A stretch of DNA of 64,000 bases from Minisyncoccota bacterium (GTDB lineage: Bacteria > Patescibacteriota > Minisyncoccia > UBA6257 > UBA9933). The notes beneath the pieces were generated by a model that had not been told where the DNA came from, ran no database searches, and saw only the letters and a list, made by a program, of their open reading frames with translations. Where the stretch lies: positions 2,998 to 66,997 of the forward strand of contig JBAZLC010000001.1 in NCBI GenBank assembly GCA_041650415.1, in the 5' to 3' direction. Position numbers and translations under genes: made by a program. The stretch's first letter is position 1. The number at the start of each line of letters is the position of its first letter. Positions 1-64,000 of the stretch are shown here, piece after piece.

Positions 1-606
1 TAATTGTAATTTTTTGTTAAGATTTAATTGTTTCACTAAAACCAAACGCTTTAAAATTTCTTTCAGCCTCGCGGAATTTTTTACCGGGTCTTTCATTAAC
101 CGTTCAATCGATTTCCTGAAAAATTCATCCGTCTCGTCTTCTAATTCATCGACAGTGGATTTTTTTGAAGTTTCGGGAAAATAAATTTTTTGCAGCCGCG
201 AATTCAAGGTCGGAATCAAATCTTCGGCAGTCTTGGTTAAAAAAATTATCAAGCCGCGCTTGGGCGGTTCTTCGACTATTTTTAACGCGGCGTTTTGAGC
301 TTCCGGCGTAAGAGCCTGGGCGTTTTCAATAATCACCACTCTCTTTAAAGACGCTATCGGCTCCTGCCAAAGAAAATATTTTAAATTTCTTATTTCTTCT
401 ATGCCGATTGTTCCCTTCTCATCCGGCGAAATCGCCAAAAATTCCGTTAAAATTTCTTTCGGTTCGGCAAATTTCCCTTTTTCCAGAAAATTCGCCAGTG
501 TTTGGCTGAAAATAAATTTCTCTTCTCCGGCGCCAAAAAAAAGGTAAGAATGGGATAATTTGTCATTCTCTATCAGTTCCCTGAAATTATTCATCAATTC
601 CTCCAT
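1..606 (-). CDS. holB: DNA polymerase III subunit delta' (partial; C-terminus lies beyond the window start)
   Basis: Reverse-strand translation starts MEELMNNFRELIENDKLSHSYLFFG and contains VVIIENAQALTPEAQNAALKIVEEPP, a typical AAA+ clamp-loader delta' motif. There is no stop codon before position 1. The ORF track missed it because it is truncated. Confidence 0.6.
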   Translation of the reverse strand, partial: MEELMNNFRELIENDKLSHSYLFFGAGEEKFIFSQTLANFLEKGKFAEPKEILTEFLAISPDEKGTIGIEEIRNLKYFLWQEPIASLKRVVIIENAQALTPEAQNAALKIVEEPPKRGLIIFLTKTAEDLIPTLNSRLQKIYFPETSKKSTVDELEDETDEFFRKSIERLMKDPVKNSARLKEILKRLVLVKQLNLNKKLQL

Positions 607-607
607 T

Positions 608-1615
608 TTATCTCTTATCTAAAAGAGTCCTCTTATAGATATCCAAATGCGTCAGAATCAAACCCGCGCCTTTGGCAACGCAAAAAAGAGGCTCTTCGGC
701 TACGTAAGCGTTAACTCCCAAAATTCCTTTGAAGAATTCCGGCAAATGCGCCAATTGCGCTCCGCCTCCCGAAAGTATCATTCCTTTTTCCATTACATCC
801 GCAACCAATTCCGGCGGCGTTTCATTGAAAACGTTTTGAACCGCGGCGGCTATATCCATTAAATACGGATTTAACGCTTCGGCTATTTCATTCGAGTTTA
901 CGGTTAAATTTCTCGGCAAGCCGGAATTTAAATCCCTGCCCCGGATGGAAAATTCCATTTTTTGCCTTGATGGCAAAGCCGAACCGATTTCTATTTTTAT
1001 CGTCTCGGCGGTCTGCTCGCCGATGGCGATTGAATATTTCTTTTTTACGTAATCCATAATCGCCTGGTCGAATTTATTTCCGGCAACTCTCAATGAAGCC
1101 CAGGAAACTATTCCGCCCAAAGCGACGACTGCGACTTCCGAAGTTCCTCCGCCGATATTTATAATCATGTTTCCCGAAGAAGAATTTATCGGAATGTCCG
1201 CTCCTAAAGCCGCCAGAATCGGTTCGCGAACAACGTGCGCGTCTTTGGCGCCGGCTTCTTTTGCCGCGTTAATAACGGCGCGGCGTTCGGTTTGAGTGAT
1301 GCCCGCCGGAACGGAAATTACCACGTCCGGTTTTAAAATATTAAAATAACCCACGGCTTTGGAAATAAAATATTTCAACATCGCCTTGGTAATGTAATAA
1401 TCGGCGATAACTCCTTCGCGAAGCGGCCTGTAAGGAATGATGTCCGCCGGCGTTCTGCCTACCATTTCTTTCGCTTCTTTGCCGACTGCCAAAACCGAAT
1501 TGTCGGGTAAGCTCAAAGCAACAATTGTCGGTTCATTAACCACAAACCCGCGTCCGGGAACAAAAACAATTGTCGCTGTTGTGCCTAAATCGATTCCTAT
1601 TTTTCGTGTAAACAT
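608..1615 (-). CDS. mreB: Rod shape-determining protein MreB
   Basis: 335 aa with an actin-fold ATPase signature (IGIDLGTTATIV, NIGGGTSEVAV, LSGGGAQL). Confidence 0.9.
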   Translation of the reverse strand: MFTRKIGIDLGTTATIVFVPGRGFVVNEPTIVALSLPDNSVLAVGKEAKEMVGRTPADIIPYRPLREGVIADYYITKAMLKYFISKAVGYFNILKPDVVISVPAGITQTERRAVINAAKEAGAKDAHVVREPILAALGADIPINSSSGNMIINIGGGTSEVAVVALGGIVSWASLRVAGNKFDQAIMDYVKKKYSIAIGEQTAETIKIEIGSALPSRQKMEFSIRGRDLNSGLPRNLTVNSNEIAEALNPYLMDIAAAVQNVFNETPPELVADVMEKGMILSGGGAQLAHLPEFFKGILGVNAYVAEEPLFCVAKGAGLILTHLDIYKRTLLDKR

Positions 1616-1636
1616 ATGTTTATTATTAAAAATTAA

Positions 1637-2938
1637 TTATTCAGTTCTTTTTATGTCCGCTCCCAATTTTTTCAATCTTTCTTCCAATTTTTCATATCCC
1701 CTGTCTATTTGATATATATTGTCTATTTCCGTTTTTCCCTGGGCTATCAAAGCGGCTATCAGCAACGCCATTCCGGCGCGCAGATCGGGGCTGACTAATT
1801 TCCTTCCATGCAGTTTCGACGGCCCGTTGACCACGACTCTGTGCGGGTCTGCCATAATGATATTCGCGCCCATTTGGGTCAGCATATCCGCAAAAAGCAG
1901 CCTGCGGTCATAAATCGTTTCGTGAATCAAACTCAAACCGTGAGCTTGAGTCATCAACACAGTATAAGCTGATTGCAAATCCGTCGCAAATCCGGGATAT
2001 TCATGCGTGGTAACTTCACAAGCTAAAAGTTTTTTTGACGGCTTAATTAAAACGCTGTCTTTATTTAATACAAAATTCACGCCTATTTTGTCAAACAAAG
2101 CCCAAAGCGCTTCCAAATGTTTCGGCTCGCAATTTTTTATTAAAATATTTCCGCCATTTGAAGCCGCCGCAAGCATGGCAAAAGTTCCGGTTTCAATTCT
2201 ATCGGGTATGATTTTATATTCTCCGCCGCCCAACTTTTTCACTCCTTTTATTTTTATAGTCGGCGTTCCGGCTCCTTCGATTTTCGCTCCGCAAGAATTG
2301 AGAAAATCCGCCAAAGCGGGAATTTCCGGTTCCATCGCGGCATTTTTCAAAACGGTTTCCCCTTCCGCCAAACAGGAAGTCATCATCAAACTCTCGGTAG
2401 CGGTAACGCTGACTTTCGAAAAAAATATCTCAACGCCTTTCAGTTTTTTCGCTTTCAAACAATAATAGCCGTCTTTTATTTCAAGCTTGGCGCCCATTTT
2501 CTGAAAAGAATCCAAAAACAAATCTATCGGCCTAGTGCCCGCGCCGATAACGCATCCGCCCGGATGAGGAAATTTAACTTCGCCGCAAGTAGCAAGAATG
2601 GGACCGACAAACATTATTGAAGCGCGGAATTTGTTTACCAGTTCCGGAGGCAAAGCAACGCACTTCTGAGTTTTAAATTGTATGTCAACGACTCCCGGTT
2701 TTATTTTTTTTACTTCATGGCCCAAAGCCAAAAGCATTTCTTGCGCTCTTGAAACGTCTTCTATCTCGGGCGTGTTTGAAACCCTTATTTTTTCACGGGT
2801 CAAAATTGCGGCCGGAAAAATTTTAAGGGCCGCATTCTTGGAACCGGAAATTTTTATCTCGCCTTTAAGCGGCCTTCGGCCGTTAATAATAAACTTGGGC
2901 ATTTGTTTAAATAATATTCCTTCTGTTGAAAAAGGCAA
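1637..2938 (-). CDS. murA: UDP-N-acetylglucosamine 1-carboxyvinyltransferase
   Basis: 433 aa of EPSP-synthase/MurA family. Contains KISGSKNAALKIF near the N-terminus and a two-domain enolpyruvyl transferase architecture. Confidence 0.9.
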   Translation of the reverse strand: MPFSTEGILFKQMPKFIINGRRPLKGEIKISGSKNAALKIFPAAILTREKIRVSNTPEIEDVSRAQEMLLALGHEVKKIKPGVVDIQFKTQKCVALPPELVNKFRASIMFVGPILATCGEVKFPHPGGCVIGAGTRPIDLFLDSFQKMGAKLEIKDGYYCLKAKKLKGVEIFFSKVSVTATESLMMTSCLAEGETVLKNAAMEPEIPALADFLNSCGAKIEGAGTPTIKIKGVKKLGGGEYKIIPDRIETGTFAMLAAASNGGNILIKNCEPKHLEALWALFDKIGVNFVLNKDSVLIKPSKKLLACEVTTHEYPGFATDLQSAYTVLMTQAHGLSLIHETIYDRRLLFADMLTQMGANIIMADPHRVVVNGPSKLHGRKLVSPDLRAGMALLIAALIAQGKTEIDNIYQIDRGYEKLEERLKKLGADIKRTE

Positions 2939-2973
2939 GATAATATAGTAGGATATTTCTCATTAATAATGAT

Positions 2974-4323
2974 ATGACTTTAAGAACCAGACGCTGCATG
3001 TTTTACAGCTTTATTCTTATCTTTATCGCCGTCGGAATCGGCGTTATTTTCTATTCGCAAGGCTGGAGACCGGTGTGGCAAGACAATAAAATAATCTTTC
3101 AGGAAACCGGCGCGATTTTTATCGAAACGTCTCCGAAAAACGCCGAGATAAAAATCGACGGCAAAATATTCAAAGACAAATCCGGACTTTTGCAAAGCGG
3201 CACGCTTATAGACAACTTTTTACCGAAAAATTATAAAATTGAAATTAAAAAAGACGGATATTCCGCCTGGCAAAAAAATCTTTCCGTAAAATCGGGCATG
3301 GTGGCTGAAACCGGAAAAATAATTCTTATTCCGGAAAAAATTTCCCCGCAACCGTTTTCAAACGTGAAAACTGCCGGCGCGTTTTGGGAAAAAGAAAACA
3401 GATTAGTGTTTTCAAGTAGCAGCGCGCTTTATTATTTCAACCAGGACAAACCGGTTAAATTAAAAGGAAATAATTTTATTTCCTGGAGTGAAGACGGAAA
3501 TAAATTCATAACCAAAGATACGGCAACCTTGATTTATTATTTTTACGATACCGGAATTATATCAAAGCCCACCAGCTTAAATTCCACGTTTAACGGCCTT
3601 TCTAAAACATCCATTTCAGACATATCTTTCCATCCGGCTGATTCGAACAAAATGATAATTAAAGGAAAAAACGGCGCGCTTTACATCTTGGACTTAAACC
3701 GTTCAACAGCCGAAAAAATAGTCCAGAAAACCACTGCGTCGTTCGCCATAAAAAATCCCAATATTTTATACGCTTCCGGAACACAATTACGCTCTTTCAA
3801 TTTATTGCTTAAAGCCGACGATTTGAAATTCGAATTATCGAAAGAGCTTGCCGCGCAAAAAATATCCAAAATTTTTTCAAATGGAAATATTATTTTTACT
3901 CTCTTACAAAACGGTAACCTTTATGCCTTTAACCAGCAAAATTTAACCGGAATAAAAATCGCCAACTCCGTAAAAGATTCCATTGTTTCACCCGATAATA
4001 AAAAACTCGCAGTTTGGAACGTAGGCGGCGAATTAAGCGTTTATTTTATCGAAGACTATCAAACGGAAATCGTTAAAAAAGCCGGAAATATTGCCGCTTT
4101 AAACGCATATAAATCGGAGATTAAAAATGTTTATTGGTACAAAGATTCACGTTATTTACTCGTCGAAACCGCGAATAATACTGTTAATTTCATCGAAATC
4201 GACGACCGCCTGCCGATAAATAAATACGTGTTATCGGAAAATTCTTTCAATTCTTTTTACGAACAAAACTCAAACCGCCTTTATTTCATTCAAGAAAATA
4301 AAATCTATTTTGTGGAGATTTAG
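2974..4323 (+). CDS. Membrane-anchored PEGA-domain protein (hypothetical)
   Basis: 449 aa with an N-terminal TM helix and a PEGA-like motif (KNAEIKIDGK...KNYKIEIKKDGYSAWQKNLSV). The C-terminal half is repeat-rich and beta-rich. Confidence 0.5.
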   Translation: MTLRTRRCMFYSFILIFIAVGIGVIFYSQGWRPVWQDNKIIFQETGAIFIETSPKNAEIKIDGKIFKDKSGLLQSGTLIDNFLPKNYKIEIKKDGYSAWQKNLSVKSGMVAETGKIILIPEKISPQPFSNVKTAGAFWEKENRLVFSSSSALYYFNQDKPVKLKGNNFISWSEDGNKFITKDTATLIYYFYDTGIISKPTSLNSTFNGLSKTSISDISFHPADSNKMIIKGKNGALYILDLNRSTAEKIVQKTTASFAIKNPNILYASGTQLRSFNLLLKADDLKFELSKELAAQKISKIFSNGNIIFTLLQNGNLYAFNQQNLTGIKIANSVKDSIVSPDNKKLAVWNVGGELSVYFIEDYQTEIVKKAGNIAALNAYKSEIKNVYWYKDSRYLLVETANNTVNFIEIDDRLPINKYVLSENSFNSFYEQNSNRLYFIQENKIYFVEI

Positions 4324-4324
4324 G

Positions 4325-5374
4325 CTATTCTTCTTCCTCTTCTTCTTGGGGTTTATCCAAAGTAATCGGCTCTATATCAATTGCTTTGCCGGAAATTTTT
4401 AAGACGTCTTTATCTATTTTGCCAAGCTCCTTTGAAGCTTTATTATACATGCTGACTGTCGTTCCAAGATGGCCGCCAAGCTTTTGCATATAATTATCAA
4501 AACTTGAAATATGCCTGCCTAAATCTTCCACCCTCTTTCTGATTTCTTTGGCTGATTCTTCTATTTGCAAAGCTTTCAAACCCTGAAGAACCGTTTGAAG
4601 ATAAGCAAAGAACGAAGTTGGAGAAACAATAATTACTTTTTTGTCATTAAAAGCGTATTCAACCAAATCCTTGGCATTCACCGAACCGACTTTATTTATC
4701 AAGACGTCGTAAAAAACCGCTTCCGAAGGAATAAACATAAAAGCGAAATCCATGGTGTCTTCCGCCGGTTTAACGTATTTCGAAGTTTCATCTATCCTGT
4801 TTTTTAAATCCTGGCGGAAAAGATTTTCTAATCTCTCGCGTTCGCCTTCATCATGCGTTTCCAAAAGCCGGTTATAATTTTCCAAACTGAATTTTGAATC
4901 AACCGGTATTATTTTCTTGCCCACGAAAATGGCGGCGTCAACAATAAGCCCGTCTTTAAATTCATATTGCATTTGAAAATTATTCGGGGGCAGAACGTTT
5001 TTCAAAACCGTTTCCAAATAATATTCCCCCAAAATCCCCCGCTGTTTTGGATTTTTCAAAATATCCTGCAAACTTTTCAGCTGATCGGCGAAATTTACCA
5101 CTTGTCTATTTGTTTCATCAAGCTTAGTAAGCCGTTCGGTAACGTCGCGAATTATTCTGGCGCTTTCGCCGAATTGCCTTTGAAGCATTTGAGTTGATTC
5201 GCCAAGCTTAGTATCCAAAGTGCGGTTAATTTCATTTATCTGGCCTTGAATCATTAAAAGCGATTGGTCGTCTTTTTTTTCGCTCGAGTTCTTTTTAAGC
5301 TGCCAAAAAATCAGCCCGAGACCGCCCGCCAAAACTAAAACGATTACTATTAAAAAGATTGATGCCGCTTCCAT
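4325..5374 (-). CDS. rmuC: DNA recombination protein RmuC
   Basis: 349 aa with an N-terminal TM and coiled coil. The RmuC signature GILGEYYLETVL is present. Confidence 0.8.
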   Translation of the reverse strand: MEAASIFLIVIVLVLAGGLGLIFWQLKKNSSEKKDDQSLLMIQGQINEINRTLDTKLGESTQMLQRQFGESARIIRDVTERLTKLDETNRQVVNFADQLKSLQDILKNPKQRGILGEYYLETVLKNVLPPNNFQMQYEFKDGLIVDAAIFVGKKIIPVDSKFSLENYNRLLETHDEGERERLENLFRQDLKNRIDETSKYVKPAEDTMDFAFMFIPSEAVFYDVLINKVGSVNAKDLVEYAFNDKKVIIVSPTSFFAYLQTVLQGLKALQIEESAKEIRKRVEDLGRHISSFDNYMQKLGGHLGTTVSMYNKASKELGKIDKDVLKISGKAIDIEPITLDKPQEEEEEE

Positions 5375-5375
5375 T

Positions 5376-5939
5376 TTAATTATTTTTATTTTTTAATTTT
5401 CTATACAGGAAAAATCCCCAAACCAAAGCAAGCAAAGAATAATTTATTATCATGAACCACGTATTGCTCCAATTAAGGCCGTCAAATTTGAATCCGGAAA
5501 CCGGCCACAAAAACGGCGTGGGGAAAAATTGATAAGAATGACTGGGAATGTCTATTAGAATATGAAAAAACCAGCCGCCCAATTCCCAAATCGGCCGGCG
5601 GAAAATCAAATAAAGAATGCCGAAAACTACGGCGAAAATTATAAAGCTGTGGCTGATATTATAAAGCGATTTTGAAAGTTCAAGCACGCCATTAAGCTTT
5701 GGAGAGACTAACGGTTCCATTGTTTCAGGGCCAGGCAAATCAGACAAGCTAAATTTCCCAAAAAACAATCCGCCAAATATCCAAACGAAAGGAATTGAAA
5801 AAGAAAAGAAATCAGGAAAAACTCCCCATAAAGATGTTATCCAAATTTTAAGCGGCTTTTTTTGTTTTGGTTTTAAAGCAAAATCATTTACTCCCTTGGA
5901 AGCCGCGGCAGTCCAAAGACCGTGAGCAAAAATATCCAT
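5376..5939 (-). CDS. Membrane-bound metal-dependent hydrolase-like protein (YdjM/DUF457-like)
   Basis: 187 aa polytopic membrane protein. The N-terminus MDIFAHGLWT is typical of the YdjM family. Confidence 0.4.
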   Translation of the reverse strand: MDIFAHGLWTAAASKGVNDFALKPKQKKPLKIWITSLWGVFPDFFSFSIPFVWIFGGLFFGKFSLSDLPGPETMEPLVSPKLNGVLELSKSLYNISHSFIIFAVVFGILYLIFRRPIWELGGWFFHILIDIPSHSYQFFPTPFLWPVSGFKFDGLNWSNTWFMIINYSLLALVWGFFLYRKLKNKNN

Positions 5940-5977
5940 ATTGCTTAATTATATCCTAAAATCTTCCGACGACCAAA

Positions 5978-7126
5978 TTAAAAAGTTGATTTGCGGCCGT
6001 GCATTTTCTTCTCCACTTTTGCCATGGCCAATTTCATCGCCGCTTCGCGATGGCTGATTTTATGTTTGGCGCTTTCTTTAAGAACGCTTTTTGTAGTTTT
6101 AACGATTTTTCTTTCAATCATTTCAAACATTCTCTTGGGATTATATCCCCTGTATTCGGCATAAGAAGAAATGACGCCGCCGGCATTCGCCACAAAATCG
6201 GGCAATATTAAAATTCCTTTTTTCTCCAGATATTTTTCCGTTTCTTCAGACATCGGAATGTTCGCCGCTTCAATGATTATTTTTGCCTTTACGGAATCCC
6301 TGTTTTTCTCGTTGATAACGTCCGTAACCGAAGCGGGAATTAAAATATCCACGGGTAAACCGAAAATTTCTCCCGGTTTTATTTTTTTCCCTTTTGAACA
6401 GCCCGACACCGATTTCCCGCCGGCTTTCAATTTATCCAATTCGCCATTATCCAGACCGTCTTTACAATAAATTCCGCCGTGGATATCGGAAACCGCCACT
6501 ATTTTCGCTCCCAATTCCTTTAAAAATTTAAAAGCGAAAGAACCGACGTTTCCATAACCATCTATCGCCACTTCAATATCTTTCATATCAAGTCCCAAGA
6601 ATTCAACGACCGCTTTTGTCGCCTTTACCACGCCGAAACCGGTACTACCGTATTCGTGCGGAAGACCGCATTTCATTTCGCCGTTTTTTCCGGTCGATTT
6701 AAAACATAAATTCGCCGGCTTACCCGTCGCGGTGCGCGGATTGCCCGTCGCCTCCACAAACCATTTCATTTCCGTTTCGCCCGTGTTAACATCGGGTCCG
6801 GCAACATACCTTTTTATAAGCAACGGCTTTATTGCCCTGGCAAAACTCTGAATCATTTCTTTTTTACGTTCTCTGTCCGTTCCCGCGGGAAATTTTATCC
6901 CAGCTTTGGCTCCGCCAAAAGGAATATCCGCCAAAGCATTTTTCCATGTCATTGTCCGCGCCAAACGAAACACTTCTCCTTCGCTTACATCGGGCGTCAT
7001 TCTTATCCCGCCCTTGCCCGTTCCCAAAGCCGTATTATGTATAACTAAAAATCCTTCCAAACCTATTTTCGGGTCATGAATTTTAATAATGTATTCCGGT
7101 CCAAATTTGTCTTTAAATTTCTCCAT
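5978..7126 (-). CDS. Glu/Leu/Phe/Val dehydrogenase family protein (glutamate dehydrogenase-like)
   Basis: 382 aa. Contains the GGAKAGIKF catalytic lysine motif and a GYGNVG Rossmann NAD(P)-binding motif. Confidence 0.85.
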   Translation of the reverse strand: MEKFKDKFGPEYIIKIHDPKIGLEGFLVIHNTALGTGKGGIRMTPDVSEGEVFRLARTMTWKNALADIPFGGAKAGIKFPAGTDRERKKEMIQSFARAIKPLLIKRYVAGPDVNTGETEMKWFVEATGNPRTATGKPANLCFKSTGKNGEMKCGLPHEYGSTGFGVVKATKAVVEFLGLDMKDIEVAIDGYGNVGSFAFKFLKELGAKIVAVSDIHGGIYCKDGLDNGELDKLKAGGKSVSGCSKGKKIKPGEIFGLPVDILIPASVTDVINEKNRDSVKAKIIIEAANIPMSEETEKYLEKKGILILPDFVANAGGVISSYAEYRGYNPKRMFEMIERKIVKTTKSVLKESAKHKISHREAAMKLAMAKVEKKMHGRKSTF

Positions 7127-7147
7127 TTTATTTATTATTCATTAATT

Positions 7148-7525
7148 TTATAATTCCAACGGACAAGCACTCTCTTGTGAAAGAACGTTTAATTCCCTGT
7201 AACCGACTATCCGCTTATTGTTGTCATTCGGAAAAATCCATGTCGGAGTGCCGTCTATTTTTTCGGCAACACATTTATTCGGGTCTTTAAGGCAATCAAC
7301 GTAATTCACATACCGCCAGGCACTTTTAAAATCGGCTTTCTGTTTTAAACACCACGCGCAAGATTCCGTTCCATACATTGTAATCCCCTTGCTTGCCAAA
7401 CATTTCGCGAACGCTTCCAAACCGGGACTTGCCCGATTTACAGTTGTAAATTGAGCCCAAATTAAAAAACCGACCACTCCGGCCAATATTACAAATATGG
7501 CAATCAAATAAAATTTATTATTCAT
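7148..7525 (-). CDS. Membrane-anchored thioredoxin-like protein (CxxC)
   Basis: The listed ORF is 7148..7561 (137 aa). One TM helix, then GTESCAWCLKQK (a CxxC motif) and a DGTPTW cis-Pro motif. The shorter start (MNNKFYLIA at 7525) avoids a 44-nt overlap with the upstream gene. Confidence 0.5.
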   Translation of the reverse strand: MNNKFYLIAIFVILAGVVGFLIWAQFTTVNRASPGLEAFAKCLASKGITMYGTESCAWCLKQKADFKSAWRYVNYVDCLKDPNKCVAEKIDGTPTWIFPNDNNKRIVGYRELNVLSQESACPLEL

Positions 7526-8018
7526 CACAGCAATCAACCAATTTATCGACAACGTCTTCAAGCGTCCAAGGCTTATCCTTAGCCGCTGCGTCTTTTACAT
7601 CCGAAACGCTGATTAATTTCAATCTTAAACCCCAAAACAAAGAATAAAGCCTGAAAGCGTAGTCAAAAAACTTTTTAGCCTCATCTTTCTTGTTGTCGGA
7701 TTGAAGTTTTGTGCCAACTTCTATAAGACGCATTGAAGTCGCCAATAAATGCTTGGAAATGCACCAAAGCTCGCCTTCTTTCTTGTCTATCATTTTCGCC
7801 AGCAAACTTTTGCGGATTTCGCGAATTTCATTCACGAAATCGAAATAATTTTCCTTGCCCGTTTTCTCGCCCGTAAAATAAAAGTGCTCCTCCAGACTTA
7901 TAAGGTTCATTATCGCGATGCTTAAATCTTCTTCGGTCGATAAATCAAGATTACCCGATTTTTTCGCGTCTTCTATTTTTCTCAACAATTCGTTGAATTT
8001 TTCCTGATTTATATCCAT
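7518..8018 (-). CDS. Hypothetical protein
   Basis: 166 aa soluble protein ending in CCDE. No family recognised. Confidence 0.35.
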   Translation of the reverse strand: MDINQEKFNELLRKIEDAKKSGNLDLSTEEDLSIAIMNLISLEEHFYFTGEKTGKENYFDFVNEIREIRKSLLAKMIDKKEGELWCISKHLLATSMRLIEVGTKLQSDNKKDEAKKFFDYAFRLYSLFWGLRLKLISVSDVKDAAAKDKPWTLEDVVDKLVDCCDE

Positions 8019-8028
8019 AGTTATATTT

Positions 8029-8769
8029 TTATATTATGAAAAATATTATTAACCCCAATAAAATCATTACCAGACCGGAAATTAATTTCATTCCGCCGCC
8101 CTCTTCCTTGCGCCATAATCTTACCCTTTCAAGCAGGATTTTGTTTGAAGCAACCAGTAATATAATAACCAGCGGCAATACGAAAATCAAATTGTAATAA
8201 ATCAAATAAAGAAATCCTTTAAAATAGCTCGCCTTATCGTGCAAAAGCCCGAGTACTACCAAATACGGCCCGCCCGTGCAAGGAAATTCAAAAAGCGCCA
8301 CAAATATACCGAGAAAAAAAGCACTGATCGCCGAAGCTTTTGAAATTAAAACCGCTATTCTTTCATGGCTTGCTTCGGGAATTTTAAGCTTTATCGGAAA
8401 AGCGGGAAAAAATTTATTTATTATATTTATCAGGCCCGCCGCGATTAAAATAACGGCCGCAACTTTCGAAACGAAACGCGGAATGCCGAAAAAAGAAAGC
8501 GCTTCCAAAATTCCCAAGCCTATTAAAATATAGGTTAAAAATATCCCAATTACGTAAACCAAACCGATTTTCAAAACCTTCAGCCTGGACATCTCCATAC
8601 TGAAAAGGAATCCTATTGTTAAAAGCAAAACCGAAAACGCGCACGGATTAACGCTGTCGGCCAGCGCTCCAACCGTAATCAAAGAAATTAATGGCGATTT
8701 ACCGACAAAAAAAATAAAAACCGAAACAGCCGCAAGCGCCACTAAAAATAATAATAATTTCTTTTTCAT
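8029..8769 (-). CDS. ccdA: Cytochrome c-type biogenesis protein CcdA / DsbD-like thiol-disulfide transporter
   Basis: 246 aa polytopic membrane protein. Conserved Cys pair in TM helices (DSVNPCAF...FEFPCTGGP). It is adjacent to the thioredoxin-like gene. Confidence 0.7.
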   Translation of the reverse strand: MKKKLLLFLVALAAVSVFIFFVGKSPLISLITVGALADSVNPCAFSVLLLTIGFLFSMEMSRLKVLKIGLVYVIGIFLTYILIGLGILEALSFFGIPRFVSKVAAVILIAAGLINIINKFFPAFPIKLKIPEASHERIAVLISKASAISAFFLGIFVALFEFPCTGGPYLVVLGLLHDKASYFKGFLYLIYYNLIFVLPLVIILLVASNKILLERVRLWRKEEGGGMKLISGLVMILLGLIIFFII

Positions 8770-8781
8770 ATTAAATAATCA

Positions 8782-9804
8782 TCACGGCTGAAGAATATCT
8801 TCCGTTCTGCCGTTAATCGAAATCACAACGTCTTTGACCGTATCGAATTGCTTTAATGTTTCAACTATCTGCCACCTGATGGCGCCAACCCGGCAAGAAC
8901 CGCCAATTTGAAATTCCAGTTGCTCGTTAAATTCAACTTTCGCCACGCCATTCTCAATAGTAAGCTTTTTAATTTCGACTCCCGAATTAATGCTTGTAAA
9001 ATAACCATTGGCTTTTTCCTCTTCTGTCGGACCCTTTAATAATTCTTCAAGCGCCGCGCGTGCGACAGCCGGAGTGCTGACAACTTTTCTGCTGACCGGA
9101 AAAACTTTATTACAAGAAACTTCGGGGTCAAGATTGGTATTATTGAAATAAGTTTTTACTTGGATTGTTTCCGTTGAAGTTACAAATTTTACCGGAACGC
9201 GCAATTGGTCATCGTTTTGCGGCAAGCCCGAAGGATTATCTTTTTGCAAAATTAAAGTTCCCGTAGCCGTTGCCGGAGTGGTAAATTCCAAAGTCACTTT
9301 AAAAGGTATAAAATTTGTTGTCATCCAATCACTCTGCGCTTGAGCCACAGCAATCGCCAATTGATTGCCATTGGCATCGAATAATTTAACCGGAAAGCTC
9401 GCCTCAAAAAACCAATTTCCTCTTGCCTGTCCTTCTATAACAACCGGACTTTTAATTGTCTGATTCGGCCGGGGATTATTTATTTTTATCAAATTAGTTT
9501 TTTCCAATTCATTGCCGATATCTTCAGTAAAACTTCCGCCATTTGGCGCCGCACATCGCCTTGGATAACTTTCCATAACGGGATAACCCGCAGCAACGCA
9601 CTCATTGAAATTATTTACGCTTACTGTATTTGTATTGCCGCAGCCTTCAATAGGCGCCGGATTTGAAGGATTGCCATGTTTAACCCACTCGCCGTTTTGG
9701 CAAAGCCAGGTATCTTCATCGCCGCCAAAAAAAATTCTTGCCGTCAGCAAACCCGCTCCGACGGCAACTATTAATATCAATATAATTAAAATTGCTTTTT
9801 TCAT
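8782..9804 (-). CDS. Secreted protein with C-terminal GerMN-like domain
   Basis: 340 aa with a signal anchor and a Cys-containing N-terminal part. The C-terminus (VARAALEELLKGPTEEEKANGYFTSINSGVEIKKLTIENGVAKVEF) resembles a GerMN/sporulation-germination-like fold. Confidence 0.45.
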   Translation of the reverse strand: MKKAILIILILIVAVGAGLLTARIFFGGDEDTWLCQNGEWVKHGNPSNPAPIEGCGNTNTVSVNNFNECVAAGYPVMESYPRRCAAPNGGSFTEDIGNELEKTNLIKINNPRPNQTIKSPVVIEGQARGNWFFEASFPVKLFDANGNQLAIAVAQAQSDWMTTNFIPFKVTLEFTTPATATGTLILQKDNPSGLPQNDDQLRVPVKFVTSTETIQVKTYFNNTNLDPEVSCNKVFPVSRKVVSTPAVARAALEELLKGPTEEEKANGYFTSINSGVEIKKLTIENGVAKVEFNEQLEFQIGGSCRVGAIRWQIVETLKQFDTVKDVVISINGRTEDILQP

Positions 9805-9815
9805 AATAGATTTAA

Positions 9816-10376
9816 TTATACTCTTCCCGCGCCTTTGCGTAAAATGATCATTTTGCCTTTTTCAATTTTAATTAAAGTTGAAGGCCTACCGCTGATTTTC
9901 CCGCTATCGGCGTAAAAATCTATTTTATCGCCGAAATATTTTTTTGCTTGTTTTATTGTTTCTGCCGGAGGCTCGCCCTCTAAATTGGCGCTTGGCGCGA
10001 CCAACGGCCCGGTTTTTTTAACCAAATTTATCAAAGATTTCTTTTTTGACAGACGAAAGGCCAAAGTTTTTACTCCACGATGAAGATATTGAAATTTTTT
10101 ATCCGGACACGGCAAAATAATACTCACTTTCCCCGGCCAAAATTTCAATAATTGTTTTTTTATCCCGGAATTAATCTTAATGTTAAATAATTTTAAATCA
10201 TCTAAAGAACTTATTAAAACAATTGACGATTTTTTGGGGGCGCGGTGACGGACTCTATAAATTCTTTCAATCGATTCCTTAGACAGCGCTTGTCCAACCA
10301 AGCCGTAAAGAGTATCAGTTGCTAAAACACCGATGCCGCCCGCATTAAGTATTTGAATTATTTTTTTATCAATCAT
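9816..10376 (-). CDS. tsaC: L-threonylcarbamoyladenylate synthase (YrdC/Sua5 family)
   Basis: 186 aa YrdC fold. Contains VLATDTLYGLVG and PSANLEGEPP. Confidence 0.8.
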   Translation of the reverse strand: MIDKKIIQILNAGGIGVLATDTLYGLVGQALSKESIERIYRVRHRAPKKSSIVLISSLDDLKLFNIKINSGIKKQLLKFWPGKVSIILPCPDKKFQYLHRGVKTLAFRLSKKKSLINLVKKTGPLVAPSANLEGEPPAETIKQAKKYFGDKIDFYADSGKISGRPSTLIKIEKGKMIILRKGAGRV

Positions 10377-11134
10377 TTTTTAAAAACTAAAGCGATTAAA
10401 AAGAAAAACGAGCAGACTAAAATAATAATCGGTCCGGCCGAGAAATTAACCGCCTGCGCCAATAAAATTCCGGAAATGCAGCTTAAAATTCCGAAGCCCG
10501 CCGAAAACGCGGCGTATTGGCGAAGATTGGCGCCGATTAATCTTGCCGCCGCGGCAGGAATAATCACCAAGGCGCCCGCTAAAAGCGAACCGACTATTCT
10601 CACGCCCAAAGCCACAACAACCGCCACCATTAAAAGATAAATGAAATTATATTTTTTTACGTTTATTTTATTCGCCGCCGCGATGTCTTCGGAAATCGAG
10701 CCCAGCGTTATTTTCGGATAAATTTTCCAAATAGTTAAACCTACTAAAACGCTCGCCGCTGCCGAAGCAATCGTCCCCCACAAAGAAACTTTTGAGATAT
10801 CGCCGAAAAGCGCTTCAAGGAGCTCCGGCTCGGGAGTTATCAAAAACCCCACGGCCAAGCTTAAAACGAAAATTATTCCGACCAACGTTTCCGCGGGCAA
10901 TTTTGTTTTCGGCTCCAAATACCAAACCGCCAAAACGCCGAGGAAAAGAAAGGCAAACGCGCCCAAAGAAACATTCAAACCGAATAGCAAAGCCAAACCC
11001 ATTCCCGGCAAAGCCACGTGGCCGAACGCGTCGCCGACAAGCGCCATTCTTTTAGTGAGCATCAAAGAGCCCACGTACCCTGCCGCTCCGCCCACAAAAA
11101 TTGCCGTTATTAAACTGTATAATTCAATTTCCAT
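10373..11134 (-). CDS. Metal (Zn/Mn) ABC transporter permease
   Basis: 253 aa ABC-3 family permease of ZnuB/MntB-like topology. Overlaps tsaC by 4 nt. Confidence 0.8.
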   Translation of the reverse strand: MEIELYSLITAIFVGGAAGYVGSLMLTKRMALVGDAFGHVALPGMGLALLFGLNVSLGAFAFLFLGVLAVWYLEPKTKLPAETLVGIIFVLSLAVGFLITPEPELLEALFGDISKVSLWGTIASAAASVLVGLTIWKIYPKITLGSISEDIAAANKINVKKYNFIYLLMVAVVVALGVRIVGSLLAGALVIIPAAAARLIGANLRQYAAFSAGFGILSCISGILLAQAVNFSAGPIIILVCSFFFLIALVFKK

Positions 11135-11529
11135 AACATTATTATATCAGAAAAATATTTTCTCGTTCATACGCTCCAAGCGTCAAATTAATAACTCGCT
11201 CATATACGCCGATTTGCGACCCTGTTCGCCTTCGCTCGGGGTACCCCTCAAATCGGCTACTCGCTCGTTTAATTTAAGACGCTTTCCGCGACATTCACTC
11301 TAAAAATATTTTTTCTGTCTTAATTTAAGATATAAACAAATCTTTTCCATAGCCAGCATTTTGGAGCGAGGTTATAAATTGATGAGCGAAAAGGAAAAAA
11401 GCGGGAAAATTGCGTTGTCTGAATCCCGAAGCGTAGCGAAGGTTGAGTTCGCTATTTTCCGTCGGTTTTTTACTTTAAGCGAATACAATTTATCCGAGTG
11501 GAGAACGCTGGCGGGAAAAGATTTGTTTA

Positions 11530-12219
11530 TTAGTGATGCTCATGTTTATAGAATTTTATTTCTTCGCCGTATAGTTTGCGGAAATTTTCGGAATTTAAAA
11601 CGTCCTGCGGCGCGCCGTAGCAAAAAAACCTTCTGTTTAAGCAAAGCGCCACGTCGGCGATTTTATAAACAACGCTCAAATCGTGCGTAACCATTATGAT
11701 TGTCAGGTCCCGCTTCTTTTCTATCCCCGCCAAAAGATTATAAATTGTTTCTTCGCCCTCGATGTCTATGCCGGCCGTCGGCTCGTCGAATATCAAAACT
11801 TCGGGATTGTCCGCCAAAGCCCAAGCAATAAGAACCCGCTGGAGCTGGCCCGAAGAAACCTCTCCCATTTTTTTCTTTAAAATCGCGTTGTCTTTTATAC
11901 CGACGGAATCTATCGCTTCGAAAATCTTTTCTTCTGATATTTTTTGAAACCTGAAAAATTCTTCTACCGTTAAAGGCACCGTTTTGTCCAATAAAAATTT
12001 CTGAGGCACATAGCCGATTTTTACGTTTTCTTTCCATTTTATTTCCCCGCTAAACGGATATATTCCAAGCAAGGTTTTCAAAAGCGCGGTTTTGCCCGCG
12101 CCATTGGGCCCCAAAATAACCAGATTTTCTCCGGCTTTCAAATTAAAACTTGCATTTTCTATTATTCTTTCTTTGCCGAAAGAAACGTTTAAATTTTTTA
12201 CTTCAAGAATATTATTCAT
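11530..12219 (-). CDS. Metal ABC transporter ATP-binding protein
   Basis: 229 aa. Walker A GPNGAGKT, signature LSSGQLQR and Walker B LIFDEP. ZnuC-like. Confidence 0.8.
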   Translation of the reverse strand: MNNILEVKNLNVSFGKERIIENASFNLKAGENLVILGPNGAGKTALLKTLLGIYPFSGEIKWKENVKIGYVPQKFLLDKTVPLTVEEFFRFQKISEEKIFEAIDSVGIKDNAILKKKMGEVSSGQLQRVLIAWALADNPEVLIFDEPTAGIDIEGEETIYNLLAGIEKKRDLTIIMVTHDLSVVYKIADVALCLNRRFFCYGAPQDVLNSENFRKLYGEEIKFYKHEHH

Positions 12220-12262
12220 CTCAAATCAATCTTATCAAAATTTAAGAATAATAAAAGCTAAT

Positions 12263-13465
12263 TTAAAACCTATTTCCTCTTTTTCTTCTGCTGGCCCTCA
12301 AGGCAAACCTGTGCGCTTCTTCGCGGACTTTTAAAAACAACGACTTCATATTGTCCATCAATTCTTTTACAGTCTTTTTTGTTTTTTTGGAAAAAACAAG
12401 CTTGTCGCCACCGTATTTTGAAACACCGACTATTGGAATATTTATATGCCTGTTTTCCAAAACTTTTGAAACAAAATCTATCTGCGGCTTGCCGCCGTCT
12501 ATTAAAATAAAATCCGGATGTTGCCACTCGTCATGGTTAAACCGCCTTTCCAAAACTTCCTGCAAAGCGCGCAAATCATCGTTCGCCGGCGCTTCTTTTA
12601 TCTTAAACAATCTGTATTGAGTATTGTCCGGCTCTCCCGCGGTAAAAACAACCATCGAGCCATATGTTTCTTTTCCCGTTAAGTGTGATATGTCGTAGCC
12701 TTCGATGCGATTAGAGAATTGGGAATTAATAATCGAATATTGAGGACTAAGAGGTTCGTTTTTTATCAACGAAACTTCCTGAATGTGTTTGAGCTCTCTC
12801 GCCTTTTCGGGATTTTCTTTTTGGAGTTTTTTCATTAAATTCTTTTTCTCGCCGCTCAATAACAAAATGATATTATTAATGTTTTTCCAATAATCTTTTT
12901 TGGAAATTGCGCCAATGCAAACTCCCGGGCACAAACCGATTTGATAATTAAAGCACGGCCTGCCAGATTTACACTGAGCCGGGTCGAAGGGAGTGCACGT
13001 GCTATACGGAAATATCCGGCGGATTATCCGCAAAGCGTTTTTTATCAAAGACAAACTTTGATACGGCCCGAATACGTAATAATTTTTCGCATCGATTTTT
13101 AAATTCTCCAGTTCTTTGCCGCGCAAAACAAGCGGTTTCGGAAAATCGTCTTTTTTGGAAATTAAAACGTAAATGAACGACCTGTCATCTTTTTCTTTAA
13201 CGTTATATTTAGGCCAATATTTTTTAATCAAATTGGCTTCCAGTATAATCGCTTCCAAAACAGAATCTGTCTCAATCCATTTAACGTCTTTTGCCAACTC
13301 GACCATCTCTTCTATGCGTGGGTCGTACGCCCGGGCATAGCTTTCCACGCGCTTTCTTAATAGCGTTGCTTTACCGACATATAAAATAACCCCTTTCTTA
13401 TTGATAAATTGATATATGCCGGGTTTTAAAGGAATTTTTTTAAGTTTTGCGCTTGTTAATTTCAT
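12263..13465 (-). CDS. uvrC: Excinuclease ABC subunit C (short form, no C-terminal HhH domain)
   Basis: 400 aa. Has an N-terminal GIY-YIG domain (GIYQFINKKGVILYVGKA), a Cys-rich linker and an RNase H-like endonuclease domain (EGYDISHLTG). It ends before the (HhH)2 domain. Confidence 0.8.
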   Translation of the reverse strand: MKLTSAKLKKIPLKPGIYQFINKKGVILYVGKATLLRKRVESYARAYDPRIEEMVELAKDVKWIETDSVLEAIILEANLIKKYWPKYNVKEKDDRSFIYVLISKKDDFPKPLVLRGKELENLKIDAKNYYVFGPYQSLSLIKNALRIIRRIFPYSTCTPFDPAQCKSGRPCFNYQIGLCPGVCIGAISKKDYWKNINNIILLLSGEKKNLMKKLQKENPEKARELKHIQEVSLIKNEPLSPQYSIINSQFSNRIEGYDISHLTGKETYGSMVVFTAGEPDNTQYRLFKIKEAPANDDLRALQEVLERRFNHDEWQHPDFILIDGGKPQIDFVSKVLENRHINIPIVGVSKYGGDKLVFSKKTKKTVKELMDNMKSLFLKVREEAHRFALRASRRKRGNRF

Positions 13466-15978
13466 TTAAGATATTCCCTTAAATACTTTCCGGTTTCACT
13501 GTGCTTGTGATTCGCGATTTCTTCGGGCGTGCCTTTGGCAACGATTTTCCCTCCACCTTCTCCGCCTTCGGGACCAAGGTCAATAACATAATCTGCAGAT
13601 TTTATAACATGCATATTGTGCTCAATTACTGCTACTGTATGCCCCCTATCAACAAGCTTGTTTAAAACCGTAAGTAATAATTCAATATCATGATAATGCA
13701 GACCGACTGTCGGTTCATCTAACAAGTACAGTGCACGGCGTCCCAACGGGTGCACAAGCTCGCGCGAAAGTTTTATTCTTTGCGCTTCTCCTCCCGAAAG
13801 AGTTGTTGCCGACTGGCCCAATTCAAGATACCCCAAACCGACTTCCTGAAGAATTTTCAGTTTGTCCGTTATCAAATAAATGCCGTCAAAATATTCCACC
13901 GCTTCGTCAACGCTCATTTCCAAAACCTGGGCGATGTTTTTGCCTTTATGTTTTACCGCCAAAGTTTCCCTGTTAAATCTTTTTCCATGACATACGTCGC
14001 ACTGAACCAAAACCGGCGGCAAGAAATGCATTTCTATTAAATTGAATCCCGCGCCCTGGCACGCCTCGCAACGGCCGCCCGCGACATTAAAAGAAAATCT
14101 TGAATGCGTGTAGCCTCTCGCCCGCGATTCTTCGAGTGAAGCGAAGAAATCGCGGATGGGAGTAAATATTCCCGTATAAGTCGCCGGATTTGAACGCGGA
14201 GTCCTGCCTATCGGCGATTGGTCCACCATTACTACTTTATCCAAATATTCCGCGCCTAAAATCTGGCTGGCGTTTCTAAGCGGTTCATTCATCCGCGCTT
14301 TAATCAAACTTAAATTCTCGTACAAAACATCATAAAGAAGAGAAGATTTTCCGCTGCCCGAAACGCCGGTGATAACCACAAGTTTCCGCAAAGGAATTTC
14401 AACCTCGATGTTTTTAAGATTGTTCGCCCGGGCGCCGATAATTTTTAGTTTTTCATTAATCTTAGTACGGCGATTTTCCGGAACTTTTATTTCTTTGTCT
14501 CCTCTTAAGTATTGAAGTGTTAAAGATTTTTCATCCTTTTTACTTTTAACTTTTAGCAATTCGCTTGTTTTGCCTATCGCCACCACTTCTCCGCCGTTTT
14601 TGCCCGCAAACGGACCCAAATCAACCAGATAGTCCGAAGCCTGAATTGTTTTTTCATCATGCTCAACGACAATGACGCTGTTATGCTGATCCTTTAATGA
14701 TTCAAGCGTTTTTATCAATCTTTCGGTGTCTCTTTCGTGGAGCCCGATTGTCGGTTCGTCCAAAACATAAAGCGCGCCCGACAAACGGGTGCCAATTTGC
14801 GAAGCTAAACGTATCCTCTGCGCTTCGCCGCCGGACAAAGTTTCCGCTTCCCTATTTAAAGACAAATAATCAAGCCCGACATCCAGCAAAAATTTTAAAC
14901 GGTCTTTAATTTCTTTTAAAGCGTTCTGACCGATTGTTTTCTGCCGTACGGTCATTTTTTTCTCGTAGCTTTCAAAAAACGCGTAAGCCTTGTCTATTGT
15001 TAAAGCGGTAACCTCATAAATATTTTTGCCGTTAACTTTTACCGAAAGCGCCTCGGGTTTTAATCTTTTTCCCTGACAATCCGGACAAATCGTTTTCAAA
15101 AATAAATCTGTTTTACCCAAACCATGACAAGTGGGGCACGCGCCATGTGGGCTGTTAAAGGAAAATAAGCGCGGTTCGACTTCGGGAAAAACAAAGCTAT
15201 CTTTCGGGCAGGTCCACTTCGAAGACAGCATGAATTCCGTTTTGCCTAAAATGATACTAACCAAGCCTTGGCTGTGGCCGAGCGCGGCTTCAACAGCTTC
15301 AAACATACGGCTTTCATCCGAAATCAAAAGTTTGTCTACGACAATATCAATGTCGTGGGCATTGTACCGGGACAATTCTATTTTTTCATGCAAGGAATGA
15401 AATTTGCCGTCTATCCTCGCTTCGCCATATCCAAGAGAAAGAAAATCATAAAGCAATTGATAATATTCTCCTTTTCTGCCTCGAACCACGGGAGCTAAAA
15501 TTACGGCGGTTTTTTCGCCCGACTCTTTAGCTTTGTCTTCGATAATGTCTATCATTTCTTCCAAAGAAAGTTTTTCTATTTTTGTGCCGTCGTTCGGACA
15601 ATAAACATCGCCAAGCCGGCTATAAAGCACGCGGAGATAATCGTAAACTTCCGTAAGCGTTCCGACGATTGAACGCGGATTGTGCGAAAGCGCTTTTTGG
15701 TCTATGGCGATTGCCGGAGACAAACCGATAATTTCATCGACGTCCGGCCTGTCCATCTGACCCAAAAACTGCCGCGCGTATGGCGATAAAGATTCTATAT
15801 ATCTTCTTTGCCCTTCGGCAAAAATAGTATCAAAAGCCAGCGACGATTTGCCGCTTCCCGAAACTCCGGAAAAAACCACCAATTTATTTTTCGGCACTTC
15901 AAGAGAAACATTTTTCAAATTATGAACTCTCGCGCCTTTTATAATTATTTTATCTTCCATTTTTTTATTTAACTTCAA
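13462..15978 (-). CDS. uvrA: Excinuclease ABC subunit A (compact, insertion domain absent)
   Basis: 838 aa. Two ABC modules (GVSGSGKSS twice, LSGGEAQR twice) and Zn modules ([16 protein letters not shown]). Little sequence lies between CPTCHGLG and the next signature, where E. coli UvrA carries a domain of about 110 aa. Confidence 0.9.
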
Positions 15979-17800
15979 AATCGTCGTCTAATTTTATTAA
16001 TTCTTCAATTTTCTTGTTTATCGATTCCGGTTTTATGCCATGCTTTTTATTATATGCCATTTGAATTTTTCTCCTTCTCTCCACTTCGCTAACCGCTCTT
16101 TTTATCGAGCCCGTTATCGTGTCCGCATACAAAATTACTTTGCCATCAACATTTCTGGCGCAACGGCCCATTGTCTGAATAAGCGCCTGTTCGCTCCGCA
16201 AAAATCCTTCGCGGTCAGCATCTAGTATGGCGACCAAAACGACTTCGGGCAAATCAAGACCCTCACGAAGCAAGTTTACTCCAACCAGGACATCGAATTT
16301 TCCTTTTCTGAAATCGGTTAAAATTTGCGTCCGTTCCAGGGTTTTCGTGTCCGAGTGCATCCATCTGGCTTTAATGCCGTTTTTCAATAAGAAATCACTC
16401 AAGTCTTCCGCCATTTTCTTGGTCAAAGCGTTAACAATCGCCCGCTCTTTATTTTTCGCAATCTGCTTGAGCTCTCCGATTAAATCTTCAACCTGACTTT
16501 TATTTTTCTTTTTGTCATATACGGGCCGTATTTCTACCGGCGGGTCTATCAGCCCGGTCGGACGAATAATTTGCTCGGCAACGATTTTTGAACGCTCCAA
16601 TTCCCAATCGCCCGGAGTCGCCGAAGTAAAAATCATTTGTCCCGTCCGTTCTAAAAATTCTTCAAATTTAAGCGGGCGGTTGTCGAGCGCCGAAGGCAAA
16701 CGGAATCCGTATTCCGTCAAAATCTTTTTCCGGCTCTTATCGCCCTCATACATTCCCCTTACTTGCGGAACGGCAATGTGCGACTCGTCTATGATAATCA
16801 AAAAATCTTCGGGTTTGCCGAAATAAGCCAGTAAAGTATCGGGCGGGTCGCCCGCGAGCTTGCCCGACAAATGCCGGGAATAATTTTCAACTCCGTGGCA
16901 ATAACCGATACTTCTCAACATCTCGATGTCGTACCTTGTCCGCCTTTCCAATCTTTCAGCCTCAAGCAATAATCCTTTCTTTTTGAAATATTCCAATCTT
17001 TCATCCAATTCTTTTTTTATGTCTTTAATTGCCTGTTCCCTTCTAGGCTCATCGGAAATAAAATGCTTGGGTGGAAAAATAACTACGTCTTTCGGCTTTT
17101 CGTTTACTTTTCCGCTTACCGGGTCGGTAAGAAAAATTTCGGAAATTTTTTGATCTTTAAATTCAATTCTGAAAATCAAATCTCCGGCAGCGGGCGCAAT
17201 TTCAAAAACGTCTCCGCGGACGCGGAAGAATCCTCTTTTTAAAGCTCCGGTCGTACGCTCAAAATGCATCTTAACCAACTGCCTCATCAAATCGCCGCGG
17301 ACAATCGGCTGGCCGACTTCCAAACGAAGCGAAGATTTAAAATAATCCAAAGGCACGCCCAAGTTATAAATACAAGAAACCGAAGCGACCACAATAACGT
17401 CTTTGCGGGTCAGTAAAGCTTGCGTCGCTTTGTGGCGAAGTTTGTCTATTTCTTCGTTTATCATCGCTTCTTTCTCTATATATGTATCGGTAATCGGCAT
17501 ATACGCTTCGGGCTGATAATAATCGTAATAAGAAACGAAATAATTTACCGAATTTTCCGGGAAGAAATTTTTATATTCGCGATAAAGCTGCGCCGCCAAA
17601 GTTTTATTGGGCGCGATAACCAAAACCGGCTTGTTGAAATGGCTGATAATCGAGGCGGCGGTAAAAGTTTTTCCCGAACCCGTTACTCCCAAAAGAGTCT
17701 GAAACCGCTCGCCTTTTTTAACGCCTTCAACAAGTTTTTTAATCGCCTGCGGCTGGTCTCCGGAAGGCTTAAATTTTGATTTTAGCTTAAAAATTCCCAT
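15965..17800 (-). CDS. uvrB: Excinuclease ABC subunit B (no C-terminal UVR domain)
   Basis: 611 aa. Helicase motifs GVTGSGKT and DESH, and a beta-hairpin region. It ends at DDDFEVK without the C-terminal UVR coiled coil that interacts with UvrC. Confidence 0.9.
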   Translation of the reverse strand: MGIFKLKSKFKPSGDQPQAIKKLVEGVKKGERFQTLLGVTGSGKTFTAASIISHFNKPVLVIAPNKTLAAQLYREYKNFFPENSVNYFVSYYDYYQPEAYMPITDTYIEKEAMINEEIDKLRHKATQALLTRKDVIVVASVSCIYNLGVPLDYFKSSLRLEVGQPIVRGDLMRQLVKMHFERTTGALKRGFFRVRGDVFEIAPAAGDLIFRIEFKDQKISEIFLTDPVSGKVNEKPKDVVIFPPKHFISDEPRREQAIKDIKKELDERLEYFKKKGLLLEAERLERRTRYDIEMLRSIGYCHGVENYSRHLSGKLAGDPPDTLLAYFGKPEDFLIIIDESHIAVPQVRGMYEGDKSRKKILTEYGFRLPSALDNRPLKFEEFLERTGQMIFTSATPGDWELERSKIVAEQIIRPTGLIDPPVEIRPVYDKKKNKSQVEDLIGELKQIAKNKERAIVNALTKKMAEDLSDFLLKNGIKARWMHSDTKTLERTQILTDFRKGKFDVLVGVNLLREGLDLPEVVLVAILDADREGFLRSEQALIQTMGRCARNVDGKVILYADTITGSIKRAVSEVERRRKIQMAYNKKHGIKPESINKKIEELIKLDDDFEVK

Positions 17801-17921
17801 GTTTTTGATTTTTTAAACGCCAAAATCCCCCCGCTCTCGGCTTATATAGGGGGTAGTGGTCCGTTTGTATTTTTACCTATCTTACTCCAACCCGAAAATT
17901 TGGCAAGTAAACAATAAATTT

Positions 17922-18152
17922 CTAAAACTCTTCTGAAGAGTTTATGTATGCAGGGACAGGTAATCCCTTTTCCGCGTAAAATTCTTTTACAATTTCGTCG
18001 GATTTTTTTGCTTCTTTAATTCTTTCCAATCGCGGAATATAAACATATACCGACCATAACACAAAACACGAAAGCGCAATTATAAAAAATCCAACAACAA
18101 CGGAGAAACAAATTCTCTTAAAATTCATATCAAACGAAAAAAAGTCGTTCAT
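17922..18152 (-). CDS. Small membrane protein (hypothetical)
   Basis: 76 aa with one TM. A minus-strand hairpin plus T-run lies downstream. Confidence 0.3.
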   Translation of the reverse strand: MNDFFSFDMNFKRICFSVVVGFFIIALSCFVLWSVYVYIPRLERIKEAKKSDEIVKEFYAEKGLPVPAYINSSEEF

Positions 18153-18161
18153 ATAAATATT

Positions 18162-20312
18162 CTACTCTAAATGAATTTCTTTAGCAAAACCCTCAACCCT
18201 TGAAAGTAAAGCTGAATGACTTGTTAATTCCGGGTCGTTTTTTAAGGTTTTTTCGGCCGCTTCCCTTGCCGATTTAACCAGCTCGGGATCTTGGATTGAT
18301 TTCATCGCCAAATCCGGCAAACCGGTTTGCGACTGGCCCAAAAATTCTCCCGGACCTCTTATTTCCAAATCTTTTTCCGCCAGCTCAAAGCCGCTTTTGG
18401 CGTCAATTAAAGACTTTAAACGCCTTAATGTCGCCTCGCTTGAAGATTCGGAAAATAAAAAACAAAAAGATTGGTGCTCTCCCCTGCCTACCCGGCCGCG
18501 GAACTGATAAAGCTGGGCAAGCCCGAATCTTTCCGAACCCTCTATCATCATTATTGTGGCATTCGGAATATCCACGCCGACTTCAACCACGGAAGTGGAA
18601 ACTAAAACGTCTATTTTGTCCTCTTTAAACTTTTTCATTATCTCCGTTTTTTCGGCCGCCTTTAATTTTCCATGAAGCAGTCCGACGCGCAAATCGGGAA
18701 AGACTTTTTTGGAAAGCTTTTCATATTCTTCTTTTGCCGCTTTAGTTTCCCACAACGACAATCTTTTAATCATGCTCGCTTCTTGCTCCTCGGGCGGTTC
18801 AATGCGCGGACAAATTACAAATGCCTGCCTTCCTTTTTTAACCTGACCGCGGATAAAAGCGTATGCCTTATCGCGGTTCGCCGGCGAAACTATTTTAGTA
18901 ATTATTTCTTTTCTGCCTTTTGGAAGTTCTTTTATAATAGACAAATCTAAATCGCCGAAAACGGTTAATGACAAGGTGCGCGGAATCGGCGTTGCCGACA
19001 TACTCAAAAAATGAGGCAAGCACTCGGGGCTTTGATCCGCCAATTGCCCTCGTTGTCTTACGCCGAATCTGTGCTGTTCGTCTATAACTATTAAAGCCAA
19101 TTCTTTAAACTTAACACTCTTTTGAATAAGCGCGTGCGTGCCGATAACTATTTTAATTTCTCCGGAAGATATTTTTTTAATTAAATCCGGTTTTTTAATT
19201 TCACTCTCCAGTCCATCTCCATAAAATACATGCGCTTCGGAAGAAACGATTAATGCAACACCGTGGTTGAAATCTTTGAAAAACTTTTTAAAAGTCTGGA
19301 AATGCTGGCGCGCTAAAACTTCAGTCGGCGCCATGAAAGCCGCCTGGTTTCCGTCTTCAGCCACAAACAAACTGACGATTGCCGCTACAATTGTCTTGCC
19401 CGAGCCGACATCGCCCTGAAGCAAACGGTTCATCGGATGGGGTTTTTTTATATCTTCCAAAATTTCCCACAAAGAAGATTTCTGGCTTTCGGTTAATGGA
19501 AACGGCAATTCGGAAATTATTTTCTCGACTCTTTTTGTGTCTATTTTAAACGCCTGCGCTTTTTGCTTTGAAAGTTTCAGACGCTGGCGCAAATTCGCCA
19601 ATTGCAACAAAAACAAATCCTCGAAAGCGAATCTTCTTTTCGCGTTTTGCGCTTCTTCCAATTTCTCCGGGAAATGAATTTTTGAAAGCGCTTTGTTTAT
19701 TTCCGGAAAGCCCGAACTTTTCAAAATTTCTTCCGGAATCGGATCGTCTATTTTTTCGACGCTTTCAAGAAGCGGTTTCATTAAATACCTGAATGCCTTG
19801 GATGTAAGCCTTTTTGTTTCCGGATAAACCGGTACCAGTCTGCCCGTATGTTTGGTATTTTGCTGGCCGTCTTCCGCAATTTGCTGTTCTTTATAATTTA
19901 TAATTTCGTGGGTGGGATGCGATAAACAAATCCCGCCCTTTACTGTTTCAACGACTTTGCCCGCCAGATTTACAAGTTTTCCCTTTTTTAAAATCGTAAG
20001 AAGAAATCTTTGATTGAACCAAACCGCCTTAATGCTTCCACTGTCATCGGTAATCAGCGCTTCTATTATGAACATTCTTTTCTTCCAGGTGTAATGAGGT
20101 TTGATTTCGGAAATCACGCCGGAGATGGTGGCGATTTGACCGACTTTCAAATCGGCGATTTTTGAAACACTGGAAAAGTCGTCGTAGCGGAAAGGAAAAT
20201 GCCAAAGCAAATCCCTGACGGTTTTAATGCCAAATTTTCCAAGACGTTCGGCGAACTTAGGACCGACGCCGTAAAGATTTTCCAAGGAGTCATTAAATTT
20301 CACGTTAGGCAT
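18162..20312 (-). CDS. recG: ATP-dependent DNA helicase RecG
   Basis: 716 aa. N-terminal wedge domain and SF2 helicase motifs (GDVGSGKT, DEQH). Confidence 0.9.
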   Translation of the reverse strand: MPNVKFNDSLENLYGVGPKFAERLGKFGIKTVRDLLWHFPFRYDDFSSVSKIADLKVGQIATISGVISEIKPHYTWKKRMFIIEALITDDSGSIKAVWFNQRFLLTILKKGKLVNLAGKVVETVKGGICLSHPTHEIINYKEQQIAEDGQQNTKHTGRLVPVYPETKRLTSKAFRYLMKPLLESVEKIDDPIPEEILKSSGFPEINKALSKIHFPEKLEEAQNAKRRFAFEDLFLLQLANLRQRLKLSKQKAQAFKIDTKRVEKIISELPFPLTESQKSSLWEILEDIKKPHPMNRLLQGDVGSGKTIVAAIVSLFVAEDGNQAAFMAPTEVLARQHFQTFKKFFKDFNHGVALIVSSEAHVFYGDGLESEIKKPDLIKKISSGEIKIVIGTHALIQKSVKFKELALIVIDEQHRFGVRQRGQLADQSPECLPHFLSMSATPIPRTLSLTVFGDLDLSIIKELPKGRKEIITKIVSPANRDKAYAFIRGQVKKGRQAFVICPRIEPPEEQEASMIKRLSLWETKAAKEEYEKLSKKVFPDLRVGLLHGKLKAAEKTEIMKKFKEDKIDVLVSTSVVEVGVDIPNATIMMIEGSERFGLAQLYQFRGRVGRGEHQSFCFLFSESSSEATLRRLKSLIDAKSGFELAEKDLEIRGPGEFLGQSQTGLPDLAMKSIQDPELVKSAREAAEKTLKNDPELTSHSALLSRVEGFAKEIHLE

Positions 20313-20325
20313 TTTTTTATTATAC

Positions 20326-20340
20326 CACTAAGATTAAAAA
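20326..20340 (-). promoter_or_regulatory. Extended -10 promoter (TGGTATAAT) about 7 nt upstream of the recG ATG
   Basis: The minus strand reads TAGTGGTATAATAAAAAAATGCC. The -10 element ends 6-7 nt before the recG start codon, implying a leaderless or near-leaderless transcript. Confidence 0.4.
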
Positions 20341-20375
20341 ATAAACCCCGCAACATAATAAGTTATGCGTGGAGT

Positions 20376-20411
20376 AAAAAAAACGGCGCCGTACCAAAAT
20401 GGTCGTGCGCC
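20376..20411 (-). terminator. Rho-independent terminator downstream of the 110-aa orphan gene
   Basis: Minus strand: GGCGC...GCGCC stem with an inner ACCA/TGGT pairing, followed by eight Ts. Confidence 0.5.
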
Positions 20412-20433
20412 TTAATTCTTTGTCTATGCACAA

Positions 20434-20766
20434 TCACCGTTTTTTAATCGGGACATGCGTAGGAAGTTCGGAAAGCATCTCGCTGAGCATCCAGCCAGCA
20501 ACTCCCCATCTGGCCTCAATGCCCAACTTGAAAGAAACGAGAATTGCCTGGAAACAAATAAACTGATGACGCTGTTTTTCTTCGTCATTCAATTTCCATT
20601 TCCAGCCCGTTATATTACCTCCCAGATAAAACAATTTCCGGGCGTAACGAGACCACGAGTTGTCATTCTGAAAAACAGCCGGACAAATGTCTGCGAGCTC
20701 GCCAGCATTGGAAAGCCCGCCATGCGAGATGTGTTCCCCAGAAAACAAATTTTCTCCGTTTGTCAT
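20434..20766 (-). CDS. Hypothetical protein, GC-rich orphan gene
   Basis: 110 aa (MTNGENLFSGEHISHGG...). A consensus GGAGGG Shine-Dalgarno lies 6 nt upstream of the ATG and the gene has its own terminator. Local GC is about 50-55% against about 40% background. An ORF is also open on the opposite strand, which fits the high GC. Confidence 0.45.
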   Translation of the reverse strand: MTNGENLFSGEHISHGGLSNAGELADICPAVFQNDNSWSRYARKLFYLGGNITGWKWKLNDEEKQRHQFICFQAILVSFKLGIEARWGVAGWMLSEMLSELPTHVPIKKR

Positions 20767-20860
20767 TTCCGTCCCTCCGCTAGTTTAATGTGCTGTTGTT
20801 AACAATAAATTCTGTTTAGCATATTAATCAAAAAAAGTCAAGATATAAAACCGCCGCGGT

Positions 20861-21262
20861 TTAGGCGACGGTTTGTTTTAAGAATTCCTTTCCTCTTTCA
20901 ATGAAATTCACTTCCAGTTCTTTAAGGGAAAACTTTTCTTTGAAATATTCCAAAATTTTTTCTTTAGGCATGTCGTTGCGGCAGGTGTAAACATCGGCGC
21001 TGATAAATCCCTTCTCTGGAAAAGTATGAATACTGATATGGCTTTCCGCTATCATCACAAAGCCTGAAATCCCTCCCTGGTCTTTTTCGGTAACCGGTGG
21101 CGCGATAACGACATATGGAGGCATCAATTTATGCATATCCACTTCTCCCGGCAAGTTATTCAAGACGTTAAAAACCAATTCAAAATTTTTCAACTTTTCT
21201 TTGTCGCCTCCGTAGCCGTCAATGGTCAGATGGACTCCGAAATTCATTTTTTGTTCTTCCAT
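20861..21262 (-). CDS. speH: S-adenosylmethionine decarboxylase proenzyme (SpeH type)
   Basis: 133 aa. GVHLTIDGYGG...ESHISIHTFPE is the pyruvoyl-dependent AdoMetDC signature. Confidence 0.8.
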   Translation of the reverse strand: MEEQKMNFGVHLTIDGYGGDKEKLKNFELVFNVLNNLPGEVDMHKLMPPYVVIAPPVTEKDQGGISGFVMIAESHISIHTFPEKGFISADVYTCRNDMPKEKILEYFKEKFSLKELEVNFIERGKEFLKQTVA

Positions 21263-21405
21263 TTCAAATCGTATAAAATCATAAATTACTTTAAAAAATT
21301 CCCGACTGATAAATTTTTACAACATATGAAAGTGTAAATCAAGGTGGATAACTCAAAAAAGAAAAAGCCCCGCCAAGTCCAAAGACAAGGCGGGGCGATA
21401 ATCGG

Positions 21406-21759
21406 CTAAGGGCCGTAATACATTTTAAAAACCGCTACGAACCACAGGAAAACTCCTATAGCCCAAACAATTATACCTGCCAACTGCCACAAATCCCATA
21501 ATATAATTTGTGAAGAGATCGCACAAAGGAATAAACCACCGACTGACAAAATGGCAGTCGTCGATCTCTTAAATGTAAACAAAGTAAATATTACCACGAC
21601 GATGCCTACAGCGATCTCAATAAATGAATTTGTGGCGACTGCTGCGGCGACCAGAGCAATCGACCCCGTCATAAGCCAGAAAAACAGAAAGAGAAAAATT
21701 ACAGCTGTCGAAACCAAAACGGCGGTCGGGGCAAACTTTAACACCTTTGAAAATTTCAT
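21406..21759 (-). CDS. Hypothetical membrane protein
   Basis: 117 aa with three or four TM helices. GGAAGGTG Shine-Dalgarno upstream. A GCCCCGCC...GGCGGGGC hairpin with a T-run downstream on the minus strand (about 21355-21395). Confidence 0.5.
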   Translation of the reverse strand: MKFSKVLKFAPTAVLVSTAVIFLFLFFWLMTGSIALVAAAVATNSFIEIAVGIVVVIFTLFTFKRSTTAILSVGGLFLCAISSQIILWDLWQLAGIIVWAIGVFLWFVAVFKMYYGP

Positions 21760-21832
21760 TACGCACCTTCCTTTCTTTTTCTGTAAATGTACGTTTAGCC
21801 AAAATGGCCTAATTATTACCCGACAAAATTTG

Positions 21833-21904
21833 TGCCCCCACGAGGAATCGAACCTCGATTACAAGATCCGCAATCTTGCGTCCTATCCGTTGAACGACAG
21901 GGGC
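21833..21904 (-). tRNA. tRNA-Arg (anticodon GCG)
   Basis: Manual cloverleaf: acceptor GCCCCUG/UGGGGGC (two G-U pairs), D-loop AACGGAUA, anticodon stem CAAGA/UCUUG with loop UUGCGGA, T-arm CGAGG-UUCGAUU-CCUCG. CCA is not encoded. Confidence 0.75.
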
Positions 21905-21910
21905 AATATT

Positions 21911-22465
21911 TTAAAATCCAACTAATTTTGAAAATGAATCGGCGATCGAAACATTATATTCTTCTTCAGGAATATATTTGGCTAAAAATTCTTTTATTTC
22001 TTTTTCTTTTTCCTTTGGGAAAATCATTTTTAAATACGGCGAGATTTTTTTATTCGTTCTTAAAACTAATTCTTTTTCCCAAATGTCAAAACCGATAATT
22101 TCTTCATATTTGTAAAATCTTGAAGCGATTGATTTGCCTCTTTGTGGGTCTATCTCCACACCTTTGTCGTTAATGGTGAATTTCCAGACTGCCGGTTTTT
22201 GCCCGCCGGAATAAACTACCACCAGATAAGCGATTACCGTGAAAACCGCAAACAAAAAATTCTTTTGCCAAACCGCCAATGCCAAAAGACAAAACGCGAT
22301 TATCAGACCCATCCAATACCAGGAAACGTCTTTTTCTCTGTATTCAAACTCCGGCGCTTGCCACTCTATCAGTAGGGGGTTTTCTTTCGGAGTTTTTATT
22401 TCAATTTTCTCTGACTCAATTTTATCAGCTTTTTCTTTAACGGGCTTGTTTTTTGCCTTTTTCAT
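21911..22465 (-). CDS. Hypothetical membrane protein
   Basis: 184 aa with a Lys-rich N-terminus, two TM helices and a soluble C-terminal domain. Confidence 0.45.
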   Translation of the reverse strand: MKKAKNKPVKEKADKIESEKIEIKTPKENPLLIEWQAPEFEYREKDVSWYWMGLIIAFCLLALAVWQKNFLFAVFTVIAYLVVVYSGGQKPAVWKFTINDKGVEIDPQRGKSIASRFYKYEEIIGFDIWEKELVLRTNKKISPYLKMIFPKEKEKEIKEFLAKYIPEEEYNVSIADSFSKLVGF

Positions 22466-22505
22466 AATTATGATTATTATAGTTGAGAAATTAGAAAACT
22501 CAAAT

Positions 22506-22577
22506 GCCCTTGTAGCTCAACGGATAGAGCAGCGCTCTTCTAAGGCGAGGATAGAGGTTCGATTCCTCTCGAGGGCA
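22506..22577 (+). tRNA. tRNA-Arg (anticodon UCU)
   Basis: Acceptor GCCCUUG/CGAGGGC, D-arm GCUC-AACGGAUA-GAGC, anticodon loop CUUCUAA, T-arm AGAGG-UUCGAUU-CCUCU. Confidence 0.75.
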
Positions 22578-22680
22578 CATCGTTAAGTATCTTGTATATA
22601 GTATTTTGTATTTAGAAAAATAGGAATTATCTATTGAAAAAAATTCCGGTTTTGTTTATTATAAAATAAATTAAATAAAT

Positions 22681-22698
22681 GCCGCGGTAGCTCAGTGG
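22681..22698 (+). repeat. Orphan duplicate of the first 18 nt of tRNA-Phe (GCCGCGGTAGCTCAGTGG), followed by two hairpins
   Basis: It is an exact copy of tRNA-Phe positions 1-18, located 147 nt upstream of the real gene. After it come perfect hairpins ATATATTCGC-GAA-GCGAATATAT and GGGCGATT-ATAGAAA-AATCGCCC. No full tRNA can be folded from it. Confidence 0.5.
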
Positions 22699-22827
22699 GT
22701 TGGCCGATATATTCGCGAAGCGAATATATTACGGACAACGGGCGATTATAGAAAATCGCCCCGGAAGAGTGCAATGCCGAAGGCTAAATATTTTGAAAAT
22801 TGAAAAGGTTTAATTCGTAGATCATAT

Positions 22828-22899
22828 GCCGCGGTAGCTCAGTGGTAGAGCGCAACTCTGAAGAAGTTGGCGTCGGGTGTTCGATTCACCCCCGCGGCA
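22828..22899 (+). tRNA. tRNA-Phe (anticodon GAA)
   Basis: Acceptor GCCGCGG/CCGCGGC, anticodon loop CUGAAGA, T-arm GGGUG-UUCGAUU-CACCC, discriminator A. Confidence 0.85.
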
Positions 22900-22918
22900 C
22901 AAAATTTATACCGATTAT

Positions 22919-22993
22919 GGTGACTATAGTTCAATGGTAGAACTCCGCTCTGTGGAAGCGGCCACGAGGGTCCGATTCCCTCTAGTCACCCCA
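22919..22993 (+). tRNA. tRNA-His (anticodon GUG) with encoded G-1 and CCA
   Basis: G-1 pairs with C73. Acceptor GUGACUA/UAGUCAC, anticodon loop CUGUGGA, and a genomically encoded CCA. Confidence 0.85.
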
Positions 22994-23037
22994 TTTTTAC
23001 TCCCCTATTTTTATCCCCAAAAGGGCATTGACAAGCT

Positions 23038-23065
23038 TGCGCGGATATATATAATTATCTCGAAC
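23038..23065 (+). promoter_or_regulatory. Sigma70-like promoter (TTGACA-16-TATAAT) upstream of the 23S rRNA
   Basis: Near-consensus -35 and -10 hexamers lie between tRNA-His and the 23S 5' end. Confidence 0.5.
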
Positions 23066-23229
23066 ATGATGAAATTCACAAACATAACATACGGCGGCTG
23101 AAGATCGGCGATTTTATGTTGTCGGTTCTGAAGTCCGCTCTGAGCGGATTTTTTAGTCCCAAAAGTTGTGTTGAAAATTCTAAAATTCAGAAACACGGAT
23201 TCATTGATAACAAAATAAGGAGCATTAAT

Positions 23230-26200
23230 GGGTTAGAGACAAAATTAAGAGCATATGGTGGATGCCCTGACATCAAATGGCGATGAAGGACGTGGCGTGG
23301 CTGCGATAAGCTTCGGGGAGGCGCTTAGCAACCTGTGATCCGAAGATTTCCGAATGGGGAAACCTAATGCGGTAAACCCGCATTATCGTGTTATATAAAT
23401 TAATACGATGCGTACCCGCTGAAGTGAAACATCTCAGTAAGCGGAGGAAAAGAGAAAAACATTTATTCCCTTAGTAGCGGCGAGTGAAAAGGGACATAGC
23501 CCAAACCTATTTAAGTTTTCGCAAGAAAATTTTCGTGGGGGTTGTAAGACTTAGATATTTTAACTTCTAACCACTTTCGGTTTATTCCGATTGTGGTTAG
23601 CGGTTAATAATTTGTTACAAATTTTTTTGTTAGCCGAATCCGCTGGAAAGCGGAGCCATAGCGAGTGATAGCCTCGTAGGCGAAAACGAAAAAACAAATT
23701 TCTTTGTTCTTGAGTACTCCAAAGACAGCAAGCCTTGGAGGAACCCGCCAGCACTATCTGGCAAGGCTAAACACATTTGATGATCGATAGCGAACTAGTA
23801 CCGTGAGGGAAAGGTGAAAAGCAGGCCGGCGAGGCCGATGAAATAGAACCTGAAACCATATGTTTACAAGGAACGGAAGCTCTAAGTGCAGCAGCAATGT
23901 TGCGCGGAGCGACCGTGTGCCTATTGAAGAATGATCCAACGAGTTATTTTGCATTGCTTGTCTAAGCTCTACGGAGCGGAGGCGTAGCGAAAGCGAGTGT
24001 TAAAAGCGCGTTTTTAGGCAGTGCAAAATAGACCCGAAGCCAGACGAGCTTGCCTTGGCCAGGATGAAGTTTCGCGAAAGCGAAATGGAGGTCCGAACCA
24101 GTTGATTGTACAAAATCTTTGGATGAGCTGAGGTAAGGAGTGAAAAGCTAATCGAGTTTGGTAATAGCTGGTTCTCTCCGAAATAGTTTTAGGACTAGCG
24201 CTTCTGTAATATAGATCGGGGGTAGAGCACTGGATGAGCGGTAAAGGACGAAAGTTCGACCATTCAATCAAACTCCGAATACCGGTTTATTAAGAAGTAG
24301 TCAGAATGTGGGGGCTAAGCTCCATGTTCGAAAGGGAAAAAGCCCTGACCGACGTCTAAGGTCCCTAAATATTTGCTAAGTGTTAAAGGTAGTGATTCAC
24401 CAGAGACAGATAGAAGGTTGGCTTAGAGGTAGCCATCCTTTAAAGAGTGTGTAACAACTCACTATTCGATCGGTGAGTCGCGCCGAAAATTTACCGGGGC
24501 TAAGCAAATTACCGAAGACACGGATTCTCCAATTTTTAATTGGAGAGTGGTAGGAGAGCATTTCGGCCAGCACTGAAGGTCGACCCGCGAGGGCGACTGG
24601 AGCGGCCGGAAGAGAAAATGTTGGAATGAGTAACCACGAATGCCATTGAGAAAATGGCACCCCAAAAATCCTAGGTTTCCTCCGCAATGAAAATCAACGG
24701 AGGGTTAGGCGATCCTAAGGCAATGGCGAAAGCCGCAGCCGATGGACAGCAGGTTAATATTCCTGCCCTCCATTATTTTCCGATGAGAGTACGAAATTGA
24801 GTAGGTTGAGCGCCTTAATGGTTTGGCGTTCTCGAAAGAAGATGTTTGTTTGGTAAATCCGGCAGACTGCCTTTAATGGCGAATCTCAAAAAAGAGAAAA
24901 TTTCGCTTCGGCGAGAAATTCAGTTGAGCCAATTTCCAAGAAATTCCTCTAAGGATAAAAATAATGGATTCGTACCGGAAACCGACACAGGTGGATAGGG
25001 CGAGTAGCCCAAGGGGAACGAGTGATTTCTCGTTAAGGAACTCGGCAAAAAAGCGATCGTAAGTTAGCAATAAGATCTGCTCCACGCAAGTGGAGCCGCA
25101 GCGAAAGTACCCTGGCGACTGTTTAACAAAAACACAGCTCCCTGCGAACTCGTAAGAGGATGTATAGGGGGTGACACCTGACCGATGCGAGAAGGTTAAA
25201 GGTGGGAGTGTATGCAGCACTTATTTCACAAATTTTTGCGGAATAAGCGCTGTATATGCTCACTGCCCGAAGCCCTCGTCAATGTCAGCAGTAACTATAA
25301 CTGTTCTAAGGTAGCGCATTTCCTTTTCAGGTAAGTTCTGAAGCGCACGAAAGGTGTAACGACTGGGGGACTGTCTCAACGAGAAGCTCGGTGAAAATGC
25401 GATTCCCGTGAAGACGCGGGATACCTGCAACGGGACGAAAAGACCCCAGGAGCTTTACTGTAGCTTGATATTGGTTTTAAGATTTTGATGCGTAGCGTAG
25501 TGGGTAGCCTTTGAAGCTTTGATTTCGGTCAAGGTGGAGGCGACAATGAAACACCCATTTTTAAAATTTTAAAATCTAACCTGAACGGCAAAAACGTTCG
25601 GGAACAGTGTCTGGCGGGCAGTTTTTCTGGGGCGGAACCCTCCCAAAAAGTAACGGAGGGGTTTATAAAGGTTGGCTAAGCGCGGATGGAAATCGCGCAC
25701 GTCGTGTAAAGGCACAAGCCAGCTTAACGGCAAGGCTTACAAGCCGCGCCGGTACGAAAGTAGAACTTAGTGACCCGACGGCACTTTATAGAAAGGCCGA
25801 AGATAACGGATAAAAGTTACCCTGGGGATAACAGGCTGGTGTGGTCCGAGAGTCCATATCGACGACCACGCTCGGCACCTCGATGTCGGCTCGCCCTAGC
25901 GCCCGGCTGGAGAAGGTCGGAAGCGTTTGGCTGTTCGCCAATTAAAAGGGCACGCGAGCTGGGTTCAGACCGTCGAGCTCATAAACGAAAGTTTGTGGTC
26001 TGGACGGTTTGAGCCCGAGGCAAACGAAGACAAAATAAGACATCATCACAGCGGCCATAAAAAGTAATTTTTATGGACCACGTCAACTAATATCGGTGAA
26101 ATCCTATACTAATCCCGTAGGACAATACCGAGGGAACTTCGACAGAGATTTAAAAGTCGAAGAGACCCGTAGAGACTATACGTTGACCCCCCGCTAGAGC

Positions 26201-26615
26201 GGGGTGAAGATATAGTCCAATGCACTTAGTAATAAGTGGAAACATGTGTGAAACAGGTTGGTCTCTATCTGTTGCAGGCGATGACGCTTGAGGGAAGTTG
26301 ACCCTTGTACGAGAGGATCAGGTTGAACAAACCTCTGGTCTACCGGCTTTGCCACCAGGTGAAGCGCCGGGTAGCTATGTTTGGACGGGATAAGCGCTGA
26401 AAGCATCTAAGCACGAAGCCCCTCCCAAGATTAGGCGTCGTAGACTCGTGGAAGATTACCACGTTGATAGGCTTCAGGTATAAACGTAGCAATACGTGAA
26501 CATCATTTGATTAAGGATTGATGATTGACAGTTGAAGGTTTCGGCCGGAGATTGAAGATTTGAAGTTTGAGATTGAGTGACTAGCCGAGAAGTACTAATA
26601 AGTCATATGTCTCTA
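23230..26615 (+). rRNA. rrl: 23S ribosomal RNA (contains a roughly 273-nt group I intron)
   Basis: 5' end GGTTAGAG...GGTGGATGCCCTGACATC...GCGATGAAGGACG. Conserved domain V sequences and the 3' AAGCATCTAAGCACGAAG end are present. It is about 480 nt longer than the E. coli 23S. Confidence 0.9.
25976..26248 (+). other. Group I intron (ORF-less) in 23S domain V, at the position homologous to the I-CreI-type homing site
   Basis: The insert lies between the conserved GGGTTCAGACCGTCG and TGAAACAGGTTGGTCTC, where E. coli reads GAACGUCG-UGAGACAG. It contains the group I R element GTAGAGACTATACG, a P8-like hairpin CCCCCCGCTAGAGCGGGGTG and the S element AAGATATAGTCC. A GGACGGU internal guide pairs with the exon sequence ACCGUC. 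It has no ORF. Confidence 0.6.
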
Positions 26616-26660
26616 GCCCATTTATGCTCCATATTTTGAATAATTAAATAAATAAATTTA

Positions 26661-26776
26661 GCCGGTGATTTAGCCGCGTGTGCCCCACCCCTTCCCATTC
26701 CGAACAGGCAGGTGAAAGCACGAGGTCCCGATGATACTTTCTGCTTCGGCGGTTGGGAAAGTAGGGTTTGCCGGCT
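26661..26776 (+). rRNA. rrf: 5S ribosomal RNA
   Basis: GCCGGTGATTTAGCCGCGTG...CCGAACAGGCAGGTGAAAGCACG...GGGAAAGTAGGGTTTGCCGGC. The ends close a helix and are followed by a T-run terminator. Confidence 0.8.
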
Positions 26777-26811
26777 TTTTTTTATATTTTTTTTATGATA
26801 TTATTTATTTT

Positions 26812-27875
26812 ATGAAAGGAAAAAGACTACTCAAGCAGCTTCTTTATGGCGCCATTTTTGCGGCTATTTTATTTTTATCGTTTTCTCTTTTTATAATTCG
26901 TTCGTTAAGCCGGCGCCGACGTGCTCCGACAAAATCCAAAATCAAAGCGAAACCGGCATAGATTGCGGAGGTCCCTGTCCCGCTTGCGAAATAAAAGACC
27001 TTTTTAATCTGAAAGTTGACCAAAATCAGATCAAATACTTCCCTGCCGACCCCGAAAAGAAAACAACTGTTTTCTACTTTGAGCTGAAAAATCTTAATTT
27101 AAATTACGGCGCGGATTTCTTTTATTATTATCTCGACCTATTCGATAAAAACGGCAAAGAATTTACACACATTACGGACAGCTCTTCGATTTACGCCGGT
27201 GGAATAGATCATATAGTTAAACTGGCCGATGTCCCCTACGATTCAATCGCCAGTGTCACGGTTGCCACCACCGATATTAACTGGATATCAAAAGATGATT
27301 TTCCGAAACCCAATATCTCATTAAGAGGAATTAAGACTTCGGCCGCGGAAGACGGTGGAATCGTCGTAACCGGCTTCGCGCAAAATAATGAAGCTTTCAC
27401 TCTTTCGAAAATTTTAGTTTCTTCCGTTGTCGCCAATCCGAATGGAATAAAAATCAGCGCATCAAAAACCGAGCTTGAAAACGTCCCGGCTTTTACCGAA
27501 AAACAATTTAAGCTTAATTTCCCGAAAAATATTTCTCTGGCAAGCGGCGAAAAAACAACGGAATATTATAATTTCCAAAAAGATTTAACCATCGGCGCGA
27601 CCGGAGACGACGTTAAAAAACTTCAAGAACTTCTAAAAAGCGAAGGATTTTTAACAAGTGGAAACACCGGCACTTTCGACCAAGCGACTAAAGACGCGCT
27701 TATCCAATACCAGAAAAAATCAAAAATCAGCCCGGCTTCCGGAATTCTCGATTCAAAAACCAGGACTTATATAAACGCTCTTCAAAAGCCGATGCCGGCT
27801 CCTCTTTCCCAATTAATAGATCTGGCAAAAGCCGACCCGTCCAAAACTGAAACCTACATTGAAGGAATTAAATAA
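26812..27875 (+). pseudogene. Membrane-anchored peptidoglycan-binding-domain protein interrupted by a frameshift (pseudogene, frameshift or sequencing error)
   Basis: Frame 1 starts at ATG 26812 (MKGKRLLKQLLYGAIFAAILFLSFSLFII, a TM anchor) and stops at 26959. A second open frame, shifted by one nucleotide, runs from about 26800 to 27875 with no start codon. It encodes about 300 aa including a PG_binding_1-like domain (LTIGATGDDVKKLQELLKSEGFLTSGNTGTFDQATKDALIQYQKK). The listed ORF start at 26731 overlaps the 5S rRNA and is rejected. Confidence 0.5.
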
Positions 27876-27884
27876 AAACAGATC

Positions 27885-29948
27885 ATGAATAGCGATAATT
27901 TCGACAAACCCTATAATCCAAAAGACGTTGAAGAAAAAATTTACGAGTTTTGGGAAAAATCCGGATATTTTGCTCCTGAAGCAGTCGCAAAGCACGCCGA
28001 ATCCCCAAACAGCGATAAAACTTTTACCATCACCGTTCCCCCGCCAAACATTACCGGCTCGCTCCATATGGGCCACGCTTTAAACGCGACCATCCAGGAT
28101 ATTTTAACCCGTAAAAGAAGAATGGAGGGATATAAAACTCTCTGGCTTCCGGGCACGGATCACGCGGGCATTGCCACTCAAAACGTGGTTGAAAAAGATT
28201 TAAAAAAACAAGGCATCAGCCGACACGATCTGGGCAAAGAAAAATTCCTTGAAAAAATATGGGAGTGGAAAGAAAAATACGGCCATATCATTTTAAACCA
28301 GTTTAAAAAACTCGGCGCTTCAATGGACTGGTCGCGGACGCGATTTACCATGGATCCGAACTACCAGGAAGCCGTTAAAAAAGTTTTTCTTCATTATCAT
28401 GAAAAGGGCTGGATGTATAAAGCCGAAAGAATAGTCAATTGGTGCAGCCGGTGCGCCACTTCCCTTTCAGACCTCGAACTTGAATACAAAGAAGTCGAGT
28501 CTTCGCTTTATTATATAAAATATCCACTCAAAGACGGTTCGGGTTTTGTCACAGTGGCGACAACCAGACCGGAAACAATGCTTGGAGATTCGGCTGTTGC
28601 CATAAATCCAAAAGATGAAAAATATAAACCGCTTGTCGGAAAAACGCTCATACTGCCGATAATGGAACGGGAAATTCCTATTGTTTCCGATTTTGCCATA
28701 GATGCCGCTTTTGGAACCGGCGCGGTCAAAGTTACTCCGGCACACGACTTTGTGGACGCGGAAATCGGCGAAAGAAATAAATTGGAAATCCACAAAATCA
28801 TCGGCCAAAACGGAAGAATGACTTCCGAAGCCGGCGCAATTTGCGACGGTTTGAAAATCGCCGAATGCCGGGAAAAAGTCGTTGAAAAACTTAAAGAGCT
28901 CGGACTTTTGGAAAAAGTTGAACCGTACAAGCATAACGTCGCCGTCTGCTACCGCTGCGATACGGTAATCGAACCTTTACCCAGCCTGCAATGGTTTCTT
29001 AAAATGACCGAACTCGCAAAAATGGCGATCGAAGAAGTAAAATCGGGAAGAGTGAAATTCCATCCGCAAAAATGGGAAGGAATTTATTTAAACTGGCTTG
29101 AAAACGTAAAAGATTGGTGCGTTTCAAGGCAAATCTGGTGGGGACACAAAGTTCCACTTGAAGGAGAAGAAGATGTTTTAGACACATGGTTTTCTTCGGC
29201 TCTTTGGCCGTTCGCAACGCTTGGCTGGCCGGATTCCAAAGATTTTAAAGAATTCTACCCCACTCAAGTCCTTTCAACCGCCCGCGACATTATTAATCTA
29301 TGGGTGGCGAGAATGATTTTTTCCGGAGTTGAATTCGCCGGCAAAAAACCTTTCAGCGACGTAATAATCCACGCCACAATTTTAACCAAAGACGGAAAAA
29401 GAATGTCTAAATCTCTCGGCACGGGAATCGACCCCATGACCTTAATCGAAAAATACGGCGCCGACGCGACCCGCTTCGGCTTAATCTGGCAAGCGATGGG
29501 CGGACAAGACATCCATTGGGCTGAAGAACACGTAATGGCTGGAAAAAAATTCGCCAATAAAGTCTGGAATGCTACAAGATTCGTGCTTAAACAAACAACC
29601 GACAATAAACAACTAACAATCGAGCCGAAGTTTGACGATAAAGATTTAACCGCCGCCGATAAAGAAATTTTGGAAAAATTCAAAAATACCAAAGAATCCG
29701 TTTCTAAACAAATAGACGCTTTTGAATTCGGCCAAGCCTTGCATGACTTATACGATTTCTTTTGGCATGATTTCTGCGATGTCTATATTGAAGAGAACAA
29801 AAAACAAAACAGCGGTAAAGAAGTCTTATTTTATGTTCTTATTTCCTCAATCAAACTCCTTCATCCTTTTATGCCTTTCATAACCGAAGAAATTTGGCAA
29901 AATCTTCCCATTGAAAATAAAAAAGCGTTAATCATCGAACAATGGTAA
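27885..29948 (+). CDS. valS: Valine--tRNA ligase (compact, lacks the C-terminal coiled coil)
   Basis: 687 aa. HIGH region PPPNITGSLHMGHA, CP1 editing domain, KMSKS as RMSKSLGTGIDP, and the anticodon-domain motif LHPFMPFITEEIW. It ends about 15 aa after that motif. Confidence 0.85.
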   Translation: MNSDNFDKPYNPKDVEEKIYEFWEKSGYFAPEAVAKHAESPNSDKTFTITVPPPNITGSLHMGHALNATIQDILTRKRRMEGYKTLWLPGTDHAGIATQNVVEKDLKKQGISRHDLGKEKFLEKIWEWKEKYGHIILNQFKKLGASMDWSRTRFTMDPNYQEAVKKVFLHYHEKGWMYKAERIVNWCSRCATSLSDLELEYKEVESSLYYIKYPLKDGSGFVTVATTRPETMLGDSAVAINPKDEKYKPLVGKTLILPIMEREIPIVSDFAIDAAFGTGAVKVTPAHDFVDAEIGERNKLEIHKIIGQNGRMTSEAGAICDGLKIAECREKVVEKLKELGLLEKVEPYKHNVAVCYRCDTVIEPLPSLQWFLKMTELAKMAIEEVKSGRVKFHPQKWEGIYLNWLENVKDWCVSRQIWWGHKVPLEGEEDVLDTWFSSALWPFATLGWPDSKDFKEFYPTQVLSTARDIINLWVARMIFSGVEFAGKKPFSDVIIHATILTKDGKRMSKSLGTGIDPMTLIEKYGADATRFGLIWQAMGGQDIHWAEEHVMAGKKFANKVWNATRFVLKQTTDNKQLTIEPKFDDKDLTAADKEILEKFKNTKESVSKQIDAFEFGQALHDLYDFFWHDFCDVYIEENKKQNSGKEVLFYVLISSIKLLHPFMPFITEEIWQNLPIENKKALIIEQW

Positions 29949-30679
29949 TTTCATACGCATTATTTTTTGCCTTGGGCCTTCTTCCCTCTTTTGCCTGGCT
30001 TATTTTTTTTCTCAAAGAAGACATTCATCCCGAGCCAAAAAAAATGGTTTTAAAAGTTTTCATCTCGGGATTTTTGATAACTTTTGTGGTAATCGCCGTT
30101 CAATTTCTTTTCCAAGACATCTTTAATTTTTATAAAATAGCGGACAGTAATCCTTTCTCGCTTTTTGCTTTCGCTTTAATTGAAGAAATTTTGAAATTTG
30201 CCGCGGTCTATTTTGTAGTAATAAAGTCCAGATTTTTCGACGAGCCTATAGACGCCATGATTTACATGATAGTCGCCGCGCTCGGATTCGCGATGCTCGA
30301 GAATTTGGCGATAATGTTCAGTATTAAAGAGATTTCGGAAGCATTGGGAGTAATTACCGTCCGTTTTGTCGGCGCCACGCTGCTTCATGCCTTAACGGCG
30401 GCAATTATCGGTTATTGGTGGGCTAAGGGGCTGACAGCGGTCAAAATTTGTCCCGCCCCTGAATCGTCACAATCGATTTGTGATTACCCCGAAAACGTCG
30501 ATACGTCAAAAGTTTGGACTCGCATTGCCATCGGTATCGCCATTGCCACCGTCTTGCACACTTTTTTCAATTATCTTATAATGTCATTTGAAGATGCCAT
30601 GATTTATCCGGTAATATTATTGATAATTGTGGCGATGTTTATTTTTTGGGATTTTGAAAAAATTAAAATTAATAAATAA
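29942..30679 (+). CDS. PrsW-like intramembrane protease family protein
   Basis: 245 aa polytopic membrane protein with PrsW/CAAX-type motifs (EEILK, FAMLEN, HALTAAIIGYWWAKG). Confidence 0.55.
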   Translation: MVISYALFFALGLLPSFAWLIFFLKEDIHPEPKKMVLKVFISGFLITFVVIAVQFLFQDIFNFYKIADSNPFSLFAFALIEEILKFAAVYFVVIKSRFFDEPIDAMIYMIVAALGFAMLENLAIMFSIKEISEALGVITVRFVGATLLHALTAAIIGYWWAKGLTAVKICPAPESSQSICDYPENVDTSKVWTRIAIGIAIATVLHTFFNYLIMSFEDAMIYPVILLIIVAMFIFWDFEKIKINK

Positions 30680-30687
30680 TTAATAAC

Positions 30688-31263
30688 ATGGACGACGAAA
30701 CAAAAATATTTTTTGAAAAGTTGACGGGAGCGAATGGCAACGACGAAGATTCCGACGCCGAAGAAAACGCGGAAGAAAAAGAAATTGAAATGGAAATCGA
30801 AAAGCCTACTTTAAAGAAAACCGGCCGGGGCGCCAAAAAGAAAACTTCCGAAGAACCTGAAAAGATTGCCGTTTTTGAAGAACCGAAAATGCTCGATGAA
30901 GAAAACTCAATTGACGAACTTTTTGATGAATCCGAAGGCGAACTGGCAATTGACGTTTACAGCACGCCCACATCATTAGTAATCGAATCCGCTATCGCCG
31001 GTGTAAAGCCTGAAAACATAGATGTTTCAATTAACCCGGAATCGATAACAATCCGCGGTAAGCGCGAAAGGATAGACAAAATAAAAACCGAAAATTACAT
31101 CCACCAGGAGTGTTACTGGGGCAGATTCTCCCGCACAATCATCCTCCCGCAAGAAATAGACCCGGACAAATCTCAAGCCAGCATCAAAAACGGAGTCTTA
31201 AAAATCACCTTACCAAAAAGAGACAAGGAAAAAGTGAAGAAAATAAAAATAAAGTTTGAGTAA
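30688..31263 (+). CDS. Small heat-shock protein (Hsp20/alpha-crystallin) with an acidic N-terminal extension
   Basis: 191 aa. Alpha-crystallin domain (AIDVYSTPTSLVIESAIAGVKPENIDVSI...GVLKITLPK) and an Asp/Glu-rich N-terminus. Confidence 0.8.
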   Translation: MDDETKIFFEKLTGANGNDEDSDAEENAEEKEIEMEIEKPTLKKTGRGAKKKTSEEPEKIAVFEEPKMLDEENSIDELFDESEGELAIDVYSTPTSLVIESAIAGVKPENIDVSINPESITIRGKRERIDKIKTENYIHQECYWGRFSRTIILPQEIDPDKSQASIKNGVLKITLPKRDKEKVKKIKIKFE

Positions 31264-31266
31264 ATA

Positions 31267-31294
31267 AAACCCCCGCTTACAGCGGGGGTTTTGG
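31267..31294. terminator. Bidirectional rho-independent terminator
   Basis: AAAACCCCCGCT-TAC-AGCGGGGGTTTT hairpin with T-runs on both strands, between the convergent hsp20 and a minus-strand small ORF. Confidence 0.6.
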
Positions 31295-31301
31295 TAAAAA
31301 T

Positions 31302-31499
31302 CTAAGCCGCTTTTTCTTGAGATTCCTCTTTCGCTTGATTTTCTAATTCCCTAATCGCTTCTTCGGATTGCGCCACTCTTAATGTTTCCGTGGCTATATT
31401 CATTTTAGCTTCTTGTTCGGCCAAATTTCCTTTTTTCTTCGCCTCTTCTATTTCTTCCGGCGTTAAACTAAATTGTCCGTATTTAAATTTTTCTACCAT
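31302..31499 (-). CDS. Hypothetical small coiled-coil protein
   Basis: 65 aa, Glu/Lys-rich. It is convergent with hsp20 and shares its terminator. Confidence 0.3.
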   Translation of the reverse strand: MVEKFKYGQFSLTPEEIEEAKKKGNLAEQEAKMNIATETLRVAQSEEAIRELENQAKEESQEKAA

Positions 31500-31616
31500 A
31501 ATTTTTATAATTTAATTAATAAATTGCGGCCTTTTTGATAATTATTAATTTTAATAATATTACTTCGTTTTAAAATAATCCGCAACTGCCGGCAAAATCA
31601 AAAAATGAAGGGTTTT

Positions 31617-32171
31617 TCATTTAATTAATTTCTGAATTTCTTTAAAAATATCCAACATCTCATCTTCAAAAATTACTGAAATAAATTTCTTTTTGTCGCT
31701 TGGAGAAATATTGAAAATTTTTTCAATCGGCCACACCTCAAATCCGATAGATTTTCCTTTCTCCACTATTAAATCTTCTACTCCTCCTTTATAAAGGTAC
31801 GCGTAAACAGCCCTTAACGCGTTATTTGTCATGCCGGTTACTTCATCAAAAATTTTGCTTTTTACGATTTTAATAAAATAAAGACTTTCTTTTTCCGCGT
31901 TTATTCCGGTTTCTTCTTTTATTTCTTGAATTGCCGTAGATTCGTAATTTGCGCCAATTTCAACATGACCTCCGACTGTCGCATCTAATAAATCTGGGAA
32001 GGTGTCTTTGTCTTTTTCTCGATGTTGAAAAATTATTTCCTTTTTTGGAGTATAAAACCAAACATGAATCTCTTTATGAAGTAATCCTTGCTTGTGAATA
32101 TTATCACGAGTTTCTTCGCCTATTATATTTCCACTTTCATCAACAATATTTAATCTTCTACTATCCGCCAT
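31617..32171 (-). CDS. NUDIX hydrolase
   Basis: 184 aa with a Nudix box (GGHVEIGANYESTAIQEIKEETGI). Confidence 0.75.
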   Translation of the reverse strand: MADSRRLNIVDESGNIIGEETRDNIHKQGLLHKEIHVWFYTPKKEIIFQHREKDKDTFPDLLDATVGGHVEIGANYESTAIQEIKEETGINAEKESLYFIKIVKSKIFDEVTGMTNNALRAVYAYLYKGGVEDLIVEKGKSIGFEVWPIEKIFNISPSDKKKFISVIFEDEMLDIFKEIQKLIK

Positions 32172-32175
32172 AAAT

Positions 32176-32592
32176 TTATTTTTGAATTTTTGAAAAGTCG
32201 CCGTCTATAACAATCGGCGACATAGCTTCTATTTCATCTCTATATCCGACGTTTGGAATTTCATGTAAAAGATAAATCGGTTTATTAAGAACAAAAGCAA
32301 ATCCCATCTCAAGAAAAGAATTGCCGCCAATATATCCTTTAATTCCATTACGCTCGGTATTTACAATAAGAACGGCATCTCCTTGTTTTATTATGTCAAA
32401 ATATCCCCGAATCAAATCATATTCAACCTTATTCCTTGCTGATTCCGTATGCATCTTATCAATCGCGTCCATAGCCGCATAATCATAAGTAAATTCGGGC
32501 AAAACAACTTCATGGCCTAATGATTTAAGCTCTTTTTCCGCTTTAACCATTTCTTTTGAAGCGGTCATGCTGCCGCAAATAACGATTTTCAT
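32176..32592 (-). CDS. Nucleoside 2-deoxyribosyltransferase-like (Rossmann-like) protein
   Basis: 138 aa with N-terminus MKIVICGSM and a GGNSF...EMGFAF segment. Assignment is tentative. Confidence 0.35.
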   Translation of the reverse strand: MKIVICGSMTASKEMVKAEKELKSLGHEVVLPEFTYDYAAMDAIDKMHTESARNKVEYDLIRGYFDIIKQGDAVLIVNTERNGIKGYIGGNSFLEMGFAFVLNKPIYLLHEIPNVGYRDEIEAMSPIVIDGDFSKIQK

Positions 32593-32637
32593 ATATTAAT
32601 AAAATTTTGACATATTTCATACGCCAAAATTTTTTGA

Positions 32638-32656
32638 TGTGCCCGGGGTGGGATTC
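32638..32656. repeat. Duplicate of the 3' end of tRNA-Leu (19 nt) with a degenerate tRNA-like remnant
   Basis: TGTGCCCGGGGTGGGATTC occurs at 32638-32656 and again at 32733-32751, the genuine 3' end of tRNA-Leu. On the minus strand the first copy forms a truncated T-arm plus acceptor (GGGGAAUCCCACCCCGGGCA). It is preceded by GCGCGGGGGAGCGAAGCGUUUGGGAUUCGAAGG. Confidence 0.5.
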
Positions 32657-32734
32657 CCCTTCGGGCCGGGCCTCTTGGCCTTCGAATCCCAAACGCTTCG
32701 CTCCCCCGCGCACTGCGTTCGTTTCACTCACTTG

Positions 32735-32817
32735 TGCCCGGGGTGGGATTCGAACCCACAAACCCTTTCGAGTCAAGGATTTTAAGTCCTCTGCGTAAAC
32801 CGTTCCGCCACCCGGGC
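32735..32817 (-). tRNA. tRNA-Leu (anticodon UAA)
   Basis: Type II tRNA. Acceptor GCCCGGG/CCCGGGC, anticodon loop CUUAAAA, long variable arm, T-arm GUGGG-UUCGAAU-CCCAC. Confidence 0.8.
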
Positions 32818-32934
32818 ATAATTACAACCTGAAGCTTAAAGCCTGAAACTTGAAGCTTTTGAGGCCTGGGCGAGAATTGCACTCGCGTATAGTTCTTTTG
32901 CAGAGAACTGCCTTACTACTTGGCTACCAGGCCG

Positions 32935-33273
32935 TTAATCTATTTTATCATCAAGTAAAATTTTTTCAATTTTTGCAAGCTTTTCAATGCCGTGGTCTAT
33001 TTCAAAAACAATTCTCGGCAATGGTTTTATATTTACCCTTTTCATCAACAAATACTGCAAATGACCGGCGCATTTTCCAAGAATATGCAAAACTTTATCC
33101 GCGCCCTCGGAAGGTAAAACGCTGATTCCGACCTTGGCATGCTCTAATTTTTTATCAACATTAACATCGGTGATTGTAACCAAAGAACCTGCCGGAAATT
33201 CAACGTTCTTAATAATAATCGCGCTTAATTCTTCCCTTATTAAACTGGCAACCCGTTCGGGACGATAGTTCAT
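32935..33273 (-). CDS. rbfA: Ribosome-binding factor A
   Basis: 112 aa KH-like RbfA (RVASLIREELSAII...VTITDVNVDKKLEHAKV). Confidence 0.8.
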   Translation of the reverse strand: MNYRPERVASLIREELSAIIIKNVEFPAGSLVTITDVNVDKKLEHAKVGISVLPSEGADKVLHILGKCAGHLQYLLMKRVNIKPLPRIVFEIDHGIEKLAKIEKILLDDKID

Positions 33274-34734
33274 TTAGTATATCAATTTATCTCCGGCTTT
33301 TATTTCCGCTTCGGAATCCAAGAGAATTCCGCATTCCTCTTCTTCACCAACAAGACTCGTGTCTGCTTTGCCTTTTTGAAGATTTATCACTCTTCCCCTG
33401 CCGATGCTTTTTTCATCCCTTAAGATTTCAACCGAAGAATTTTTCTTGAATTCGCCAATTTCGCATTTTCCGCCAATTACTTGCCTGTTTCCTTTTTTGC
33501 CGAAAACCGCCAAAATTTTCATTTCATTGCTTTTTTCCGGCTCCTGAAGAGCTTTTACTTCTTCTTCTATTTTTTTCAAAAGCTCGTAGATTATTTCCGA
33601 AGAAATTATTTTAACATCCTGAACTTTCGCCAAATTCTCCGCCGCTTTGCTTACCTTTGCCTTGAAAGACGCAATAATTGCTTTCGAGCTTGAAGCGTTT
33701 TTAACGTCGGTATCCGTAATATCGCCGATTCCTTCATGAATAATCCGGACATCCGGCATTGTTTTTATTATTTCTGAAATCGCTTCCAAAGAACCGGAAA
33801 CGTCCGCCTTAAGAATCAATTTAACCAAAGTCTCGACATTTTCCCCGTTTTCATCAACCGACGGGACAAAAGCGCCGTTTGTTTTTCCAAGAGGCGCTAT
33901 CATAAATTCCGATAAATCCACTTTGCCGCTGAAAAATTCGTCGCCTATTTGAGGCAAACTTTCAAAGCCCAATATCAAAGCCGGGCTTGAAGGCGAAAGT
34001 TCTTTTACTTTCTCGCCCAAAAAGTTTTCCAAAATTTTCACTTTCCCCACTGCGCCCGAAGCGACAATGTCATCTCCCTGTCTCAAAACGCCGTTTTTCA
34101 CTATGGCGGCAACCGTCAATCCCCTGCGATTATCCATTTTGGATTCAATGATAAATCCGTTCGCTCTCGCCTCGGGATCATATTTCAAATCTTCCATCTC
34201 GGCCGCCAAAAGAATCAAATCCAAAAGCTCGTTCACGCCTTCGCCGGTTTTCGCCGAAATTCCCTGCCAGGAAATATTTCCGCCAAAACCTTCAAGTAAA
34301 AGTCCGGCTTTCGCCAAATCGGCTTTCGTTCTGTCGATGTCGGCGTTATTTCTGTCTATTTTATTCAAAGCAACCACAAACGGAGTCTTGCTTTCAAGTA
34401 AAACCTCAATCGCTTCTTTTGTTTGCGGTTTGACTCCTTCATCGGCGGCAACAACCAAAATTCCCAAGTCCGCCGCTTTGGCTCCACGTTGGCGCATTTT
34501 TGAAAAAGCCGCATGCCCGGGTGTGTCTATGAAAGTGATTTTCTTGCCCGCGTGCGTGATTTCATAAGCGCCGGTTGCCTGGGTTATTCCACCGGCTTCT
34601 TTTGCCACAACATTCGTCTTGCGGATATAATCAAGTAAAGTGGTTTTGCCGTGGTCAACGTGCCCCAAAACAACGACTATCGAAGAACGAGGAATTAGGT
34701 TTTGGGTTTTAGTTTTTAGGTTTTGGGATTCCAT
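33274..34734 (-). CDS. infB: Translation initiation factor IF-2 (short form, N-terminal domains absent)
   Basis: 486 aa. G domain (VVLGHVDHGKTTLLD, DTPGH, NKID), then beta-barrel and C-terminal domains. It abuts rbfA. Confidence 0.9.
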   Translation of the reverse strand: MESQNLKTKTQNLIPRSSIVVVLGHVDHGKTTLLDYIRKTNVVAKEAGGITQATGAYEITHAGKKITFIDTPGHAAFSKMRQRGAKAADLGILVVAADEGVKPQTKEAIEVLLESKTPFVVALNKIDRNNADIDRTKADLAKAGLLLEGFGGNISWQGISAKTGEGVNELLDLILLAAEMEDLKYDPEARANGFIIESKMDNRRGLTVAAIVKNGVLRQGDDIVASGAVGKVKILENFLGEKVKELSPSSPALILGFESLPQIGDEFFSGKVDLSEFMIAPLGKTNGAFVPSVDENGENVETLVKLILKADVSGSLEAISEIIKTMPDVRIIHEGIGDITDTDVKNASSSKAIIASFKAKVSKAAENLAKVQDVKIISSEIIYELLKKIEEEVKALQEPEKSNEMKILAVFGKKGNRQVIGGKCEIGEFKKNSSVEILRDEKSIGRGRVINLQKGKADTSLVGEEEECGILLDSEAEIKAGDKLIY

Positions 34735-34864
34735 ATTTTTATTGATTATTTAACTGATATTGATATAATAAACCTGTAATATTATGAAAAAAGGCTTATA
34801 AAGCCATTTTATCAAGCGGGTTGTTTTATATAGATAAAATAACAAAAATCGAGATTAATTACAA

Positions 34865-34953
34865 GGAGGCGTGGCTGAGCGGTCTAAAGCGACACGGTGC
34901 TAACGTGCTAAGGGCGTTAAACCCCTTCAGAGGTTCGAATCCTCTCGCCTCCG
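34865..34953 (+). tRNA. tRNA-Ser (anticodon GCU)
   Basis: Type II tRNA. Acceptor GGAGGCG/CGCCUCC, anticodon loop GUGCUAA, long variable arm AAGGGCGUUAAACCCCUUC, T-arm GAGG-UUCGAAU-CCUC. Confidence 0.75.
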
Positions 34954-35000
34954 CAATAATTTTCAATATGCCTTTTTGGCATAATTGAAAATTACTACGC

Positions 35001-35232
35001 GGGGCGAATGAGGATTCGAAGACCGCAGCGTAGCGCGAGTTTCACGAAGTGAAGGCGAGCGCCGCGAGGGGCGGCCTGCGAAAAATTTCCGTCAGGAAAT
35101 TTATTTGCAGGCGAATCCTCTCTCAATTACAGTCTAGAGTCGCTGGCGAATCCTCTGCCTGCCGATAGGCAGGCTTAGTGAAAATTTACTTGTAGGCGAA
35201 TCCTTTCACTCTTACAATTTTTCGCCCCCACC
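35001..35232 (+). ncRNA. ssrA: tmRNA-like RNA (candidate ssrA) with an atypical 3' end
   Basis: The 5' end GGGGCGA-AUGA-GGAUUCGAAG matches the tmRNA consensus GGGGnUG-AUUCU-GGAUUCGAC. The PK1-like segment GCCGCGAGGGGCGGCCUGCGAAAAA resembles E. coli GCCGAGGGGCGGUUGGCCUCGUAAAAA. A candidate tag frame GCG AAU CCU CUG CCU GCC GAU AGG CAG GCU UAG UGA encodes ANPLPADRQA followed by two stops. The 3' UUCGCCCC can pair with the 5' GGGGCGAA. No canonical T-arm, G3-U70 pair or CCA is found, and a strong hairpin terminator follows. Confidence 0.4.
35096..35217 (+). repeat. Three imperfect direct repeats containing GGCGAATCCT inside the tmRNA-like locus
   Basis: aggcgaatcctctc (35109), tggcgaatcctctg (35144) and aggcgaatcctttc (35204). 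The first and third extend to about 37 nt (aaatttaYttgYaggcgaatcctYtc...ttaca). Spacing is irregular at 35 and 60 nt. Each resembles the RNA 5' end GGGGCGAAU. Confidence 0.5.
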
Positions 35233-35245
35233 CCGGGGGCTTTTT
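35222..35245 (+). terminator. Rho-independent terminator (GCCCCC-ACCCC-GGGGGC followed by T5)
   Basis: A six-bp all-GC stem followed by TTTTTAATT, immediately after the tmRNA-like RNA. Confidence 0.6.
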
Positions 35246-35247
35246 AA

Positions 35248-35276
35248 TTGACAAATACATAAATTTGTGCTATATT
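35248..35276 (+). promoter_or_regulatory. Sigma70-like promoter TTGACA-17-TATATT for islet gene A
   Basis: ttgacaaatacataaatttgtgctatatt. It is followed by a roughly 130-nt structured leader. Confidence 0.5.
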
Positions 35277-35408
35277 CCCTACATCAACAAAGCCAAAAGC
35301 TTGTTGGGCCGTTAATAAGCCTATCTCTGGCTTATACCGCAGAATACCGAATGTTTCGGTATAGCGATCCAATTCTGGTGGCGGGAAATCTCTGAAAGGA
35401 GATAAAAA

Positions 35409-35768
35409 ATGAGACCGACTAGACAGTACCTTATAAATCTTACAAATCATCTCATCGGCAAAAACCGTTATGATGAACTTTTTAAATTCATCAATAACCC
35501 AGACAAGTTCATCGGCCACGCCAAAATTGCCCTCGAATACGGCGACGTACATGATATGTCCCCTGAGACTCTCGGGAAAATCATGTGTGCATTCGAAATC
35601 GGAGACGTTATGGCGACCAAGAAGGAACTCTTCGACGAGATTCTCTTCAATGGAAGCTGTGAAGACTTTCTTCGCGAATTTGTCTCTCTATGCCTCGCAT
35701 ATTTCATCAGAGACAGGCTTACTGGCGAATGCAAACCCAAATGGGAAAGAAGTTGCAAAACCCGATGA
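35409..35768 (+). CDS. Islet gene A: hypothetical 119-aa protein
   Basis: Consensus Shine-Dalgarno GAAAGGAGATAAAAAATG. Codon usage is atypical for this genome, with many C-ending codons. The protein (MRPTRQYLINLTNHLIGKNRYDELFKF..., 5 Cys) has no recognisable family. A terminator lies at 35786-35826. Confidence 0.5.
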   Translation: MRPTRQYLINLTNHLIGKNRYDELFKFINNPDKFIGHAKIALEYGDVHDMSPETLGKIMCAFEIGDVMATKKELFDEILFNGSCEDFLREFVSLCLAYFIRDRLTGECKPKWERSCKTR

Positions 35769-35785
35769 GACCACAAAGGACAGCA

Positions 35786-35826
35786 GCCCCGACCCAGCAA
35801 CGGTGTTCGGGGCTTTGTTTTTTATA
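35786..35826 (+). terminator. Rho-independent terminator after islet gene A
   Basis: GCCCCGA...TCGGGGC stem followed by TTTGTTTTTTA. Confidence 0.5.
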
Positions 35827-35830
35827 GAAA

Positions 35831-35859
35831 TTGACATTTTTTAATAAATAAGTTAAATA
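35831..35859 (+). promoter_or_regulatory. Promoter TTGACA-17-TAAATA for islet gene B
   Basis: ttgacattttttaataaataagttaaata, directly upstream of the gene B Shine-Dalgarno. Confidence 0.4.
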
Positions 35860-35931
35860 GTATTCAAAGGCTCATTAAGAAACGGGGAAGGAAAAACAAT
35901 ACCTTTTACCATAAATAAAAAGGAGGTTGCC

Positions 35932-36207
35932 ATGGGAAAATTGTCAGCCGAGCGTCATATTGGAACTCGCGTCATCATGTGCCCCAGAAGAGGCGGGGCA
36001 TGCGACCCAAAAGAACCCAAAAATGGAGTTCCGGAAGGAAATGGATGCGCAAACTGCGCAGAGCTTCTGCGGATGGCTATGGAGAAACTGATGATGACTC
36101 CAAGCTGCCCCAAAACGCATACGCCTTGCAACCCCGTGGGAAAACCGCCGAACCACTGCAACGGGTGCGAAGGAATCATTATCCACATGGAAAGCCAACG
36201 AGCTTAA
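35932..36207 (+). CDS. Islet gene B: Cys-rich 91-aa protein with a tandem-duplicated C-x6-C...C-x2-C motif (putative double zinc ribbon)
   Basis: Consensus Shine-Dalgarno AAAAAGGAGGTTGCCATG. Local GC is about 52%. Eight Cys fall in two homologous units: MCPRRGGACDPKEPKNGVPEGNGCANC and SCPKTHTPCNPVGKPPNHCNGC. ORFs are open on several overlapping frames because of the GC content, and the frame carrying the Shine-Dalgarno was chosen. A terminator lies at 36222-36249. Confidence 0.5.
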   Translation: MGKLSAERHIGTRVIMCPRRGGACDPKEPKNGVPEGNGCANCAELLRMAMEKLMMTPSCPKTHTPCNPVGKPPNHCNGCEGIIIHMESQRA

Positions 36208-36221
36208 TCCTGTCCCCTAAG

Positions 36222-36249
36222 GGGCGACTCACAAAGTCGTCCCTTTTTA
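36222..36249 (+). terminator. Rho-independent terminator after islet gene B
   Basis: GGGCGACT-CACAA-AGTCGTCC stem followed by CTTTTTACT. Confidence 0.5.
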
Positions 36250-36330
36250 CTATTTTCAAATTAATAATTGGCTTATAATAAAGAAAGTAAAGAATGTAAA
36301 AGCTCGTTAATAATCAAGGAGGACTAAATC

Positions 36331-36624
36331 ATGACTATTCATGCAAATGTTGTATGGGTACAGACGACCGGTCGAAAAATTCCGGTTCGTGTCGATGGCG
36401 TCGTTGTCGATTGCGATGAATTTGAAGTAATTTCCTGCGATGCCGAGCCAGAGAAAAGAAAACTGACTCGCAGGAAAAGCGAAGAAATTTTCAGAAAGGG
36501 CGGTAGTGTACTTTTTTGGATATCTACCATGGAAACCCTAATCAGTGTCGGACAATTGCTAAATAAGTACGACATCGACTCCATACGAGAAAAAGGCGTG
36601 GATGTACGTGTCCATAATCAATAA
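36331..36624 (+). CDS. Islet gene C: hypothetical 97-aa protein
   Basis: Consensus Shine-Dalgarno AATCAAGGAGGACTAAATCATG. The protein MTIHANVVWVQTTGRKIPVRVDGVVVDCDEF... has no recognisable family. Terminator GGGCGG...CCGCCC with T5 at 36633-36660. Confidence 0.5.
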   Translation: MTIHANVVWVQTTGRKIPVRVDGVVVDCDEFEVISCDAEPEKRKLTRRKSEEIFRKGGSVLFWISTMETLISVGQLLNKYDIDSIREKGVDVRVHNQ

Positions 36625-36632
36625 AACCCAAA

Positions 36633-36660
36633 GGGCGGCCCCGCGAGACCGCCCTTTTTC
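36633..36660 (+). terminator. Rho-independent terminator ending the islet
   Basis: GGGCGG-CCCCGCGAGA-CCGCCC followed by TTTTT. Confidence 0.55.
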
Positions 36661-36728
36661 TTACCATACAATTTTAATAAATAATACGCTGTAACATATT
36701 ATTTATCAAAGCTAAAATTACCTGTTTT

Positions 36729-36902
36729 TTATTTTCCTCTCGCAACTTTTAGGCCCAATGTGACAAAAATTATTCCCAATACGGTAAACGCCGGATTTTT
36801 TATATCCCAGTCCAAAATATAACTAAAAGCGTTTATTAAAATCATTGCAAACCCTATACCTGCCATTAAATATCCTTTTATATTATTTTTGTTTTTATCC
36901 AT
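36729..36902 (-). CDS. Small two-TM membrane protein (57 aa, below the ORF-track cutoff)
   Basis: MDKNKNNIKGYLMAGIGFAMILINAFSYILDWDIKNPAFTVLGIIFVTLGLKVARGK. Its start is 3 nt after the stop of the antiporter gene. Confidence 0.3.
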   Translation of the reverse strand: MDKNKNNIKGYLMAGIGFAMILINAFSYILDWDIKNPAFTVLGIIFVTLGLKVARGK

Positions 36903-36905
36903 AAT

Positions 36906-37871
36906 TTACCATAAAATATTCACAACATATTCCGTCGTTATAAAAACTGCGTAGAAAAATAGAAGCAAAACAGCTTCTTTTTTTGTTAAAATTCTTCCCG
37001 TGCGCATAAAATGGAAAAGTAAAACCGACGCCAAAACCATAAACATAGCCGTAATGTAAATTATTCTTACAGGGAAAGAAAACGGACTTATTAAGGCGAC
37101 TACTCCCACGGCGATAGTGGCGTCTGAAATAACCGTGCCAAGAATATCGCCCAAAGCAAGACAATTGTCTTTGTGTTTAACCGCTCTTATTGAAAAAATC
37201 ATTTCCGGTAAAGTCGTGCCTAGACCAACTACAAGCATTCCGATAAAAACCGGATTAATTTTTACAAATTGCGCCAGTGAAACTCCGTATTTTACCGTTA
37301 AATGCGCTCCAAAAAGCAAAACCGCCATACTTAAACCAAGATAACCGATGTTTTTAAAAATATGTTTTTTGCCGTGGTTATGATCGTGATTATTTTCAAT
37401 AGCTTCCTCCGCCGCAGAACAATCGCGGTGATTTTTTCTGAAAGTCAGATAATAAAACGCGGCTCCGGCAATAATCAAAAAAATTCCTTCCGGCCTTGAA
37501 TAATAACCGTCTATACCCGCGAAAATCGGCAAGGCGATAAAAAACGGATACCATTTATTGCTTTCCAATATTTTACTGTTTACTCTTATTCCGCCGGCTG
37601 TTGAAAGAATAATTATCGTAAAAACAAGCGTGAGATCGGCGACGTTTGAACCAAATAAAGTTCCCAAACCGAAAGACGGAATTCCATCCAAAGCGGAATT
37701 AATGGCGATAAAAGTTTCCGGCAGTATTGAAATAACCGCCACCACAAGAAAGCCAACGACATATCTCGGCAATTTTAAAGCGTGTGCCAAATTAGAAGCA
37801 TATTTAACAGCGTAATTAGAGCTTTTTATAACCAGAAAAAGAGATATTGCCAAGAAAGCTAAATTGATCAT
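36906..37871 (-). CDS. Ca2+/Na+ antiporter (CaCA/YrbG family)
   Basis: 321 aa with two alpha-repeats (GLGTLFGSNVADL, GLGTTLPEMIFSI). Confidence 0.8.
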   Translation of the reverse strand: MINLAFLAISLFLVIKSSNYAVKYASNLAHALKLPRYVVGFLVVAVISILPETFIAINSALDGIPSFGLGTLFGSNVADLTLVFTIIILSTAGGIRVNSKILESNKWYPFFIALPIFAGIDGYYSRPEGIFLIIAGAAFYYLTFRKNHRDCSAAEEAIENNHDHNHGKKHIFKNIGYLGLSMAVLLFGAHLTVKYGVSLAQFVKINPVFIGMLVVGLGTTLPEMIFSIRAVKHKDNCLALGDILGTVISDATIAVGVVALISPFSFPVRIIYITAMFMVLASVLLFHFMRTGRILTKKEAVLLLFFYAVFITTEYVVNILW

Positions 37872-37917
37872 AAATTCAGTATATCAAATTTTAATAAAAA
37901 ACGTATATTTAATAAAC

Positions 37918-38610
37918 TCAATTTCTTTTAAGTAATTTCCTTTCGCGATAAGATTTTGTATACTCGTAAATCGTAGACCAAAAAGCGCCGGCGAAAAATG
38001 CCGCCCCAACTTCTTCTAATGGAATGCCAAAAATTAAAACTCCGCAGATATTATCAAAATTATAAAAATTTTCTATCAAGCCCTTAAACATTGACTTTAT
38101 CAAAACAAGCCCTCCGAGATAGAAAATACTAAGGGCAAAAGCGCTGAAAAATACTTGCTTCCATAAATCTCTGCGCAAATAAACAATAATGAAAGCTCCA
38201 ATCGCGCACGATACCATGAAACCATAAACCGCTTTTGACGTAAACAAAATTGATGTTGATAAAAAAACTAGTGAGAAAAAAAGAAGCAGCCAAAAATGGG
38301 GGCGGCCTCCATGAATTAATTTTACCGGCTTTTCTTTCCAGAAAAATTCATAAATGACCGAAGCAATGCCGGCTATGATAAAAAGAAAAAGGAAGCTTTC
38401 TATGCCTACACCGTATTTTTTAATCAAGCCGAAAAGCGAATCGGGGTTCCAATACGCCGGCACGAGAAAGAAATCAATAATACCGAGAGGCATCCCGAAA
38501 AAACTCGCCCAAAGCATTTCCTTACGCAAATCTTTCCGTTTTAAAAATATCAAAAGCCAAAACAAAAAAAGAATCAGACAACCGGTAATATATGCGTATT
38601 TATAGGACAT
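37918..38610 (-). CDS. Hypothetical polytopic membrane protein
   Basis: The listed ORF is 37918..38652, but its first 14 codons overlap tRNA-Ser. The start was moved to MSYKYAYITGC at 38610. Confidence 0.45.
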   Translation of the reverse strand: MSYKYAYITGCLILFLFWLLIFLKRKDLRKEMLWASFFGMPLGIIDFFLVPAYWNPDSLFGLIKKYGVGIESFLFLFIIAGIASVIYEFFWKEKPVKLIHGGRPHFWLLLFFSLVFLSTSILFTSKAVYGFMVSCAIGAFIIVYLRRDLWKQVFFSAFALSIFYLGGLVLIKSMFKGLIENFYNFDNICGVLIFGIPLEEVGAAFFAGAFWSTIYEYTKSYRERKLLKRN

Positions 38611-38612
38611 TG

Positions 38613-38697
38613 CGGAGGGTACAGGATTCGAACCTGTGATGCCTTTCGGCATATTCGCTTTCCAAGCGAACGCACTAGACCGCTATGCGAACCCTCC
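38613..38697 (-). tRNA. tRNA-Ser (anticodon GGA)
   Basis: Type II tRNA. Acceptor GGAGGGU/ACCCUCC, anticodon loop UUGGAAA, variable arm UAUGCCGAAAGGCAUC, T-arm CAGG-UUCGAAU-CCUG. Confidence 0.8.
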
Positions 38698-38702
38698 AGG
38701 TC

Positions 38703-39131
38703 TTATTTTTTCTTTTTTAATTTTTCCATCTGCCTGCGAACTATTTGTTCATTGCCTATATTACTCACATACATCCAAAACGCATGAACTGATTTATATT
38801 CCGGATCAATTTCATCATCTTTCCCTTTAAATTTAGACAATGCTTCACCGCGTAAATCCATAAATTCTTCTAATTCTAATTCTCCTTTTTTATATTTTTC
38901 GTATATTTTCATTTCCGCTTCGGATAAAAATTCCGGCTCGATTAAATCGAAATGTGGATTGTAAGTTTCTCCTTTTCGACCGCGAGCCTCCCAGGCTTCT
39001 TTTTTCGTCATTTCTTCAGCTTTAATTCCCGCAATTTCGTTTTGGAAATTATCAAACTTTTCTTCCGGAGATAATTCTTGATTATTTAATTGTTCTTCAA
39101 AGTTTTCCATAAATAATTTATTTATTACCAC
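38703..39131 (-). CDS. Hypothetical acidic protein
   Basis: 142 aa Glu/Lys-rich. No family recognised. Confidence 0.4.
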   Translation of the reverse strand: MVINKLFMENFEEQLNNQELSPEEKFDNFQNEIAGIKAEEMTKKEAWEARGRKGETYNPHFDLIEPEFLSEAEMKIYEKYKKGELELEEFMDLRGEALSKFKGKDDEIDPEYKSVHAFWMYVSNIGNEQIVRRQMEKLKKKK

Positions 39132-39780
39132 TTTCCAATTTTTCTTTTTCTAAAACTTCCGAATAGGTTTTAACTTGATTCCTGCCTCCGTTTTCTCCGT
39201 GTTTGGCCGCGTACATCGCCTTGTCCGCGCGCTTTATCAATTCATCAAAACCGACTTCTCCCTCGGACGCGCTAACGCCTATGCTTAATGAAACATTTGT
39301 TCCTTCCTTGATTTTTTTTCTTAATTCCTCGGCTTTCTCGGCCGCTTCTTTTTCATCCGCGCCCAATAAGCTTACTATCATCTCCTCTCCTCCCCAACGG
39401 CAAACCGTATCGCTTTCACGAACATTCTCTTCAAGTATTTTCGCCACTTTTTTTAGAACTTCGTCGCCGGCATCATGCCCCAATTCGTCATTAACTTTTT
39501 TAAAATAATCTATATCGCAAAATAAATAACTGACATTACTAAACCCCTCTTCTCTTTTTTCAGCCGCGGGATTAGTAATTGCCGAAAGATTATCTTCCGC
39601 CTCTTCAATAAAATATTTCCGGGTTTTTAAGCCGGTCAAGCTATCATGAATCAAATCCTCTTTTAATTTAGCGTTCTCTATTTTCAGCTCCGCGTTTTCA
39701 GCTTCAAGAAACTCTACTCTTTGTCTTAATGTTTCAGCTTCGCTGATTTCAATTTTTTCCGCTCCTTCAAATTTTTCCAT
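39118..39780 (-). CDS. Diguanylate cyclase (coiled coil plus GGDEF)
   Basis: GGDEF domain with RWGGEEM active-site motif and DSLTGLKTRKYF. The listed ORF extends to 39939 through an out-of-frame W/R-rich read of the upstream Gly-rich region. The start was moved to MEKFEGAEK at 39780. Confidence 0.75.
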   Translation of the reverse strand: MEKFEGAEKIEISEAETLRQRVEFLEAENAELKIENAKLKEDLIHDSLTGLKTRKYFIEEAEDNLSAITNPAAEKREEGFSNVSYLFCDIDYFKKVNDELGHDAGDEVLKKVAKILEENVRESDTVCRWGGEEMIVSLLGADEKEAAEKAEELRKKIKEGTNVSLSIGVSASEGEVGFDELIKRADKAMYAAKHGENGGRNQVKTYSEVLEKEKLESGNK

Positions 39781-39824
39781 TTTTATATTAGATATTAGAT
39801 TACAGATACTAGATTCTAATTCAA

Positions 39825-40712
39825 TTACCACCTTCCGCTTGCGCCGCCGCCGCCCGAACTTCCACCGCCAAAACCTCCAAAACCGCCGAATCCACCGCCT
39901 TTTCCACTTCCGCCAAAACCCGCTCCGCCTATCCACCAAGGCGGAACCTTACCCTTGGACTTACTTTTAGAATAGGTTTTTGAAGCGATAAAGTCAAAAA
40001 ACAAGCCCAATGGTATTAAAATTACCAAACTGATTATTCCAAAATACAAAAATCCTTTTATAAAACCGATTATTATTCCGGCGATTCCGCCAACGACTCC
40101 CCCGGCCCACCACGATTTTGAACGGCTCAAAACACTGCCCAGCCAGACAAAAGCGAAAATAATAAATGCTAATATATTAAAATAATTTACGTTTTCTTTT
40201 GATGCGGTATTTTCTTCAGAAATAATTTCTCCGCCGGTTGCCGAAATAATTTTATCCGACGCGGCGTTTAACCCGCCATAAAAATCGTTATTTTTAAAAG
40301 CCGGCGCCATTTGATTATTTACAATCCATGAACTTTGCGCATCGGTAAGGACCGGCTCCAAACCATAACCCACTTCAATCCGCATTTGCCTGTCATCCAC
40401 CGCTACTAAAATTAAAGCGCCGTTATCCTGCCCTTCTTTTCCTATTCCCCAATCTTTAAAAAGTTCCACGGCAAAATTTTCAATCGTATCGCCGTCTAAA
40501 CTTTTAATAACCGCTATTGAGATTTCATTCCCCGCGCTTTTTTCAAAACCTGAAAGTTTTTGTTCCAACTGCTGTTTTTGCTCAGCGCTTAAAACTCCGG
40601 CAAAATCATTTACAAACCCTGCCGGATTACCCGGATTGGAATAAGCAAAAACAGCCGAAGGAAAAATTACAGCTAAAACTAAAACACTGAAGGCTAAAAA
40701 CTTTTTAAGCAT
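39825..40712 (-). CDS. TPM-domain protein (YgcG/TLP18.3-like) with a Gly-rich C-terminal tail
   Basis: 295 aa: signal peptide, TPM domain (NGALILVAVDDRQMRIEVGYGLE), a TM helix and a GGFGGFGG tail. Confidence 0.7.
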   Translation of the reverse strand: MLKKFLAFSVLVLAVIFPSAVFAYSNPGNPAGFVNDFAGVLSAEQKQQLEQKLSGFEKSAGNEISIAVIKSLDGDTIENFAVELFKDWGIGKEGQDNGALILVAVDDRQMRIEVGYGLEPVLTDAQSSWIVNNQMAPAFKNNDFYGGLNAASDKIISATGGEIISEENTASKENVNYFNILAFIIFAFVWLGSVLSRSKSWWAGGVVGGIAGIIIGFIKGFLYFGIISLVILIPLGLFFDFIASKTYSKSKSKGKVPPWWIGGAGFGGSGKGGGFGGFGGFGGGSSGGGGASGRW

Positions 40713-40720
40713 TAATTATT

Positions 40721-41284
40721 TTAGAATTCAACAACGGGCGCGTTTTCAGCTCCAGGAGTTGATTCAAAATAAGCTTTTTCGGTAAATCCGAACATCGATG
40801 CGACAACACTGCTCGGAAAACGCTTAACCATTAAATCAAAGTCCCTAACCATATCGTTAAATCTTTTCCTTTCGACGCTCACCCTATTTTCAGTTCCTTC
40901 AATTTGCACCATCAAATTCTGGACGTTTTCTGCCGACTTAAGCTGAGGGTAATTTTCCATTACCGCTAAAAGCTTTCCTAAAGCGCTTTCAACCTGGCTT
41001 GCTGCGATCGCCTTGTCATTAACGGTTATCGCTCCGGCATAGCGCGTACGCGCATCGGCTATAGCGCCAAAAACCGTTTGTTCCTGACTCATAATCCCCT
41101 TTACGGAATTAACAAGGTTGGGAATAAGATCTACCCGCCTTTGATACTGCGTTTCGACTTGCGCCCATTGATTATCGACATTTTCATTTGTCGTAACCAA
41201 ACTATTATAGGTCATCCAGCCGTATCCCAAAATCAATACGACGATAACCGCGACCCCAATTAATATTTTTTTATTCGTAAACAT
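40721..41284 (-). CDS. LemA family protein
   Basis: 187 aa with an N-terminal TM and a LemA core (YNSLVTTNENVDNQWAQVETQYQRRVDLIPNLV). Confidence 0.8.
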   Translation of the reverse strand: MFTNKKILIGVAVIVVLILGYGWMTYNSLVTTNENVDNQWAQVETQYQRRVDLIPNLVNSVKGIMSQEQTVFGAIADARTRYAGAITVNDKAIAASQVESALGKLLAVMENYPQLKSAENVQNLMVQIEGTENRVSVERKRFNDMVRDFDLMVKRFPSSVVASMFGFTEKAYFESTPGAENAPVVEF

Positions 41285-41387
41285 TTTATTTAATGAATTA
41301 ATTATTTTAATCGACGTTTTATTTTATCATAGATTTTATGATAAATCAAAAAAACTCCGCGACAAACGCGGAGTTTTTATCAGAGAT

Positions 41388-43046
41388 TTAGTATTCCTCG
41401 CCCATCATTCCGCCTCCGTGATTATGCCCTTCTTTGTCTTTTTTCTCCGGAATTTCGGTTATTGCGGCGCCGACGGTCAAATAGTTGGCTGCCACCGAAA
41501 CGGCGTTTATAAAGGCCGTTTTGACCACTTTAAGGGGGTCTATAATGCCAACCTCCTTAAGATTCACTCCGTTTTGATTGGTTAACGCGTTAAAGCCGAG
41601 CCAGGCGTTTTCTTCGCCCGTGCCTTTCTTGTTTTCCAAATCCTTGATAACGGCGTTCGGCGATTCTCCGCTGTTTAAAACAATCGCGGAAAACGGCGCT
41701 TCAAGCGCGCGCTTTAAAATTTGCGCGGCGGCAATTGAAGTCGGCGTTTCATTTTTCTCGAAATTTTTCCTAACCAAATAAACGTTAAGTAAAGCGATTC
41801 CGCCTCCGGGCACGATTCCCTCTTCCATGGCGGCTCTTGTCGCGGCTACCGCGTCTTCAACTCTTTGCTTTAATTCTTTTTGCGCCGATTCCGAAGGCGC
41901 GCCAACTTTTATGACAGCCACTCCGCCGGATAATTTTCCAAGTCTTTCATTAAGCTTGTCTTTATCAAATTCCGAATCCGCTTTTTTAATTTGCGCCTTT
42001 AACTGGTTTATTCTGTCTTCTATTTTTTCTTTATCTCCTTTTCCGCCGATAATCGTAGTATTATCTTTTGTTGAAACAACCCTGTGGACGTGGCCCAAAT
42101 CGGCAATCTCAACGTTTTCAAGCTTTTTACCTAATTCATCGGAAATCAAATTCGCACCGGTGACAACGGCAATATCTTCAAGCATTTCCTTTTTTCTGTC
42201 GCCGAAACCCGGAGCTTTTACCGCCAAAACGCTGAAGATTCCGCGAAGTTTGTTCAATATTAAAGTAGTAAGCGCTTCGCCTTCAACTTCTTCGGCGATT
42301 ATCACCAATTCTTTTTTACCCGATTGGATAAGTTTTTCTAAAAGCGGCAAAAGTTCATTTATAGCTGAAATCTTTTTATCGGTTACCAAAACATACGGGT
42401 CTTCCAGGGCAGCTTCCATTCTTTGCGGATCAGTCATCATATAGGGCGAAGTGTAGCCGCGATCAAACTGCAAACCCTCGACAATTTCATAGGAATTGCC
42501 CATGGTATTTGAATCATCTATTGTGACTACGCCGTCCTTTTTAACCTTTTCCATGACTTCGGCGATAAGTCCGCCGATTTCCGCATCTTTAGCTGAAAGC
42601 GTGGCAACTTCTTTTATTTTTTTATTGTCGTTAATCGGCTCTTTTTGCTCTTCAAGAGATTTTACAACCGAGGCGCTGACTTTCTTAAGCTCTTCTGCAA
42701 GCTGAATAACGTTAAAACCTTTTTCGCGGATTAAGCGCTCGCCTTCGTCTATCATGGCGTGCGCCAAAACAACCGACGTGGTTGTGCCATCGCCGACATT
42801 GTCATTTGTTTTTTCAGCCGCCTGTTTGATAAAATCGGCGCCGAGATTTTCGTATTTATTTTCAAGTTCTATTTCTTTGGCAACGGTCACGCCGTCCAAA
42901 GTTACTTGCGGAGCGCCATAGCCTTTTTCTATGACAACCGCCCGTCCGCGCGGACCCAAAGTCATCCGGACCGCTTCGGCCAATTTATCTATTCCTTTTT
43001 TGAGCGCACTCCGCGCTTCTTCGTTAAATAAAATTTGTTTAGCCAT
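41388..43046 (-). CDS. groL: Chaperonin GroEL
   Basis: 552 aa with classic GroEL sequence (AKQILFNEEARSALKKGIDKLAEAV...) and a GGM-like C-terminus. Confidence 0.95.
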   Translation of the reverse strand: MAKQILFNEEARSALKKGIDKLAEAVRMTLGPRGRAVVIEKGYGAPQVTLDGVTVAKEIELENKYENLGADFIKQAAEKTNDNVGDGTTTSVVLAHAMIDEGERLIREKGFNVIQLAEELKKVSASVVKSLEEQKEPINDNKKIKEVATLSAKDAEIGGLIAEVMEKVKKDGVVTIDDSNTMGNSYEIVEGLQFDRGYTSPYMMTDPQRMEAALEDPYVLVTDKKISAINELLPLLEKLIQSGKKELVIIAEEVEGEALTTLILNKLRGIFSVLAVKAPGFGDRKKEMLEDIAVVTGANLISDELGKKLENVEIADLGHVHRVVSTKDNTTIIGGKGDKEKIEDRINQLKAQIKKADSEFDKDKLNERLGKLSGGVAVIKVGAPSESAQKELKQRVEDAVAATRAAMEEGIVPGGGIALLNVYLVRKNFEKNETPTSIAAAQILKRALEAPFSAIVLNSGESPNAVIKDLENKKGTGEENAWLGFNALTNQNGVNLKEVGIIDPLKVVKTAFINAVSVAANYLTVGAAITEIPEKKDKEGHNHGGGMMGEEY

Positions 43047-43048
43047 AA

Positions 43049-43339
43049 TTATTCTAAAATCGCTAATATATCTTCTTCGTCTCCGACCAAATATTTTTTA
43101 CCTTCAATTTCCAATTCGTCAGGGCCATACTTTTTGAAAAGCACCGTATCTCCGACTTTTACCGACATCGCGATTCTTTCGCCTTTGTCGTTAAGTTTGC
43201 CCGAACCGACTGCCAAAACTTTGCCCTTTACCGGCTTTTCTTTTTCAGATGTCTCCGGCAAAACAATTCCGGACTTGGTTGTTTTTTCCTCTCCTAATGC
43301 CTCGAGGAAAACATGGTTTGAAAGTGGTTTTATATTCAT
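43049..43339 (-). CDS. groS: Co-chaperonin GroES
   Basis: Start moved to MNIKPLSNHVFLEALGEEKTTKSGIVLPE, giving 96 aa. The listed ORF has a spurious 41-codon N-terminal extension. Confidence 0.9.
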   Translation of the reverse strand: MNIKPLSNHVFLEALGEEKTTKSGIVLPETSEKEKPVKGKVLAVGSGKLNDKGERIAMSVKVGDTVLFKKYGPDELEIEGKKYLVGDEEDILAILE

Positions 43340-43469
43340 ATTTTGTATTAGATTTTTTGACCTTTTAATTATCCTTATTGTAAGCCCGAAGCGGATTTTG
43401 TCAAGAAAAACAAGAAAAAAACAGGGCGTTCCACAGGCAAAGCAAATTGCGCTGCAGAACACCCCAGAG

Positions 43470-43835
43470 TCAACCCCTTAAAGCGGTAATTGTTTCCATG
43501 ATCGCTTTTTCGATGCTTTCCAGCCGGACAGGCTTGAAGATGATTTTGTTTGCGCCTGCGGCAATACCAACACGCGCCACTTCTTCCCGATTGTCCGCCG
43601 ACATGAAAATGACGAAGGTTTTCGGCGAAGATAATTTTATCTCGCGGATAACCTCTTCTCCCAGCATCCCGCCAGGCATACTGCGATCGGTGAACACCAC
43701 ATCAAACTGGTTGCACTTGAAAAGCTTGAGACCGCTGGGACCATCGGAAGCCGTGACCACTGTTCCGAATTCCGACAGGGATTCGGATATAAAATCACGG
43801 ACCACTTCTTCGTCATCAATAACCAGAATATTCAT
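43470..43835 (-). CDS. Stand-alone response-regulator receiver (CheY-like)
   Basis: 121 aa with VIDDEEVV, FDVVFTDRSMPG and KIIFKP. No output domain. Confidence 0.75.
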   Translation of the reverse strand: MNILVIDDEEVVRDFISESLSEFGTVVTASDGPSGLKLFKCNQFDVVFTDRSMPGGMLGEEVIREIKLSSPKTFVIFMSADNREEVARVGIAAGANKIIFKPVRLESIEKAIMETITALRG

Positions 43836-43974
43836 ATTTCATCCTTTCTTTTGATTTTCAGTTTTAGAATTGCTGAATTTATAATAAAATATTGTTTGAT
43901 TTTTGTCAATCCCACAACTAAATTTTTTGTAAAAAAATTGGCGCCTGTAGTGCTTCTATCTACAAGGCGCCGGT

Positions 43975-44631
43975 TCACTGTGCGATTTCCATTTCCAAAA
44001 TCCTTTCCGCTGAAGCGAATTGAGCGTGAATACGAGGCGCAATCCAAGAGTTGATGATATTAACGACTTTTTCCGACTGGAGCACTTCCATGTGATCCAG
44101 CCCAGTTAAGACAACAATATCTGCCGCTTCACGCCCGACATCGAGCACAGAAACAACATCTACCGTGCCGTCGTTTTCCCCGCGGAAAAACCATTTTTCC
44201 AGACCCTGTTTATGCGCCGCAATTACATAAAGCGGTACATTGGAATCTTCGTCACCGGGACGAAAAATCCATTTCGGACAAGCCCAGAAGCCGCCCGCAG
44301 GACTAGAAATGGTTACAACCGCGACTACCGCCTCAGGATGGTCGTTAGCAATCCGCCGAGAAATTAAACCCCCAAACGAATGGCCGACAAGAATCAATTT
44401 CCCGTCAACGCCCGTCTCCTGAATCTTTTGCCAAATATCGGCGGCAGCGTCCACGAAAGGCCAAAGCCTGTCAGGGACGATATTGATCGCATTGGGAATA
44501 TTCTCAGCGAGAAATTCCATATGCGACTGATTGCTACCGGCGCCTCCGACGAGGACAACGGTAACTCTGTCCGCTGCTTGCGCCACGGTGGCGGCAAGCA
44601 ATAATACGACAACAAACAAAATCTTCTTCAT
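43975..44631 (-). CDS. Secreted alpha/beta-hydrolase (lipase/esterase-like, GHSFGG)
   Basis: Signal peptide MKKILFVVVLLLAATVAQA and nucleophile elbow LVGHSFGG. GC is about 50% against about 40% background, so it was probably acquired horizontally. A hairpin terminator lies at 43932-43965 on the minus strand. Confidence 0.7.
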   Translation of the reverse strand: MKKILFVVVLLLAATVAQAADRVTVVLVGGAGSNQSHMEFLAENIPNAINIVPDRLWPFVDAAADIWQKIQETGVDGKLILVGHSFGGLISRRIANDHPEAVVAVVTISSPAGGFWACPKWIFRPGDEDSNVPLYVIAAHKQGLEKWFFRGENDGTVDVVSVLDVGREAADIVVLTGLDHMEVLQSEKVVNIINSWIAPRIHAQFASAERILEMEIAQ

Positions 44632-44686
44632 TGCCCTCATCTCCTTTCCGTTTTTTCCTTATGAAGTTTTAAACGACGCTTAATTT

Positions 44687-44726
44687 AAACTGTTTACAGT
44701 ATAACAGTTTTTATAAAAAAGTCAAG
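44687..44726 (-). promoter_or_regulatory. Lipase promoter (TTGACT-16-TATACT) overlapped by the palindrome AAACTGTT-N8-AACAGTTT
   Basis: The -35 is at 44720-44725 and the -10 at 44698-44703 on the minus strand. The 24-nt palindrome at 44687-44710 covers the -10 and the transcription start. Confidence 0.45.
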
Positions 44727-44741
44727 ATTAACCAATATTTT

Positions 44742-45965
44742 TTACGGTAATAAGTGGCTTAAAACCTTGGAGAACCAGTTGTCCCCGGAAATTGACCATC
44801 CCCCGTTATGTTCGGATTGTTCGGATCCTAAAAGTAACAAACCAACGGCAACCGCGAATTCCGGATCTTCAACTTCTTTGGCGGATTCGCTGTTTGGAAA
44901 TTCAATTTCACTAATTTCGACATCGCCCGCCTGAACCGGTAGTTTAAGTTCTTTTTTTGCCAGAGCCAAGACGCCGGTCATTTTCGCTCCCCCGCCGACA
45001 ATCACCGCGCCGCTCGGAAGTTCACCATTTTTATTAATTGATTTTAAATCATCGCTGACATGCTCAAAAATTTCACTCAATCTGATTTCAATAATTTCCG
45101 AAATAAACCGTTTGTTCACGGTCGAACTTAAACTATCATCCAGTCCGTGAAGATCTATTTTTTCTTTCCCTGAGACTTCTTTGGAATCGGCAGCGCCAAA
45201 AGAAAGTTTTATTTTTTCCGCCGTTTTAATCGGACATCTTAAACCTATTGCTAAATCGTTGGTAATATGCGAAGCGCCTATCGGAAAAGTAGCCGTTGAA
45301 ACAAGTTTGCCTTCCTGGTAAACGGCTAAATTTGTCGTACCAAAACCGATGTCTATCAGTGCCACGCCAAGCTCTTTTTGATTCTTATTTAAAACCGAAC
45401 GCGCCGAAGCCAAAGGATTGTAAATTATTCCGCCGATTTTTCCGCCCGATGCCTCAAGCGCTTTAATTAAATTATTAAGCGTCGGCTTAAAACAATCTAC
45501 TATCAAACTGTTTATTTCCAACCTGTTTCCCACCATCCCCAGCGGATCAATAATATCACCAATGCCATCAACCACGAATTCTTTCGTAATGGTATGAACT
45601 ATCATTCTGTTCGGACCCAAATTTATCGCCTGAGAAGCCTTTATGGCGCGATCCACGTCTTCGGCGCAAATTTCGCTGTCGGCCCGGGAAACCGCGACTA
45701 TACCGCGGGAATTTTGAATTCTGATATTGCCGCCTCCAATATTCACGAAAATATTTTTTGCCGCCGATTTATCAACCTGCTTTATCCCGTCTATAACCGG
45801 CTTTAACGCGTTAACAAGCTCTTCAACGTTTATAATTTCTCCTTTTCTAATTCCCGCCGAAGGAGCTTTAAAAACCGCCGCAAGCGACAATTTGCCGCCT
45901 TTTTCCGTTCTGGCGACTAAAACTTTTATATTTGAAGTTCCTATGTCTAAAGCTGTGATAAACAT
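44742..45965 (-). CDS. ftsA: Cell division protein FtsA
   Basis: 407 aa actin-like ATPase (MFITALDIGTSNIKVLVA, GGGAKMTGV). Confidence 0.9.
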   Translation of the reverse strand: MFITALDIGTSNIKVLVARTEKGGKLSLAAVFKAPSAGIRKGEIINVEELVNALKPVIDGIKQVDKSAAKNIFVNIGGGNIRIQNSRGIVAVSRADSEICAEDVDRAIKASQAINLGPNRMIVHTITKEFVVDGIGDIIDPLGMVGNRLEINSLIVDCFKPTLNNLIKALEASGGKIGGIIYNPLASARSVLNKNQKELGVALIDIGFGTTNLAVYQEGKLVSTATFPIGASHITNDLAIGLRCPIKTAEKIKLSFGAADSKEVSGKEKIDLHGLDDSLSSTVNKRFISEIIEIRLSEIFEHVSDDLKSINKNGELPSGAVIVGGGAKMTGVLALAKKELKLPVQAGDVEISEIEFPNSESAKEVEDPEFAVAVGLLLLGSEQSEHNGGWSISGDNWFSKVLSHLLP

Positions 45966-46357
45966 AAATTTTCCATTTTTTCCATTTTAATTATATCACT
46001 TTTCTTTTGATGGTCGTAACCGAAAAGGTGAAGAATTCCGTGAACCAGTAAAAATTTCTTTCTTTCTAAATTATAACTTTTGGCGCTGTTTATGTAAATT
46101 TCGCCAATATTTTTATTCTTTGACTTTGGCGAAACGAAGCCTTTGGGCTCTTCAAAACTTAAAACGTCCGCGGCCTTATTTTTCCCGCGGAACTTTTTAT
46201 TTAAAAATTTCATTAACCGGCCTTCCGTTAAAAAAACTTCGATTGAAACATTATTTTTGCCGAGAAACTTGATTATTTTCAGTCCCGTTTTTTCCAGTTC
46301 TTTTTCGATTTTTTTATCCGATTTGCCGGACAGACTGACTATTTCAACTTTATTCAT
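45947..46357 (-). CDS. ybeY: rRNA maturation endoribonuclease YbeY
   Basis: 136 aa with the HGILHLFGYDH zinc-binding motif. Confidence 0.8.
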   Translation of the reverse strand: MNKVEIVSLSGKSDKKIEKELEKTGLKIIKFLGKNNVSIEVFLTEGRLMKFLNKKFRGKNKAADVLSFEEPKGFVSPKSKNKNIGEIYINSAKSYNLERKKFLLVHGILHLFGYDHQKKSDIIKMEKMENLCLSQL

Positions 46358-46811
46358 TTGTCAAAAATTTCTTCGCCGCCTCGCTTACGGCCGAAGCATC
46401 GGCTTTGCCTTTCAAATCTTTCATCGCTTCCGCCATTACCTTGCCGAATTCTTTAACGGTTTTTGCTCCGGTTTTTTCAACCGCCGCTTTAACTATTTTT
46501 TCGATTTCCTCTACGCCAACTTGTTCTGGAAGATATTTTTTAAGAAATTCCAATTCTTTAAGTTCTTTTTCTCCCAACTCGCCTCTTCCGGCATTATTAA
46601 ACATTTCAGCCGCTTCTTTGCGCTTCTTGACTTCTTTTGACAAAACTTCTATCACTTCCTCGTCCGAGAGCGCTTCTTCTCCGCCCTTACCCTTTTTTTC
46701 TATTTCTTTATTATGCAAAGACGATAAAATCATGCGTAAAACGCCGGTCTCAAATTCTTTTCCGGCTTTCATCGCTTCTTTTAAATCTTCGGAGATTTTT
46801 TGATTAAGCAT
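46350..46811 (-). CDS. GatB/YqeY domain protein
   Basis: 153 aa YqeY-like (MLNQKISEDLKEAMKAGKEFETGVLRMILSSL). Confidence 0.75.
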   Translation of the reverse strand: MLNQKISEDLKEAMKAGKEFETGVLRMILSSLHNKEIEKKGKGGEEALSDEEVIEVLSKEVKKRKEAAEMFNNAGRGELGEKELKELEFLKKYLPEQVGVEEIEKIVKAAVEKTGAKTVKEFGKVMAEAMKDLKGKADASAVSEAAKKFLTNE

Positions 46812-46817
46812 AAAATT

Positions 46818-47027
46818 TTACGCTCTGCCCATTTTTCTGGCCTTCATCACTTCTTTTTTCTTTTTTTCCCTGTGAAGCGCCGATAACTTTTTCTTTAATT
46901 TCGATTCGGGGCGGGTTTTAAATTTCCTTTTCTTCGCCTCACGCAAAATTCCGCTTTGCTGAATTTTCTTTGAAAAGCGGTAAATGAAAGCGTTTGTCGG
47001 TTCTCCTTCTCTTCTTTTTACTTCCAT
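46818..47027 (-). CDS. rpsU: 30S ribosomal protein S21
   Basis: 69 aa basic protein (MEVKRREGEPTNAFIYRFSKKIQQSGILREAKKRKFKTRPESKLKKK). Confidence 0.8.
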   Translation of the reverse strand: MEVKRREGEPTNAFIYRFSKKIQQSGILREAKKRKFKTRPESKLKKKLSALHREKKKKEVMKARKMGRA

Positions 47028-47104
47028 AGCTATATAGTTTTTAGGTTTTAGTTTTTGGGTTTTAGGTAATTTATTTTTTATCTAACACCTGAAACCTAAC
47101 ACCT

Positions 47105-47509
47105 CTAACCTTTAATTAATTTTACTATTTCTTCCAAACTTTCTGTTGGTTTGTTATCGACGACGCTATGAATCGACCCTCCGCCGTCGTTGTTCCATCT
47201 TGGTATGATATGTATGTGCAAATGCTCCACTGTTTGCCCGCTTACTTTACCATGATTTATCCCTATTGTAAAACCGTCGGGTTTCAATTTTTTAGCCAAT
47301 AAATCCGTTGTTTCCTTAACCGCTTTAAACACTCCTTCAATTTTAGAATCGGGCAATTCCAAAATATTTGCCGCGTGAACTTTCGGCAAAACCATCGTGT
47401 GTCCGGGTGCCCGCGGATTAACGTCCAAGACCGCCGTGGCGTCGTTGCTTTCGTAAACAACTTGCGCCGGTATTTCTTTATTCGCTATTTTGCAAAATAA
47501 ACAATCCAT
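47105..47509 (-). CDS. HIT family (histidine triad) protein
   Basis: 134 aa with the HLHIHIIPR triad. Confidence 0.8.
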   Translation of the reverse strand: MDCLFCKIANKEIPAQVVYESNDATAVLDVNPRAPGHTMVLPKVHAANILELPDSKIEGVFKAVKETTDLLAKKLKPDGFTIGINHGKVSGQTVEHLHIHIIPRWNNDGGGSIHSVVDNKPTESLEEIVKLIKG

Positions 47510-47511
47510 TT

Positions 47512-48828
47512 TTATATTCTCTTTTTAACTTCATCCACCACCTTGGTAAGCGGCACTGTTTCCTGGACTCCGCTTTTCATATCCCTGATTATTATACTTT
47601 CCTCGAAAACTTCCCGCTGGCCGAGTATCAAAGCCATCTCGGCGCCTTCTTTGTCGGCAACCTTCAACTGCGCTCTCAAAGATTCTTTGCCGAGCGATTC
47701 TATGACTTTTATTCCCGCTTTGTGAAACTCTTCAACCAATGAAAAGGCTTTTTTCTTCGCCGGCTTGCCGATTTGAATCAAAAATACTTTCGCTTTGGGC
47801 TTTACTAATCCATTTATCTCCAAAGTTTTCATAAGTTCTATTATTCTTTCAACTCCGAAGCTGGCGCCAACCGCCGGCAATCCGCTTTTCTTCACGCCGA
47901 GAAGTTCCGCCAAATAATCGTATCTGCCCCCGCCCCCCAAAGCGGCCAAGGAAGATTCCGAATATATTTCAAAAACCGTCCGGTTATAGTAATCCAAACC
48001 GCGGACAAGAAAATTATTAAGCGAATAAGAAACGCTAAGACTATCCAAATATTCCAAAACTTCCCGAAAATGGCTCCGACAAGGCGCGCATAAATAATTT
48101 ATCATCGCGGGCGCGTCTTCTTTTATCGGCAGGCATTTTTCGTTTTTACAATCAAGAAGCCTTAAAGGATTTATTGAAACGCGGCGCTTACAATCTTTGC
48201 AAACCTTGCCCGAAAAACGGCGGTAATACTCCTGAAGTTTTCTGCGATAAACCTGCCGGCAATTTCTGCAGCCGACGCTGTTTATCTGAAGCGACAAATT
48301 TTTTATTTTTAATTCTTCCAGGGAACGGATACCCGCCAAAATTATTTGGGCGTCATAAACCGGGTCGTCTTCGCCGCCCAAAATTTCAAAACCGTACTGA
48401 TGGAACTGGCGGTAGCGGCCGGCTTGCGGCTGTTCATACCTAAAAAACGGGCCGAAATAATAAAGTTTTGTCGGCTGGGGCATGCGAGACATCCCATTTT
48501 CAAAATAAGCCCGGACTATGCCCGCGGTATTTTCCGGTCTTAAAACCAAGCGATCGCCGCCTTTGGTTTTTACGTTAAACATTTCTTTCTCGACGATATC
48601 CGTCGAGACTCCGACTCCCCGCTCAAAAACTTCGGTTTTTTCCAAAATCGGCGTGTCTATTCTTAAAAAATTATAAAAACCGGCCGTGTCTTGGCTGGCC
48701 TTTTTAACTTTTTCCCATAAAGGCTGCTCCGAAGGCAAAATATCGCGCATGCCTTTTGGGCTTTGGAGCGAGTTTTTGTTTTCTTTTTCCGGTTTTTTCT
48801 GCTTTTTTTGATTTAAAGGTTTTGGCAT
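47512..48828 (-). CDS. hisS: Histidine--tRNA ligase with a Lys-rich N-terminal extension and a Cys-rich insertion
   Basis: 438 aa. Class II motifs (LRPENTAGIVRAY, FRYEQPQAGRYRQFHQYGFE, GGGRYD). The insertion is CRNCRQVYRRK...CKDCKRR...CKNEKC...CAPCR. Confidence 0.85.
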   Translation of the reverse strand: MPKPLNQKKQKKPEKENKNSLQSPKGMRDILPSEQPLWEKVKKASQDTAGFYNFLRIDTPILEKTEVFERGVGVSTDIVEKEMFNVKTKGGDRLVLRPENTAGIVRAYFENGMSRMPQPTKLYYFGPFFRYEQPQAGRYRQFHQYGFEILGGEDDPVYDAQIILAGIRSLEELKIKNLSLQINSVGCRNCRQVYRRKLQEYYRRFSGKVCKDCKRRVSINPLRLLDCKNEKCLPIKEDAPAMINYLCAPCRSHFREVLEYLDSLSVSYSLNNFLVRGLDYYNRTVFEIYSESSLAALGGGGRYDYLAELLGVKKSGLPAVGASFGVERIIELMKTLEINGLVKPKAKVFLIQIGKPAKKKAFSLVEEFHKAGIKVIESLGKESLRAQLKVADKEGAEMALILGQREVFEESIIIRDMKSGVQETVPLTKVVDEVKKRI

Positions 48829-48834
48829 TTTAGT

Positions 48835-49383
48835 TTAGTAGGCCGGCTGTTCAACCGCCATGGCTTTATTAAAAGGCCAGAGGCGCAAGCGCACCAAGCC
48901 GACTATTTCCGATTTTTTCAAACTTCCCCAGCTCCGCGAATCGAAACTGTAATTGCGGTTATCGCCCATCACAAAATATTGATCGTCTTTCAAAGTCACT
49001 TCCTCGTTTCCGGAAGTTTTAAGACCAGGAGGCAAATAAAATTCATCCAAAACAAAACCGTTTGAATTTTCCGAGTTGAAAATTTTAATTTTGCCATCGC
49101 TTATTAAAAGGCGTTCGCCCGGCAAACCGATAACTCTTTTAATATAATAAACGCTTTCATCGCCCGGATAATGAAAAACTATAACGTCTCCTCTTTCCGG
49201 CTGGTTAAAACGATAGCTGACTTCATCTATCAGCAAATAATCGCCCGACGAAAAGCTCGGCTCCATCGAGGCGCCGCTCACCAAAAAGGGCTGGACTATA
49301 AAACTCCGTATGGCCGCCACAACCACGACGGCTATCGCCACAACTTCAAATATTTCCCAAAAAGAATAAAGAAAGGCCTTCAT
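48835..49383 (-). CDS. lepB: Signal peptidase I
   Basis: 182 aa with the SGASMEPSF catalytic Ser box, GDNRNYSFDSRSWG, and an N-terminal TM. Confidence 0.8.
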   Translation of the reverse strand: MKAFLYSFWEIFEVVAIAVVVVAAIRSFIVQPFLVSGASMEPSFSSGDYLLIDEVSYRFNQPERGDVIVFHYPGDESVYYIKRVIGLPGERLLISDGKIKIFNSENSNGFVLDEFYLPPGLKTSGNEEVTLKDDQYFVMGDNRNYSFDSRSWGSLKKSEIVGLVRLRLWPFNKAMAVEQPAY

Positions 49384-49414
49384 AAATTATTGGTTTTATT
49401 ATATAATTTCCATT

Positions 49415-49876
49415 ATGGAAGTCAAACCCCGCTTAATCATCGGTCTGGGAAACCCCGACAAAGAATACGAGCGCACCTACCATAATGTCGGATTTTTAAC
49501 GGTTGATTTTTTAGCCAAAAATCTACCCGCCTCTAAGCTCGTAAAATCGGAAGTTTTCATGAATGAATCCGGCAGTTTCGTAAGAAAAACCGCCAAGCAA
49601 AAAAATGCCAAACCGGAAGACTTATTGATTATTCACGATGACTCCGATATAAAGATGGGAGAATACAAGCTTTCTTTCGGCCGCTCTTCCGCCGGGCACC
49701 GGGGCGTGCAATCAGTGATAGATTCACTTAAAACCAAGAATTTTTGGCGGTTAAGAATCGGCATCAGAAAAAATAAAAAACAAAAAGCCATGGAAATCGT
49801 TTTGAAAAAAATCTCAAAAGCCGACATGGAAACGTTAAACAAAGTTTTTAAAGAATTTTTGGCATGTCTAAAATAA
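49415..49876 (+). CDS. pth: Peptidyl-tRNA hydrolase
   Basis: 153 aa (LIIGLGNPDKEYERTYHNVGF). Confidence 0.85.
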   Translation: MEVKPRLIIGLGNPDKEYERTYHNVGFLTVDFLAKNLPASKLVKSEVFMNESGSFVRKTAKQKNAKPEDLLIIHDDSDIKMGEYKLSFGRSSAGHRGVQSVIDSLKTKNFWRLRIGIRKNKKQKAMEIVLKKISKADMETLNKVFKEFLACLK

Positions 49877-51135
49877 AAACGTTTATTTTACTTATTGGCG
49901 ATATCGCGGTCTTATACGGTTCGCTGGCCCTGACAATGGTTCTGCGTTATGGAACTGACAATTTCAGCCAGTATTTTTTAACACACATTAAGCCTTTTTC
50001 ACTTATTTTCGTTTTTTGGCTGTTAATTTTTTACTTAGCCGATCTTTATAAAGAAAAGAATTTGAGAGTTGATTTTAACATTCTGCAAACTTTAACTTTT
50101 GCCATTTTTATCAGCATTACCGGATCCATAATTCTTTTTTATCTATTCCCTTCGGTTTTTGAATTAACGCCGAAAACCAATTTGGCAATTTTAGCGCTGG
50201 TTTTTACGATTATTGATTTAAGCTGGCGATTTACCTTATCAAAAATATTCATCAGTGGCGGACTAAAAACCAGAATCGTTTTTATCGGCGATTCACCGAT
50301 AACAAATGAAATCAAACTATATCTTCAAAAAAATCCCCAAATAGGATACGACGTTATCCCTGAAATAGAAGATGGCGCTGACATGGTTATTATCCAGCCA
50401 AACGCCAAAAACGATCCGAAATTCATCGATTTCTTTTATGAACTTTTGGCGAAGAAAATCGCCGTCATAGATTCCATCAAATTTTATGAAACTATTTTTC
50501 AAAAACTTCCAATTGAAGAAATAGAAAGAGGCTGGTTTATCGAAAGAATAACTACTCATCGGCAATTTTATGAATTTTCAAAAAGAATTACAGATATTAT
50601 TCTTTCGGTAATTCTTGGTGTTATCTTTTTACCAATTGGCTTAATTATCGCGATTTTAACCAAATTAAGCTCACGCAAAGGCCCGGTAATTTTCAGACAA
50701 GAAAGAGTTGGACTAAATAATAAAAACTTTACTTTAATCAAATTTGGAACTATGAAAGCCGACCAAGGAGACCTTTGGACCAACAAAAATGACGATAGAC
50801 ATACCACCTTAGGAAAAGTTTTAAATCATACTCATTTAGACGAAATTCCTCAACTCTACAATATTCTCAAAGGTGATATATCTTTTATAGGCCCGCGCGC
50901 GGAAAGAAAAGAACTTGCTGAAATGTATCGCCAAATCCCCCACTACGAAATCCGACATATGATCAAACCCGGATTAACCGGATGGGCGCAACTAAACTAC
51001 AAAGCTAGCGCTTCAGTTGAAGAGGCCAAAGAAAAATTAAAATATGATATTTATTACATCAAAAACCGTTCGCTTATTCTTGATTTTATAATTCTGCTTA
51101 AAACTGCGAAATACTTTTTCTTTTCCCAAAAATAA
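49864..51135 (+). CDS. Polyprenyl-phosphate glycosylphosphotransferase (bacterial sugar transferase, WbaP/EpsL-like)
   Basis: 423 aa. N-terminal TM helices and a C-terminal sugar-transferase domain (RPLSIIFSKLT-like, KPGLTGWAQ). Confidence 0.8.
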   Translation: MSKIKTFILLIGDIAVLYGSLALTMVLRYGTDNFSQYFLTHIKPFSLIFVFWLLIFYLADLYKEKNLRVDFNILQTLTFAIFISITGSIILFYLFPSVFELTPKTNLAILALVFTIIDLSWRFTLSKIFISGGLKTRIVFIGDSPITNEIKLYLQKNPQIGYDVIPEIEDGADMVIIQPNAKNDPKFIDFFYELLAKKIAVIDSIKFYETIFQKLPIEEIERGWFIERITTHRQFYEFSKRITDIILSVILGVIFLPIGLIIAILTKLSSRKGPVIFRQERVGLNNKNFTLIKFGTMKADQGDLWTNKNDDRHTTLGKVLNHTHLDEIPQLYNILKGDISFIGPRAERKELAEMYRQIPHYEIRHMIKPGLTGWAQLNYKASASVEEAKEKLKYDIYYIKNRSLILDFIILLKTAKYFFFSQK

Positions 51136-51137
51136 TA

Positions 51138-52598
51138 ATGATTAAAAAAATAAAAGGCTTGCTTTTAAGCAACACCACAACAAGACAAACAGTTATAAAA
51201 AATGTCGTTTGGTTAAGCTTCAGCAATTTTGCCGGCAGATTAATAAGAGGCTTATTTATTATTTTCGCCGCCCGTCTTTTAGGCGCCGCAGAATACGGAG
51301 TTTTTTCTTATGCTCTCGGTCTTGCAGGATTTTTCACTCTCTTTGCAGATATCGGAATTAACTCAATTTTGACAAAAGAAATAAGTCGTGACCCAAAAAG
51401 GGCATCTGCCTATTTTTCTACTTCCTTTTGGATAAAAATCGTCCTACTTTTATTCACAACCGTACTGCTTATTTTCATCGCTCCATATTTTTCAAAAATA
51501 GAATCCGCTAAAACACTTTTATATTTTGTGGCGCTTTTAACTATTTTTGACAACATCCGTGAATTTATAAATGCTTCTTTTCGCGCTAAGGAGAAAATGG
51601 AGTTTGAAGCCTTGGTAAACGTATTAATGAATGTCGCGATTGCAGTTATCGGCGCAATCGTCTTATATTTATCGCAAACCGCAGAAGCGATAACAATTTC
51701 TTATGTCGGCAGCGCAGGAGTCGGATTTTTAGTAGCGGCGTTTATCGCTCGTGATGAATTTAAAAAAATTATCAGCGCTTTCGATAAAAATTTAATTAAA
51801 CCGATTATGAGCCTTGCCTTACCCCTAGCAGCTATAGGACTTTTAGGAGTATTTATGTTAAATATTGATATCGTTATGATAGGCTGGTTTAGATCAGCTC
51901 AAGAAATTGGATATTACTCTGCAGGCCAAAAAATTATTCAACTACTTTATGCAGTACCGGCGATTATTGCCAGCGCACTTTTTCCAGCGCTATCAAGAGC
52001 CGCCGGCAACAAAGAAAACCAAAAAGCCACAACTATAATGGAAAGAGGAATGGCTAGTATTTATGCACTTGCTATCCCTGTAGTTATTGGAGGAATTATT
52101 TTAGCAAAACCGCTTATAAATTTTTTATATGGCGCTGAATATTTGCCAGGTGTTTTAACTTTTCAAATTCTCCTAGTCACAATTCTTATAATTTTCCCGC
52201 AAACTCTTTTAGGAAATATGGTTTTTGCATACAATAAACAAAATAAAATCGCCATTTTTGTGGCGCTTGCATCAATCGGCAATATTATTTTTAACTATCT
52301 TCTAATTCCGAGGTTCGGCATAGCTGGCGCCGCTTTGACAACAGTTATTGTCCAAGTCATGTATAGCGGCCTAACTTGGAACATGATAAAAAAAGTTAAT
52401 ACTTTTAAAACCATCGCTAATTTAAAAAAAATACTTACAGCTTCCATTATTATGGGCATCTTAGTATTTATTTTAAATAGAACAGGCTTACCTGTTATCG
52501 CCACTGTAATCATTTCCGCAATGGCATATCTGGCAGCTCTTTACAGCCTTAAAGAACCAATAATCCACGAAGGAATTGCCGCGTTAAAAAATCACTAA
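51138..52598 (+). CDS. Wzx-type polysaccharide flippase (MOP superfamily)
   Basis: 486 aa with about 12-14 TM helices and a polysaccharide-biosynthesis-protein profile. Confidence 0.7.
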   Translation: MIKKIKGLLLSNTTTRQTVIKNVVWLSFSNFAGRLIRGLFIIFAARLLGAAEYGVFSYALGLAGFFTLFADIGINSILTKEISRDPKRASAYFSTSFWIKIVLLLFTTVLLIFIAPYFSKIESAKTLLYFVALLTIFDNIREFINASFRAKEKMEFEALVNVLMNVAIAVIGAIVLYLSQTAEAITISYVGSAGVGFLVAAFIARDEFKKIISAFDKNLIKPIMSLALPLAAIGLLGVFMLNIDIVMIGWFRSAQEIGYYSAGQKIIQLLYAVPAIIASALFPALSRAAGNKENQKATTIMERGMASIYALAIPVVIGGIILAKPLINFLYGAEYLPGVLTFQILLVTILIIFPQTLLGNMVFAYNKQNKIAIFVALASIGNIIFNYLLIPRFGIAGAALTTVIVQVMYSGLTWNMIKKVNTFKTIANLKKILTASIIMGILVFILNRTGLPVIATVIISAMAYLAALYSLKEPIIHEGIAALKNH

Positions 52599-52606
52599 TT
52601 AAAAGT

Positions 52607-53359
52607 TTATTTTGAAAAAATTTGAGTGATCTTTGACAATGGCTTTACAACAACCGCGATAAACCCGAATTTCAAACCATTCATTTTAAAAGCTTTATAA
52701 TTTTCCATACTTCCGCGGAAAACTTTTTTAATGCTCCGCCAATTACTGGCGCCGCCTTCTCTCATTTTTATAAAAACTTTCGGTATATAAAAACCTTTTA
52801 TTTTATATTTTTCCAAAAATCTCAACATCAATTCGTAATCGGCGTAAACCGACAAGTCTAACCTGAAAACTCCATATTTTTGATATAATTCGCGTTTTAC
52901 AAAAAAAGTCGGGTGGGGCGGATGCCAGCCTCTTATAAATTTTCCAGGCTTATATTCCGAAGATTTCCAAAATCTAACGACTTTATTAGTATCGTCTTTT
53001 TTCACGTAAACCAAGTCTCCCCAACAAGCATCGGCGTCGTTTTTAACTATATTTTCGACAACGGTTTTAACAACATCATTGTCGTAATAAAAGTCATCGG
53101 AATTTAAAATTCCCACGATATCGCCGGTAGCCAACGCTATTCCTTTGTTCATCGCTTCGTAAATTCCACTGTCTTTTTCAGACACGATTTTCGCTATTTT
53201 ATTTTTATATTTCCCCAATATTTCCAAAGTGCCGTCGGTGGAAGCGCCGTCGATAACAATGTATTCAATATCGGGATAAGATTGCCCTAAAACGCTTTTT
53301 ATCGCGCCTTCAATGGTTTCCGCGCTATTATAGCAAACGGTTATTATAGAAACTTTCAT
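52607..53359 (-). CDS. Glycosyltransferase family 2
   Basis: 250 aa (VSIITVCYNSAETIEGAI...DGASTDGT, DxD). Confidence 0.75.
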   Translation of the reverse strand: MKVSIITVCYNSAETIEGAIKSVLGQSYPDIEYIVIDGASTDGTLEILGKYKNKIAKIVSEKDSGIYEAMNKGIALATGDIVGILNSDDFYYDNDVVKTVVENIVKNDADACWGDLVYVKKDDTNKVVRFWKSSEYKPGKFIRGWHPPHPTFFVKRELYQKYGVFRLDLSVYADYELMLRFLEKYKIKGFYIPKVFIKMREGGASNWRSIKKVFRGSMENYKAFKMNGLKFGFIAVVVKPLSKITQIFSK

Positions 53360-53362
53360 AAC

Positions 53363-53938
53363 TTATTCTATTTCCCGCTTTTTAATCGGCATAGCAGGAT
53401 TGCCCTGATAAACCATAAACGACTCCATGTTTTTCGTCGCCACCGAGCCGGCGGTTAAGAACGAATTGGAACCGCAATTTACGCCCGGACAAACAATCGC
53501 TTTGGCCCCAATCCAAACGCCGTCTTCTAAAATTATTTCTTTTATAATCAAATCAAAAGTGGATTTTTTATAATTATGATTTCCGGTTAAAAGCATCGCT
53601 CCCTGCGAAACACAAACATTATCGCCTATTTTTACTTTACCCAAATTGTCTATCCAAACATTTTCTCCTATCCAGACGTAACTTCCGATATCCAAAAGCC
53701 AGGGATATTTAACGCTGACTCCCGGTTTGATAAGAACGCAATCTCCCATTCTGGCGCCAAAAATGCGAAGAATAAAAACCTTTAAAGAGCTAAAAGGGTT
53801 TAAAGGGTTTAAGAAAAAAAGCACATTGATAAAATACCACAATATTTTTTTAAACGCGTGGTCGTTATACCAAACGGTTTTATATTTCGATAAATCAGTT
53901 TTTTTCATTTCTTTTTGCTTCATAAATTTTCGCATCAA
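53363..53938 (-). CDS. Hexapeptide-repeat acetyltransferase (WcaF/WbbJ-like)
   Basis: 191 aa left-handed beta-helix with repeats (IGDNVCVSQGAMLLTGNHN, VWIGAKAIVCPGV). Confidence 0.7.
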   Translation of the reverse strand: MMRKFMKQKEMKKTDLSKYKTVWYNDHAFKKILWYFINVLFFLNPLNPFSSLKVFILRIFGARMGDCVLIKPGVSVKYPWLLDIGSYVWIGENVWIDNLGKVKIGDNVCVSQGAMLLTGNHNYKKSTFDLIIKEIILEDGVWIGAKAIVCPGVNCGSNSFLTAGSVATKNMESFMVYQGNPAMPIKKREIE

Positions 53939-54689
53939 CCAAAAATCTATACCAAAAGCCTTGTAAAAAGTGAAATATCAATCCCCTTCTGCCGTCCAGA
54001 AATCCCAAACGGATGAAATAGCGGTAAATGAAAAAGAGCCAGGCGCGAAAAAACATCGGCAGCTTGTAATAATATCTTTTCTTGCTTATTCCGAGATTCC
54101 CCGATAGAAAATCCGCGGCTTCGCGCGAAGCGTAATCATTATGCTTGCCCGTCCACCAGGTTAAATTTTTTTTATTACTATCGATAAAATCGTTTTTTAA
54201 TTTACCTTCTTTGCCTTCGCTTAAAACAATATGCTCATCCACCTTTCTTAGCTCCGACCTTCCTTTACCTTTTTTAAATAACCGCAGAATCCAGGTCGGA
54301 TAATAACCGCCATGCTTTATCCATTTGCCCATAAAATAGACCCGGCGCTTCATATAGTAGCCATTCACGCCCGCTGGCGGGTTCTTTATTTTTTCACTTA
54401 TTTCGTTTTTAAGCTCTTCTGTTAAATATTCGTCTGAATCCAAACGGATAATCCATTCGTTTTTAATTTCCAGATTATCCAAAGCCCAGTTAAATTGAAT
54501 CGCCTGATTTTCAAACGGATGCTGAAAAATTTTACAATTATATTTTTTGGCAATTTCCAGAGTTTTATCGGTCGAATAAGAATCCACTATAAAAATTTCA
54601 TCCGCCCAGCCAAAAATATTCTTGAGGCAATTTTCAAGGTTTACTTCTTCGTTATAAGTTAAAATTATCGCGCTTATCGGGTTCTTCAT
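53895..54689 (-). CDS. Glycosyltransferase family 2
   Basis: 264 aa (ISAIILTYNEEVNLENCL, DSYSTDKT). Confidence 0.7.
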   Translation of the reverse strand: MKNPISAIILTYNEEVNLENCLKNIFGWADEIFIVDSYSTDKTLEIAKKYNCKIFQHPFENQAIQFNWALDNLEIKNEWIIRLDSDEYLTEELKNEISEKIKNPPAGVNGYYMKRRVYFMGKWIKHGGYYPTWILRLFKKGKGRSELRKVDEHIVLSEGKEGKLKNDFIDSNKKNLTWWTGKHNDYASREAADFLSGNLGISKKRYYYKLPMFFRAWLFFIYRYFIRLGFLDGRRGLIFHFLQGFWYRFLVDAKIYEAKRNEKN

Positions 54690-54700
54690 AAATTAGCTAA

Positions 54701-55894
54701 TTATCTACAAATATCATTATATAACTTCAAAATCTTATCCGCCACTATTAATGGTGAAAACTCTCTTTTAACCAATTCTCTGCCTTGTTCACCCATTTTC
54801 TTGGCCGCGTCCGGATTATTTATAATTTTCAAAATCGCTTCGGTTAATTCCTTTTCATTTTTCTCTATTACGAGACCAGAGTCACTTTTGATAATCTCCG
54901 GCGCCAAACCGACATTTTTAGTGATTATTACCGGCAAACGCAAATACATCGCCTCCGCCACGACCATACCGAAATTCTCCGCGTAAGACGGCAGAACAAA
55001 AACATCGGAAGATTTAAACGCGGCAATTCTTTTTATTCCGTCCAATACTCCGGTAAAAATGACTTTATCTTTTATTCCGGCGGCATTTATTAAATCTTCA
55101 ACCGTTTTTTTATAATCGCTCTCCGGACCGACTACCAGTAAAAGCAAGCTGGAATTTTTCTTGACAGCTTCGACGAATGCCGGAATCAAAGTATCAAAGC
55201 CTTTTTTCCAATCTATTCTACCTAAAGACAATATTATTTTCTTGTCCGGAGTTATGCCTAAATCTTTTTTGAAATTAAGATTTATCGCCTCTTTTTCGCC
55301 ATCGTCAAAATCTTTAAAATCAATGCCATTGGGAATAATGGCAAAATTATTTTTTAAGGGCAATCCGGCTTTTAAATATTCTTCTTTTTCAATTTCAGCG
55401 GTAAAATGAATCACGGCGGCGTTTTTTAAAAAACTTTTGACAAATAAAAACAGAAATAATTTCTTTTTTAGGTGGCTTTTTTTATTTAATGGCTCCACCA
55501 TCAAACTCCCTCGTGGAGAAATCACATAGGGTATTTTGTAAAATTTTGCCCAAAACAACAAAGCGAAAGAAGAAAAATTCCAAATTTCGGAAATATGAGC
55601 TATGTCAAAATTTTTTATCCTTTTACCGATTTCAAAAAATAATTTAGGAGAAAAAGAGAAATTTATATAACCATAATAAGGAAAACGGAAGATTTTTACG
55701 CCGTCTATATTTTCTTCAATGCCAAATTTAATATTTTTATCGCCTTCCAGACCGGCATTAGTTGTAAAAACAGCAACATTGACGCCTCTTTTAATTAAAA
55801 ATTTGTTCATCAAATGAACCGATTGAATCGGTCCACCCATTTTAAATGCCGGCCAATACGAAGAAACTATATGAAGAATTTTCAAATTAGTCAT
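54701..55894 (-). CDS. Glycosyltransferase family 4 (GT-B)
   Basis: Start moved to MTNLKILHIVSSYWP at 55894. EX7E-like C-terminal motif (FVLPSYAENFGMVVAEAM). Confidence 0.7.
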   Translation of the reverse strand: MTNLKILHIVSSYWPAFKMGGPIQSVHLMNKFLIKRGVNVAVFTTNAGLEGDKNIKFGIEENIDGVKIFRFPYYGYINFSFSPKLFFEIGKRIKNFDIAHISEIWNFSSFALLFWAKFYKIPYVISPRGSLMVEPLNKKSHLKKKLFLFLFVKSFLKNAAVIHFTAEIEKEEYLKAGLPLKNNFAIIPNGIDFKDFDDGEKEAINLNFKKDLGITPDKKIILSLGRIDWKKGFDTLIPAFVEAVKKNSSLLLLVVGPESDYKKTVEDLINAAGIKDKVIFTGVLDGIKRIAAFKSSDVFVLPSYAENFGMVVAEAMYLRLPVIITKNVGLAPEIIKSDSGLVIEKNEKELTEAILKIINNPDAAKKMGEQGRELVKREFSPLIVADKILKLYNDICR

Positions 55895-57198
55895 TTTATT
55901 ATCGAATTTCTTTTTATTAAAAATAGATGAATTATAAACAAAATTATAAAGAATTTTATCAGACCGGCTAAAACCGGTGCAATCCAACCTTCCATCCCGG
56001 AAATAATTTGGACCCAAAAAATACTGTAGATCATTAAGCCCGAAGACGACTTATTTGTTAATTCTATCAAATAATCATAAATAAAACGAAAAGCCACGCC
56101 TATTAAGAACATTCCCAAAAAAATTCCCCAAACGCCGAAATTGATATATAAATCGCCTACTACAGTAGGACTAATACTGGTTCGAGAATCTGCCGGCGAA
56201 ACAATTCCAAGTTCATGAGCTAAATTATTGCCGGTACTGTTAACGCTCAATGGCTTATCTTTCCAAATAAATCTCGGCGGCCCTAAAGTCGTTAAAAAAT
56301 TAGAAAACGAACTCCCATAGAGTGCCGCAGTATCCGAAGGTAAATTCAACACTTTAGAAAAAACAGATATTTGATTTATCCTGTTAAAAAAGCTGTCGGC
56401 TAAAAACCCAATTGTATTAAAAAAACTGATATCGCCAGCCGCCCCGATAATCCCATTAATTTTTAAAGTTGCGGTATTCCGGCAAATTCCTCCAAATGGA
56501 AACAAAATAACCACAATCATAACCATAACCGCAAAAATTTGTTTATAATTAATCTTACAAAGATAGGATTTAATCAGTAGATAAATCAAAACTGGAAAAA
56601 TAATAACAATTTTTGAGCAAGTCGGAATACTAAAGACGATTTCCATAAATAGAACGCCAAATGCCAGCCATTTCCAAATCAAATGATTATTATCGCCGAT
56701 TTTTTTAAGTGAATAATAATTAATGAAAGCAATAGCTAAGGCAATATACCAAAACCAGTCCAAATAGCCGACGACGCTGTAAATCGCGCTTTTACCGAAC
56801 GCAGGACTAAGATTATTAATGATATCAAAGTATGCACCATTTATTACTCTGATTATTTTTGCCGCTACCCCAATAAAAAAAGTCGTCCAAAATACAACCT
56901 TTGCTTTTTTGAAATCCCAAACACCAAAAAAAAGATTGGGTGTTTTTTTGGCCAAATATCCGCCCAATGGAATAAAATAACCCAGCATCAAAGCCAAGAG
57001 GCCGATAGTCGCATATCCAAGCGCCAACCAAGGTATTTGATAGTCGACAAATATGATATTTGTGGAAAAACCTAATAAAACGGCTAATGGCAAAAAGTAA
57101 AAAACCAATAGATAATAAAGGACTGCTGAATTGCCCAATTTAAAAATATTAAAATCAATTACCTTATCTTTCAGCCATTCTAAAAAATTGGGATTCAT
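55891..57198 (-). CDS. Wzy-like O-antigen polymerase / polytopic membrane protein
   Basis: 435 aa with about 10-12 TM helices and a large periplasmic loop. It overlaps the downstream GT4 gene by 4 nt. Confidence 0.45.
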   Translation of the reverse strand: MNPNFLEWLKDKVIDFNIFKLGNSAVLYYLLVFYFLPLAVLLGFSTNIIFVDYQIPWLALGYATIGLLALMLGYFIPLGGYLAKKTPNLFFGVWDFKKAKVVFWTTFFIGVAAKIIRVINGAYFDIINNLSPAFGKSAIYSVVGYLDWFWYIALAIAFINYYSLKKIGDNNHLIWKWLAFGVLFMEIVFSIPTCSKIVIIFPVLIYLLIKSYLCKINYKQIFAVMVMIVVILFPFGGICRNTATLKINGIIGAAGDISFFNTIGFLADSFFNRINQISVFSKVLNLPSDTAALYGSSFSNFLTTLGPPRFIWKDKPLSVNSTGNNLAHELGIVSPADSRTSISPTVVGDLYINFGVWGIFLGMFLIGVAFRFIYDYLIELTNKSSSGLMIYSIFWVQIISGMEGWIAPVLAGLIKFFIILFIIHLFLIKRNSIIK

Positions 57199-57203
57199 AA
57201 AAA

Positions 57204-58202
57204 TTATATGTAATTATTTTTATTTTCTTTATAATAATCGAATGTTTTTTGCAGACCTTCTTCCAGGCTGACTTTAGAACTCCAATCTAAGACTTTTTTT
57301 AATTTTGAGACATCCAGAGCGGAGTCGCCGGTTTCAACTTTATTATAATTTTCAGGCCAAGAAACATATTCAACACTGCCACTGCCAACAATTTTTACTG
57401 CTAATTCTGCCATTTCTTTAAATTTGCGACGGATGCCGGAACCACAATTAAAAATTTGACTATCGGCTTTACTGTCTATGCCAGCCAACAAAAGAATATC
57501 AATCAAATCGCTAATATAGATATAATCTCTTAATTGGTTACCATCGCCGAATATTTTAATAGTCTGGCCATCCATTGCTAATCTTATAAACCAACCCGGT
57601 AAAGAATATTTACCATGTTTTATTTGCTGTCTAACACCGTAAGGATTTGTTATCCTTAAAACAACCGATTTAACGCCGAATTCTTTACAATACACCATTA
57701 AATAATTTTCGGCTGCTAATTTATGGACAGCATAAAGCCCCGGTGGATTTGTCAGAGAATTTTCAGTTATTAACTCTTCATTGGATTTACCATAGACGGT
57801 TCTTGAGCTTGGAAAAATTATTTTTACGCCTTTATTAAAATTGCGGCAAGCTTCCAAGACAACAAGGTGTCCCTGACAATTAACATCTAAATCTTCAAAA
57901 GGGATTGATAGACTGTCAATGTAGCTTACCTGGGCGGCTAAATCAAAAATTAAATCTTTTTCTTTAACCAGTTCATTTACCAATTTTTCGTCACGAATAT
58001 CGCCTTTTACAAAATTGACCTTGTCGTTTATCCCCTCCAAATTAAAAATATTTCCTCCATACAAAGGATGCAAAGAATCTAAAATTGTTACTTCGGCTCC
58101 CAAAAAAATAAGCTCATGAGCCAAATTACTGCCAATAAAACCCGCACCGCCGGTTATCAGAACTTTTTTCCCTTTATAATTTGATAAACGTTTATCTTTC
58201 AT
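57204..58202 (-). CDS. NAD-dependent epimerase/dehydratase (SDR)
   Basis: 332 aa with a GGAGFIGSNL Rossmann motif and a YxxxK active site. Confidence 0.8.
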   Translation of the reverse strand: MKDKRLSNYKGKKVLITGGAGFIGSNLAHELIFLGAEVTILDSLHPLYGGNIFNLEGINDKVNFVKGDIRDEKLVNELVKEKDLIFDLAAQVSYIDSLSIPFEDLDVNCQGHLVVLEACRNFNKGVKIIFPSSRTVYGKSNEELITENSLTNPPGLYAVHKLAAENYLMVYCKEFGVKSVVLRITNPYGVRQQIKHGKYSLPGWFIRLAMDGQTIKIFGDGNQLRDYIYISDLIDILLLAGIDSKADSQIFNCGSGIRRKFKEMAELAVKIVGSGSVEYVSWPENYNKVETGDSALDVSKLKKVLDWSSKVSLEEGLQKTFDYYKENKNNYI

Positions 58203-58743
58203 AATTTTCGTAATTTTCCAGTAATGGGAGTGCCGCGTCGCGTTCCGAAATAATAGGATTTTCTACCGGCCAATTTATCCCGATAGCAGTATCGTTCCAA
58301 ATGACACCTTTCTCAAGAGCTGGGTCGTATTCAGCAGTGCATTTATAAACAATTTCCGCCTCATCACTTAAAACGCAAAAACCATGCAAAAAACCTTCAG
58401 GAATGAAAAACTGTTTTTTATTTTCAGCTGAAAGATTAATTCCAATCCATTTACCGTATGTTGGGGATTTTAATCTTAAATCAACCGCTACGTCAAAAAT
58501 TTCCCCCCTTACGCACCAAATTAATTTAGCCTGGGCCTTCGGATTAATCTGCATATGAAGCCCCCTCAAAACTCCTTTTTTTGAAAAGGATTTGTTTTCT
58601 TGTGTAAAAAAACCAGTGATGCCAAATTTTTCGAAGTCTGATTTTTTAAAAATTTCCGTAAAAAATCCCCTTTCATCTTTCCAAATTGAAGATTCTATAA
58701 TTATAGGCCCGGGTATTTCTACTTCGCTAAATTTAAAAGCCAT
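58192..58743 (-). CDS. rfbC: dTDP-4-dehydrorhamnose 3,5-epimerase
   Basis: 183 aa cupin (IIESSIWKDERGFFTEIF, RGLHMQ). Confidence 0.8.
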   Translation of the reverse strand: MAFKFSEVEIPGPIIIESSIWKDERGFFTEIFKKSDFEKFGITGFFTQENKSFSKKGVLRGLHMQINPKAQAKLIWCVRGEIFDVAVDLRLKSPTYGKWIGINLSAENKKQFFIPEGFLHGFCVLSDEAEIVYKCTAEYDPALEKGVIWNDTAIGINWPVENPIISERDAALPLLENYENYER

Positions 58744-58747
58744 ATTC

Positions 58748-59917
58748 TTATTTCCCTTTATTTTTTAAAATGTTTTCGTATATATCCGACACTTTAGCAC
58801 CATAATCATCCCAGGTAAAGCCGCTCGAAACTCTTAATCGCGCCGAATCGCCCATCATTTTTGCCGCTTCCGGATTTTCATAAAAATACAAAATTTTTTC
58901 TTTAATTTTTTCAACGCTTCTAATTGGAATAACGAAACCGTCTAATCCGTCTCTAATAATGTCTTCCCCGCCGGTATTTGTCGTGCATATGACAGGCAAG
59001 CCGCAAGCCATGGCAATCGGCTGAATTAATGCCAGTCCTTCTTCTATGGAAGGCATAACAAAAACCGTACCTTGGGAAAAAATTTTATTTATTTCGGTAA
59101 ACGGTACATAATCAATCCGCTTATAATGCCCGGCGTATTTTTTTAAAAACGGGACTATTTCTTCATTTACCGGACCCGCTAAAAGCAATTCGGAATTTTT
59201 AAGATTCAATTCTGAAAAAGATTTCAAAAGATAATGAGTTCCTTTTCTCAAGCTTAATCCTCCTCCGAAGATTACGCGAAAAACATTGTCCTTCTTAGGT
59301 AATGGCTTAAAAAGCGACAAATCAACGCCATAAGGAACGTGAATTAATTTTTCCGCCGGAAATCCCTTTTCTATAAAAGTATTCTTTACGAAAACCGAAG
59401 GGACTTCCACATAATCCGCTTCCTCATATTCCCGCAACTCCTTTTTAATAATTTCAGGATGCGGCAAATCCGGCCTTAAACCGTATTTTTCATATTCTTC
59501 TTTTAAAATGTCGTTTTGATAGACAATATGGGAACTTCCTCTTTCTAAAATAGTTTTTGCCCCCAGGCTTTTCGCCTTTCTTAAAGAATACAAAGACACA
59601 CTTGAAAAACCGATGAAAATATCCGATGAACGCACTTTGTGGCTGGCCAACTTATCATAAAAATTGCTGATTAATAGTTGGGTATTATAAATATCCTTTG
59701 TAAACGGCGGCAATTTAGCCAACCCTCTTTTTAAAATTTCAGCGCTCAAAATTGAAGTTATCTTCTCTTTTGGAATGTTAAATTTTTCTATTGCGAAAAA
59801 TTTAGGATAAGAAGTTATTAGTTGTTCCAAGCGTCCGCGCTTAACCAATTGTTGTGCCATATTAAAAGCGTGAAATCTCCCTAAAACAGAAATTGAAATT
59901 TTCATAAATTTAATCAA
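58748..59917 (-). CDS. Glycosyltransferase family 4 (GT-B)
   Basis: 389 aa (FVMPSIEEGLALIQPIAMACGLPVICT). Confidence 0.7.
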   Translation of the reverse strand: MIKFMKISISVLGRFHAFNMAQQLVKRGRLEQLITSYPKFFAIEKFNIPKEKITSILSAEILKRGLAKLPPFTKDIYNTQLLISNFYDKLASHKVRSSDIFIGFSSVSLYSLRKAKSLGAKTILERGSSHIVYQNDILKEEYEKYGLRPDLPHPEIIKKELREYEEADYVEVPSVFVKNTFIEKGFPAEKLIHVPYGVDLSLFKPLPKKDNVFRVIFGGGLSLRKGTHYLLKSFSELNLKNSELLLAGPVNEEIVPFLKKYAGHYKRIDYVPFTEINKIFSQGTVFVMPSIEEGLALIQPIAMACGLPVICTTNTGGEDIIRDGLDGFVIPIRSVEKIKEKILYFYENPEAAKMMGDSARLRVSSGFTWDDYGAKVSDIYENILKNKGK

Positions 59918-61688
59918 TTTTTATGTATTTTTTATACCAAAGCCACAAAGTAAAAACGCGCCATTTCATAGTTTTGTCTTTTTGAACTTCCTGTAAATTA
60001 AGATAATCAAATTCGTGTTTGAATTCCTCATCAATTAAAAAATCAACGGGGATATTCTCGCTCCAACGGTCAATCGGAGCATAAAATCCTTGTTTATCTT
60101 TTCTGTCTAAAATCTGGTGCGGAATTAAATCTTTCAACGATTCTCTTAATAGCCATTTTCCCTTATTATCCCTGATTTTAAATTCATTGGGTAAAGAAAT
60201 CATAAATTCCGCCAATCGATAGTCCAAGAACGGTCCTCGGGTTTCTATGGCAAAAGCCATTGAATTTCTATCATCGTAATGCAAAAAACCGGGCAAAGAC
60301 CAATAGAACAAACTATTCAAGAGATAACTGTTCAAAATTGTTTTGTTCTTAAAATGAACGTAAAAATCATCGACAAGTTTTAATTTTCCTTTTTCCGCGA
60401 AAAATTTTCCGTAATTTCTAAAAACGTAAATTGCTCTAAAAATATTTTTAATAAAGGCCGGGAAAGAATGAAAAAACGCCCTTAAGCTAAAATTTTTAAA
60501 ATTAAAATTCCTGATTCTGTCCGCCTCGTATGCCGGCAAAAAAGTATGAACATAACCGCCTAGAATTTCATCTCCTCCCTGCCCCGTTAAAACAACCTTA
60601 ATGCCATTTTCATTAATTTTTTCCATCAACAAAAAATGAGCAACCATTGAACCATCTGCAATAGGAGTTTCTTGGTGATAAATTACTTTTTCCAATGATT
60701 TAAAAAAGTTCTCCGTTTTTATCTCAATCCATACTGGATTAATATTTTTATACTGTTCCGTAAGAGTTTCAGCAAATTTTCTTTCATCCAACGGATCGCC
60801 CGGGTAAACGGCAGAGAATGTCTTTATTTTATTATTTAACGCATCGGGCGAAGCTACGGCTGCGACAATCGCGGAAGAATCCAACCCCCCGGAAAGAAGA
60901 GCCGCCAAAGGCACATCCGAACGCAACCTGATAGAAACGGCGTTCAAAAATAATTTTCTAAATTCCTCGCAAACTTTATTTTCGTCACGATAATCACGAG
61001 ATTTAATTACGGATAAATTCCAATATTTTTTCTCTACAGTCTTTTCCGCACCCTTTTCGCCCAAGCCAAATTCTAGAAAACTAGACTGCCCTACCTGAGA
61101 TATCCCATCAAAAAACGTTTCTTCCGTATAATCTAACGACCTGTTCACTAAAAAGTTAATTACTGCCTTGTGATTAACTTTAAAATTATTTGTATAATTT
61201 TTTAAGGCCTTAATTTCTGAACTAAAAACTACGGCGCCATCGACAAAACAATAATGCAGCGGCTTAACTCCAAATCTATCCCTTGCCAAAATCAAACGTT
61301 TCGCTTTTTTGTCATAGAACGCCAAAGCAAACATTCCATTCAATAAATTCAAGCCGCTGCCGATATCATTCCTGAATTTTTTCAAAACGCTAAAAAGCAC
61401 TTCGGTATCGGATTTTGTTTTAAGATTAAATTTAAATTCATTCTGTAACTCCACATAATTATAAATTTCTCCATTAAAAACTAAAACAAAATCTTCGTCT
61501 TTAAACGGCTGATTAGCTGCTGACGATAAATCAATAATTTTCAGCCTGTTAAACCCGACAGCGAAATTATCATCAAAATAAAAATCCGTGTCATCCGGAC
61601 CGCGATGATTAATTATTTTTGTTGACTTTTCAACCAAATTTTTAAAACCCGATGTATTTTTGCTTAAAATTCCGGAAAATCCGCACAT
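59910..61688 (-). CDS. asnB: Asparagine synthase (glutamine-hydrolysing)
   Basis: 592 aa. N-terminal MCGFSGIL (Cys2 nucleophile, Ntn amidotransferase) and the PP-loop SGGLDSS. Confidence 0.8.
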   Translation of the reverse strand: MCGFSGILSKNTSGFKNLVEKSTKIINHRGPDDTDFYFDDNFAVGFNRLKIIDLSSAANQPFKDEDFVLVFNGEIYNYVELQNEFKFNLKTKSDTEVLFSVLKKFRNDIGSGLNLLNGMFALAFYDKKAKRLILARDRFGVKPLHYCFVDGAVVFSSEIKALKNYTNNFKVNHKAVINFLVNRSLDYTEETFFDGISQVGQSSFLEFGLGEKGAEKTVEKKYWNLSVIKSRDYRDENKVCEEFRKLFLNAVSIRLRSDVPLAALLSGGLDSSAIVAAVASPDALNNKIKTFSAVYPGDPLDERKFAETLTEQYKNINPVWIEIKTENFFKSLEKVIYHQETPIADGSMVAHFLLMEKINENGIKVVLTGQGGDEILGGYVHTFLPAYEADRIRNFNFKNFSLRAFFHSFPAFIKNIFRAIYVFRNYGKFFAEKGKLKLVDDFYVHFKNKTILNSYLLNSLFYWSLPGFLHYDDRNSMAFAIETRGPFLDYRLAEFMISLPNEFKIRDNKGKWLLRESLKDLIPHQILDRKDKQGFYAPIDRWSENIPVDFLIDEEFKHEFDYLNLQEVQKDKTMKWRVFTLWLWYKKYIKID

Positions 61689-61695
61689 AAATTTA

Positions 61696-62766
61696 TTAAA
61701 CTAATTTAAAATAAATATCTAAAATTTTTTCTGCCCGATCCTCGTAAGAATAATCCCCTGAAACGGCTCGCTTATAACCGGCCGCTGCCACATCATTCCT
61801 TTCTTTCTGATGCGACAAATAAAAATCAATTTTGCTTTTCATTTCTTCGTAATCGCCGAAAAATTCTGCTTCCTTGCCTTCTTTAAACAAACTCATAGCC
61901 TCGTCTGTACGCTCATGAAGCATGAAAGCGCCGGATGCCGGTATTTCATAAGTTCTGGACGTTTGCACGTCGCGATTATGCTTTCTTAAAAAAGCCAGAA
62001 CTATCTTTGAGGCATTGAAAGCGCGCGATAAATCTTCACAAAAAAGAGGCTGGAACTGAATGCATTTTTTTTGCACCAAACAGCTATCGTGTGAAATCTT
62101 ATTCCATCCATTGCCATAAATCTTAATATCGTACCCGTCATTGCATAATTTTTCCAAACATTCCACTCTCTTGTCCTTCGCATAAGTTCCGACAAACAAT
62201 ACGTCCGCTCCTATTTTTTTTATTTCATCTTCAGATACTTTTACGGGATGATGACAACTCGCGTCAACCGCATGCGGAATAAAAACCGCCATTTTAGCCC
62301 CTGCGCTCATAAGTTCTCTTACATTGAAAGATTTTGTGGAAAAATGGCAGTCATAAAAAGATATAGAATCATAAAAATCCTTACTAGCATTTTTAGGATA
62401 AAATATATCATCAGGATACCAAGAAAAAACCTTAATTCCTAAAGATTTTATCTTTTGAATTGTTTTCAGCCTAACAAGAACCGGCTTAAAAAAAAGAACG
62501 AAATCAGGAATTTTTTCATTCACAAACTTTATAATTTCCGAATTTAATTTACCAGTATTGATATATAAAGGAGTTTTTGATTTTGGCAAAAAATGGTTAA
62601 AAAGCTTGTTTAAAAAACTAATTTTATATAAAGGCCCGTCATCTAAAAAACTAACTTTATAGCCTATTTTTTCAAAAGCTTTTTTATAAGAATTTAACCT
62701 GCCATAAAAAACGGCGTCTCCCACCAAAAGAATCGATAAATTTGGCTTGCCTAAAGGCTTAATCAT
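61696..62766 (-). CDS. CgeB-like glycosyltransferase (DUF3880 plus GT1-like C-terminus)
   Basis: Start moved to MIKPLGKPNLSILLVGD at 62766. The listed ORF extends 75 more codons through a TM-like low-complexity region. Confidence 0.45.
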   Translation of the reverse strand: MIKPLGKPNLSILLVGDAVFYGRLNSYKKAFEKIGYKVSFLDDGPLYKISFLNKLFNHFLPKSKTPLYINTGKLNSEIIKFVNEKIPDFVLFFKPVLVRLKTIQKIKSLGIKVFSWYPDDIFYPKNASKDFYDSISFYDCHFSTKSFNVRELMSAGAKMAVFIPHAVDASCHHPVKVSEDEIKKIGADVLFVGTYAKDKRVECLEKLCNDGYDIKIYGNGWNKISHDSCLVQKKCIQFQPLFCEDLSRAFNASKIVLAFLRKHNRDVQTSRTYEIPASGAFMLHERTDEAMSLFKEGKEAEFFGDYEEMKSKIDFYLSHQKERNDVAAAGYKRAVSGDYSYEDRAEKILDIYFKLV

Positions 62767-62803
62767 GTTTATATTTATTATAATATTTATTATAATAATC
62801 GCA

Positions 62804-63955
62804 ATGAATAAAAATAATAAAAATCCCCTGGTTAGTATTTGCATACCCGTGTACAACGGGGAAAAAGAGCTATCAAGAGCTATCGAAAGCTGCATATGCC
62901 AAACATATTCAAATTTAGAAATTATTATTTCGGACGATGGGAGTACTGACAAAACCAGCGAAATTGTAAAAAAATACGCCATTAAAGACAAAAGGATAAA
63001 ATACGTGAAAAGCGATACTAATTCAGGCGCCGTTAAAAATTTCTTAAAAGCCGTTAATTCGGCATCCGGAGAATTTGTCCAAATTTTGAACCATGACGAT
63101 TGGCTTTCTAATAATTACGCCGAAGAGGGCGTTAAAAAATTTAATCTTTATCCGGAAGCCGCGGCTATTATTCCAAAATCCATATTTGTCGATGAAAAAT
63201 TAATTGGAAACAAGAGAATTTTTGAATTAAATTCCAAAGTTTCTTTCAAACCCGAAATTTTGAAAACCGAATACATTGTGAGGAATTTTTATAAAATAGA
63301 TTTTGGATCAATATTTACACTCTCTTTTATAAGGAAAAATGATCTGAAAGAAGGGTTGTACTATCTTAATAAAATAATAATAAATAAAGACAATGATGAA
63401 ATATCCCGAGAGACAAAGAATTATTTAAAAATCGGCTGGGGTATGGATGTCATAACACCGTTACATATATTAACAAAATACGATTTCACGGTTACGACCG
63501 AAGAATCTGTTTACGTTAAAATGGAGCAAACCGCAAATTTGGGCAAAGCCGTAAAATTCGATTATAAGACAATCATTGGAGTAGTTGGCTATCCGGATTA
63601 TATGCTAAATTGTCTTTTGCATGTTTATAGACAATATTGGCTAAAATACATGCAAGGAATGAAATATTTCGTTGGAGCGCAGACTATAAATAGCGTAATA
63701 TTGGGATTCTTTAAAAATAATTTACGGCTTGATTATTTCAAAGGAACAAAAAAAGTGATGAAAAAATTTTTTGGAGCGTATTCTTTATTCGAGAAGATTT
63801 GCGTTATCACAATTTTCACGCCAATTTTAATGGTGCGTTCAATAAAGGTGGTTAAACGAAAACTGTCGCCTCCGCGATATCCTGAAAAATCAATCTGCAA
63901 ACCGGAATTATTCCTAGACAACAATTGCAGCTTTAACGCTTTTTCGAATAACTAA
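62804..63955 (+). CDS. Glycosyltransferase family 2
   Basis: Start moved to MNKNNKNPLVSICIPVYNGEKEL at 62804. DGSTD DxD region. Divergent from the CgeB-like gene. Confidence 0.7.
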   Translation: MNKNNKNPLVSICIPVYNGEKELSRAIESCICQTYSNLEIIISDDGSTDKTSEIVKKYAIKDKRIKYVKSDTNSGAVKNFLKAVNSASGEFVQILNHDDWLSNNYAEEGVKKFNLYPEAAAIIPKSIFVDEKLIGNKRIFELNSKVSFKPEILKTEYIVRNFYKIDFGSIFTLSFIRKNDLKEGLYYLNKIIINKDNDEISRETKNYLKIGWGMDVITPLHILTKYDFTVTTEESVYVKMEQTANLGKAVKFDYKTIIGVVGYPDYMLNCLLHVYRQYWLKYMQGMKYFVGAQTINSVILGFFKNNLRLDYFKGTKKVMKKFFGAYSLFEKICVITIFTPILMVRSIKVVKRKLSPPRYPEKSICKPELFLDNNCSFNAFSNN

Positions 63956-64000
63956 AGAGCCTGTTCTCACAAAAAATGCCTTTAAAAGCGTGGGGTAATT

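Follow-up and report, generated by a model that had tools for sequence, protein, structure and literature searches.

A strain-variable islet beside tRNA-Ser(GCU) in a Paceibacteria genome carries a covarying RNA leader and a putative split protein

Introduction

What occupies the interval between the tRNA-Ser(GCU) gene and the CaCA antiporter gene of an ultra-small bacterium of the Paceibacteria (CPR), and how might it have got there? Genomes of CPR/Patescibacteria are tiny, and the gain and regulation of accessory genes in them are poorly understood. We analysed a stretch of 64,000 nucleotides (hereafter the window, to which unlabelled coordinates refer) in which a first-pass annotation, made from the sequence alone, had proposed a compositionally foreign islet left by an element integrated next to tRNA-Ser and a tmRNA-like gene. 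The explanation that we favour, and consider probable as a whole, is that positions 34955-36891 form a strain-variable accessory islet of small separately transcribed units, together with a recurrent cassette around gene A and a protein split between genes B and C. Such an islet would consist of independent small units, with no single operon and no recognisable mobile element.

Results

The segment next to tRNA-Ser(GCU) differs between close relatives

The anchor, the islet and an open reading frame at its far border are as follows.

34865..34954, + strand: tRNA-Ser(GCU), the conserved anchor (ARAGORN; Rfam tRNA, 50.5 bits; 93% identical to L005 7848-7942)
34955..36891, no strand assigned: whole variable islet, 1,937 nt (blastn of L005 against the window; junctions read in the sequence)
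36729..36902, - strand: putative membrane ORF of 57 aa (ORF list), almost wholly inside the variable segment and of uncertain gene status

The islet begins at the base directly 3' of tRNA-Ser(GCU). The relative L005 is collinear with the window over ~20 kb, with 89% amino acid identity in IF-2, and has ~30 nt (a small hairpin) in place of 34955-36891, its tRNA being joined to the CaCA antiporter gene (by blastn, L005 6010-7818 corresponds to window 38710-36892 and L005 7848-7942 to window 34954-34860). In a second relative, L006, the flank of this tRNA holds other cargo, namely a type II restriction-modification pair (an EcoO109I-type restriction enzyme and an N6/N4 methylase), a gene in which C- and B-like parts are fused, and a holin_4-like protein of 84 aa. 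The insertion/deletion polymorphism anticipated by the first-pass annotation therefore exists at this site, with the islet present in the window, reduced to ~30 nt in L005 and replaced by other cargo in L006. Since the other L006 genes have no homologues in the window or in L005, L006 is rearranged beyond the tRNA.

The islet holds an orphan RNA-like element, the A cassette, genes B and C and the 57-aa membrane ORF. An islet had been placed at 35246-36661; it is real, but its actual extent is larger and takes in the orphan RNA and the 57-aa ORF, whilst the three + strand ORFs of 119, 91 and 97 aa all lie where they had been drawn. The 57-aa ORF gave no match in family searches, and in L005 only its first 11 nt are left (ATGGATAAAAA, reading MDKK-stop). 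Kinship of this ORF with the L006 holin-like protein was considered and rejected, the two having no similarity. As a separate observation, three tRNA-adjacent segments within 8 kb differ from a close relative.

The RNA-like element after the tRNA is not a recognisable tmRNA

34996..35246, + strand: orphan structured RNA-like element, here called RNA X (MFE -105.5 kcal/mol, z -4.9; terminator scan)

RNA X folds strongly, as these values show, and its 3' end is an intrinsic terminator at 35224-35245 (terminator scan). It had been described as a tmRNA-like RNA, and the likeness is easily seen: the 5' end, GGGGCGAAUGAGGAUUCGAAG, has the tmRNA-like form GGGG-N7-GGAUUCGA and resembles the ssrA 5' ends of E. 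coli and B. subtilis, the stem is closed in the fold by a complementary 3' strand, and a short open frame begins with GCA. Unlike a tmRNA, RNA X was missed by both detection programs. ARAGORN called no tmRNA at default or with -ps (95%) and, at an 80% threshold, gave only a 'permuted' call that borrowed the tRNA-Ser 3' end; the Rfam tmRNA models had no match on the 266 nt searched at the gathering threshold or at E<=10, and a weak tmRNA_permuted match (21 bits vs a threshold of 47) lay over the tRNA-Ser 3' end. In the stem GGGGCGAA/UUCGCCCC the place of G3:U70 is taken by G3-C, the 3' strand is preceded by ACAAUUUU and no T-arm, and the 3' tail is CACCCC with no CCA. A displaced tmRNA 3' end, TTCGCCCCACCA, was sought with up to 2 mismatches and returned chance-level matches only. 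The putative tag ends in RQA, unlike the usual hydrophobic ending, typically AA. RNA X is absent from the orthologous site in both L005 and L006, so that it is not conserved at the locus, and no homologue was found in 1.26 Mb of compared loci or in viral contigs. On these grounds we reject the identification of 34996-35246 as tmRNA. The appeal to ssrA as an integration hotspot falls with it, because RNA X is unrecognisable as tmRNA and itself belongs to the variable segment.

Within RNA X, GGCGAATCCT occurs three times in direct orientation (35110, 35145 and 35195), and in its first 250 nt the islet repeats the 3' half of the tRNA T-arm, CGAATCCTCTC, three times directly and once inverted (5 matches vs 1.06 expected; 0/100 shuffles reach 5). 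RNA X is an orphan, strongly folding RNA-like element with tRNA T-arm-like repeats.

Gene A belongs to a recurrent CPR cassette

35248..35276, + strand: promoter of gene A (TTGACA, 17 nt, TATATT, with TG; promoter scan 11/12)
35283..35408, + strand: conserved structured 5' leader of A (alignments A2-A6, RNAalifold, covariance model R1)
35409..35768, + strand: gene A, a 119-aa all-alpha protein (ORF list; 17 homologues; AlphaFold2)
35786..35823, + strand: terminator of A, GCCCCGA...UCGGGGC with an inner CCA-GCAA-UGG stem-loop, then a T-run (read from the sequence)

A search of 5.8 billion clusters gave 17 homologues of gene A at 42-66% identity, all of them from CPR bacteria, and residues of the MSPETLGKIMC and LCLAY regions are invariant when they are aligned (A1). 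Structure prediction and fold searching, which the first-pass annotation had suggested, produced an AlphaFold2 model of protein A with a pLDDT of 86.8 and no significant fold match. A MazG/HisE-like all-alpha NTP pyrophosphohydrolase was considered and set aside, the combination of fold and acidic motif (E-x2-E...E-x2-D) not being found in A.

Promoter, ~125-nt leader and ORF always occur together, often with the conserved terminator, as a unit spanning ~35246-35826 in the window. This A cassette lies in at least 13 unrelated contexts in CPR bacteria, all of the genomic contexts examined being different, and homology between loci runs from near the promoter (about -170) to just past the gene. 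The -35 box TTGAC is invariant or nearly so across 12 homologous loci. The terminator occurs in 7 of 13 loci, is 91-93% identical to the A-cassette 3' ends in L088 and L097, and is present as a single copy in the window. A tRNA lies within ~400 nt of A in 5/13 loci, and no convincing att-type repeats of tRNA 3' ends were found around the A cassettes of L001, L090 and L093. The 97%-identical pair L002 and L003 differ by one extra cassette inserted next to A and flanked by imperfect 14-nt repeats, and in L003 a conserved 3' hairpin module is common to neighbouring cassettes. Neither the membership of A in this recurrent cassette nor its structured leader had been remarked upon in the first-pass annotation. 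Separately, some public assemblies carry a spurious reverse-strand ORF of 102 aa across the A leader, a region that automatic gene callers mis-call.

A more far-reaching proposal would make the A cassette a self-contained mobile CPR cassette, inserted at intergenic and often tRNA-flanking sites by trans-acting recombination, with the GNRA-capped 3' module as recombination site, the leader as a new riboswitch class for some small molecule or ion, and B/C as a fast-evolving cassette of the same pool. Taken together, we regard this combination as decidedly unlikely.

The leader of A is a covarying structure tied to one gene family

The leader consists of a hairpin (P0), a three-way junction (P1, P2 and P3) and then an anti-SD/SD hairpin. 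P1 is a long-range pairing, CCGUUA/UGGCGG, and the P2 loop is UAUCUCUG; conserved unpaired nucleotides are GAUCC, GG and the UCUCUG of the P2 loop. The last hairpin, AUCUCU/AGGAGAU, sequesters the Shine-Dalgarno sequence (AAAGGAGAT) and is 100% paired with one two-sided change, an A-U to G-C replacement by which it is retained in L087. Overall, 97.6% of leader cells are paired vs 34-49% in slid controls, compensatory (double) changes occur at 22 of the 35 pairs, and in none of 500 shuffles were the paired cells, the two-sided changes or the covariation score as high as observed; for the leader in the window, the MFE fold is the consensus. Covariance model R1 has 16 matches (78-140 bits), every one ending at the start codon of an A-family gene, and a pattern scan gave 5/5 matches with an A gene downstream. 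The leader is thus a covarying structure with an exclusive linkage to A. No Rfam 15 family matched it at the gathering threshold, the best match, to freshwater-2 (23 bits vs a threshold of 49.9, E 0.98), being in the window only, and Rfam returned nothing on the leader at six other leader-bearing loci.

We consider it most likely that the leader gates translation of A. The three-way junction lies directly upstream of the hairpin that pairs the anti-SD (AUCUCU) with the Shine-Dalgarno sequence, and the accessibility of the ribosome-binding site would then change when the junction bound a ligand or protein A itself. A leader peptide was rejected, as the P3-loop AUG is absent in most homologues, and a pseudoknot between the P2 loop and the SD was not supported, the SD change in L087 being compensated by the adjacent anti-SD and not by the P2 loop.

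As to mechanism, the leader could be something other than a metabolite riboswitch, either a protein-binding autoregulatory element whose junction is bound by protein A or by some other factor, or a structure that serves only to stabilise the mRNA. We hold this to be a serious prospect, if somewhat short of an even chance. Linkage to one gene family only, in all 16 model and all 5 pattern matches, is the pattern of ribosomal-protein-type leaders and fits protein-binding autoregulation as well as it fits a riboswitch, and no alternative pairing that would free the SD was found. Against it, protein A is near neutral (pI 6.8) with no recognisable RNA-binding fold, and a three-way junction with conserved unpaired nucleotides resembles small-molecule aptamers. 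Gating of A translation, by whichever partner, remains our preferred reading.

Genes B and C correspond to one fused gene in a sister genome

35829..35931, + strand: promoter and 5' UTR of B (-35 TTGACA at 35831-35836; SD AGGAGG at 35921-35926)
35932..36207, + strand: gene B, 91 aa, two tandem Cys4 units (ORF list; Cys pattern; alignment to P0021)
36219..36245, + strand: intrinsic terminator after B (terminator scan: 11-bp stem, then a T-run)
36274..36330, + strand: 5' region of C (TATAAT at 36274-36279; motif AAAAGCTCGTT; SD AAGGAGGA at 36317-36324)
36331..36624, + strand: gene C, 97 aa (ORF list; homologous to the N-terminal domain of the L006 fusion protein)
36630..36657, no strand assigned: bidirectional terminator after C (terminator scan; by eye like L006 3800-3845, after the fusion gene)

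The eight Cys of B form two units of the pattern C-x6-C-[DN]-P-x9-14-C-x2-C, with a helix-like stretch after each; the two Cys units had been noticed from the sequence. The L006 fusion gene, P0021, is an intact ORF of 136 aa with a C-like domain followed by one B-like Cys4 unit. Unit 1 of B is 36% identical to its C-terminal 40 aa, with all four Cys kept (E 1e-5 pairwise, and 0.004 against 1.26 Mb of compared loci), and C is 31% identical to it over 95 aa (E 9e-14 pairwise), P0021 also being the sole non-self match of C among 1.84 billion representative proteins (E 1.1e-4). At the DNA level B and C have diverged from P0021 beyond blastn detection, and the protein homology survives. The sequence preceding the fused gene shares 83% identity with window 35829-35882, and the motif AAAAGCTCGTT is common to the C, B and L006 leaders (6 occurrences vs 1.17 expected). 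Since the L006 gene fuses a C-like domain to a B-like Cys4 unit, B and C are, on the homology, two predicted halves of one rare, lineage-restricted protein, in which C would supply a mixed beta/alpha domain and B the tandem Cys4 part. It is most likely that B works bound to C, because the sister genome has a single polypeptide with the same tRNA flank, a homologous promoter and a similar terminator, and the tandem Cys4 units of B probably bind zinc. Because the AlphaFold2 single-sequence model of the C-B fusion was unusable (pLDDT 40), both the zinc binding and the B-C contact are read only from the sequence pattern and the fusion.

The expression signals ascribed to each gene held up in part. 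Strong Shine-Dalgarno sequences precede all three genes (AAAGGAGAT for A, AGGAGG for B and AAGGAGGA for C), and each has its own hairpin terminator at the positions given above. Near-consensus sigma70 promoters had been proposed for all of them; this applies to A (11/12) but not to B or C, neither of which was listed by the promoter scan, B having a perfect -35 with a poor -10 and C a perfect -10 with no -35. As the first-pass annotation had supposed, A, B and C fall in no recognisable family, and with the L006 fusion they gave nothing usable in Pfam, NCBIfam, PHROG, PADLOC or PDB-sequence searches.

That B and C are merely spurious ORFs in non-coding DNA might be argued from word-indexed searches that returned self only, from several overlapping ORFs in other frames and from their atypical codon score, but a protein homology to P0021 that outlives DNA divergence, four conserved Cys, the intact 136 aa of P0021 and the strong SDs and terminators on both genes make this extremely improbable. 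A type II toxin-antitoxin pair was also rejected: a terminator lies within the 123-nt spacer between B and C, family matches are lacking and the homologues are fused in L006. PADLOC defence models matched none of A, B, C and P0021 at E<=1, and the earlier proposal of toxin/antitoxin or anti-phage cargo is therefore not upheld.

Composition and origin of the islet

The span 35246-36661 has 43.8% GC, a value equalled or exceeded in 15% of equal-sized windows. Genes A (43.6%) and C (42.9%) compare with a gene mean of 39.3 +/- 4.1%, and the sole outlier is B (52.9%, z 3.3), through GC1 and GC2 and so through amino-acid content. C3 is 0.26 in + strand genes and 0.18 in - strand genes, so that the C-ending codons previously taken as foreign are partly a strand effect. 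The synonymous-codon scores of A, B and C are atypical, with 0 to 0.4% of native 100-codon chunks as low or lower, and to this extent the earlier claim of a foreign composition stands, whilst its GC part applies to B only. Compositional foreignness of the islet is therefore weak.

As had been noted, no integrase is left: no ORF of 34955-36891 had any Pfam or NCBIfam match, to an integrase, transposase or other recombinase or otherwise, and the L006 segment likewise showed no recombinase gene. Near 36891 the tRNA 3' end is not directly repeated (no attR), the T-arm-like copies being confined to 35112-35207, which argues against the proposed remnant of site-specific integration. Viral contigs gave no match to the A profile, to P0021, to the 5' end of RNA X or to the leader pattern, and 50,697 phage records searched by tblastn gave none to A, B or P0021; a phage or plasmid origin was rejected. 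We infer horizontal turnover of cassettes at tRNA-flanking sites; because integrase, transposase and flanking direct repeats are lacking, the case for horizontal acquisition is drawn only from presence/absence and codon usage.

Two other accounts of the segment were weighed. The first makes it a decayed element site-specifically integrated at tRNA-Ser/ssrA, with RNA X an atypical tmRNA and a toxin-antitoxin, anti-phage or metal module as cargo. The polymorphism at the tRNA 3' flank, the CGAATCCTCTC copies in the first 250 nt (which could be att scars), the tmRNA-like 5' end and closed stem of RNA X, and the restriction-modification and holin-like genes at the same L006 flank all agree with it. 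It is nevertheless very unlikely given the failure of ARAGORN (default and -ps) and Rfam (E<=10) to call a tmRNA, with G3:U70, T-arm and CCA all missing; the absence of RNA X from L005 and L006, which is not that of a housekeeping gene conserved at the locus; the lack of an integrase and of a tRNA-end repeat at the right border; the empty PADLOC and PHROG searches; and the arrangement of B and C, terminator-separated here and fused in L006, unlike a toxin-antitoxin pair.

The second holds that the segment is ancestral, vertically inherited and fast-evolving intergenic cargo, deleted in L005 and rearranged in L006. A homologous C-B cassette with a homologous promoter stands at the same tRNA flank in L006, L005 retains the first 11 nt of the 57-aa ORF, and GC is within the native range. 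The IF-2 identities of the three genomes are nearly equal, with L005-L006 slightly the closest pair (0.917 vs 0.906 and 0.891), so that parsimony does not separate a single loss from two gains. On the other side, A, B and C score below native chunks in codon usage, C is 31% identical to its L006 counterpart vs 90% for IF-2 with the domain order permuted, the A cassette sits in unrelated contexts in other genomes, and L002 and L003, 97% identical, differ by one cassette inserted next to A. We judge vertical inheritance unlikely, and retain the strain-variable accessory islet as the probable explanation.

Discussion

The locus offers a checkable case of gene turnover at tRNA flanks with no resident integrase. 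The A leader is a new structured RNA with unusually clean covariation, restricted to CPR bacteria; were it to bind a ligand, it would join a very small number of known CPR regulatory RNAs and offer a way into the function of an orphan protein family. The split and fused forms of B/C lead to a clear prediction of a protein-protein interaction, and the analysis corrects an attractive but unsupported tmRNA annotation.

Several known systems resemble parts of the islet. Like tRNA-linked genomic islands, it lies directly 3' of a tRNA gene, varies in presence and cargo among close relatives, has restriction-modification cargo at the site in a sister genome and has an atypical codon score; unlike them, it has no integrase or recombinase and no far-border repeat of the tRNA 3' end, measures only 1.9 kb, has GC in the native range and is built of self-promoted mini-cassettes. 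Integron-type cassette arrays share short single-gene units, a 3' hairpin module common to neighbouring cassettes (L003) and insertion polymorphism with imperfect 14-nt flanking repeats (L002/L003, one genome pair outside the window), but here the cassettes are individually promoted, neither attI nor an integrase of the IntI type was seen, and the hairpin looks like an ordinary intrinsic terminator. The A leader differs from translational riboswitches and ribosomal-protein-type leaders in having no Rfam 15 family and in being tied to a single orphan gene family, and agrees with them in its position in the 5' UTR, its multi-stem junction with conserved unpaired nucleotides, its strong covariation and the anti-SD/SD hairpin immediately 3' of the junction. 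With Cys4 zinc-ribbon and zinc-knuckle modules each B unit shares four Cys in two pairs, repeated in tandem, although the first pair is C-x6-C and not C-x2-C or C-x4-C and there is no Pfam or PDB match. The B family, consisting of B and one homologue, is unlike those of such modules and of 'Rosetta-stone' pairs, yet as in the latter a B unit is fused in another genome to the product of its partner gene.

A variable accessory islet at the flank of tRNA-Ser(GCU)

The segment directly 3' of tRNA-Ser(GCU) is a variable accessory islet, a finding we regard as solid. Two close relatives, the loci L005 and L006, came from a scan with the IF-2 protein encoded nearby, in which each species was represented by a single genome. 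L005, whose IF-2 shows 89% identity, runs collinear with the window for ~20 kb at ~80% nucleotide identity, and its tRNA-Ser (corresponding to window 34954) is separated from the end of the CaCA antiporter region (window 36892) by just ~30 nt carrying a small hairpin. All of window 34955-36891 is therefore missing there, comprising the strongly folding element RNA X, the small orphan genes A, B and C, and nearly the whole of a putative 57-aa membrane ORF.

Features of the islet and its border:
34865-34954, tRNA-Ser(GCU)
34996-35246, RNA X
35224-35245, intrinsic terminator ending RNA X (terminator scan)
35409-35768, + strand, gene A (119 aa, ORF call)
35786-35823, longer hairpin and T-run after A (read from the sequence)
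35932-36207, + strand, gene B (91 aa, ORF call)
36219-36245, intrinsic terminator after B (terminator scan)
36331-36624, + strand, gene C (97 aa, ORF call)
36630-36657, intrinsic terminator after C (terminator scan)
36729-36902, - strand, 57-aa membrane ORF, almost wholly inside the segment missing from L005

In L006 (IF-2 90%) the same tRNA is adjoined by an N6/N4 DNA methylase and an EcoO109I-type restriction enzyme, followed by an 84-aa membrane protein, which matched NCBIfam holin_4 (E 5.7e-13, below the curated cut-off) with no PHROG match found, and then by a 136-aa ORF encoding the protein P0021. Past this variable segment no genes in common with the window were found. The type II pair is complete (N6_N4_Mtase and RE_EcoO109I, L006 4413-6393, - strand, next to tRNA-Ser(GCU) at 6426-6516) and sits, with the 84-aa protein, between the tRNA and the gene for P0021. 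With the segment missing in L005 and other cargo in L006, the insertion polymorphism proposed by the first-pass annotation is borne out, as is its remark that no integrase is left, since neither an integrase nor a transposase was found in the variable segments of the window or L006. No repeat of the tRNA 3' end was found at the right border in the window. Islet copies of 99.995-100% identity occurred in two further samples (L085 and L086). Because IF-2 identities (window-L006 0.906, window-L005 0.891, L005-L006 0.917) describe a near trichotomy, the difference may be a gain in the window or a loss in L005.

Other sites in the vicinity also vary. A group I intron (Rfam RF00028, 60.2 bits; 26034-26239) lies inside the 23S rRNA gene (23237-26532) and is polymorphic between close relatives, since L005 lacks ~270 nt at this site (window 25974-26246). 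L005 also lacks window 38711-39824, beside tRNA-Ser(GGA) (38612-38697), with a 142-aa orphan ORF and a GGDEF diguanylate cyclase gene (low GC, 0.31-0.36), and window 31541-32733, beside tRNA-Leu(UAA) (32734-32817), with a NUDIX hydrolase gene and a 138-aa orphan ORF (low GC, 0.26-0.35), giving three tRNA-adjacent indels within 8 kb.

Genes, signals and composition

The three + strand ORFs are present with the coordinates and lengths first described, each preceded by a strong Shine-Dalgarno sequence 5-8 nt before its ATG (read from the sequence) and followed by its own hairpin terminator, as had been claimed. A near-consensus promoter or a leader of its own had also been claimed for each; such a promoter holds for A (TTGACA-17-TATATT, 11/12, 35248-35276), the only one listed for the three genes by a promoter scan, but not for B, with a perfect -35 (35831-35836) and a weak -10, nor for C, with a perfect -10 (36274-36279) and no -35. 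Public gene calls (ENA and Logan, identical contigs) place a 102-aa ORF on the - strand across the A leader (35244-35552) and replace gene A by a 64-aa out-of-frame ORF on the + strand (35650-35844); conservation of the A family and its leader shows both to be spurious. The motif AAARGCTYRTT occurs six times in the window (1.17 expected), at 35295, 35866 and 36298 upstream of A, B and C and also at 34223, 40768 and 62600; in A it forms the 3' strand of hairpin P0, and the copies at B, C and the L006 fusion gene belong to a common leader segment.

The description of the islet as compositionally foreign is weakly supported. Its proposed span has 43.8% GC (window 39.9%), a value equalled or exceeded by 15% of equal-length windows, and A (43.6%) and C (42.9%) lie only about one standard deviation above native genes (39.3 +/- 4.1%, mean, n=47). 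B (52.9%) is the sole GC outlier of the three, raised at codon positions 1 and 2, which reflects its Cys/Gly/Pro/Ala-rich content rather than foreign mutational bias. The excess of C-ending codons is in part a strand effect, C3 being 0.26 in native + strand genes (n=7) vs 0.18 in - strand genes (n=40). What favours foreignness is the synonymous-codon log-likelihood score, which for A, B and C fell below 99.6-100% of 235 leave-one-out 100-codon chunks of native genes.

No demonstrable tmRNA in RNA X

RNA X folds strongly (-105.5 kcal/mol, z -4.9 vs shuffles), and its first 21 nt, GGGGCGAAUGAGGAUUCGAAG, resemble tmRNA 5' ends such as those of E. coli and B. subtilis. ARAGORN found no tmRNA by default or with -ps (95%), and at an 80% threshold gave a 'permuted' call whose acceptor was borrowed from the tRNA-Ser 3' end. 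Rfam gave no tmRNA match at the gathering score, at E<=10 over 2.1 kb, or at E<=10 for 266 nt alone. Reading of the sequence placed G3-C instead of G3:U70 in the closing stem and found neither a T-arm before the 3' strand nor a CCA. The negative searches and these missing features together speak against a tmRNA, contrary to the first-pass annotation, and since RNA X is not demonstrable as ssrA the argument from an ssrA integration hotspot falls with it.

RNA X holds GGCGAATCCT in three direct copies, whose longer form, CGAATCCTCTC, is the T-arm 3' half of tRNA-Ser, with one inverted copy at the RNA X 5' end; CGAATCCTCTC-type matches number five in the window vs 1.06 expected, reached by 0/100 shuffles. 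No homologues were found among the loci compared or in viral contigs. RNA X may represent an orphan sRNA or, alternatively, a series of scars left by tRNA ends.

A gene cassette with a structured leader RNA

Gene A belongs to a CPR-specific cassette whose leader RNA is new and covaries strongly, a finding we consider solid. Alignment of upstream regions showed the promoter and ~125-nt leader (35283-35408 in the window) to be conserved in all A loci, and RNAalifold with manual inspection gave a fold of hairpin P0, a three-way junction (long-range P1, CCGUUA/UGGCGG; P2 with a conserved UAUCUCUG loop; two-part P3) and an anti-SD/SD hairpin (AUCUCU/AGGAGAU). Folded by minimum energy, the leader of the window takes up the consensus structure. 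A covariance model of the leader gave 16 matches (78-140 bits) covering the upstream region of every A-family gene among the loci examined, and found the leader nowhere else in 181 kb, window, L005 and L006 included. In the model-based alignment pairs formed in 97.6% of cells vs 34-49% with slid partners, 22/35 pairs had two-sided changes, and 0/500 shuffles reached the observed paired cells, double-sided changes or covariation score. A degenerate pattern of the leader 3' part retrieved five loci from a metagenome collection, all five with an A-family ORF directly downstream. Rfam 15 left the leader unmatched, the best hit being freshwater-2 (23 bits vs a threshold of 49.9, window only). Most likely the leader regulates how A is translated, by masking the ribosome-binding site; what it would sense may be either a small molecule or a protein, with A as one candidate for the latter.

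Every A-family genomic context examined differs. Pairwise, homology starts at the -35 box, ~-170 from the start codon, and stops after the gene, with unrelated flanks beyond, and 5/13 distinct loci have a tRNA gene within ~400 nt (Ser-GCU, Pro, Ile, Ser-UGA and Ala), well above the ~5% expected on a rough estimate. The terminator sequence AGCCCCGACCCAGCAAYGGTGTTCGGGGC, with its GCAA-capped inner stem, is conserved in 7/13 loci and is 91-93% identical among the window, L088 and L097, where the proteins are just ~60% identical. This hairpin, more strongly conserved than the coding sequence, lies at 35786-35823 in the window, 1896-1914 in L088, 494-512 in L097, 1124-1142 in L096, 742-760 in L095 and 1280-1298 in L003, and in L003 it also closes a different cassette with a 110-aa gene. 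Between the 97% identical genomes of L002 and L003, a 561-nt insertion (L003 777-1337, vs L002 5828) lies directly upstream of A's promoter and has its own promoter, the 110-aa ORF, an A-type terminator and a 30-nt tail the same as the A 3' end. Imperfect 14-nt repeats, TTAGCAAACTATAT and TTGGCTAATTATAC, border the insertion, and the site without it is TTAGCGAATTATAC. This one genome pair, outside the window, hints at cassette-wise insertion.

Some A-family members (P0011, P0013 and P0014, ~200 aa) carry a C-terminal extension of ~70 aa for which no Pfam match was found. In L093 (853-1251 and beyond), DNA past the A stop seems to code for a portion of the P0011 extension (e.g. EWTEKGWA, read by eye), which suggests a frameshifted or recently split gene.

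B and C are split parts of a fused protein

Word-indexed searches with B and C returned self matches alone, and exhaustive HMMER of C against 1.84 billion representatives found one other protein, P0021 (E 1.1e-4), the 136-aa product of L006. C aligns with P0021 residues 1-94 at 31% identity (E 9e-14 in the pairwise comparison and 1e-9 against 1.26 Mb), and the first Cys4 unit of B aligns with residues 95-133 at 36% identity, retaining 4/4 Cys (E 1e-5 in the pairwise comparison and 0.004 against 1.26 Mb). Upstream of B, window 35829-35882 shares 83% identity with the stretch preceding the L006 fusion gene, the terminators after C and after the fusion gene are alike, and AAARGCTCRTT is common to the leaders of B, C and the fusion gene. 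As protein alignments, upstream region, terminators and leader motif agree, the B...C block and the single L006 gene are homologous over their whole length, with the domain order permuted and the Cys4 unit duplicated in the block; B and C are therefore real genes, and by the usual logic of fusions are predicted to act together. The split/fused Cys4 protein pair is solid.

The pattern C-x6-C-[DN]-P...C-x2-C in B suggests metal, probably zinc, binding, as first proposed; the structure predicted for the fusion protein from its sequence alone could not be used (pLDDT 40). The earlier view that B and C fall in no recognisable family stands, no library searched having matched a function to B, C or P0021. 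Tests for toxin-antitoxin and defence-system membership were negative, and neither kind of cargo is supported. Phage membership and, for gene A, MazG membership were likewise tested, with negative results.

Comparison with known systems

Overall, what the first-pass annotation observed is partly confirmed and its interpretation partly supported; its tmRNA, ssrA-hotspot, toxin-antitoxin and anti-phage parts are not supported. The main value of the locus lies in the new leader RNA and in the evidence that cassettes turn over beside tRNA genes in CPR genomes. On the tests made, RNA X does not belong to the tmRNA family. In its behaviour the locus is akin to a small genomic islet linked to a tRNA, but it lacks the defining integrase and att repeats, and the likeness of B to Cys4 zinc modules is confined to the pattern. 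The A leader would behave like a translational riboswitch or autoregulatory leader, and constitutes a new family relative to Rfam 15.
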